The position numbers and the translations under genes were made by a program. A stretch of 32,000 nt of DNA from Trichlorobacter lovleyi SZ (GTDB taxonomy: Bacteria > Desulfobacterota > Desulfuromonadia > Geobacterales > Pseudopelobacteraceae), in assembly GCF_000020385.1 (NCBI RefSeq), contig NC_010814.1, positions 3,480,001 through 3,512,000 of the forward strand, written 5' to 3'. The notes under the pieces were generated by a model, which ran no database searches, had not been told where the DNA came from, and saw only the letters and a program-made list of their open reading frames with translations. Below, piece by piece: positions 1 to 32,000 of this stretch (the stretch's first letter is position 1; each line of letters starts with the position of its first letter).

Positions 1-861
1 CACAAATCCCTCAAAAGTAAGTCCGGTATGATAATCAAGCCCCCGGGTTTCGCCAAGGTCAATTGAAAGGCAATCCTCTACACCGTGCATAGCAAGAATC
101 TGGACGACTTCCGCAATATTTTGCAAGGCCGCTCGCGAACGTACGTTATGCACCACCCTGGCCGCCTCAACAAGAACCTCGCTCCCGCCAAACAGTCGTG
201 TCAATGAAATCAGCTCTTGATGCGAATCTGCCGCTACCGGGTAACGCATTAACAACATCTTCACCGCAGAAACATCTTTTAACGATACCGCCTCACGGAC
301 TAAACGTAACGGCTCACCATGTAGACCAGAAGCAGCGAAGACGCCCTGACAAAAGCCCACTTGTCCCAAGTCGACCTTAAAATCACGCAGCTTGGCAGCC
401 TTCATGACTTCAACCGCCATAGCCACCATCTCGGCATCTGCCTCAGGTGAGTCCAAGCCGATCAGTTCAACACCAGCCTGCATTATTTCACGGTTTCGAC
501 CGCTTTGGAGTTCAGCGTGACGTAGCACCCTCCCTGCATAGCTTATCCTGTACGGCAACAGCTGCCCTTTCATTCGTGTGGCAACTATCCGGGCAATTTG
601 TGGTGTAATGTCAGGCGGTATGGCTAACAATCGCCCCGATTGCCAGTCGTCAAAACGGAAGGTGCGAGAACGTAACCCCTCCCCCATTCCAATGGCAAGC
701 ACATCTTCAAACTCCAAAGCAGGGGGCAAAATCTGTTGAAATCCCCAAGCTGTTGCCACATGCAGTACCTGCTGCTCAAGCTCAGACAAGCGCGCTGCCC
801 GACCAGGCAAGTAATCTGCAACCCCACGGGGCAGCGAAGTATCAATAAACGTTGATTCCAA
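1..861 (-). CDS. hisZ: ATP phosphoribosyltransferase regulatory subunit HisZ (N-terminal part; the 3' end runs off the window)
   Basis: Absent from the ORF track because it is open to the window edge. My minus-strand translation starts at a TTG at 859-861, preceded in frame by TGA. It reads LESTFIDTSLPRGVADYLPGRAARLSELEQQVL...RISYAGRVLRHAELQSGRNREIMQAGVELIG...DLGETRGLDYHTGLTFEGFV. This is the HisS-paralog pattern typical of HisZ (LPxGxxDxLP, GRxRExxQxGxE, YYTG-like end). Confidence 0.8.
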   Translation of the reverse strand, partial: MESTFIDTSLPRGVADYLPGRAARLSELEQQVLHVATAWGFQQILPPALEFEDVLAIGMGEGLRSRTFRFDDWQSGRLLAIPPDITPQIARIVATRMKGQLLPYRISYAGRVLRHAELQSGRNREIMQAGVELIGLDSPEADAEMVAMAVEVMKAAKLRDFKVDLGQVGFCQGVFAASGLHGEPLRLVREAVSLKDVSAVKMLLMRYPVAADSHQELISLTRLFGGSEVLVEAARVVHNVRSRAALQNIAEVVQILAMHGVEDCLSIDLGETRGLDYHTGLTFEGFV

Positions 862-993
862 TCAGTGTTACCTTCTTGATTTTGCTACATCCAGAGATAT
901 TTCCGAGTGCGGATAAGGACGCTGGAGTATGCCATAACCACTTATCTGTGTCAAAACAAAGCCTGCCCTTTTACAGCTCACAACCAAGCAGTT

Positions 994-1039
994 ATCAGCA
1001 TAAAGGCGGCATGGTATTCCATGCCGCCTTTATGCTGAT
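994..1039. terminator. Perfect 21-bp stem / 4-nt loop hairpin, probable bidirectional intrinsic terminator downstream of the 510-aa ORF
   Basis: ATCAGCATAAAGGCGGCATGG (994-1014), loop TATT, then CCATGCCGCCTTTATGCTGAT (1019-1039), an exact reverse complement. The GC-rich core GGCGGCATGG/CCATGCCGCC is flanked by an A-tract and a T-tract that pair with each other. It lies 15 nt past the stop at 1054. Confidence 0.6.
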
Positions 1040-1053
1040 CAAAGCCTTATTTA

Positions 1054-2586
1054 TTATTCTACTTTTTTGATTTGCAAGGCACTCGCACCTTTGTTACGCA
1101 TAAGCACATCTTCCCGCTGGGTTAACTGCAGCAGGAGCAGTTCACTCCTCGCCTCATCAAAAGCAAAATCAGGCATGTAACTCTGGGTGTCTTTTGTACG
1201 CCAGACCTCTTCCAGTGCAGCGCCGTTCCAGTACAAACTGTATACCGCACCACGTTTGTACATGCGGGCATTGCCCAGCACCCAGAAACCATCGTTCTTG
1301 CCCACCAAAACTTCCTGTTTGGAGGTTACCAAGATCCTTTGATTCATAAAGAACCAGCGGTATTTATCAGTGGTTGGATTTATCATTGCATCATCCTCCA
1401 CCTTGTAAAACAGTTCTGAGCCACCAAAAGCATCGCTGCTCCGCCACAATTCTTTCTGCTCTTTATCGTAGACAATCAGATAATTTTCATCATGATAGAC
1501 CACAGTAAGAAGCTCGCCACCGGTATTTTTCAGCTGATTAAAGCTATAAATATTCCCAAAGCGCGGCATTGAAATCTTGGCCTTTTTAACGATCTTTTTC
1601 CCCTCAACCATCACTTCATACACGTCACCATAATAGCGGTCAGCTTTACGTCCCTGCTCCTGGGCATACAGCTTGAGCGGCCCGCCAGCCAGAGCAATGG
1701 CGCGGAAGAAATAAGGAATATCCTCTGCCAGCTTGACCAGCCTGTTATTTTTAAGTTCCCAGATCTGTGAAGCAACTTCACCACCCTTCACAACAGTCAC
1801 AAACAGCTTAAATTGACCATTTGAACTTGCATCCAGATAGTCTATCGCCAGGATTTTGTCATTGGGGCCAAGACTAAAACCGGTTATAGGTCGATTTTCA
1901 CCTTCCCGAATCAGCTGTACGGCACGATCCTGCGCCATGAACAACAATCTTTTGCCATTGGTATCAACACCACCCAAGGCCAAAACATTAAACATCCCGT
2001 CCAGCCGCTTGATCTCTCCCTTATTAGGTGCGCCTCGATAGAAGGCTTGAGGTTTGATAATATCTCCTTGGGGAACCAGCTGTAGATCACCGCCAGGTTT
2101 ATCAACCACGCCGGAACGTAGAATATCCGACGAGCCCGTCTTTGGCGCTATTGCAGTTACAGTCGGAGTAACTGCGATCCTGGCGATAGTACCGGCACCA
2201 AGCTGATTACCAAGGTCGTTGGCTAACTTTTCCGCCAGTTTCGGGATTGCAGAAAATAGCGCCTCTTGTCCCCCCTCACCCTGCACATAGGTGCGGGTAA
2301 CCGTTTGGCCAGCAACTGTTTTAGCTACAGCGTCAATATTATACTGTTTCCCGATGCTAATATAGGTTCCGCTAATCATCACCTCTGCTTCAGCAGCGGT
2401 TGCCACAGCCAGTAACTTGTCGCCACTTAAGCGCGACGCCAGCAACGATTGCAGTACCGCTCTGGTATCATCCTTAGCCTGCGCTCCAACTGCATTAAAC
2501 TCCGCAACATAAATCCGTAACGGGGTCGCAGCAAAGGCGGGAACTGCACAAAGCAGAAGCATTACACACACTATCAAACGTTTCAT
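1054..2586 (-). CDS. Secreted two-domain protein of unknown function: Sec signal peptide, TolB-N/LpoB/CsgG-like small alpha/beta domain, then an FG-GAP/VCBS-like beta-propeller region
   Basis: 510-aa ORF with SD AAGGAGGG 3-4 nt before the ATG. The N-terminus MKRLIVCVMLLLCAVPAFA|ATP looks like a signal peptidase I site. Residues 20-125 (LRIYVAEFNAVG...VMISGTYISIGKQYNIDAVAKTVAG) resemble the small periplasmic activator-type fold. The C-terminal ~330 aa is beta-rich with degenerate repeats. The domain calls come from pattern recognition only. Confidence 0.8.
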   Translation of the reverse strand: MKRLIVCVMLLLCAVPAFAATPLRIYVAEFNAVGAQAKDDTRAVLQSLLASRLSGDKLLAVATAAEAEVMISGTYISIGKQYNIDAVAKTVAGQTVTRTYVQGEGGQEALFSAIPKLAEKLANDLGNQLGAGTIARIAVTPTVTAIAPKTGSSDILRSGVVDKPGGDLQLVPQGDIIKPQAFYRGAPNKGEIKRLDGMFNVLALGGVDTNGKRLLFMAQDRAVQLIREGENRPITGFSLGPNDKILAIDYLDASSNGQFKLFVTVVKGGEVASQIWELKNNRLVKLAEDIPYFFRAIALAGGPLKLYAQEQGRKADRYYGDVYEVMVEGKKIVKKAKISMPRFGNIYSFNQLKNTGGELLTVVYHDENYLIVYDKEQKELWRSSDAFGGSELFYKVEDDAMINPTTDKYRWFFMNQRILVTSKQEVLVGKNDGFWVLGNARMYKRGAVYSLYWNGAALEEVWRTKDTQSYMPDFAFDEARSELLLLQLTQREDVLMRNKGASALQIKKVE

Positions 2587-2673
2587 ATACCCTCCTTAAG
2601 TTACATCACATACGAAACCGGTGGAGAATGCCATATCCCCTGACTGGTGTAAAAGCGATCAGAGCAGCTCCAC

Positions 2674-2760
2674 CTACGCCACCTTTTTCAGAACTCTCTT
2701 CTTTGGCGCGGCATGCAGTTCAACAGTTTCACGGTGGGTACGTAGTTCATCACGGACTTC
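2674..2760 (-). repeat. Copy 1 of an 87-nt near-identical direct repeat (3' end of paralog 1)
   Basis: ctacgccacctttttcagaactctcttctttggcgcggcatgcagttcaacagtttcacggtgggtacgtagttcatcacggacttc. By hand alignment it has about 6 mismatches in 87 nt against copy 3. Confidence 0.85.
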
Positions 2761-3075
2761 ACCAATTTCACCACTAAGCCGCTTTTCAACTGAATCTATC
2801 TTCTGGTTGAGATTTCTTTCAACAGTATCTATCTTTTCGTTGTGATTTTTTTCTACCGAATCAATTCTGTTACCCAGATTTTCCTCTACCCGGTCCACCC
2901 GCATGGACAGCCCCATAACCTTGGCATCGACAAGTTCAATTTTACCCGTCAAACGTTCTTCAACACCTTCAATTTTATGATCAAGTACGCTGAAGCACTC
3001 ATGCACAGCCTTTATTTCAGACCGCATCGCCTCCAGAACCGCCATTAGTTGATTTGTCGTCACCATCTCATTCAC
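2674..3075 (-). CDS. Small coiled-coil protein, paralog 1 of 3 (133 aa, expanded by three 11-residue repeats), unknown family
   Basis: GTG start at 3075, 6 nt after GGAGG in the context gattttGGAGGcaggtcGTG. No signal peptide or TM segment. Residues 1-59 are collinear with the other two paralogs (ECFSV at 26-30, VDAKVMGLS at 49-57). The C-terminus is VRDELRTHRETVELHAAPKKRVLKKVA. Confidence 0.75.
   Translation of the reverse strand: MNEMVTTNQLMAVLEAMRSEIKAVHECFSVLDHKIEGVEERLTGKIELVDAKVMGLSMRVDRVEENLGNRIDSVEKNHNEKIDTVERNLNQKIDSVEKRLSGEIGEVRDELRTHRETVELHAAPKKRVLKKVA
2767..2865 (-). repeat. Three tandem 33-nt units encoding 11-residue (hendecad) repeats, present only in paralog 1
   Basis: Minus-strand translation gives IDSVEKRLSGE for 2767-2799, IDTVERNLNQK for 2800-2832 and IDSVEKNHNEK for 2833-2865. 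The flanking units VDRVEENLGNR and IGEVRDELRTH correspond to the only two units in paralogs 2 and 3. The length difference of 133 vs 100 aa is exactly 33 aa. Confidence 0.85.
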
Positions 3076-3144
3076 GACCTGCCTCCAAAATCTTGCTCTA
3101 TTGCACTATCTCTCAACGCCTCGATAGGTGTCAGAACCCGTTCA

Positions 3145-3231
3145 CTACACCACCTTCTTCAGAACTCTCTTCTTTGGTATCGCATGCAGTTCAACATTTT
3201 CACGGTGGGCACGTAGTTCATCACGGACTTC
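3145..3231 (-). repeat. Copy 2 of the 87-nt direct repeat (3' end of paralog 2)
   Basis: ctacaccaccttcttcagaactctcttctttggtatcgcatgcagttcaacattttcacggtgggcacgtagttcatcacggacttc. By hand alignment it has about 6 mismatches in 87 nt against copy 3. Confidence 0.85.
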
Positions 3232-3435
3232 AACAATTTCCGCGCTCAGATTCTTTACAACAGAATCCACCCGCCTGGACAACCCCATTAACTTTGCATC
3301 AACTATTTCAATCTTCTCAGTAAGTCGCTCCTCAAAACGATCAATCCTGGTGTCAAGTACGCTAAAGCATTCCAGCATTTGCTGAAACTTGTCATTCATA
3401 GTTTCCAGGATCAGGTTTGTATACTCTTTTGTCAC
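3145..3435 (-). CDS. Small coiled-coil protein, paralog 2 of 3 (96 aa from GTG 3435; 102 aa if TTG 3453 is used)
   Basis: gattttGGAGGtggttGTG puts the SD 5 nt before the GTG at 3435. From there the protein (V)TKEYTNLILETMNDKF aligns with paralog 3 (VTKSQLLAVIETMNDKF). The C-terminus is VRDELRAHRENVELHAIPKKRVLKKVV. The track start (TTG 3453) lies only 2 nt after the upstream stop and has no SD. Confidence 0.7.
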   Translation of the reverse strand: MTKEYTNLILETMNDKFQQMLECFSVLDTRIDRFEERLTEKIEIVDAKLMGLSRRVDSVVKNLSAEIVEVRDELRAHRENVELHAIPKKRVLKKVV

Positions 3436-3454
3436 AACCACCTCCAAAATCAAA

Positions 3455-3541
3455 CTACGCCACCTTTTTCAGAACTCTCTTCTTTGGTACCGCATGCAGT
3501 TCAACAGTCTCACGGTGGGCACGTAGTTCATCACGTACTTC
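3455..3541 (-). repeat. Copy 3 of the 87-nt direct repeat (3' end of paralog 3)
   Basis: ctacgccacctttttcagaactctcttctttggtaccgcatgcagttcaacagtctcacggtgggcacgtagttcatcacgtacttc. Confidence 0.85.
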
Positions 3542-3757
3542 AGTAATTTCTGCGCTCAGATGTTTTTCAACAGCATCCATCCGCTTGGATAATCCCATTA
3601 CCTTGGCATCGACAAGCGCAATATCTTCTTTCAATTCTGTTTTCAACTCATAGATTTCTTTTGAATGGACGCTAAAGCACTCAAGAACCTGCTGAAATTT
3701 ATCATTCATGGTTTCGATCACAGCCAGCAACTGACTCTTCGTAACCTCGTCATGCAT
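3455..3757 (-). CDS. Small coiled-coil protein, paralog 3 of 3 (100 aa)
   Basis: ATG at 3757 preceded by GGAGG (ctttGGAGGtgttgacATG). The protein runs MHDEVTKSQLLAVIETMNDKFQQVLECFSV...MDAVEKHLSAEITEVRDELRAHRETVELHAVPKKRVLKKVA. Confidence 0.75.
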   Translation of the reverse strand: MHDEVTKSQLLAVIETMNDKFQQVLECFSVHSKEIYELKTELKEDIALVDAKVMGLSKRMDAVEKHLSAEITEVRDELRAHRETVELHAVPKKRVLKKVA

Positions 3758-3785
3758 GTCAACACCTCCAAAGTTTCTCTAACAC

Positions 3786-3814
3786 ACTATGCCACACTAC
3801 CTAACCTGCCTCAA
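3786..3814 (-). promoter_or_regulatory. Candidate sigma70-type promoter for the small-gene array
   Basis: On the minus strand: TTGAGG (3809-3814), a 17-nt spacer, then CATAGT (3786-3791). It sits directly downstream of the porin terminator and about 30 nt upstream of the paralog 3 ATG. Each hexamer matches consensus at only 4 of 6 positions. Confidence 0.3.
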
Positions 3815-3816
3815 TT

Positions 3817-3847
3817 AAAAAAGGCGGTACCCGTTACCGGTACCGCC
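3817..3847 (-). terminator. Intrinsic terminator of the porin gene
   Basis: GGCGGTACC (3823-3831) pairs with GGTACCGCC (3839-3847) around a 7-nt loop. On the minus strand the hairpin is followed by a T6 run (A-run 3817-3822 on plus). It lies 44 nt past the porin stop. Confidence 0.7.
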
Positions 3848-3890
3848 TCTCATTACTGATTAACTCTCTTCTTACTACTACGTCATCATC

Positions 3891-5372
3891 CTAGAATGTA
3901 TAACGTGCTTGCAGACGCATGGTGTAGGGGTTTTCAGGATCCTTAACAGCAGTAGCAGTGCTATTGGCAGCAGCGCCTTTATAGAAACCGCCCAGAATCA
4001 TATAGCCTGCCTGTGCTTGCAGCTTCAGGTTCTTGTACAGCTGATAGCCAGCCTCAAGGTTGATTTCAGTACCCATGAAGTCACTTGCATTTGCAACGCC
4101 CGTTTTGGCATCTTTATGCTGGTAAGCAGCAAAAGCTGTCAGACCATCCAATTTTGGATTTGAAGCAGGTGCCCAACCAAAACCTACGTTACCATTCAGA
4201 TTGAACTTTTCGGTCAGTTGACCATCATAACCCAGTGTGAGCAGTGCAATGTTGGATACATCACGGCGGATGTACTGATCGGTTGATGTCGGGCTGTTGT
4301 AGGTGTTGCGAGCCAGAATCATCATGCCACCTTCATTATAAGAGTTAACTGAACTCGTGGCCCATCCGTTGTAATGGCTCATGCTGGAGCTATTGTCACC
4401 AGAGGTGAACAGGAAGGCGGTTTTCAGCTTGCCGGGGCCAACCATCATATCAGCAGCAGCGTTTGCTGCCCAGCCATGGAACTGCATACTTGTTGAGGTA
4501 GGCAGGGTTGTAGCAGTCGGATCAGCCTTCATATGGCCGGTCTGCATGGCAGCAAAGCCACTCAGATTCAAACCACCCAGCTTTGTCTGACCACTCAGAG
4601 CCAAAGTATGCAACAGAATTGCCTGCTTCTGGGAATGTGCATTCAGCAGCTTACCATAATAATCGCCGGTGTAGCCAGCTGTGGATGAGGCATAGTCAGC
4701 CAACAGATAATAAGAGAAAACAGCCTTGGTATCCTTGCTGAATGCAAAGGCGTTATCCATCAGGAACAGGTCCTTGTTAGCATCACCGATACGGGAGGGT
4801 GTTGCGGAACCGTTCATGCCACCGTTCTGGCTATCGTCAGCAAGACGGGAGTAGCCAAGAGTCATACTGTAGTTACCAAGAGTAGTAACACCAACAACAG
4901 CCGGTACGTCAGCATCAACCAAGAGGCCCTTGATTGTATCTTTGTAGGGCATCAGACCTGCAAGAGCAGTGAAGTTCTTACCAACGTTGAATTGAAGGTA
5001 GGCATGCTTGACAACAATACCAGCACCTGTAGCGCTATCGCCTGCGCCGTCTGTATCAAGATCACCACCAAGCTTGCTGTTACCAAAGCGCGAGTTAATC
5101 TCAAAATGAGTAACTAACTTGAGGTCATCGCTTGCTTTTGCAATGTACTGAATACGAGTACGCTGCTCAAAGTAGTTGTTCATCTGATTCTTGTCTTTGA
5201 GAGCAGTTGGAGACTTATCTCCGCCAGCAGCACTGTTGTAGTTAGAAAAGATGGTATTGAAGTTAAACAGACCGTGGAATTCATTCTCAAAGGCCATTGC
5301 AGGAAGGGCAGTTACGGCGGTCAGGGCACCGGCTGCAGCGATGGTCAACATTTGCTTTTGAAACTTAGTCAT
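3891..5372 (-). CDS. Outer-membrane beta-barrel porin (Geobacter OmpJ-like major porin)
   Basis: 493 aa with signal peptide MTKFQKQMLTIAAAGALTAVTALPAMA|FENEFHG. The sequence shows alternating beta-strand character, is rich in Gly/Asn/Tyr, and ends ...RLQARYTF with the terminal Phe of the OMP signature. A strong SD, GAAGGAGGAG, precedes the ATG. The OmpJ-like assignment is from memory of the family N-terminus, not from a search. Confidence 0.85.
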   Translation of the reverse strand: MTKFQKQMLTIAAAGALTAVTALPAMAFENEFHGLFNFNTIFSNYNSAAGGDKSPTALKDKNQMNNYFEQRTRIQYIAKASDDLKLVTHFEINSRFGNSKLGGDLDTDGAGDSATGAGIVVKHAYLQFNVGKNFTALAGLMPYKDTIKGLLVDADVPAVVGVTTLGNYSMTLGYSRLADDSQNGGMNGSATPSRIGDANKDLFLMDNAFAFSKDTKAVFSYYLLADYASSTAGYTGDYYGKLLNAHSQKQAILLHTLALSGQTKLGGLNLSGFAAMQTGHMKADPTATTLPTSTSMQFHGWAANAAADMMVGPGKLKTAFLFTSGDNSSSMSHYNGWATSSVNSYNEGGMMILARNTYNSPTSTDQYIRRDVSNIALLTLGYDGQLTEKFNLNGNVGFGWAPASNPKLDGLTAFAAYQHKDAKTGVANASDFMGTEINLEAGYQLYKNLKLQAQAGYMILGGFYKGAAANSTATAVKDPENPYTMRLQARYTF

Positions 5373-5560
5373 AATTATTACTCCTCCTTCATGTGGTGTA
5401 TGTACTGCCTAAAAACATAATTGAAATTCTTCTTAACTTACTGCTTTTTATTGATTGCCTGGGAGTCTCACCGCCCTTCATATAAATTATGAATATTTAA
5501 AACTACTTACAAACTTCATTCTAATATTCAACTACTTATATGTTCTAGTAATCGTAGGCA

Positions 5561-5588
5561 ATAATACAATAAATCAAACGACTGTCAA
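5561..5588 (-). promoter_or_regulatory. Near-consensus sigma70 promoter upstream of the porin gene
   Basis: On the minus strand: TTGACA (5583-5588), a 16-nt spacer, then TATTAT (5561-5566). This would give an AT-rich leader of about 180 nt before the porin ATG at 5372. Confidence 0.5.
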
Positions 5589-5633
5589 GCGCAAATCTGA
5601 ATTTATTTGCCATAGCAGCTCTGCAAAGCGTCA

Positions 5634-6038
5634 TTAATGCCCGCTTTGGCACAGCTCTGTAAGCACGCCGTGGCTACTTTTAGGATGCACAAAAGCTATC
5701 TTTGTGCCATGCGCACCGGCACGGGGCAGCTCGTCAATCATCCTCGCTCCCTGCCGTTGCATATCTGCGATGGCTGCCTCAATATCTGCAACCTCGTAGG
5801 CGACATGGTGAATGCCCGGCCCACTCTTCTCCAGGTACTTTGCTATCGGGCTATCCGGACTAGTGGGCTCCAACAATTCAATCTTCGATTCTCCCACCTG
5901 CAGCATTGCAACTTTTACCTTCTGCTCTACAACCTCTTCCGTACCTTTAAACTCCATGCCTAGTGCGTCACGATAAAAAGGTATAGTAGCTTCCAATGAT
6001 TGCACGGCTATGCCGATATGGTTAATTTTCTGCAACAT
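5634..6038 (-). CDS. mce: Methylmalonyl-CoA epimerase (VOC/glyoxalase-fold)
   Basis: 134 aa: MLQKINHIGIAVQSLEATIPFYRDALGMEF...IELLEPTSPDSPIAKYLEKSGPGIHHVAYEVADIEAAI...AFVHPKSSHGVLTELCQ. This is the typical epimerase pattern, and the gene is adjacent to MeaB and the mutase. Confidence 0.85.
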   Translation of the reverse strand: MLQKINHIGIAVQSLEATIPFYRDALGMEFKGTEEVVEQKVKVAMLQVGESKIELLEPTSPDSPIAKYLEKSGPGIHHVAYEVADIEAAIADMQRQGARMIDELPRAGAHGTKIAFVHPKSSHGVLTELCQSGH

Positions 6039-6052
6039 AGCTTAATCCTTTC

Positions 6053-7021
6053 TTACCTTCTAAACACATCTAACAATCTTCGTGAGGCCGCCGAAGGCGT
6101 GGTGACCCCCTGCGCAACCGCATCCTGCACCTGCGGAAAGACCCCCTGCACATCTTTATGATTCAAAAAAAGTGCCTTCAGATCATCCAGCAACAATGCC
6201 CACATCCAGTCTACTGATTGTCGTTTACGATTTTCGTCAAATTCACCAGACTGCCGCATGGCGTCACGAAAGGACTCAAGCATCTCCCAGACCCCCGGTA
6301 TTCCTTCGTTACGCAGGGCACTGACCATCTGAACCGGCACAATCCAGTTTCTGCTTTTGGGACGCAGGATATGCAACGCATTCTGATATTGCTGACGGGC
6401 CAGCTCAGTCTTCTGGCGATCAATGTCTGCCTTATTGATGATAATGGCATCAGCCAGCTCCATAACCCCCTTTTTGATCCCCTGCAGCTCATCACCGGCA
6501 GTTGCCAATTGCAGCAGCATAAAGAAATCCACCATTGAGGCCACCGTAGTTTCAGACTGGCCAACACCGACTGTTTCTACAATAACAACAGTATAACCGG
6601 CTGCCTCACAGAGCAGCATGGTTTCACGGGTACGACGTGCCACACCACCCAACGTATCGCCAGCCGGAGACGGACGGATAAAGGCATTATAGTTACGCGA
6701 AAGTTCCTCCATGCGCGTCTTGTCCCCAAGAATACTGCCACCAGTAATCTGCGAGGAAGGATCAACGGCAAGAACAGCAACCTTATGCCCTTGTTCAGTC
6801 AGGTAGCTGCCAAAAGACTCGATGAAGGTACTCTTGCCCACACCAGGCACGCCGGTAATCCCGATCCGTAAACTGTTTCCAGTATGGGGCAGCAGTAGAT
6901 CAAGTAATTGTGATGCTTTTCGGGCATCTTCTGGCCTTTTGCTTTCAATGAGGGTTATCCCCTTGCCCATGGCACGGATATTACCTTTACGGATGTTATC
7001 GGCGAGTGTGTGAAGTTCCAT
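6053..7021 (-). CDS. meaB: Methylmalonyl-CoA mutase-associated G3E-family GTPase (MeaB/ArgK)
   Basis: 322 aa with P-loop GVPGVGKSTFIE, ETVGVGQSE and NKAD motifs. It lies immediately downstream of the mutase. Confidence 0.9.
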   Translation of the reverse strand: MELHTLADNIRKGNIRAMGKGITLIESKRPEDARKASQLLDLLLPHTGNSLRIGITGVPGVGKSTFIESFGSYLTEQGHKVAVLAVDPSSQITGGSILGDKTRMEELSRNYNAFIRPSPAGDTLGGVARRTRETMLLCEAAGYTVVIVETVGVGQSETTVASMVDFFMLLQLATAGDELQGIKKGVMELADAIIINKADIDRQKTELARQQYQNALHILRPKSRNWIVPVQMVSALRNEGIPGVWEMLESFRDAMRQSGEFDENRKRQSVDWMWALLLDDLKALFLNHKDVQGVFPQVQDAVAQGVTTPSAASRRLLDVFRR

Positions 7022-7043
7022 ATGATAAACAACCCCCCTCTAT

Positions 7044-7092
7044 CCCCCCTTGTCAGGGGGGAAGTTTAAAAGCCCTCCCCTGATAAGGGGAG
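7044..7092 (-). other. Two similar C-run/G-run hairpins in the mutase-meaB spacer
   Basis: CCCCCC-TTGTCA-GGGGGG at 7044-7061 and CTCCCC-TGATAA-GGGGAG at 7075-7092. A third C6 run (7033-7038) is the complement of the meaB SD (GAGGGGGG on the mRNA). Confidence 0.3.
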
Positions 7093-7102
7093 CTGGGAGG
7101 GG

Positions 7103-9244
7103 TTACGCCTTTTTCTTAATCGCTTCCAGCGTCTCACGAGCTGATTTGGTGATGGGCGTGCCCGGCCCGAAGATGCAGGCAGCACCGGCAGCATACAGCT
7201 CTTCGTAATCCTGGCGTGGAATCACTCCACCGCAGACCACGACGATATCAGCAGCATCAAGCTTCTTCAGCTCTGCCACCAGTTGCGGCACCAAGGTCTT
7301 GTGACCGGCTGCCAGACTGGAAACGCCGATTACGTGGACATCGTTTTCAACCGCCATCTTGGCAGTCTCTTCCGGGGTCTGGAACAGGGGTCCCATATCC
7401 ACGTCAAAGCCGACGTCGGCAAAGGCGGTGGCAATAACCTTTGCGCCACGGTCATGACCGTCCTGCCCCATCTTGGCGATCAGAATCCGGGGACGACGTC
7501 CTTCACCTTCCGCAAAGTCATCCACCTCTTTTTTCAAGGCCGCAAACTCTTCGCTCTCTTCGAACACTTTTCCGTATACCCCCGAAACCAACTTGATCTC
7601 TGCCTTATGTCGACCAAAGACCTTCTCCATGGCATCAGAAATTTCGCCTACCGAAGCCCGCTTGCGAGCTGCATCCACACAGGCCTCCAGCAGGTTCCCC
7701 ACCCCAGTCTCTGCCACTTTGGTAATGGCCTGCAGGGCTGCCTGGCAGTCGGCCTCGCTACGCTCTGCCCGCAGCTTCTTGAGGCGGGCGATCTGGGCCT
7801 CACGCACTGCGGTGTTGTCAATATCCAGCGTCTCAATCGGATTTTCCTTGGCAAGTTTGTACTTATTGACTCCGACGATTACTTCACTGCCAATATCGAT
7901 CCGGGCCTGCTTGCGGGCTGCTGATTCTTCAATCTTCAGCTTGGGCATGCCGGATTCAATCGCCTTGGTCATACCGCCCAGACTGTCGATCTCGGCAATC
8001 AGCTTGCGCCCTTCCTCGATCAGTGAGGCGGTCAGGGACTCAACATAGTAGGAGCCAGCCAGCGGATCAACCACCCTGGTGATGCCAGATTCTTCCTGAA
8101 TAACCAGCTGGGTATTACGGGCAATCCGGGCAGAATGCTCGGTGGGCAGGGCAATCGCCTCATCAAGGGCGTTAGTATGCAGGGACTGGGTGCCACCCAG
8201 CACCGCCGCCATGGCCTCAATAGTAGTACGAATCACGTTGTTGTACGGGTCTTGCTCGGTCAGGCTCCAGCCAGAGGTCTGGCAATGGGTTCGCAGGGCC
8301 AGGGAGAGCGGATTCTTGGGGTTAAACTGAGACATCAGCTCTGCCCAGAGGAAACGGGCCGCCCGTAGCTTGGCAACCTCCATAAAGAAGTTCATACCGA
8401 TGGCAAAAAAGAAGGAGAGACGCGGCGCAAACTGGTCCACCTCCAGCCCTTTAGCCAAGGCCGCCTTCACATATTCAATCCCGTCAGCCAGAGTAAAAGC
8501 CAGCTCCTGAACATTGTTGGCCCCAGCCTCCTGAATATGGTAACCACTGATGGAGATGGAGTTAAACTTGGGCATATACTTGCTGGTATACTCGATAATA
8601 TCGGCAATTATACGCATTGAGGGGGCGGGCGGGTAGATATAGGTGTTACGGACCATAAACTCTTTAAGGATGTCGTTCTGGATCGTACCGGCCAGCTTAT
8701 CTTTGGAGACCCCCTGCTCTTCAGCAGCAACAATGTAGAGTGCAAGGATAGGCAGCACCGCGCCGTTCATGGTCATAGACACCGATACATCTGCCAGCGG
8801 AATATCCTTGAAAAGCACCTCCATATCCAAAATTGAATCAATGGCTACACCAGCCTTGCCAACATCACCAACCACGCGGGGATGGTCTGAATCGTAGCCG
8901 CGGTGAGTTGCCAGGTCAAAGGCTACTGACAGACCTTGTTGTCCGGCTGCCAGATTTCGGCGATAAAAGGCGTTGGATTCTTCAGCTGTGGAAAAACCGG
9001 CATACTGCCGCACCGTCCAGGGACGTCCGGCATACATGCTGGCCTTGGGACCACGCAGAAATGGGGCAAAGCCGGGCATGGTATCGACAGTTTCCAGTTT
9101 CTCCAGATCAGCCTGGGTGTAGAGCGGCTTAACCGGAATTCCCTCTGCAGTATCCCACACCAACGGTGCAGTCGTTTCCTTCTTGATCTCTTTACTGGCC
9201 AGTTTTTCCCAATCTTGCAGTGTCTTTTTCTCAAATGCAGACAT
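7103..9244 (-). CDS. scpA: Methylmalonyl-CoA mutase, single-chain form (catalytic TIM-barrel plus C-terminal B12-binding domain)
   Basis: I trimmed the track ORF (to 9310) back to the ATG at 9244 ([20 protein letters not shown]...). The extension would run through the 9271-9301 hairpin. The protein has the mutase core (RIARNTQ, TNALDEA) and the DxHxxG cobalamin motif ([11 protein letters not shown]). Confidence 0.9.
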
Positions 9245-9270
9245 GATGATTACCTTTCCTTGTAAGCTAT

Positions 9271-9301
9271 AAAGGCTCCAGATTAAAAACCTGGAGCCTT
9301 T
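9271..9301. terminator. 11-bp hairpin between the carboxylase alpha gene and the mutase gene (possible partial terminator or processing site)
   Basis: AAAGGCTCCAG (9271-9281), a 9-nt loop, then CTGGAGCCTTT (9291-9301). T-rich sequence follows the hairpin on both strands. Confidence 0.35.
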
Positions 9302-9345
9302 TGTTAGCACATTTGCAAGGGCGGTTTAGACACCCCTACAGCAAT

Positions 9346-12243
9346 CTACAGCACCGCCTTCAGGTAGGTGGTGGTGCGCTCACGTTTCTCTTTTTCTATC
9401 AGGGCTGGATCTACCTCAACAAACTTCTCATCAGGGGTTATCTTGAATAGTGGTTGCCCCTTCTGAACGATGGTACCATCACCACCTTCCATGATGATTT
9501 TATCCAGAGTACCGGCAAACGGCGCCCGGATGGTATTGAACATCTTCATTACTTCAATGATGTACAGCGGCTGATCCTTTTCAAAGTGCATCCCCTCGCT
9601 CACAAAGGGTGGCAGTCCCGGTGCTTCCTGACCATAGTACATACCGCCGCAGACCGCAACAATCTCATCAGCTTTTGTTGTTGGGGGTGGTACCAGAATC
9701 TTCTTCATCCGGGCCTGCAGATCCAGGTCTGTCAGATAATCAGGAATCACTACTTCCAGATCGTCCAGCACCTTCATATCCCAGAATTTGGTATTCTCGC
9801 CAATCAGGAACAGCATACCCAGCATCTCAAGGCCAACCTCAAAACCATAGTGGGCTGAACGGATCTGGTCCCACATCTCCTGATCAAAACCACCTTGCGG
9901 CTTGTCTTTGTGCAGGATCTCGTTCAGCTTGTCATACTCATCCTTATGCAGACCGAAGTGTTCACGAATCTTCCGTGAAAAATCAAGTCCCTGCTTCAAC
10001 AGCTCCTGGTCATGATCCCAGATGATCTCAGCGGCTGGTTTGTGGGGACGGAAGTCCATATGGAGGTACTCGTAGGTATCCCGCAGGACTCCCAGCGGAT
10101 TGCGCAGCCAGATTACCTTGCCTTTTTCAATCTTGAAGTTCTTGGTATTGATGGACAGCCAGCCGGACAACAGATGGGGATCATCCAGAAGTCTTTCCAT
10201 CGGGCGAGTGATCAACGTGCCTTTACGATCCAGCAGGGCTGACATGTTCTTCAGCTCTTTAGCCAATACATCCGGCTGATCACCAAACTGTTCGGTTACC
10301 AGCTTGGCGTAATGTTTCTTCATCTGGAAGAAGGCATAGACCACATCCAGCTTGTTGGCCTCTTCCTTCAGAGTCCCCACCAGGGTTAGATACGGCACCA
10401 CAAAACGGGTGGTTGGCTTGGCCATAACATTGCGGCCCAGGAACCAGTTGACCAGACCATAGTGAAACTCAAGGTTGGTTGCCAGCGAACTACCCCGCAG
10501 GGTCGTGCTGCGCAACACCTCGGACAGACGCTCATAGCTGCAGAGACGATCCTCACCCTTGGTCAGCAGCAGGGCGATGTTGGAATCGTAGGCACCAGCC
10601 ACCTTATACTTCATGAACTGATTGGTATCGGGGTTCAGCATGCTGATCCCCTGATCATCCCGCACCTCACCCTTGATCGGCTTGGACCAGTAACGGATCA
10701 TGCCACCGGCATGGGGAGAAAGAGAGGCATCAGTGGCGTTGAGGCGGGCCTCAACCGAGGCATTGAAACGCACAACCCGCTCCGGCTTGGGCAGCCGCTG
10801 CTTGTGCTGTGCCAGCAGGGCCATTGCCTCAACAAGGGACTCAACTATGAAGAAGTCATTCTTATCCTTGGGATTGGTGAACTTCAGGGAGTAGCAGAGC
10901 TCGGTTACCCGGTGCTCCACCTGGATCCGGGTGTTGACCTCCATGAAGTAGTGGCGGTCACGATCCACAATGCATTCAAAGGTGGAGGCAGAGTCCAGAC
11001 CAACGGCCTGACCAAAGCGGGCCGACTCCTCTTCCATCCGCTGCAGTACCTTCAGATCAGACTCAAGCGCGGCAACCTCGTCTTTTTTCTTTTCTGCCTT
11101 AGCCTTGGCAATAGCGGCCTGCAGTCCTTCCTGAGTGACCGAAACCTCCAACAGCTTCTGCTCATGCATCTGCAGAGAACAGTCACGGCCACCAAGCGAG
11201 ATGCACCAGTCACCGTTACCCAGCAACTGGATCTCGTTATGGCGGGTCTGCTCGATGTTCAGTTCAATCAGGACGTTCTTGTTGTCCCCTACGCCGTTGG
11301 CCTTAACCTCCTGCAAAACCTCACGCACCATGGCAGGGGCCTCGGCAGCAGCCTTGGCAATCGCCTTTTCATCAGCATTCTTGGTCCCCAGCAGAGAGGC
11401 GCCCAGAATCCGCTGTCCCTTACCACCACCGCCACCAATCGCCTTGAGACGGAAACGGCTTTGGGGATACTTGCGAAACAGTTCGGCTACTTCTTCCTGC
11501 ACCTGGGCGCAGAGTTCTTCGATGGAATAGAGATCAATCCCCTTGGCATAGGAGGTCATCAGGATATGATCAGCCAGGGCCTCGAGCGACAAGCTGGTGT
11601 CTTTCAGGATTTTGGCATCACACTCCAGTCCCTCAGCCTTGACCAGCGCCAGCAGTTTTTCACGACTGTCATGCTTCTTGACCAGGGTACGGGCTGTGAC
11701 GTTATCCACACCCGGGGTAACAGAGACGTTCACCAGCAGGGCGGTCCGCTTGGCTTCATCCTTTTTACCGGCCCGGGCCTGGGTGGCAGCACAGGGACCG
11801 ATAAACTTGAGACCGGCCTTTTCAATGGCTGCCACAAACTCTTCGTCTTCAGCCATGAAGCCATAGCCGGCAAAGATAGAGTCGTACCCATTATCCTTGG
11901 CAATGCCGATGATCTGGTTGATCCGCTCGACGCGCTCTTCCTTGCTGGCACCAGAGTAATCAGGCACCCGGTGAACCCGGTTGGAATCGGTCAACTGACG
12001 CAATTCTGGTGCCAGGGCATTGGGATAGACAATGGAGTCTTTTTCAGAGAGCAGGATGCCGTAGTGGCTGATCCCCATCTCCTGATAGACATCCATGGCT
12101 TCCTTGCGGATCGGACCACGGCAGACAATCAGCGGCTTCAGGTCTTCGCAGGAAAAGGAACGGACCCACTCGGATGAAGACTTGCTCAATCGGCGATCCC
12201 GGTGAATCAAGGGGTTGTGCTTATAGTAATCGGTCTGAGGCAT
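9346..12243 (-). CDS. Biotin-dependent carboxylase alpha subunit: divergent biotin carboxylase (ATP-grasp), ~300-aa linker domain and C-terminal biotinyl carrier domain
   Basis: The start is moved to the ATG at 12243, which has GGAGAT 8 nt upstream; the track uses the TTG at 12264. BC motifs are present: GGGGKGQRIL, GRDCSLQMHEQK, MEVNTRIQVEH. The biotinylation motif EVMKM lies about 35 aa from the C-terminus. Confidence 0.85.
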   Translation of the reverse strand: MPQTDYYKHNPLIHRDRRLSKSSSEWVRSFSCEDLKPLIVCRGPIRKEAMDVYQEMGISHYGILLSEKDSIVYPNALAPELRQLTDSNRVHRVPDYSGASKEERVERINQIIGIAKDNGYDSIFAGYGFMAEDEEFVAAIEKAGLKFIGPCAATQARAGKKDEAKRTALLVNVSVTPGVDNVTARTLVKKHDSREKLLALVKAEGLECDAKILKDTSLSLEALADHILMTSYAKGIDLYSIEELCAQVQEEVAELFRKYPQSRFRLKAIGGGGGKGQRILGASLLGTKNADEKAIAKAAAEAPAMVREVLQEVKANGVGDNKNVLIELNIEQTRHNEIQLLGNGDWCISLGGRDCSLQMHEQKLLEVSVTQEGLQAAIAKAKAEKKKDEVAALESDLKVLQRMEEESARFGQAVGLDSASTFECIVDRDRHYFMEVNTRIQVEHRVTELCYSLKFTNPKDKNDFFIVESLVEAMALLAQHKQRLPKPERVVRFNASVEARLNATDASLSPHAGGMIRYWSKPIKGEVRDDQGISMLNPDTNQFMKYKVAGAYDSNIALLLTKGEDRLCSYERLSEVLRSTTLRGSSLATNLEFHYGLVNWFLGRNVMAKPTTRFVVPYLTLVGTLKEEANKLDVVYAFFQMKKHYAKLVTEQFGDQPDVLAKELKNMSALLDRKGTLITRPMERLLDDPHLLSGWLSINTKNFKIEKGKVIWLRNPLGVLRDTYEYLHMDFRPHKPAAEIIWDHDQELLKQGLDFSRKIREHFGLHKDEYDKLNEILHKDKPQGGFDQEMWDQIRSAHYGFEVGLEMLGMLFLIGENTKFWDMKVLDDLEVVIPDYLTDLDLQARMKKILVPPPTTKADEIVAVCGGMYYGQEAPGLPPFVSEGMHFEKDQPLYIIEVMKMFNTIRAPFAGTLDKIIMEGGDGTIVQKGQPLFKITPDEKFVEVDPALIEKEKRERTTTYLKAVL

Positions 12244-12288
12244 GGGCTTATATCTCCAATTCAAATCAATAAGTTAAGTAATGACAGA

Positions 12289-14013
12289 TTAGTGGAACTC
12301 GCGCTGGATCGCCTGCATCGGGCCGGGTTTATAGTGCCGCAGCAGGAAGTTCATGTTCTCGCCCAGCACCTTACGCAGATCGGTGGGCATTACCAGCGAT
12401 GAGATGGAGCCCAAAGCCAGGCCTTCCTTCGGATTCATCAGTTCCTTTTCATAGCGGAGGTTCAGAGCAGCCTCTTCAATCCTCAACCAGTCAGCCACAT
12501 CCTTCTCGGCATCCTTGGTGGCCTGACCTGCATCCATCCCGGCAGCAACACGTTCCTGGACCCCGGACTTGACCTTATCTTTAACGGCGCCACGCAGTTT
12601 ACGCAGCTCGTCCTTGTAGACAAACTCCTTACCGGCCGGTCCCATAACCGCCAGACGGGTAGTGGGCAGCGCCAGCACCAGATCAGCACCGGTGGGGTAG
12701 TTGTTGTAGGAGGCATAGGCCCCGCCGTAGGCATTCCGGATGATCAGCAGGATGCGAGGGGTGCGGATATCAACAATGGAATCCAGCATGGCCCGACCAG
12801 CCTGAACAATGCCGCGTGACTCCTGCTCACGACCGGGCAGGAAGCCGGTGGTATCTTCCATAAAGATCAGCGGGATGTTGTAGATGTTACAGAACCGGTT
12901 GAAACGGGCGATCTTGTAGGCGGAATCCACCGAGATCTGGCCCGAAGCAACTGCTGAGTTGTTGGCCACAAAGCCGACCACGTTACCCCCCAGGCGGCCA
13001 AAGGCGGTCACGGCCTCACGGGCACGGTCCGGCTGCATCTCAAAATAGTCACCATGGTCACAGATCTGCTGGATCATGATCGAGACATCAAACGGGGTAT
13101 TGAAGCCGGTAGGGGAGTTAAAGGCCTTCTTCAGCAGGGTATTGATCTCCCAGGTTTTACGATCCAACGGATCGCTGGTCTGACGAAAACGGGGAGCAAC
13201 ACTATTGTTATCAGGCACATAGGAAAGCAGCTGCAGGGAAGCACGCAGTGCACCAACTTCGTCCTCAACCGTCAGATCAGCAACACCGGAGGCGCCATGC
13301 ACCTTAGGTCCGCCCAGATCTTCCGGGGTAACATCCTCACCCAGAACCGACTTGACCACGCCTGGTCCGGTCAGACCAAAGAAGGTGTCATTGGGCTGAA
13401 TCACAAAGCTGCCTTGGCGGGGCAGGTAGGAACCGCCACCGGCGTTGAAGCCGAACATACACATAATGGAAGGAACCACGCCGCTGATCTTGCGCAGGGC
13501 GGTAAAGGCCTCGGCATAGCCGTCCAGACCACCCACACCGGCAGGCACAAAGGCGCCGGCAGAGTCGTTCATGCCGATAACCGGAATCCCTTTTTCGCCA
13601 GCCATCTGAAACAGCAGAGCCAATTTGCGACCGTTGGTGGCATCAATGGAACCGGCCCGCACGGTAAAGTCATGGCCATACAGTGCCACGTCACGACCAT
13701 TCACATTCAAAATGCCGGTAACCAGCGAGGCACCGTCAAGGTTCTTACCCCAGTTCTGGAACAGGACATTGGGTTCTTTCTCGGTTAATACCTTAATCCG
13801 CTCCCAGACGGTCATCCGCTTTTTGAAGTGCTGCTTTTCAATCTGGGCAATACTGACCGACTTGATCGGGCGCTGAATCAGGTCGTGACCTTCCTTCATC
13901 GCCTCTTCATAGCCGCCCTTCTTGCCGGGAATTTCGCCGGGAATAGTAAATTCAACGGTTTCCGGTGGGGCAAACGGGTTCTTCAGTGAGGGCTTGATCG
14001 CTTTCTTGGACAT
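12289..14013 (-). CDS. Acyl-CoA carboxyltransferase subunit (PccB / methylmalonyl-CoA decarboxylase-alpha / GcdA-like)
   Basis: The ORF is 574 aa from the second ATG (14013), which has GAGGAAGG 9 nt upstream; the first ATG at 14022 abuts the SD. Both carboxyltransferase halves are recognisable (…[19 protein letters not shown]…, …[26 protein letters not shown]…). Confidence 0.85.
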
Positions 14014-14078
14014 CTGAACCATCCTTCCTCTGCAATGTAATATACGGACAAAACCTACAAAATAGGCAAACAGATCAA

Positions 14079-14648
14079 CTATCTGGCAACGACCGCCAGA
14101 ACCTGAACCTCAGTGCCGTCCTTGGACAGCAGGCGATGTCGCAGGGATGAATCAAAGTAGACGCAGTCCCCTTCGGTCAGTTCATGGCGTTGGTCTTCCA
14201 GTACCAGCTCAGCGGTTCCCTTCATGATAAACAGGAACTCTTCGCCATCATGGCTATAGGTATTCTCTTCTGAAACCTTCTCCATGACCGACAGCAGAAA
14301 CGGCTCCATCTTTTTATTCTGCTTGCGCCAGGACAGCGACTCATAGGAGTAGCCCTGGCTGGTACCGGCACGGGAGATGACCCGCGGCATCAGCTTGCGC
14401 TCATCGGCACGCACGATCTCGTAACGGCATTCTTCCTCTTCTTCAGCAAAGAAGTGGCCGATCTTGACATCAAAAAAGCGTGCGATCTTGGAGAGGGTAG
14501 CGATGGGGGGAGAGACGTTATTGTTTTCGATCTGGGAAATAAGGGCAGGCGAAAAACCGGTCTCCCGGGCCACGGCCTGGAGGGTCAGCTTCTTCGCCAA
14601 TCGGAGTTTTTTGATTTTTGCACCAATATTGAATTCGCTGCTCATCAC
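14079..14648 (-). CDS. XRE-family HTH transcriptional regulator with C-terminal cupin domain
   Basis: The HTH reads [52 protein letters not shown]. The C-terminal cupin pattern is [18 protein letters not shown]...[12 protein letters not shown]. The start is ambiguous between the GTG at 14648 and the ATG at 14645. Confidence 0.85.
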
Positions 14649-14685
14649 CTAATCCACCGGAATATAAACCTGTTTTGGTGCGGCG

Positions 14686-14714
14686 TTTGTATACAAAACC
14701 AGTTATATTGTCAA
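14686..14714 (-). promoter_or_regulatory. Candidate promoter of the regulator/carboxylase operon, overlapped by a 12-bp perfect palindrome (possible operator)
   Basis: On the minus strand: TTGACA (14709-14714), a 15-nt spacer, then TATACA (14688-14693). The palindrome TTTGTATACAAA (14686-14697) covers the -10 element. Confidence 0.3.
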
Positions 14715-14788
14715 TAAAATAGTTTTACTCGCAACAAAGTTGACAACAGTATTACTATAATGGTTTTAACAGCACTAAATCAGGCTTT

Positions 14789-16075
14789 TTACTCTCCCAA
14801 TAGCTGGCGCGCCAGCAGCTCCATGGTATGAACCACTTCAACAGTAGAACCATGTTGTTTCAGACCGTCGTCCAACTGCATCATACAACCGGGACAGCCG
14901 GTGGCCACAGCATCTGCGCCGGTGGCAATGATCGCTTCGCTCTTGAGATCATTGATCTCCATGGAGGAACCGTAGTGATAAACATTGAAGGTGCCGCCCA
15001 GACCACAGCAGCGGTCTGCCCCTTCCATCTCCACCAGCTCAAGTCCGGGGGTGGCCTTGATCAGATCACGGGGTTGGGCAGTCAGCTTGCGGGTCCGCAG
15101 ATGACAGGGGTCATGATAGGTAATTTTGCCGGTTGCACCGCTGCCGGTTTCAGCAGGCTTCAGCCCCAGCTGGGCCAGCAGCTGGGCAGCATCCACCGTC
15201 TTCGCGGCCAACCGGTCAAGCCGCTCACGCAGCTCCGGGTTACGTTTACCGACCACCAGCGGATAGAGGCGGTGCAAGGCACCGCCACAGGTGGCACAAG
15301 CGCTCATCACATAATCAGCCTCATAGCGCTCCAGGGCAGTCAGGTTGCGCTCAGCCAAGTCACGTACTGTCTCAATATCGCCGCCGGACATACCGGGCAG
15401 ACCGCAGCACTGCTGATCCTTGGGAATGATAATGGTGCAGCCCAGGTGCTGGAACAGCTTGACCGTGGCCACCCCAACCCGCGGGTAGGCAAAGTTGGTC
15501 ATACAGCCGACAAAAAAGATAACCCGCGGTTTGCCCGGCTGGCCTTCGATCACCTCCGGATAACGCTCCATAAACGTGGTCTTGGCAATGGCCGGGATAT
15601 AACGTTTGTTACCCACAAACGGCAGCGGAAAGCGCAGACGCAGACCAGAGTTCTCCGGCACCTTCTTGAAGAACAACGGCCCCAGCAGCGAGGCGGCCTT
15701 GGCACCCAGCTTCATCCGGGTACGGCTCTTGATCACCTGCCCCACTGCAGCATGGAAGGTGGTAAGCCCTCGCTTCTTGGCCAGCGCCTCACGGGCAGCG
15801 ATCACAATTTCATCGGTCGGCACATCATTGGGACAGCGGTCCACACAACTGCCACATAAAAGGCATTTGGACATGGCCAGATAGGTCTGGTCATCCAGAT
15901 CTATGTCATCTTTCAACAGGTGTTGAACCAGGGTCAACTTGCCACGGGCCGTGGCCGGCTCACGCTGAAAGGCGGTAAAGGCAGGGCAGTTGGATCGACA
16001 GGTACCGCACTTGACACACTTTTTCAGCTCTTCTTCTATACGCTGAAGAGTATCAGTAACTATTTGATCAGACAT
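14789..16075 (-). CDS. (Fe-S)-binding oxidoreductase subunit with two 4Fe-4S ferredoxin motifs and two CCG domains (GlcF/HdrD/LutA-like)
   Basis: The start is moved to the ATG at 16075 (MSDQIVTDTLQRIEEELKKCVKCGTCRSNCPAF). A second ferredoxin motif is CLLCGSCVDRCP. The CCG motifs are ...QQCCGLPG... and ...ADRCCGLGG... . The 26-aa track extension is hydrophobic and lacks an SD. Confidence 0.8.
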   Translation of the reverse strand: MSDQIVTDTLQRIEEELKKCVKCGTCRSNCPAFTAFQREPATARGKLTLVQHLLKDDIDLDDQTYLAMSKCLLCGSCVDRCPNDVPTDEIVIAAREALAKKRGLTTFHAAVGQVIKSRTRMKLGAKAASLLGPLFFKKVPENSGLRLRFPLPFVGNKRYIPAIAKTTFMERYPEVIEGQPGKPRVIFFVGCMTNFAYPRVGVATVKLFQHLGCTIIIPKDQQCCGLPGMSGGDIETVRDLAERNLTALERYEADYVMSACATCGGALHRLYPLVVGKRNPELRERLDRLAAKTVDAAQLLAQLGLKPAETGSGATGKITYHDPCHLRTRKLTAQPRDLIKATPGLELVEMEGADRCCGLGGTFNVYHYGSSMEINDLKSEAIIATGADAVATGCPGCMMQLDDGLKQHGSTVEVVHTMELLARQLLGE

Positions 16076-16184
16076 AGGTAAAATCCTTTTTAAACACAGA
16101 GCAACGGGACAACAGAGAAAAACAAAACCCAACAACAATAGTAGACAAAACAACCCCGGCTTTTCAAGGTTTTATATTTCCGGC

Positions 16185-17516
16185 TTACTCAGTTGCCCGG
16201 TTGCTGCGTGTTTCAATCCTGCCTTTCCAGTCCTCCAGCACCGCCAACGCCCGTTCTGCCAGCAACAGCTTGCGATCCTTCTTCTTGACCCTGCTTGTGA
16301 GGGAAGGGAACAGACCGTAGTTGACATTCATCGGCTGGAAATGCTTCGGCTCAGCGTTGGTGATATGATGAATCAGGGCACCCAGGGCAGTTTCCTGCGG
16401 AGGCAGGACCGGTTCTTCATGAGTGACCAGCGCAGCCACCGTCAGGCCAGCCAGAAAGCCGGAGCCTGCTGACTCAACATACCCCTCAACCCCGGTGATC
16501 TGCCCGGCAAAGATGATGCGGGGATCTGACTTCAGCTGCTGCGTGGGCAACAACAAGGCCGGTGCATTGATAAAGGTGTTGCGATGCATCACCCCCAACC
16601 GGACAAACTCGGCCTGTTCCAGCCCCGGAATCATCCGCAACACCCGGCGTTGTTCCGGCCAGGTCATCTTGGTCTGGAACCCCACCAGATTATAGAGGGT
16701 CTTTTCATTGTTTTCTGACCGCAACTGCACCACAGCCCAGGGATCTCTGCCTGTGGCTGGATCAGGCAGACCGACCGGCTTCATCGGACCAAAGCGCAGG
16801 GTTTCATCACCACGCGCTGCCATCTCTTCAATCGGCATACAGCCGTCAAAATGGACCACCTTCTCGAATTCGCGGGGCGCCACCTTTTCAGCAGCTTTCA
16901 CAGCTGCAATAAACGCCGCATACTGTTCCTGATCCATGGGGCAGTTGAGGTAATCGTCAGGATCACCCTTGCCGTAGCGGGAAGCGGCATAGATCCTGGA
17001 CAGATCAAGGGATTCTGCCGTAACAATCGGGGCAATGGCATCGTAGAAGTAGAGTCGCTCCCCCACCAGACGGGACAGTTCTTCAGCCAGGGCATCGCTG
17101 GTCAAGGGACCGGAGGCGATCACCACCAAGCCTTCAGACGGCAGGCAGGTCAACTCTTCACGAACCAGGGTGATATTGGGATGGGAGGAGATCCGTTCAG
17201 TTATCCAGGCGGAGAACAGATCCCGATCAACAGCCAGGGCACCACCGGCCGGAACCCTGGTGGCATCAGCAGCCTGCATGATCAGGGAACCGCAACGCCG
17301 CAGCTCTTCCTTGAGCAGACCGACCGCATTACCCAGATCTGCCCCCCGCAGTGAGTTGGAGCAGACCAGCTCAGCCAGCCCCTCACATTGGTGAGCCGGA
17401 GAATAGCGGTGGGGCTTCATCTCATACAGACGAACCTGCAGACCACGCTCAGCAGCCTGCCAGGCTGCCTCACAACCGGCAAGACCGGCGCCTATTATTG
17501 TCACCAATGTATGCAT
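16185..17516 (-). CDS. trmFO: Methylenetetrahydrofolate--tRNA-(uracil54-C5)-methyltransferase TrmFO (Gid)
   Basis: The start is the ATG at 17516 with GGAG 5 nt upstream. The protein opens [25 protein letters not shown] (FAD fold) and contains ...CSNSLR..., [18 protein letters not shown] and NVNYGLFP. Confidence 0.9.
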
Positions 17517-17557
17517 AAAAACTCCAGGACCGTCACAGCTCACTCTGCCAGACAGCT

Positions 17558-17605
17558 AAAAAGTCCGACACAACGGCGTACTGGTCAGTACATCGAGTGC
17601 CGGAC
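17558..17605 (-). terminator. Candidate intrinsic terminator after topA
   Basis: On the minus strand GUCCGGCAC (17597-17605) pairs with GUGUCGGAC (17563-17571), 9 bp including one G-U pair. The loop holds an inner GUACU/AGUAC hairpin. A U5 run follows (A-run 17558-17562 on plus). Confidence 0.45.
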
Positions 17606-17647
17606 AACTGAGTACAGAGCAACATAGATAAGCCAGAGACGAAACCG

Positions 17648-19924
17648 TTATGCGGAAGTGTAGTCACAGCCCTCTTTGGGACACTTCAGGAACTCACCTT
17701 TTTTCTTGTAGACCTTCTTGACCAGCACCGGGAAGCCGCACTTGGGACAGGGCTGGGTAACCGGTGGATCCCACAGGGCAAATTTGCAATCAGGATAGCG
17801 GTTGCAGGAGTAGAACATCTTGCCATAACGGGACTTCTTCTCAGTCAACTCCCCCTCTTTACATTCCGGGCAGGTAACACCGGTCCCCTTGGGTTTGTTC
17901 AAAGGCTGGATATTCTTGCAGGCCGGATAGCCGGAGCAGGCCAGATACTTGCCGTAGCGACCCGACTTGATCAACATCGGCTGGCCGCATTTATCACATT
18001 TTTCTTCTGAAACTTCCGGTTCAGCAGCCTCTTCAGTACCGCTGTTTTCCAGGTTGCGGGTGTACTTGCACCCCTCTTTGAAACCGGTACAGGCGATAAA
18101 CTTGCCCCGTTTGCCCAGCTTGATGGCCAGCGGCTTGCCACACTCCGGACAGGCCTCTTCCAGGGTCTCGGTGGTCAGATCGTCCTTCTTGACCTCCCCC
18201 TCTTTTTGCTTAAGCAGGCTGATGAACGGGTTCCAGAACTCGCGCAGTAGCGGCTTCCACTGTTTTTCACCGCGGGAGACCTGATCCAGCTCCTCTTCCA
18301 GTCCGGCGGTAAAGTTGTAATCCACATACTTGGGGAAATGGGCGGTTAAAAGGTCATTAACCACCATGCCGACATCCTCCGGGAAGAACCGTTTCTTGTC
18401 CAGACGGGCATACTTACGTTCCACCAGGGTGTTAAGGGTACTGGCATAGGTGGATGGCCGGCCGATGCCATACTCTTCCAGAGTCTTGACCAGGGTGGCT
18501 TCGGTGTAGCGGGGCGGCGGCTGGGTAAAGTGCTGCTCCGGCAGCACCTCAAGCAGCTTGAGCGCTTCCCCCTCATCCAGAGCTGGCAGCGTACCTTCCT
18601 TTTCCTCGTCTTCGTCATCCACCCCCTCAATATAGAGCTTCATGAAGCCGGGGAAGCGGATCACCGAACCGGTTGCCCGCAGGATGAAGCTGTCCGTTTT
18701 CTGGCCACTGACCGCGATATCCACCGAGGTCTGGTCCAACAGTGCCTCGGCCATCTGGCAGGCAACCGTCCGCTTCCAGATCAGCTCATATAGCTTGAAC
18801 AGGTCAGGGGTCAGATACTTCTTCAGTTCAGCCGGGGTCTTGTCCAGATAAGTGGGACGGATCGCCTCGTGGGCTTCCTGGGCATTTTTTGACTTATTCT
18901 TGTAAAAGCGGGGCTTGGCCAGGGCGTATTCCTTGCCATAAGCCACACTGATCAGGTCATGGGCATCTTTCAGGGCCTGGGCCGAGAGGTTGACGCTGTC
19001 AGTACGCATGTAGGTGATCAGACCGACCGTGCCGCCTTCGCCGATTGCCACCCCTTCGTACAGTTTCTGGGCCGTGGACATGGTCTTTTTAGCAGAGAAT
19101 CCCAGCTTGCGGGATGCCTCCTGCTGCAGGGTGGAGGTGGTAAAGGGGGGCGCCGGGTTACGCTTCATCTCCTTGCGGGTAACCGATGCGACCTCAGCTT
19201 TACCTTGTGCAATGGCGTTCTTCAGAGCATCCGCGCTCTTCTGATCCGGGATATCAAACTTGCCCAGCTTCTTGCCATCCACCGCAACCAGACCGGCCTT
19301 CAGTGTCTGACCACCCTGCTTTTCCAGTTTGGCGCCAATGGTCCAGTACTCCTGATCCACAAAGGCCTGGATCTCTTTTTCCCGCTCACAGACCAGCCGC
19401 AGGGCAACTGACTGCACCCGTCCGGCAGAAAGGCCGTAACGGATCTTTTTCCAGAGAAAGGGAGAAAGATTGAAACCGACCAGATAATCCAGAATTGAAC
19501 GGGCCTGCTGGGCATCCACCAGGTCTATGGCAATATCACGGGGATGCTGCACCGCATGGATGATGGCATCCTTGGTGATCTCATGGAACACCACCCGCTG
19601 GATCGGGATCTTGGGCTTTTTATCCAGCCCCAGGGCAGCCAGCAGGTGCCAGGAGATCGCCTCTCCCTCTCGGTCGGGGTCAGTTGCCAGCAACAGTCGA
19701 TCCGCCCCCTTCAGCTCTTTCTTGATGGCATCGATATGTTTTTTGCTCTCCGGCAGCACATGGTACTTGGGCTCAAAATCATTGGCCGTATCAACCGAGC
19801 CCTGTTTGCTGGGCAGTGCCCGGACATGCCCGAAGGAGGCCAGCACCCGGTATTCGGAACCGAGGAATTTCTCAATGGTCTTGGCCTTGGCCGGAGACTC
19901 GACAATTACAAGCTGATGCGCCAT
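17648..19924 (-). CDS. topA: DNA topoisomerase I with four C-terminal Cys4 zinc-ribbon modules
   Basis: 758 aa. It opens with the TOPRIM domain MAHQLVIVESPAKAKTIEKFLG...DPDREGEAI and has the active-site region ITYMRTDS. The four zinc ribbons begin CPECGKPL.., CDKCGQPM.., CPECKEGE.. and CPKCGFPV.. . Confidence 0.95.
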   Translation of the reverse strand: MAHQLVIVESPAKAKTIEKFLGSEYRVLASFGHVRALPSKQGSVDTANDFEPKYHVLPESKKHIDAIKKELKGADRLLLATDPDREGEAISWHLLAALGLDKKPKIPIQRVVFHEITKDAIIHAVQHPRDIAIDLVDAQQARSILDYLVGFNLSPFLWKKIRYGLSAGRVQSVALRLVCEREKEIQAFVDQEYWTIGAKLEKQGGQTLKAGLVAVDGKKLGKFDIPDQKSADALKNAIAQGKAEVASVTRKEMKRNPAPPFTTSTLQQEASRKLGFSAKKTMSTAQKLYEGVAIGEGGTVGLITYMRTDSVNLSAQALKDAHDLISVAYGKEYALAKPRFYKNKSKNAQEAHEAIRPTYLDKTPAELKKYLTPDLFKLYELIWKRTVACQMAEALLDQTSVDIAVSGQKTDSFILRATGSVIRFPGFMKLYIEGVDDEDEEKEGTLPALDEGEALKLLEVLPEQHFTQPPPRYTEATLVKTLEEYGIGRPSTYASTLNTLVERKYARLDKKRFFPEDVGMVVNDLLTAHFPKYVDYNFTAGLEEELDQVSRGEKQWKPLLREFWNPFISLLKQKEGEVKKDDLTTETLEEACPECGKPLAIKLGKRGKFIACTGFKEGCKYTRNLENSGTEEAAEPEVSEEKCDKCGQPMLIKSGRYGKYLACSGYPACKNIQPLNKPKGTGVTCPECKEGELTEKKSRYGKMFYSCNRYPDCKFALWDPPVTQPCPKCGFPVLVKKVYKKKGEFLKCPKEGCDYTSA

Positions 19925-19938
19925 AGGTTCTCTGATCC

Positions 19939-21033
19939 TTAAGGAAGTGAATAGTATGATCCGGGAAGCTGCTGCAGCATCCCTTTTAGTTCAAGGCCAA
20001 GCACCATAGCCGAAACCTCTCCGGGCGTCAATTCCAGAGCCTGGGTAATCTCATCAAGATGACGCGGTCCCTGGGCCACCAATTCATAAACAGCAGCTTC
20101 GCGTGGGGTCAGGCTGCAACGCAGTGGCGGGGCGTGCCGGTCAAGTAACGGCAGGGCATGCTCCGACCTGACAACCCTGACTGCATGTAATATATCCTCC
20201 ACACAGTCAACCAGCTGGGCACCATCCTTGATCAGACGGTTACTGCCGCGACAGGCAGCAGAGCTGATTGCCCCGGGTACTGCCAGCACCTCACGTCCCT
20301 GGTCCAGCGCGTAACGGGCCGTGATCAGAGAACCGCTCTTTTCCACCGCCTCCACCACCAGTACCCCTCGCGAAAGCCCGCTAATGATCCGGTTGCGGCG
20401 GGGGAAATGCTCTGCCAGTGGCTGGGTTACCATGGGAAACTCTGAGATGATACAGCCATTCCCACTGATCTGCTCCGCAAGCTGCCTGTTTTCCGGCGGA
20501 TAGTCAACATCAACCCCACAGCCAAGCACCGCAACCGTAGCGCCGCCACCAGCCAGAGCACCACGGTGGGCAGCCGTATCTATCCCGCGGGCCAGACCGG
20601 ACACCACCAGAACACCGTTAGAGGCCAGCTCCGACGAAAGCCGTTCTGCCGCCTTCAGTCCTTCACGGGTTGCCCTGCGGGAACCGACCACGGCAACCGC
20701 AGGTTCCCAGGGAGGGAACGTTCCGCGCAGGTACAGTAGAGGAGGTGGATCGCCAATCTCAAACAAACGGCGGGGATAGTCGGCATCCAGAAAGGTCAGC
20801 AGGCGGACACCGGCTGCCTCAATCCTGCGACACTCCGCTTCTGCAAAGCGACGACAGGCCGGGGCAGCAATAGCCTCCGCAATCTGCGGCGTAACGCCCC
20901 GTACAGTTGCAAGGGCGCCCGGCGCCGCAGAAAACACATGGCCCGGCGTTTCAAACCGTTCCAGCAGCCGCCGGAACAGGACCGGGCCAATTCCTTCCAC
21001 GGCCCGCAACGCTATCCAGGAACAGTAGTCCAT
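19939..21033 (-). CDS. dprA: DNA-processing protein DprA (Smf)
   Basis: 364 aa with the motifs VAVVGSRRAT, VVSGLARGIDTAAHRGAL and GSLITARYALDQGREVLAVPG. The dprA-topA order is classic. Confidence 0.9.
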   Translation of the reverse strand: MDYCSWIALRAVEGIGPVLFRRLLERFETPGHVFSAAPGALATVRGVTPQIAEAIAAPACRRFAEAECRRIEAAGVRLLTFLDADYPRRLFEIGDPPPLLYLRGTFPPWEPAVAVVGSRRATREGLKAAERLSSELASNGVLVVSGLARGIDTAAHRGALAGGGATVAVLGCGVDVDYPPENRQLAEQISGNGCIISEFPMVTQPLAEHFPRRNRIISGLSRGVLVVEAVEKSGSLITARYALDQGREVLAVPGAISSAACRGSNRLIKDGAQLVDCVEDILHAVRVVRSEHALPLLDRHAPPLRCSLTPREAAVYELVAQGPRHLDEITQALELTPGEVSAMVLGLELKGMLQQLPGSYYSLP

Positions 21034-21044
21034 GCAGCTCCCTT

Positions 21045-21076
21045 AAAAAACGAAGGCCGACGCGGGGTCGGCCTTC
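21045..21076 (-). terminator. Intrinsic terminator after the LysM-protein gene, abutting the dprA start
   Basis: GAAGGCCGAC (21052-21061) pairs with GTCGGCCTTC (21067-21076) around a 5-nt loop. On the minus strand a T6 run follows (A-run 21045-21050 on plus). Confidence 0.65.
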
Positions 21077-21097
21077 AAGACAGTTGGCTGCGGCTCC

Positions 21098-22117
21098 TTA
21101 ACGGGGAGCGCTGACAACCTCATTACCCTTGAAAATGGCGTCAATGCTTTTCACCACAATGGCAGTAGAGGTCCTGTTGCCCACCTCCACAATCACCAGC
21201 GCACCAACCACTTCATTGGGCAGTTCTCCGACATAACGTTCCACCAGCATCTTCTCAATCGCCACCTTCCGGACGACATAGAGCAGGTTGCCCGGTTCTG
21301 CCCCCTCTGAACGCCCAAGGTCAAGATAGACCACATCGCCGGTGGCAAGTGCAGTGTTACCGGTGGCGCTCTCAACAAGATAGCCTTTCAGCGGGCGCGA
21401 AACCATTTTCAGGGCAACGGTCCGGCGCTTCACCGGCTGGTAGGGCACCAACAGATCGCCAGGTTCGATTTCCTTAAATGAAGTTGAGATAATGCCACGG
21501 GAATTCAGCTTCGTCACATGGGTCAGCTGTAGCGCCCCCAGTGGATAGACCTTATAACCGAGATCATCACCGGTCACCGGATGTTTAATCTGTTTTGACT
21601 TGCGCAGAATCGTATATTTACTGCCGTCATTTCCGCCATGACTGGTGCCGATATCGGTGAAGACGGTATCATCTTCACCAAGCACCAGGCGGCCGTGCTG
21701 TCCCGCGATAACTCTACCGGTCGGCAACGTATCCTTTTCCATTAACCAGCCTTCATTGCCGCGCACAGTAAAGGTCTTTTCCTCTGCAACCTCAAGCTGA
21801 GGAACCGGCTGAACCGTCTTGCCAGCTGCCGCCTTCTGCCCGCCGGCCTCCACCGGGGCATCAACGATCTCCAGCCTGCCATCCACAAAGCGGACGGTTT
21901 GGCCAGGATAAATAAAATGAGGGTTGGTTACCTGCTGATTTTTCGACCAGAGATCCGGCCAGTAATTGGGATTGTTAAGGAATTTCCCGGAAAGCCCCCA
22001 GAGTGTGTCACCCTTCTGGATCACATAGACCGTTGGCTCTTCTTCGGCCCAGAGTAACCATGGAACAGACAGGAGCATTACCATCAGGGACAGTACCAGC
22101 CGCATACGAGATTTCAT
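21098..22117 (-). CDS. Secreted LysM-domain peptidoglycan-binding protein
   Basis: ATG at 22117 (MKSRMRLVLSLMVMLLSVPWLLWA); the track uses the GTG at 22123. The LysM motif reads YVIQKGDTLWGLSGKFLNNPNYWPDLWSKNQQVTNPHFIYPGQTV. Confidence 0.8.
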   Translation of the reverse strand: MKSRMRLVLSLMVMLLSVPWLLWAEEEPTVYVIQKGDTLWGLSGKFLNNPNYWPDLWSKNQQVTNPHFIYPGQTVRFVDGRLEIVDAPVEAGGQKAAAGKTVQPVPQLEVAEEKTFTVRGNEGWLMEKDTLPTGRVIAGQHGRLVLGEDDTVFTDIGTSHGGNDGSKYTILRKSKQIKHPVTGDDLGYKVYPLGALQLTHVTKLNSRGIISTSFKEIEPGDLLVPYQPVKRRTVALKMVSRPLKGYLVESATGNTALATGDVVYLDLGRSEGAEPGNLLYVVRKVAIEKMLVERYVGELPNEVVGALVIVEVGNRTSTAIVVKSIDAIFKGNEVVSAPR

Positions 22118-22129
22118 GGTCACCTCACT

Positions 22130-22876
22130 TCAGTGCCGGACAGGAGCCGGTTGGTCGCTGGACATCAGCCGTTCCCGCGCCTTGACAGCTGCAGGACTGC
22201 CGGGATAACTGCGTATAAGCCGTTCAAATGAGCTTTTGGCCTTATCCTGTTGTTTCTGGGCAAGATAGCTGTATCCAATTTTAAGCAGGGCATCTGCTGC
22301 CTTGGAGTGCCGGGGCCAGCCATCAACCACCTTCTGAAATGCAACGTGGGCATTGGGCAGATCTGAACTGCTGTAATAGCACTCACCAATCCAGTAATAG
22401 GCATTTGGCACATACTCACTTGCAGGCAATTCTTTTATAAACAGCTCGAAGGCCTGAATTGCCGTTGCAAAATTGTTCGTACTGTAGAGACCAAAGGCCT
22501 TGACATAGGCTGGCGGTGGCCCGGCATCCCTGCCCTTGGGGACAGGATCAGGATTGACCACCTCAACCTTGGAAGTAGCAGTTGCAGGAGCAGCCTGAAG
22601 CTTGGCCTGTAAGGCCTGATTAACCTCTTTCAGCTCACGGACGCCATTACCAAGCTCTTTGATAAGTGCTGCACGCTGGGTCTCCTGTTCTTCCAGGCCC
22701 GCCAATCGACCGGAAAGCTCGTTCAATCGGGCTTCAATCCCCCCCGCAATCTGGAAAAGGTGTTCAACCTTGGTCTCGGTCTCGGTCTGGCGCTTTACCA
22801 TCAGGTCATTGGCCGCACAGCCGCCAAGAACCAGTAGGGATAACGACAGCAGACCCAGTTTATGCAGGTGGCCCAT
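22130..22876 (-). CDS. YbgF/CpoB-like protein: lipoprotein-type signal, coiled coil, C-terminal TPR domain
   Basis: The lipobox-like sequence is LLVLGGC. A coiled coil spans residues ~40-95. The TPR region reads AYYWIGECYYSSSDLPNAHVAFQKVVDGWPRHSKAADALLKIGYSY. SD AGGAG lies 6 nt before the ATG. Confidence 0.7.
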   Translation of the reverse strand: MGHLHKLGLLSLSLLVLGGCAANDLMVKRQTETETKVEHLFQIAGGIEARLNELSGRLAGLEEQETQRAALIKELGNGVRELKEVNQALQAKLQAAPATATSKVEVVNPDPVPKGRDAGPPPAYVKAFGLYSTNNFATAIQAFELFIKELPASEYVPNAYYWIGECYYSSSDLPNAHVAFQKVVDGWPRHSKAADALLKIGYSYLAQKQQDKAKSSFERLIRSYPGSPAAVKARERLMSSDQPAPVRH

Positions 22877-22910
22877 GCAACACTCCTGTTTTTTCTTGGG
22901 TTTCGCTGTA

Positions 22911-22938
22911 ATTAAAGCCAGAAAAACTGCTTTGTCAA
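22911..22938 (-). promoter_or_regulatory. Candidate sigma70 promoter for the YbgF-like/LysM genes
   Basis: On the minus strand: TTGACA (22933-22938), a 16-nt spacer, then TTTAAT (22911-22916). Confidence 0.35.
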
Positions 22939-23039
22939 GCGAAAGTCAGGATTATCCGGTTTGCATTTTACAGAGAGAGTCATCATGTGCTAGCATTCTA
23001 TATTTAATTGCCTTCATTACTATTCAGAGTGGATCTGAC

Positions 23040-24281
23040 GTGAACAAACCTGAATTGCTGGCCCCGGCCGGGACCATGGAAAAACTGAAATGCGCCATCA
23101 GATACGGGGCCGATGCCGTCTATATGGGCGGACCCGACTTTGGCCTGCGTAACATGGCCGGCAACTTCACTCTTGCCGAAATGCCGCAAGCCCTGGCGTT
23201 CTGCCATGAACAGGGGGTCCGCTGCTATCTGACTATTAACAGCTATCCTGCCGACCACACCCTGGGCCGCCTTGAAAACTATCTGCAGGAACTGGCGCCG
23301 CTCCCCTTTGATGCCTACATTGTCAGTGACCCTGGTGTGCTACGGATGATCCGCCGGATTTCTCCAGAACGGGAGATTCACCTCTCTACCCAGGCCAACA
23401 CCATCAACCATGAAAGTGTCCTGTTCTGGCAGGAACAGGGGATTGGCCGGGTCAATCTGGCCCGAGAGATGACGTTGGAAGACATCAGTGCAACCACCAG
23501 GGCTGTCTCACTACCATGCGAGGTTTTTGTGCATGGCGCCCTCTGCATTGCCTACTCAGGTCGCTGTCTGCTTTCCAGCGCCATGACCGGCCGCAGCGCC
23601 AATCTGGGCGAATGTACCCAGCCCTGCCGCTGGAAGTACGCCCTGGTTGAGGAGCGCAGACCGGGCGAATATCAGCCGATTGAAGAAGACTCAAGCGGCA
23701 CCTTCATCTACAACTCTAAAGACCTCTGCCTGCTTGAGTATCTGCCTGATCTGGTCAGGGCCGGCGTAGCTTCTCTCAAGATTGAAGGCAGGATGAAGGG
23801 GGTCCACTACCTTGCCGGTGTGTTGCGGATCTACCGCACAGCCCTGGACCGTTTCTGCGCCGACCCCGACGGTTACACCGCCGACCCGGCCTGGATGGAG
23901 GAGCTGACCACCATCAGCCACCGCGGCTATACCACCGGTTTTCTGCTGGGCGACCCAAAAGATGTCGGGCAGTCCTATCAGGCCGGTTACCTGCGCAGCC
24001 ACAAACTGGTTGGCGTTGTCGAGGCGATGCATGGGGAAAAACTGGCAGAGGTGGTGGTCAGAAACCGGTTTCAGGCTGGTGATCAGCTTTCATTGATGGG
24101 ACCCGCCATGAAAAATGCCGATTTTACGGCCACTGATCTGCAGTACTATGATCAGCAGGGCACGCTACTGCCGGTCGCAACAGTCCACCCGAACATGCGT
24201 ATTCTGATGCCGGTGCCCGCCGGTACCGCCCCCGATGACCTGATCCGGCTCCCTGCACCGATGCAGGAATTTGATTCATGA
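23040..24281 (+). CDS. Peptidase-U32-family protein (probably an Fe-S hydroxylase of the RlhA/TrhP/UbiU type rather than a protease)
   Basis: GTG start at 23040 gives (V)NKPELLAPAGTMEKLKCAIRYGADAVYMGG, the canonical U32 N-terminus. The Cys cluster is CIAYSGRCLLSSAMTGRSANLGECTQPC. The track ORF start (22659) would overlap the convergent-frame ybgF-like gene. Confidence 0.85.
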   Translation: MNKPELLAPAGTMEKLKCAIRYGADAVYMGGPDFGLRNMAGNFTLAEMPQALAFCHEQGVRCYLTINSYPADHTLGRLENYLQELAPLPFDAYIVSDPGVLRMIRRISPEREIHLSTQANTINHESVLFWQEQGIGRVNLAREMTLEDISATTRAVSLPCEVFVHGALCIAYSGRCLLSSAMTGRSANLGECTQPCRWKYALVEERRPGEYQPIEEDSSGTFIYNSKDLCLLEYLPDLVRAGVASLKIEGRMKGVHYLAGVLRIYRTALDRFCADPDGYTADPAWMEELTTISHRGYTTGFLLGDPKDVGQSYQAGYLRSHKLVGVVEAMHGEKLAEVVVRNRFQAGDQLSLMGPAMKNADFTATDLQYYDQQGTLLPVATVHPNMRILMPVPAGTAPDDLIRLPAPMQEFDS

Positions 24282-26005
24282 GCCCCCTCTACGAACATCT
24301 GAACCAGCCGGAAGGACACTGGCTGCGGGACAGCATGCTGTTGTTGATCCTGTTTGGTTTTCTCTTCCTCGCCGGCCTCGGATCAGCACCACTGATTGAT
24401 CCGGATGAGGGGCGCTATGCCGAGATCCCCCGCGAAATGCTGGTCCGGGGTGACTTTGTTACGCCCACACTTAATTATGTCAAATACTTTGAAAAGCCTC
24501 CTCTACTGTACTGGGTTAATGCCGGTTCCATGGCGCTCTTCGGCCAGAATGAGTTTGCCGCCCGGCTCCCCTCAGCCCTGTCCGGGCTTTTTACGGTCCT
24601 GCTGACCTACCTTGCGGGGCGTCGCTTATTCAGCAGGCGCATAGCACTGATCGGCGCATTAATCCTGGGCAGCTGTGCGGCCTTCCTGCTCCAGTCACGC
24701 ATCATTCTGACAGACATGCTGTTAACCCTGTGCCTTTCGGCAGCCCTGTTCAGTTTTCTGCTTGCTGTCCGCAGCAGCCTGCGCCATCGCACGAACCTCT
24801 ACCGTCTGTTCTTTATCTGTTGCGGACTGGCGGTGCTGACCAAAGGTTTGATCGGCATTGTGCTGCCAGGAGGAATCATTTTCTGGTATCTGCTGCTGAG
24901 CAGACGCTGGCACCTGCTGAAGGAAATCCCCTGGTTCTCCGGCATGTTACTTTTTTCCCTGGTCACCGTGCCATGGTTCCTGCTGGTTTCACAGGCAAAT
25001 CCGGAGTTCCCGCATTTTTTCTTTATCAGGGAGCACTTCCAGCGCTACACCAGCACCATCCATCGCCGCAGCCAGCCGTTCTGGTTCTTTCTGCCGATCC
25101 TGCTGCTGACCATGCTACCCTGGTCTTTTTTCCTGCCGGGCAGCTTCACCAAAGCCTGGCAGCAACGCCACAACAACAGAGGAACCACCCTCTTTCTGTT
25201 ACTCTGGCCGCTGGTTATCATCCTGTTTTTTTCACTGTCCAGCTCCAAGCTGATCCCGTATATCCTGCCGACCTTCCCCCCATTGGCACTGTTACTGGCC
25301 CACAGGATCACGGCCCACTGGCACACCCGCAGACCTGACTACACAACCGCGCAGGCAACGCTTGCAGCCCTACTGCTCTTGCTTGGTGCAGCTCTGGCCA
25401 TACTGCCACTGCTGACCTGGCTCCCGCCGCTGCTGCATGCAAGCGGTCAAACCGGCCGGGATCTGGCTGCCATGCTGAGCGGCCCTGCACCGGTACTGAC
25501 CCTGCGCCAGACCCTGCTGCCCGGCAGCCTGCTGGTTATCTTCGGCCTGCTGCTGCTCTGGAGCATCCGCACCCGTTCCACTCTGCTGCTGATAGGGCTA
25601 CTCTGTTGTTTCGGCATCCTGCTTGATCTGCTGCTTCCCTGGGCCTTTACCCGCTACGGTGCTGAACGACTCTCGTCACGCAGCCTGGCCAAGGCTGCCC
25701 TGCAGCAGAGCGGACCGGATACGGTTCTGGCTCAAAGCGGGCCGCGTCAGGGGATGAACTTTTACACCGGCAAACGCCTGATCACTGTAGGTGATGCTGA
25801 TGAACTGACCTTCGGCAGCAGCCAGGGCAACCAGTCCGGCTGGTTCCTTTCCCAGGAGCAGTTCATGGAGCTTTGGCGTTCAAACCGTCAGGTCATGATT
25901 GTTATTCCCCGCCATGAGGCAAGCCGGTATGATGCAGCCCCATCCGGGCCATCGCCCCGTACTCTGGCAGACAACGGGGCGTTGCTGTTGTTGTCCAACC
26001 GCTGA
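24278..26005 (+). CDS. Polytopic membrane glycosyltransferase, ArnT/PMT-like (GT39/GT83)
   Basis: 575 aa and very hydrophobic. The N-terminal loop motif is DPDEGRYAEIPREMLVRGDFVTPTLNYVKYFEKPPLLYW. Its ATG overlaps the U32 stop (ATGA). Confidence 0.85.
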   Translation: MSPLYEHLNQPEGHWLRDSMLLLILFGFLFLAGLGSAPLIDPDEGRYAEIPREMLVRGDFVTPTLNYVKYFEKPPLLYWVNAGSMALFGQNEFAARLPSALSGLFTVLLTYLAGRRLFSRRIALIGALILGSCAAFLLQSRIILTDMLLTLCLSAALFSFLLAVRSSLRHRTNLYRLFFICCGLAVLTKGLIGIVLPGGIIFWYLLLSRRWHLLKEIPWFSGMLLFSLVTVPWFLLVSQANPEFPHFFFIREHFQRYTSTIHRRSQPFWFFLPILLLTMLPWSFFLPGSFTKAWQQRHNNRGTTLFLLLWPLVIILFFSLSSSKLIPYILPTFPPLALLLAHRITAHWHTRRPDYTTAQATLAALLLLLGAALAILPLLTWLPPLLHASGQTGRDLAAMLSGPAPVLTLRQTLLPGSLLVIFGLLLLWSIRTRSTLLLIGLLCCFGILLDLLLPWAFTRYGAERLSSRSLAKAALQQSGPDTVLAQSGPRQGMNFYTGKRLITVGDADELTFGSSQGNQSGWFLSQEQFMELWRSNRQVMIVIPRHEASRYDAAPSGPSPRTLADNGALLLLSNR

Positions 26006-26025
26006 TTGAAGGAGTATCTACCTGT

Positions 26026-27189
26026 ATGCGTGACACATTTCTACCCTTTTCAACCCCTTCACTGGGTGATGAGGAGATCAACGAGGTTGTTGATTCGCTC
26101 CGTTCCGGCTGGATTACCACCGGCCCCAAGGTCAAGCGTTTTGAAGACGACTTTAAGGCCTATGTCGGCGCTCCCTTTGCCGTACCGCTCAGTTCGGCCA
26201 CTGCCGGTCTGCACCTGACCCTGCTGGCACTGAAGATCAAGGAGGGTGACGAAATCATCACCACCCCGATGACCTTTGCCTCCACGGTCAGCATGATCAT
26301 ACTTGCCGGTGGTACACCGGTGCTGGCAGATATCGAGCCCGGCACCCTGAATATTGATGTGACCAAGGTCGCCGAAAAGATCACTCCCCGCACCCGCGCG
26401 GTGATTCCGGTCCACTTTGCCGGACAGTCCTGCGACCTTGACCCGCTGTTCAGCCTGGCCAGGCAGCATAACCTGACCATCATCGAAGATGCAGCCCATG
26501 CTGCCGGCACCGAATACAAAGGCCGGAAGATCGGCAGCCTTGACTCCATCTCGATCTTTTCGTTCCACCCCAACAAGAACATCACCACCGGCGAAGGGGG
26601 CATGGTCTGTACACTGGATGAAACCCTGGCTGAGGAGATTTCTTTGCTGAAATTCCACGGCATGAGCCGTGAGGCTTGGAAAAGGTTTGCGGCCAGCGGT
26701 ACCCCCAACTACGACATCATGCTGCCGGGCTACAAATACAACATGATGGACATTCAGGCAGCCATCGGACTGCATCAGCTGCCCCGCCTGGATGGCTTTA
26801 TTGATCGTCGCAAGGAGATTGCAGAGCTGTACAATACTGCCTTTGCCGATCTGGCGGAACTGGCGCTGCCTGCCTATGCGCCGTACCAGCAACGTCATGC
26901 CTGGCATCTTTATACGCCGCTGGTCAGGACCGAGTTGCTGACCATTGACCGGGACCGGTTCATGGCAGAGCTGAAAAATCTGAATATCGGCAGCGGACTG
27001 CATTACAAGGCGATCCACCATCACAGCTGGTACCGGGAAAATCTGCCGGTGGCCGATACGGAGCTGCCCAATGCCAGCTACGCCTCAGACCGGATTCTGT
27101 CGCTGCCGCTGTTCCCCGGCATGAGCGACAATGATGCCAATGACGTGATAGCCGCAGTGACCGACGTCATTACGCGGTTCAGGAGATAG
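26026..27189 (+). CDS. DegT/DnrJ/EryC1/StrS-family PLP aminotransferase (ArnB-like sugar aminotransferase)
   Basis: 387 aa opening MRDTFLPFSTPSLGDEEINEVVDSLRSGWITTGPKV. The PLP-lysine motif is SFHPNKNITTGEGG. Confidence 0.85.
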   Translation: MRDTFLPFSTPSLGDEEINEVVDSLRSGWITTGPKVKRFEDDFKAYVGAPFAVPLSSATAGLHLTLLALKIKEGDEIITTPMTFASTVSMIILAGGTPVLADIEPGTLNIDVTKVAEKITPRTRAVIPVHFAGQSCDLDPLFSLARQHNLTIIEDAAHAAGTEYKGRKIGSLDSISIFSFHPNKNITTGEGGMVCTLDETLAEEISLLKFHGMSREAWKRFAASGTPNYDIMLPGYKYNMMDIQAAIGLHQLPRLDGFIDRRKEIAELYNTAFADLAELALPAYAPYQQRHAWHLYTPLVRTELLTIDRDRFMAELKNLNIGSGLHYKAIHHHSWYRENLPVADTELPNASYASDRILSLPLFPGMSDNDANDVIAAVTDVITRFRR

Positions 27190-27191
27190 GC

Positions 27192-28562
27192 ATGTCCCAG
27201 GAGCAGATTCACAAACTCCCCCCCCAGAGCCTTGAGGCCGAGATGTCAATTCTGGGCGGTATCCTGATTGATAATGATGCCATCAACCGGGTGTTGGAGA
27301 TGCTGGAGCCGGAAGAGTTCTACCGGGAGGCGCATCGCAAGATCTTTGGTGCCATGCTGGAACTGTCGGACCGCCGGGAGCCCTGCGACCTGATCACGCT
27401 GACCGATGCCCTCAAACGTCGTGGCGATCTGGACAGCTGCGGCGGGGCGGCCTATCTGGCCACCCTGGTGGATTATGTCCCCACCGCCGCCAACATCACC
27501 TACTACTGCAAGATCGTAAAGGAAAAGGCACTCAACCGGCGTCTGATCACCATTGCAACCGATATCGCCACCCGTGGCTATGACGAGCAGGGTGATGTCA
27601 ATGAATCGCTGGATGAGGCCCAGAAGGCACTTTTCAGCCTGGCGGAAAACAAGCTGCGGCCGCAATACTATCCGGTCAAGGATGTTATTAAAGACACCTT
27701 CAAGATGTTGCAGACCCTGTATGAGAAGAAAGAGCAGATTACCGGCACCCCCACCGGCTACATCGACCTGGACCATATGACCGCCGGCCTGCAGCCCGGT
27801 GACCTGATCATCGTTGCAGCCCGACCTTCCATGGGTAAGACCACCCTGGCGTTGAACATCGCCAGCCACGCCAGCGCCGAGGCCAAGGAAAAGGTCGGTT
27901 CCGTTATCTTCTCTCTGGAAATGGGTAAAGAACAGCTGGTGATGCGCTTTCTCTCGTCACTGGCCCGGGTTGATGCAGGCCGGATGCGTACCGGTCACTT
28001 TCTGGACAGCGACTGGCCGAAGCTGCAGCGGGCTGCCGCCACCCTGCATAATGCCAACATCTTTATTGACGACACTCCGGCCATCAGCGTGCTGGAGCTG
28101 CGGGCCAAGGCCCGCCGTCTGAAGACGGAACATAACATCGGCCTGATCATCATTGACTACCTGCAGCTGATGCGGGCAGGTGCAAACCCGGAATCCCGCC
28201 AGCAGGAGATTTCGGAAATATCACGCTCACTCAAAGCCCTGGCAAAGGAGTTGAGCGTGCCGGTTGTGGCATTGTCACAGCTGAACCGTAGCCTGGAAAA
28301 CCGCAGTGACAAGCGCCCGATGATGAGCGACTTGCGTGAATCAGGCGCCATTGAACAGGATGCCGACGTAATCATGTTCGTCTACCGTGAGGCAGTCTAC
28401 TGTGAGCATTGCCGGAAAAAGGATGGTAGTTGCACCGCCAACCATGAGCGAAGCGCCGAGGTCATCATCGGCAAACAGCGTAACGGGCCGATCGGCACAG
28501 TAGAGCTGGCCTTTATGGGTGAACATACCAGATTTGAGAATCTGACCAAGGCCCAACAGTAA
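27192..28562 (+). CDS. dnaB: Replicative DNA helicase DnaB
   Basis: 456 aa with PPQSLEAEMSILGGILIDN at the N-terminus, Walker A AARPSMGKTT, and IIDYLQLM, SQLNRSLE and QRNGPIG motifs. SD AGGAGA precedes the ATG, 2 nt after the aminotransferase stop. Confidence 0.95.
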   Translation: MSQEQIHKLPPQSLEAEMSILGGILIDNDAINRVLEMLEPEEFYREAHRKIFGAMLELSDRREPCDLITLTDALKRRGDLDSCGGAAYLATLVDYVPTAANITYYCKIVKEKALNRRLITIATDIATRGYDEQGDVNESLDEAQKALFSLAENKLRPQYYPVKDVIKDTFKMLQTLYEKKEQITGTPTGYIDLDHMTAGLQPGDLIIVAARPSMGKTTLALNIASHASAEAKEKVGSVIFSLEMGKEQLVMRFLSSLARVDAGRMRTGHFLDSDWPKLQRAAATLHNANIFIDDTPAISVLELRAKARRLKTEHNIGLIIIDYLQLMRAGANPESRQQEISEISRSLKALAKELSVPVVALSQLNRSLENRSDKRPMMSDLRESGAIEQDADVIMFVYREAVYCEHCRKKDGSCTANHERSAEVIIGKQRNGPIGTVELAFMGEHTRFENLTKAQQ

Positions 28563-28566
28563 CAAC

Positions 28567-28599
28567 AAGGCCTGTATCGGGGATACCGATACAGGCCTT
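28567..28599. terminator. Bidirectional terminator between convergent dnaB and flgL
   Basis: AAGGCCTGTATCGG (28567-28580) pairs with CCGATACAGGCCTT (28586-28599), a perfect 14-bp stem with a 5-nt loop. Confidence 0.7.
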
Positions 28600-28632
28600 G
28601 TCTTTCAGGCAAATCAGCAATGCAACAAAACT

Positions 28633-29532
28633 CTACATATAGTCAAGCAACGACATCTGGCTAACCTTGGCGGTGGTTGAAAGAGTGGCCTCGAAGGCAA
28701 GTTGCTGCTGCTGCAGCTCCACTGCCAGTTTGGTATAATCTGCATTCTGAAGGTTAGCAACAACCCCCTGAATAACCGACTTGGTCGTCGTATTAAACTG
28801 CTGCATGGTTTTAATTCTGGTCAGCCTGCCGCCGACATCGGCAATCGCATTTTCTATCTGCTTGGCCCCATCCTCCATCTTGAGGGCGCCTGCCTCAATA
28901 TTTGCGGTATTATTGGTACTTACTGCGGTAATCAGGTTGTCAAGCTCAGTCAAAATATCCGTACTGCCATACTGATATGGCACCCCATTAGTCCCCTTAA
29001 GGACCCTGCCGCCGGTAATATTTATTGCCTGGGTTGAAGAGGTATTCAATTCAATATCGATCGAGGTGTCATTTCCGCTAAAAGTTGAACCGTTAAAAGG
29101 GGCCGTTGATGCATTATCGGTACCGGCAAAAACATACCGGTCATCAAGCTGGGTGTTGCCATAGTCAATCAGCTGTTGTTTATAGGTTTTCAGTTGACTC
29201 ACCGCATTATCGCGAACCGCAGTTATATCGGTGCCGTTGGTCAAGGTAGAGGTAAGCTTCTTGATCTCGGACAACGTTGCCGACATCCCTTCCAGGGCGG
29301 TTTCCGTGACCTTCAGCCAGGTGTTGGCCTTGGTCATGTTACTTGAATACTGTTCACCGGCTCGCAACTGATCAGCAAAATTCACCAGCTGCCGCGCCGC
29401 AATCGGATCGTCACTGGGGCGATTGTAGTTTTTTCCGGAGGCGATCTTTTCATTGATCTGGTCCAGAAGTGTCCGGGAATTTTGAAGGTTATAGAGCGAG
29501 TTTTGTGATGTAATATTGGGGGTGATCCGCAT
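28633..29532 (-). CDS. flgL: Flagellar hook-associated protein 3 (FlgL)
   Basis: The start is moved to the ATG at 29532, 6 nt after AAGGAG. The protein opens MRITPNITSQNSLYNLQNSRTLLDQINEKIASGKNYNRPSDDPIAA (flagellin-N-like) and ends ...LSTTAKVSQMSLLDYM. Confidence 0.85.
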   Translation of the reverse strand: MRITPNITSQNSLYNLQNSRTLLDQINEKIASGKNYNRPSDDPIAARQLVNFADQLRAGEQYSSNMTKANTWLKVTETALEGMSATLSEIKKLTSTLTNGTDITAVRDNAVSQLKTYKQQLIDYGNTQLDDRYVFAGTDNASTAPFNGSTFSGNDTSIDIELNTSSTQAINITGGRVLKGTNGVPYQYGSTDILTELDNLITAVSTNNTANIEAGALKMEDGAKQIENAIADVGGRLTRIKTMQQFNTTTKSVIQGVVANLQNADYTKLAVELQQQQLAFEATLSTTAKVSQMSLLDYM

Positions 29533-29543
29533 GGCGGTCTCCT

Positions 29544-30941
29544 TTAGCGCACCAGGTTGACGGCTATATCCAGCATATCGCCCGCCGTGGTAATCAGTTT
29601 TGCGCACGCCTGGTAAGAACGTTGATACTTCATCAAATCAGTCAGCTCTTCATCCAGCGACACCCCTGAATTGGAGTCCCGCAAGGTGTTAAGCTGCTTC
29701 ATGAATGCTGCATCCTGCTTGACAACTGTTGCCGCATTCTGTACGTCAAGGCCGACTTGTGCGACAAGCTTGTTGTAGTCATCGCTGTAGCCGTTTGTAC
29801 GATTCAACGTGGCCAGAGCCAGGGCATTGCGGTTGTCCCCTGTTGCGATCGGCAATGGACCTTGAGCTGCTGCCACCTTATTGATGTCGGTGAACGCCAG
29901 GGCCATGCTCTCTGCTGCTCCTGTGCTAACGGCTACCGGGGTAAAAAAGTTGTTTTGTGTGCTGTCCAGGCCATACCCGGCACTATGTACCGCATTGACC
30001 TGGTTAATCATGGTGAACGCAAGCGCATCCACCTCATCAAGGTACCCCTGCAGTGTTGTGTCGCGCATGGTGAGTGTGGCCCCAAGCTCACCGGTTGTGG
30101 GGGCAATGGTCGCTGCAGCACCACCCCCGGCAGGAGTCACCTGGACTGAAAGCCGGGCACTACCGTCCGGCAGGGTTGTGCCACTGTTCACCAGAGAAAA
30201 ACTACCGGCAGACGAGCCGCTGACCAGTGAGTAGGTACCGGTTGCATCAGTATAGCTGACATCCGTGGAGCCATCACTGTTTTCAGTAAAGCTGACCGCA
30301 AGTTTCTCCGAAAGCTGCCGCACCAGATAATCCCGTTGATCCCGCATTTCATTGGCATTGCCACTTACCAGCTCTGTCAACTTTATCTGACCGTTCAGCC
30401 GGGCAATGTCGGACAGCATGTTGTTCATTTCATCGGTCAGTGGTTGCAGGGACTCGTTCTGGGTCGTAATTGCATCGCTGACAGTGCCGGCAGCGTAATG
30501 AAACTGGTCAGCCAGGGCCTGCCCCTGATTGAGGACTGCCTGCCGCTCGGCATTGCCGCTCGGATTCACCGACAGGTCCTGCCAGGAACTGAAATAGTCG
30601 GAGATGGCTGCCCCCAGACCATCAAGTGCAACCTCATTAAAAATCGGCTCTATCTGCTGAAGTACCTCTGATTTTTTGGAATCGTAACCGGATGTAGTAC
30701 TTGCATTAACCAGCTGCTTCTGCAGTAGTGCATCATAGTACCGCTCAACGGCTGCGACGTTGACACCTGAACCCAGTGGAAAACCGTTGTGAGTGGAAGC
30801 CTCTGCAGTTTCAAGTACGATACGCTGGCGGGAATAACCGGGGGTGTTTACGTTGGCGATATTTTCACTCACCACCTCCGTAGCAACCTGGTATACCCTC
30901 ATACCGGTTGTGCCAATTTGTAGTACCGCGCTGAGTCCCAT
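29544..30941 (-). CDS. flgK: Flagellar hook-associated protein 1 (FlgK)
   Basis: 465 aa opening MGLSAVLQIGTTGMRVYQVATEVVSENIANVNTPGYSRQR and ending ...LMKYQRSYQACAKLITTAGDMLDIAVNLVR. Confidence 0.9.
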   Translation of the reverse strand: MGLSAVLQIGTTGMRVYQVATEVVSENIANVNTPGYSRQRIVLETAEASTHNGFPLGSGVNVAAVERYYDALLQKQLVNASTTSGYDSKKSEVLQQIEPIFNEVALDGLGAAISDYFSSWQDLSVNPSGNAERQAVLNQGQALADQFHYAAGTVSDAITTQNESLQPLTDEMNNMLSDIARLNGQIKLTELVSGNANEMRDQRDYLVRQLSEKLAVSFTENSDGSTDVSYTDATGTYSLVSGSSAGSFSLVNSGTTLPDGSARLSVQVTPAGGGAAATIAPTTGELGATLTMRDTTLQGYLDEVDALAFTMINQVNAVHSAGYGLDSTQNNFFTPVAVSTGAAESMALAFTDINKVAAAQGPLPIATGDNRNALALATLNRTNGYSDDYNKLVAQVGLDVQNAATVVKQDAAFMKQLNTLRDSNSGVSLDEELTDLMKYQRSYQACAKLITTAGDMLDIAVNLVR

Positions 30942-30942
30942 C

Positions 30943-31440
30943 TCAGGCCTCCCTGTTGATCATGACCGCACCGCTTTGCGTGTTGTTGAGATAGGTTCCC
31001 CGCACCCCATAGGTATTCGAGGTATTCAGAATTCTTAAAATAAAGCTGAGCGATTCATTCACCACACCCAAAAAACGCTCCAGCATACCCCGATTCTGGT
31101 TTGCCACTACGGAAACCGCCGAACCGGTCTGTTTCACAGCCTGCTGCAACGGCTCAACCCGCGCCCTCATGGACGCCGGCATTTTTTCCAGCATCTCGCT
31201 CAACGTTACCGAGGGAGGCATACCAAGCTGACCCGCTGTCTCCGTCAAGGCTGCACGCAGGTTTTCCGCAATTGTGCGTTGCCGCGCGATTAACAGCTCC
31301 TTTTGGTTGTTCAGCACCTCCATCAGCGGGGTGTCAAGGTTCGCAATTGCTTTTTGCTCATCATTGAGCGTCTTTTGAAGTTCATTCAGGACCATTAACT
31401 GTTCCGATAAAATATCAGTCAAACGGTTCGCTGTTGCCAT
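30943..31440 (-). CDS. flgN: FlgN-family flagellar export chaperone
   Basis: The start is moved to the ATG at 31440 with GAGGAG upstream. The protein opens MATANRLTDILSEQLMVLNELQKTLNDEQKAIANLD... and is helical. Its position directly upstream of flgK-flgL fits this call. Confidence 0.7.
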   Translation of the reverse strand: MATANRLTDILSEQLMVLNELQKTLNDEQKAIANLDTPLMEVLNNQKELLIARQRTIAENLRAALTETAGQLGMPPSVTLSEMLEKMPASMRARVEPLQQAVKQTGSAVSVVANQNRGMLERFLGVVNESLSFILRILNTSNTYGVRGTYLNNTQSGAVMINREA

Positions 31441-31441
31441 G

Positions 31442-31828
31442 TTACTGCTCCTCACCTGCCGTCCCGCCCCCTTTTTTCTGAGCTGGAACGGCATAACGTT
31501 TCAACAACTCTTTTTCCACCATCGAGGCAATACTGTTGGTCCCACCCCGTTTGGCTGCGGCGGCGGCATACTCCTGATCAAGCATATAACGATAGGTTTC
31601 TTCCGCTTTGCCGCCACCGGTCAGCTTGTCTTCCGGCACCGTAGCCCGCATTGATTTGAGCATCATACCGGTAAAAAGCGCTTCAAAATCCTGAGAGATC
31701 TTTTTCAACTTCTTTCGCTCGGCATCAGTAAGCTGATGAGCCGACAGCTTGGCCCGTGAGCCCAGCTGCTCTGCCTGTTTGTCCTGCACCAGCAGATCCG
31801 GTGCTATGGTCAGTGTACTGTCCATCAT
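31442..31828 (-). CDS. Flagellar rod-binding protein (FlgJ N-terminal domain only, no muramidase domain)
   Basis: 128 aa. The rod-binding motif is ISQDFEALFTGMMLKSMRATVP...YRYMLDQEYAAAAAKRGG.GIASMV. The gene follows flgI. Confidence 0.75.
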   Translation of the reverse strand: MMDSTLTIAPDLLVQDKQAEQLGSRAKLSAHQLTDAERKKLKKISQDFEALFTGMMLKSMRATVPEDKLTGGGKAEETYRYMLDQEYAAAAAKRGGTNSIASMVEKELLKRYAVPAQKKGGGTAGEEQ

Positions 31829-31866
31829 AATTACCCTATCGGTCGTTCAGAGAGCTTCCTGAACAG

Positions 31867-32000
31867 TTAGATAATCACCAACTCTGCCTGCAGTGCTCCG
31901 GCAGCCTTGATCGACTGCAAAATGGAGATCAGGTCACGTGGGGTAACCCCCAGCAGGTTCAGCCCCCGGACGACGTCGCCGATCGTATTCCCATCCGGCA
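31867..32000 (-). CDS. flgI: Flagellar P-ring protein FlgI (C-terminal 44 codons; the rest is outside the window)
   Basis: My minus-strand translation reads PDGNTIGDVVRGLNLLGVTPRDLISILQSIKAAGALQAELVII*, the characteristic FlgI C-terminus. The stop TAA is at 31867-31869. Confidence 0.8.
   Translation of the reverse strand, partial: PDGNTIGDVVRGLNLLGVTPRDLISILQSIKAAGALQAELVII

Follow-up and report, generated by a model that had tools for sequence, protein, structure and literature searches.

Three head-to-tail genes on the minus strand of the Trichlorobacter lovleyi SZ chromosome, here called kidC, kidB and kidA, are genuine protein-coding tandem paralogues and not chance open reading frames. 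We give an even chance to the explanation that the Kid proteins are self-associating cytoplasmic rods of variable length, encoded by real, conserved genes in an accessory array. The array lies in a chromosomal core region: the window (the whole 32,000-nt stretch of DNA analysed) also carries topA, dprA, trmFO and mcm.

Three tandem paralogues under selection

The array comprises the following features:

3455..3757, minus strand: kidC, ATG start, 100 aa, from the open reading frame list and an exact match to P0001 (ACD96962.1, WP_012471286.1, UniProt B3EAS9)
3145..3435, minus strand: kidB, GTG start at 3435, 96 aa; the open reading frame, 3145..3453, reaches TTG 3453
2674..3075, minus strand: kidA, GTG start at 3075, 133 aa, with three extra 11-residue KID repeats
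2784..2862, minus strand: 33-nt tandem repeat within kidA, 2.4 copies, coding for xIDxVExNLNx hendecads (an 11-residue protein repeat)

We infer that kidC is Glov_3256, kidB Glov_3255 and kidA Glov_3254 of T. lovleyi SZ. The most likely start of kidB is GTG 3435, with which the predicted protein begins MTKEYT as its orthologues do. For kidA an alternative start at ATG 3066 would give 130 aa and is the one annotated in another strain. A GGAGG motif stands 5–7 nt upstream of every start (kidC, 3769..3765; kidB, 3445..3441, at 5 nt from the GTG; kidA, 3086..3082).

In the protein alignment the three paralogues are 63–66% identical (63–65% against kidA) and share the invariant blocks ECFSV, VDAK.MGLS.R and EVRDELR.HRE.VELHA.PKKRVLKKV. 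The triplicated unit is also seen in the DNA, both in repeat families D1–D3 and in the DNA alignment. The initial annotation had described exactly this, namely three head-to-tail minus-strand paralogues, each with its own GGAGG and with conserved N-terminal, central and C-terminal blocks, and the description is confirmed. What varies is the number of central KID repeats, which ranges from 0 to about 5 among paralogues, strains and species, as read from alignment gaps. The 100-aa kidC has no extra repeats, and kidB of another T. lovleyi strain has one more than kidB of SZ.

The initial annotation named frame-disrupted DNA in close relatives as evidence that would count against the genes. A second T. 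lovleyi strain, at 86% DNA identity, carries the three of them undisrupted, for proteins of 100, 107 and 130 aa, the length changes being whole codons. In the N-terminal part, pN between the array paralogues is 0.27–0.30 versus a pS of 0.63–0.71, and pN is lower than pS in nearly all pairs compared; by this measure the kid genes are under purifying selection. Plus-strand open reading frames across the array (e.g. 2621..2845 and 3128..3385) were rejected as mirror artefacts of the repeats. A non-coding reading of the array was likewise rejected, with no Rfam family or tRNA within the window. The literature searched holds no mention of Glov_3253–3257 or of their accession numbers, and a shallow G. 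lovleyi proteome (87 proteins) lacks Glov_3253–3257, the porin being missed likewise.

One long helix with conserved ends

Each Kid protein is predicted to be in essence a single long amphipathic alpha-helix composed of KID-type 11-residue units. The AF2 model of kidC shows a continuous single helix from residue 7 to 85 (mean pLDDT 90), followed by a floppy basic tail. The unit reads K-I-D-x-V-E-x-x-L-x-x, with a hydrophobic core at positions a, d and h, and the hydrophobic periodicity of 3.56–3.61 residues lies well above that of shuffled controls and fits a mix of heptads and hendecads. At its end the helix carries an invariant polar cap, H81-R82-x3-E86-x-H88 (kidC numbering), and after the cap comes the flexible, strongly basic 10-residue tail PKKRVLKKVA. 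A Foldseek search with the kidC model returned 0 matches, a single helix being an uninformative query.

Hydrophobic segments are absent from the proteins, whose Kyte-Doolittle means over 19 residues peak at 0.55–0.66, compared with 2.16 in a Bdr protein. Nor could a signal peptide fit in, since upstream of kidC a stop codon is reached about 7 codons before the start. The expectation of all-helical proteins that lack a transmembrane segment, a signal peptide or a nucleotide-binding motif was correct.

An 80-residue helix whose hydrophobic stripe is narrow cannot be stable by itself, and oligomeric rods are therefore to be expected. These would be homo-oligomeric, nearly straight coiled-coil rods in the cytoplasm, whose length would vary with the number of central repeats. 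The N-terminal residues E15 and E26, together with the C-terminal His/Arg cap, suggest antiparallel packing or a specific end-binding site. By analogy, the tail with its basic residues could anchor the rod at an anionic surface, be it inner-membrane lipids or nucleic acid; another option is that it serves as a degron resembling the ClpXP C-motif-2, in which case the Kid proteins would be unstable.

Family placement and the wider family

kidA matches the Pfam KID repeat (PF02524) in three stretches with 46.6 bits (E = 8e-13), over the gathering threshold of 20.8 bits. kidB and kidC have no significant Pfam match and fall under that threshold; the UniProt name of kidC (B3EAS9) is already "Kid repeat protein". 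This placement takes in the 11-residue repeat only. No entry in Pfam, NCBIfam, PHROG, PADLOC or PDB covers the N-terminal block and the H-R-x3-E-x-H cap; searches of the three proteins and of the family profiles against Pfam, NCBIfam, PADLOC, PHROGs and PDB sequences yielded only the KID repeat and coiled-coil noise, the best PADLOC and PHROGs matches (E ~1e-4) being to coiled-coil parts of ZorA, LeoA and tail fibres. The initial annotation could place the proteins in no family at all, which is right for the end modules and wrong for the repeats.

Its comparison with XhlA or DUF1640 found no support. The XhlA profile (PF10779) reaches 10.4 bits where 34.7 are required, and a transmembrane segment is absent from the Kid proteins; DUF1640/CCDC90 (PF07798) gives no match at E <= 10 for any of the three. 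Apolipoprotein A1/A4/E (PF01442) was rejected as well, with 29.3 bits for kidA against a cutoff of 90 and only sub-threshold matches in the wider family. Membership of the Bdr family was set aside on an unlike N-terminal domain, the lack of a membrane anchor and a location outside Borrelia plasmids and prophages.

The N-terminal block and the C-terminal cap define a larger, widespread and unannotated family. We delimit it by a length of about 95–190 aa (in the members examined), N-terminal E15 and E26, KID-type hendecads and the C-terminal H81-R82-x3-E86-x-H88. At E<=1e-3 a profile search found 987 representatives, and at the stricter E<=1e-10 it found 102; the family amounts to about 1000 clusters at 50% identity, mostly from Desulfobacterota-type metagenomes; close homologues make up 61 clusters. 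Across the family E26, H81 and H88 are invariant, as seen in 37 divergent members, with E15, V74, L78, R82 and E86 nearly so, and kidA, kidB and kidC carry every invariant residue of this small-rod family. Twelve of the 37 pass the PF02524 threshold. The invariant Cys and two His of the initial annotation are all found in the three paralogues, but only the His are family-wide. Of the C-terminal module, the close family as a whole keeps only the H-R-x3-E-x-H cap and the basic tail, the latter over all 10 residues; the wider family lacks the tail.

Whether homologues always form tandem arrays had been asked, and they do not: syntenic loci hold 1–3 copies, and distant relatives are solitary, co-directional genes with no conserved partner. 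The gene arrays in which the latter sit are rich in DUF433/DUF5615, PIN, HEPN and 23S_rRNA_IVP genes and lie inside polysaccharide loci. No family relatives were found in IMG/VR (2.9 million viral contigs) or in GenBank phages, and the plasmid and phage collections gave no match to kidC. In its behaviour the wider family resembles a set of autonomous small accessory genes and not parts of a fixed pathway. A conserved 60-nt element ending in GTCCCCCAAAA was observed in the wider family.

Transcription signals and flanking genes

Around the array, the window holds the following features:

3891..5372, minus strand: OmpJ-like outer-membrane porin, 493 aa, ACD96963.1, "LamB porin family protein, putative"
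3813..3851, minus strand: intrinsic terminator of this upstream porin gene, a 13-bp GC-rich hairpin followed by a U-run, fold z-score -4.4
3786..3814, minus strand: predicted kidC promoter, -35 TTGAGG (3814..3809), 17-nt spacer and TG-extended -10 CATAGT (3791..3786), read from the sequence
3105..3134, minus strand: promoter-like site 5' of kidA, CTGACA, 18 nt, GATAGT
2625..2653, minus strand: predicted promoter of the 510-aa gene, TTTACA, 17 nt, CATTCT
1054..2586, minus strand: gene for a secreted protein of TolB-like architecture, 510 aa, annotated "VCBS repeat-containing protein" (AF2 model)

A conserved sigma-70-type promoter with an extended -10 is predicted upstream of the array, which would have it as its own. 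The kidC site scores 8/12, under the threshold of the promoter scan. At loci L001–L006, directly after the terminator, a TTGAGG-like -35, a 16–18 nt spacer and a TGGCATAGT-like -10 recur, the -35 being TTGAGC or TTGAGA at two of them. A sigma-54 reading of the conserved TGGCA was rejected because the -12 region varies between loci. The 5' leader of kidA is related to that of kidC. The terminator at 3813..3851, an equivalent of which was found in all relatives, is predicted to set the array apart from transcription of the ompJ-like gene.

The porin matches NCBIfam DESULF_POR1 at E = 8e-17, under the cutoff, and its annotation name is the same as that of OmpJ (G. sulfurreducens GSU3304). It was compared with the 8 published OmpJ peptides: 3 of them align with z > 6, and the best matches of all 8 occupy separate sites spread over porin residues 86–482. 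On the other side of the array, the top Foldseek matches of the 510-aa protein are to TolB (E = 3e-9), yet with low TM-scores (0.26–0.33). The promoter of its gene reads TTGACA, 17 nt, (TGG)CATACT in relatives, similar to the kid promoter. The region 1..1053, which looks empty, holds the 5' part of hisZ running off the window.

Origin of the array and gene conversion

The order porin, kid (1–3 copies), TolB-like gene is found at 7 genome loci (L001–L007) and at L105 and L106, some of which have another kid gene beyond the TolB-like gene. T. thiogenes has no kid gene, and its porin and TolB-like gene lie 158 bp apart; many Desulfuromonadales likewise have both neighbours without any kid. The array is thus an accessory, lineage-specific insertion in one Trichlorobacter lineage, placed between the porin terminator and the promoter of the TolB-like gene, and it arose by local duplication. 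The kid region of another T. lovleyi strain carries a polymorphic insertion of a PDDEXK_3 gene.

The 3' ends of the three genes stand apart from the rest:

2674..2760, minus strand: converted 3' segment of kidA, the last 28 codons plus stop, EVRDELRTHRETVELHAAPKKRVLKKVA, from pS comparison and DNA alignment
3145..3231, minus strand: equivalent segment of kidB
3455..3541, minus strand: equivalent segment of kidC

C-terminal pS is 0.13–0.19 among the array paralogues versus 0.57–0.89 to other genomes. The near-identity of the C-terminal module therefore reflects largely gene conversion within the genome and not exceptional constraint, and conversion keeps the 3' 90 nt of the copies alike. The "almost invariant C-terminal module" of the initial annotation is real within the array, although its conservation has largely this other origin.

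Alternative explanations

The synteny of kid with the porin and the TolB-like gene at every genome locus could point to a functional link rather than parking. The Kid proteins would then be dedicated partners of the OmpJ-like porin and the TolB-like periplasmic protein, for example cytoplasmic chaperones, regulators or length-setting scaffolds for an envelope complex. Strict gene order at the nine loci named above fits this proposal, as do the resemblance between the kid promoter and that of the TolB-like gene and the enrichment of the wider family beside envelope or polysaccharide genes (29 of 48 loci, at least 3 kb). However, the close family sits in one narrow clade, where vertical descent would by itself be expected to preserve the gene order; the two neighbours occur without any kid gene in T. 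thiogenes and many Desulfuromonadales; the porin and the TolB-like protein are both exported whereas Kid has no export signal; and no conserved partner accompanies the distant relatives. We regard such a partnership as rather unlikely. The same low weight goes to a broader proposal in which the three genes are the domesticated tip of a mobile family of single-helix rods, whose invariant Glu/His/Arg ends would form an end-to-end or cofactor site in antiparallel bundles, and which would travel in TA-rich cassette arrays inside polysaccharide loci; its length-variable rods would have a defined role, be it in the biology of the envelope, in that of polysaccharides or in conflict systems. That the proteins are short-lived regulators or TA- or defence-associated factors, with ...LKKVA as a ClpXP degron and a wider family riding TA/defence cassette arrays, is unlikely: the tail does match C-motif-2 examples, distant relatives lie among PIN, HEPN/NTase, ParE-like and DUF433/DUF5615 genes, and copy number and position are variable, but no adjacent partner gene is conserved, PADLOC yields noise only, the wider family misses the tail, and conservation of all 10 tail residues goes beyond what a degron needs.

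The Kid proteins, whose repeats are 11-mers, could also be amphipathic helices of the exchangeable-apolipoprotein, phasin or LEA kind, which coat a hydrophobic surface such as a membrane or granule or protect from stress. Pfam Apolipoprotein matches 25 of the 37 family members (best E = 1e-10), the best PDB sequence match is apolipoprotein A-IV (E = 6e-8), and there are weak matches to phasin and PhaR. Every one of these scores is nevertheless far under its curated cutoff (29 bits versus 90), PHA genes are absent nearby, and the hydrophobic stripe, with 3 of 11 residues (a, d, h) over about 65 degrees, looks like a coiled-coil core and not like a wide lipid-binding face, which makes this kinship improbable. 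A metal or haem site formed by the Glu/His/Arg invariants at the ends of an antiparallel bundle, serving storage, sensing or redox, seems quite improbable too, given that there is no likeness to known metalloprotein motifs, that H88 lies just past the confidently predicted helix and that no consistent metal or cofactor genes are nearby. In its favour are the invariance of E26, H81 and H88 and near-invariance of E15, R82 and E86 in the divergent members, the position of H81 and H88 on one helix face because they are 7 residues apart, and an antiparallel pairing that would put the N-terminal Glu by the C-terminal His at any repeat number. Largely refuted, and very improbable, is the reading of Kid as phage-derived, membrane-associated proteins of the Bdr/XhlA type for lysis or envelope perturbation. 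It draws on the resemblance of kidA to Bdr (42% identity over 111 aa, E = 4e-21 pairwise; 40–47% over the repeats), on the location of bdr just after the blyA-blyB holin genes on cp32 and on the alignment of the Kid basic tail with the start of the Bdr transmembrane helix. Against it, the likeness is limited to the repeats and kidC, having no extra ones, matches no plasmid or phage; Kid has no hydrophobic anchor; the viral contigs hold no relatives; the PHROG and XhlA scores are mere coiled-coil noise; and the setting is core chromosome.

Seen as cytoplasmic rods of variable length, the Kid proteins belong to what is at present an ordinary conserved hypothetical family with a well-described anatomy. 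Its marks, the N-terminal Glu block and the H-R-x3-E-x-H cap, newly delimit an unannotated family of which Pfam captures the KID repeats only, and the enigmatic Bdr repeat of Borrelia is thereby linked to free-living anaerobes. The array is also a clean, small case of tandem duplication, partial gene conversion and variation in repeat number, hence in rod length. OmpJ is required for Fe(III) and Mn(IV) reduction in G. sulfurreducens (PMC1186022), so the rods, if they act on the OmpJ-like porin and the TolB-like protein, would be relevant to the biology of the Geobacter envelope; a role of the wider family in polysaccharide loci or TA-rich islands would, if there is one, matter likewise.

Comparison with known systems

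The closest known system is Bdr. Both families share the same 11-residue K-I-D-x-V-E-x-x-L repeat, and both are multi-copy and paralogous with repeat numbers that are polymorphic between strains. kidA, alone of the three, matches Bdr genes on 466 plasmids at about 1e-13, almost all from Borrelia/Borreliella, through the Bdr repeats only. The conserved N-terminal domain of Bdr is distinct and does not resemble the N-terminal sequences of Kid, and BLASTP alignments span the repeats only. Bdr proteins are membrane-anchored, and their sequences show a C-terminal hydrophobic anchor that Kid proteins do not have; the H-R-x3-E-x-H cap and basic tail are, conversely, present in Kid and absent from Bdr. 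Bdr genes sit on Borrelia plasmids and prophages (cp32, adjoining blyAB), whereas kid genes are chromosomal. The function of Bdr is unknown (PMC3303823).

Other likenesses are architectural. XhlA and DUF1640 are, like Kid, short coiled coils with hendecad-like periodicity, a resemblance only, and they differ in their C-terminal transmembrane helix. HSBP1 (PF06825) and baculovirus P10 (PF05531) share with Kid a length of about 75–100 aa and a single helix that must oligomerise, and P10 also has a basic C-terminal tail; the Pfam matches are weak and sub-threshold and the taxa and biology unrelated, which makes this an architectural analogy and not homology. The Kid ends ...LKKVA and ...LKKVV follow the basic-basic-hydrophobic-small pattern of the ClpXP C-motif-2 degrons, YbaQ RAKKVA and MuA RRKKAI (Table 2, PMC9775585), again as a resemblance only, although the basic stretch of Kid, at 10 residues, exceeds theirs and the wider family does not have it. 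In genomic behaviour the nearest counterparts are hitch-hiker genes, namely the 23S_rRNA_IVP four-helix-bundle proteins, PDDEXK_3/GxxExxY and TA modules. Their folds and sequences are unrelated to Kid, but they too are small genes that occur singly and co-directionally as insertions between conserved genes, with a patchy distribution among close relatives.

Three intact paralogous genes

The three open reading frames, which we call kidC, kidB and kidA, are arranged head-to-tail on the minus strand between positions 2674 and 3757, with the following elements:

3813..3851, minus: strong terminator of the upstream porin gene (fold z-score -4.4)
TTGAGG 3814..3809, 17-nt spacer, TG-extended CATAGT 3791..3786, minus: predicted kidC promoter, directly after the porin terminator
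3455..3757, minus: kidC, ATG start, 100 aa
3145..3453, minus: kidB open reading frame; likely start GTG 3435, 96 aa
3134..3105, minus: kidA promoter-like site, with a leader related to that of kidC
2674..3075, minus: kidA, GTG start, 133 aa
2784..2862, minus: 33-nt internal tandem repeat in kidA, coding for three extra 11-residue units

As the initial annotation had it, each gene has its own GGAGG Shine-Dalgarno sequence, 5-7 nt upstream of kidC (3769..3765) and kidA (3086..3082), and at 3445..3441 for kidB. This last position, together with orthologues that open with MTKEYT, makes GTG 3435 the likely kidB start, in agreement with the length of about 96 aa first proposed. The tandem paralogy is confirmed, since the proteins are 63-66% identical pairwise and the unit is triplicated in the DNA as well; the sequence blocks quoted at the outset are invariant in the alignment of the three. 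KidC is ACD96962.1 (UniProt B3EAS9) and the porin ACD96963.1 (B3EAT0); because the methylmalonyl-CoA mutase B3EAT3 is Glov_3260, the array would be Glov_3256, Glov_3255 and Glov_3254 of a host formerly placed in Geobacter.

A second T. lovleyi strain, 86% identical in DNA across the region, carries the same three genes intact (100, 107 and 130 aa), and the length differences between the two strains are whole codons, including one additional 11-residue repeat in kidB. For the N-terminal portions of the three window genes, the Nei-Gojobori method gives a pN of 0.27-0.30 versus a pS of 0.63-0.71, and nearly all pairs across ten further genes of the family likewise have a pN lower than pS. Given these two results, the search for frame-disrupted homologues in close relatives, set beforehand as a possible refutation, was negative. 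Glov_3253-3257 were absent from one shallow proteome of 87 proteins, where the porin was missing too.

The same terminator-then-promoter layout (TTGAGG-like, 16-18 nt, TGGCATAGT-like) is found upstream of the kid genes in relatives (loci L001-L006), and kidB follows kidC after 19 nt. The predicted promoter of the downstream 510-aa gene (TTGACA, 17 nt, (TGG)CATACT) resembles the kid promoter. In the same kid-bearing relatives it (TTGACA, 17 nt, TGGCATACT) sits within a hairpin and U-run (GCCGGGGGA...TCCTCCGGCTTTT) resembling a terminator of kid transcription; T. thiogenes, which has no kid genes, lacks this element, and the window has a degenerate form of it (2600..2675, minus strand; fold z-score -0.7). 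Judged by sequence, the kid array appears to have an independent promoter-like signal.

Flanking genes

The upstream porin (493 aa, 3891..5372, minus strand) aligns with published G. sulfurreducens OmpJ peptides and is a putative OmpJ-like outer-membrane protein; it has no Pfam match and matches NCBIfam DESULF_POR1 weakly (61 bits versus a cutoff of 250). Downstream lies a secreted 510-aa "VCBS repeat-containing protein" (1054..2586, minus strand), without Pfam or NCBIfam match, whose gene is always paired with the porin gene in Trichlorobacter. Its AF2 model places a disordered linker (residues 140-189) between an N-terminal alpha/beta domain and a beta-propeller, and the best full-length PDB matches are TolB (7mx5 and 6pnv, E = 3e-9) with low TM-scores of 0.26-0.33. 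Elsewhere in the window, a 972-aa biotin carboxylase/biotinyl-carrier fusion (9346..12264, minus strand) matches its Pfam domains in short fragments only, and a 571-aa open reading frame antisense to it (10462..12177, plus strand) is probably a compositional artefact.

A single helix built of KID units

AlphaFold2, run with a 47-sequence alignment, predicted one uninterrupted helix over residues 7-85 (mean pLDDT 90) with the last 15 residues at low confidence, as expected from the earlier all-helical prediction. The Kid proteins have no hydrophobic segment (maximum 19-residue Kyte-Doolittle mean of 0.55-0.66, versus 2.16 for one Bdr protein) and no space for a signal peptide, so the claim that they lack both this and a transmembrane segment holds. 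About 36% of their residues are charged and their pI is 6.0-6.7, with a net charge of +5 in the last ten residues. The hydrophobic periodicity of 3.56-3.61 residues stands 3-9 sd above shuffled sequences, consistent with a combination of heptads and hendecads and a nearly straight hydrophobic seam. Set in register, the entire sequence resolves into degenerate K-I-D-x-V-E-x-x-L-x-x units, whose core positions a, d and h are each followed by an acidic residue. The last one, H81-R82-E-T-V85-E86-L-H88 (kidC numbering), is a KID unit as well, with Arg in place of the a-position Ile and His at the flanking positions.

In a homologue at L001:9139-9570, a run of 7/14-residue units (AEVKADIAELKSDM, repeated) has expanded directly ahead of the H-R cap in place of KID hendecads, so more than one type of repeat can lengthen the rod.

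A sizeable unannotated family

KidA exceeds the Pfam threshold for the KID repeat (PF02524, 46.6 bits versus 20.8), matches Bdr genes on 466 plasmids, nearly all from Borrelia/Borreliella (tblastn, about 1e-13, 40-47% identity), and aligns pairwise with one Bdr protein at E = 4e-21; the UniProt name of kidC is already "Kid repeat protein". KidB and kidC had no significant Pfam match, kidC found nothing in plasmid or phage collections, and NCBIfam, PADLOC, PHROGs and PDB sequence searches of the Kid proteins returned coiled-coil noise only. The initial view that the genes belong to no known family therefore gives way for the kidA repeats and stands for the conserved end modules, which no curated model covers. 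XhlA and DUF1640, to which a loose resemblance had been noted, do not match the Kid proteins by Pfam profile.

The kid genes fall within a sizeable unannotated family, which is well delimited and lends itself readily to testing. Its close members, with a PKKRxLKKVA tail, form 61 clusters, all from Trichlorobacter/Geobacter-type sources, and are limited, in a search of one genome per species, to 7 species, each a "Geobacter sp." MAG. An exhaustive profile search returned 987 representatives at E <= 1e-3, of which 102 reach E <= 1e-10. Most of the best-scoring proteins are small (about 60-190 aa) and share a common plan: an N-terminal M-x-K-D-H-L-E-I-L-L-E-D...K-F-D-L-V-L-E-G-H, a variable number of KID repeats, and a C-terminal K-I-D-A-V-A-A-D-L-x-A-H-R-A-D-T-E-A-H-x3-Y-R-V-x-E. 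E26, H81 and H88 are invariant across 37 divergent members, which all lack an informative protein name, and E15, V74, L78, R82 and E86 nearly so; of the residues first listed as invariant, the two His thus hold family-wide while the Cys is not kept.

Insertion, duplication and gene conversion

At all seven genome loci, and at two more (L106 and L105, the latter from the second T. lovleyi strain), kid genes lie in the order porin - kid (1-3 copies) - 510-aa gene, some loci having further copies beyond the 510-aa gene; upstream of these, L003, L007 and L105 carry mcm, meaB and epimerase genes. The order mcm - meaB - epimerase - porin - 510-aa - hisZ - purA is shared by T. thiogenes, where the porin and 510-aa genes are just 158 bp apart and no kid gene is present, and the 510-aa family is far wider than the kid family. 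The array is thus an insertion specific to this lineage that was then duplicated locally.

In the last 28 codons, pS is 0.13-0.19 among the window paralogues versus a saturated 0.57-0.89 against other genomes, and two kid copies in L002, with the 510-aa gene between them, show no homogenisation. The almost invariant C-terminal module of the initial annotation is indeed alike in the three paralogues; since pS is low within the window only, we attribute this to gene conversion atop moderate constraint instead of exceptional constraint. Recombination has also reshuffled N-terminal types and middle segments between homologues.

The second T. lovleyi strain also has a PDDEXK_3 (GxxExxY-type) gene (L105:1233-1640) between meaB and the epimerase gene, which in the window lie about 15 nt apart without it (~6038-6053). 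It is a second polymorphic small-gene insertion in this operon region and also behaves as an autonomous accessory small gene.

Distant relatives are solitary and oriented like their neighbours (co-strand upstream in 50/64, downstream in 50/59), with no conserved partner gene among the loci examined; no kid relative was found in 2.9 million viral contigs. The family thus behaves like autonomous accessory small genes lodged between conserved genes. In a survey of 79 metagenome loci plus the earlier ones, 48 loci were at least 3 kb long, and of these 29 contain polysaccharide genes (NAD-dependent epimerase/dehydratase, DegT, Bac_transf, GFO/IDH/MocA, Wza, Wzz, YjbH) and 27 small cassette-type genes (DUF433/DUF5615, PIN, HEPN/NTase, ParE-like, 23S_rRNA_IVP, DUF7718), the latter often in long co-directional arrays.

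Many small co-directional genes in metagenome arrays with distant kid-like genes have in front of them a conserved element, about 60 nt long (consensus TTTTTTATC.CCTTACGCCTCACGGTAAGAAATGAGAAGTGAAAGAATTAAACAACGTCCCCCAAAA, sharp 3' boundary), seen in L046, L050, L056-L058, L077 and others (e.g. L046:700-770, L056:6578-6650). There are 47 occurrences of its core GTCCCC[CA]AAA, all on the gene strand, versus about 1.6 expected. The element, which matches no Rfam family and was not found in the window or the Trichlorobacter loci, may serve as a promoter/leader or instead mark a cassette boundary or recombination site. The same arrays contain group II introns (Rfam RF02005, RF02003, RF00029; L056:14168-14820, L050:7913-8008), reminiscent of those that target cassette arrays.

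Proposed function and alternatives

Each Kid protein is one long helix with a variable number of repeats, conserved end residues and a basic tail, encoded by accessory genes that duplicate and convert. Because a single long amphipathic helix must oligomerise, the products are probably cytoplasmic coiled-coil rods. Rod length would be set by the KID repeat number, and the conserved residues at the two ends, Glu at the N-terminus and the His/Arg cap at the C-terminus, hint at antiparallel pairing or a defined end-binding site. For the basic tail, binding to anionic lipid or nucleic acid is one possibility, and a role as a degron like the ClpXP C-motif-2 signals of YbaQ (RAKKVA) and MuA (RRKKAI) is another.

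That the Kid proteins are dedicated partners of the OmpJ-like porin and the TolB-like protein is suggested by their shared gene order; T. thiogenes keeps both genes without kid, distant members have no constant partner, and we consider this reading unlikely. Slightly less likely still are unstable regulators linked to TA or defence, which the degron-like tail and neighbouring cassette genes would suit and for which PADLOC gave only noise. Coating of surfaces by apolipoprotein- or phasin-like amphipathic helices seems improbable. We give even less credit to a metal- or haem-binding bundle, drawn from the invariant His. A Bdr/XhlA-like phage function, suggested by the repeats, is largely refuted by the profile and viral searches and is very improbable. 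Nothing in the evidence suggests an unusual mechanism.

The kid-Bdr similarity is limited to the repeats. Bdr proteins, whose own function is unknown (PMC3303823), differ from the Kid proteins in their N-terminal domain and in possessing a transmembrane helix at the C-terminus; as the kid genes are also chromosomal and not on a Borrelia plasmid or prophage, Bdr membership fails on three defining features. The kid genes are a variant of the KID-repeat coiled-coil type that lacks the Bdr N-terminal domain and membrane anchor and carries new conserved end modules.
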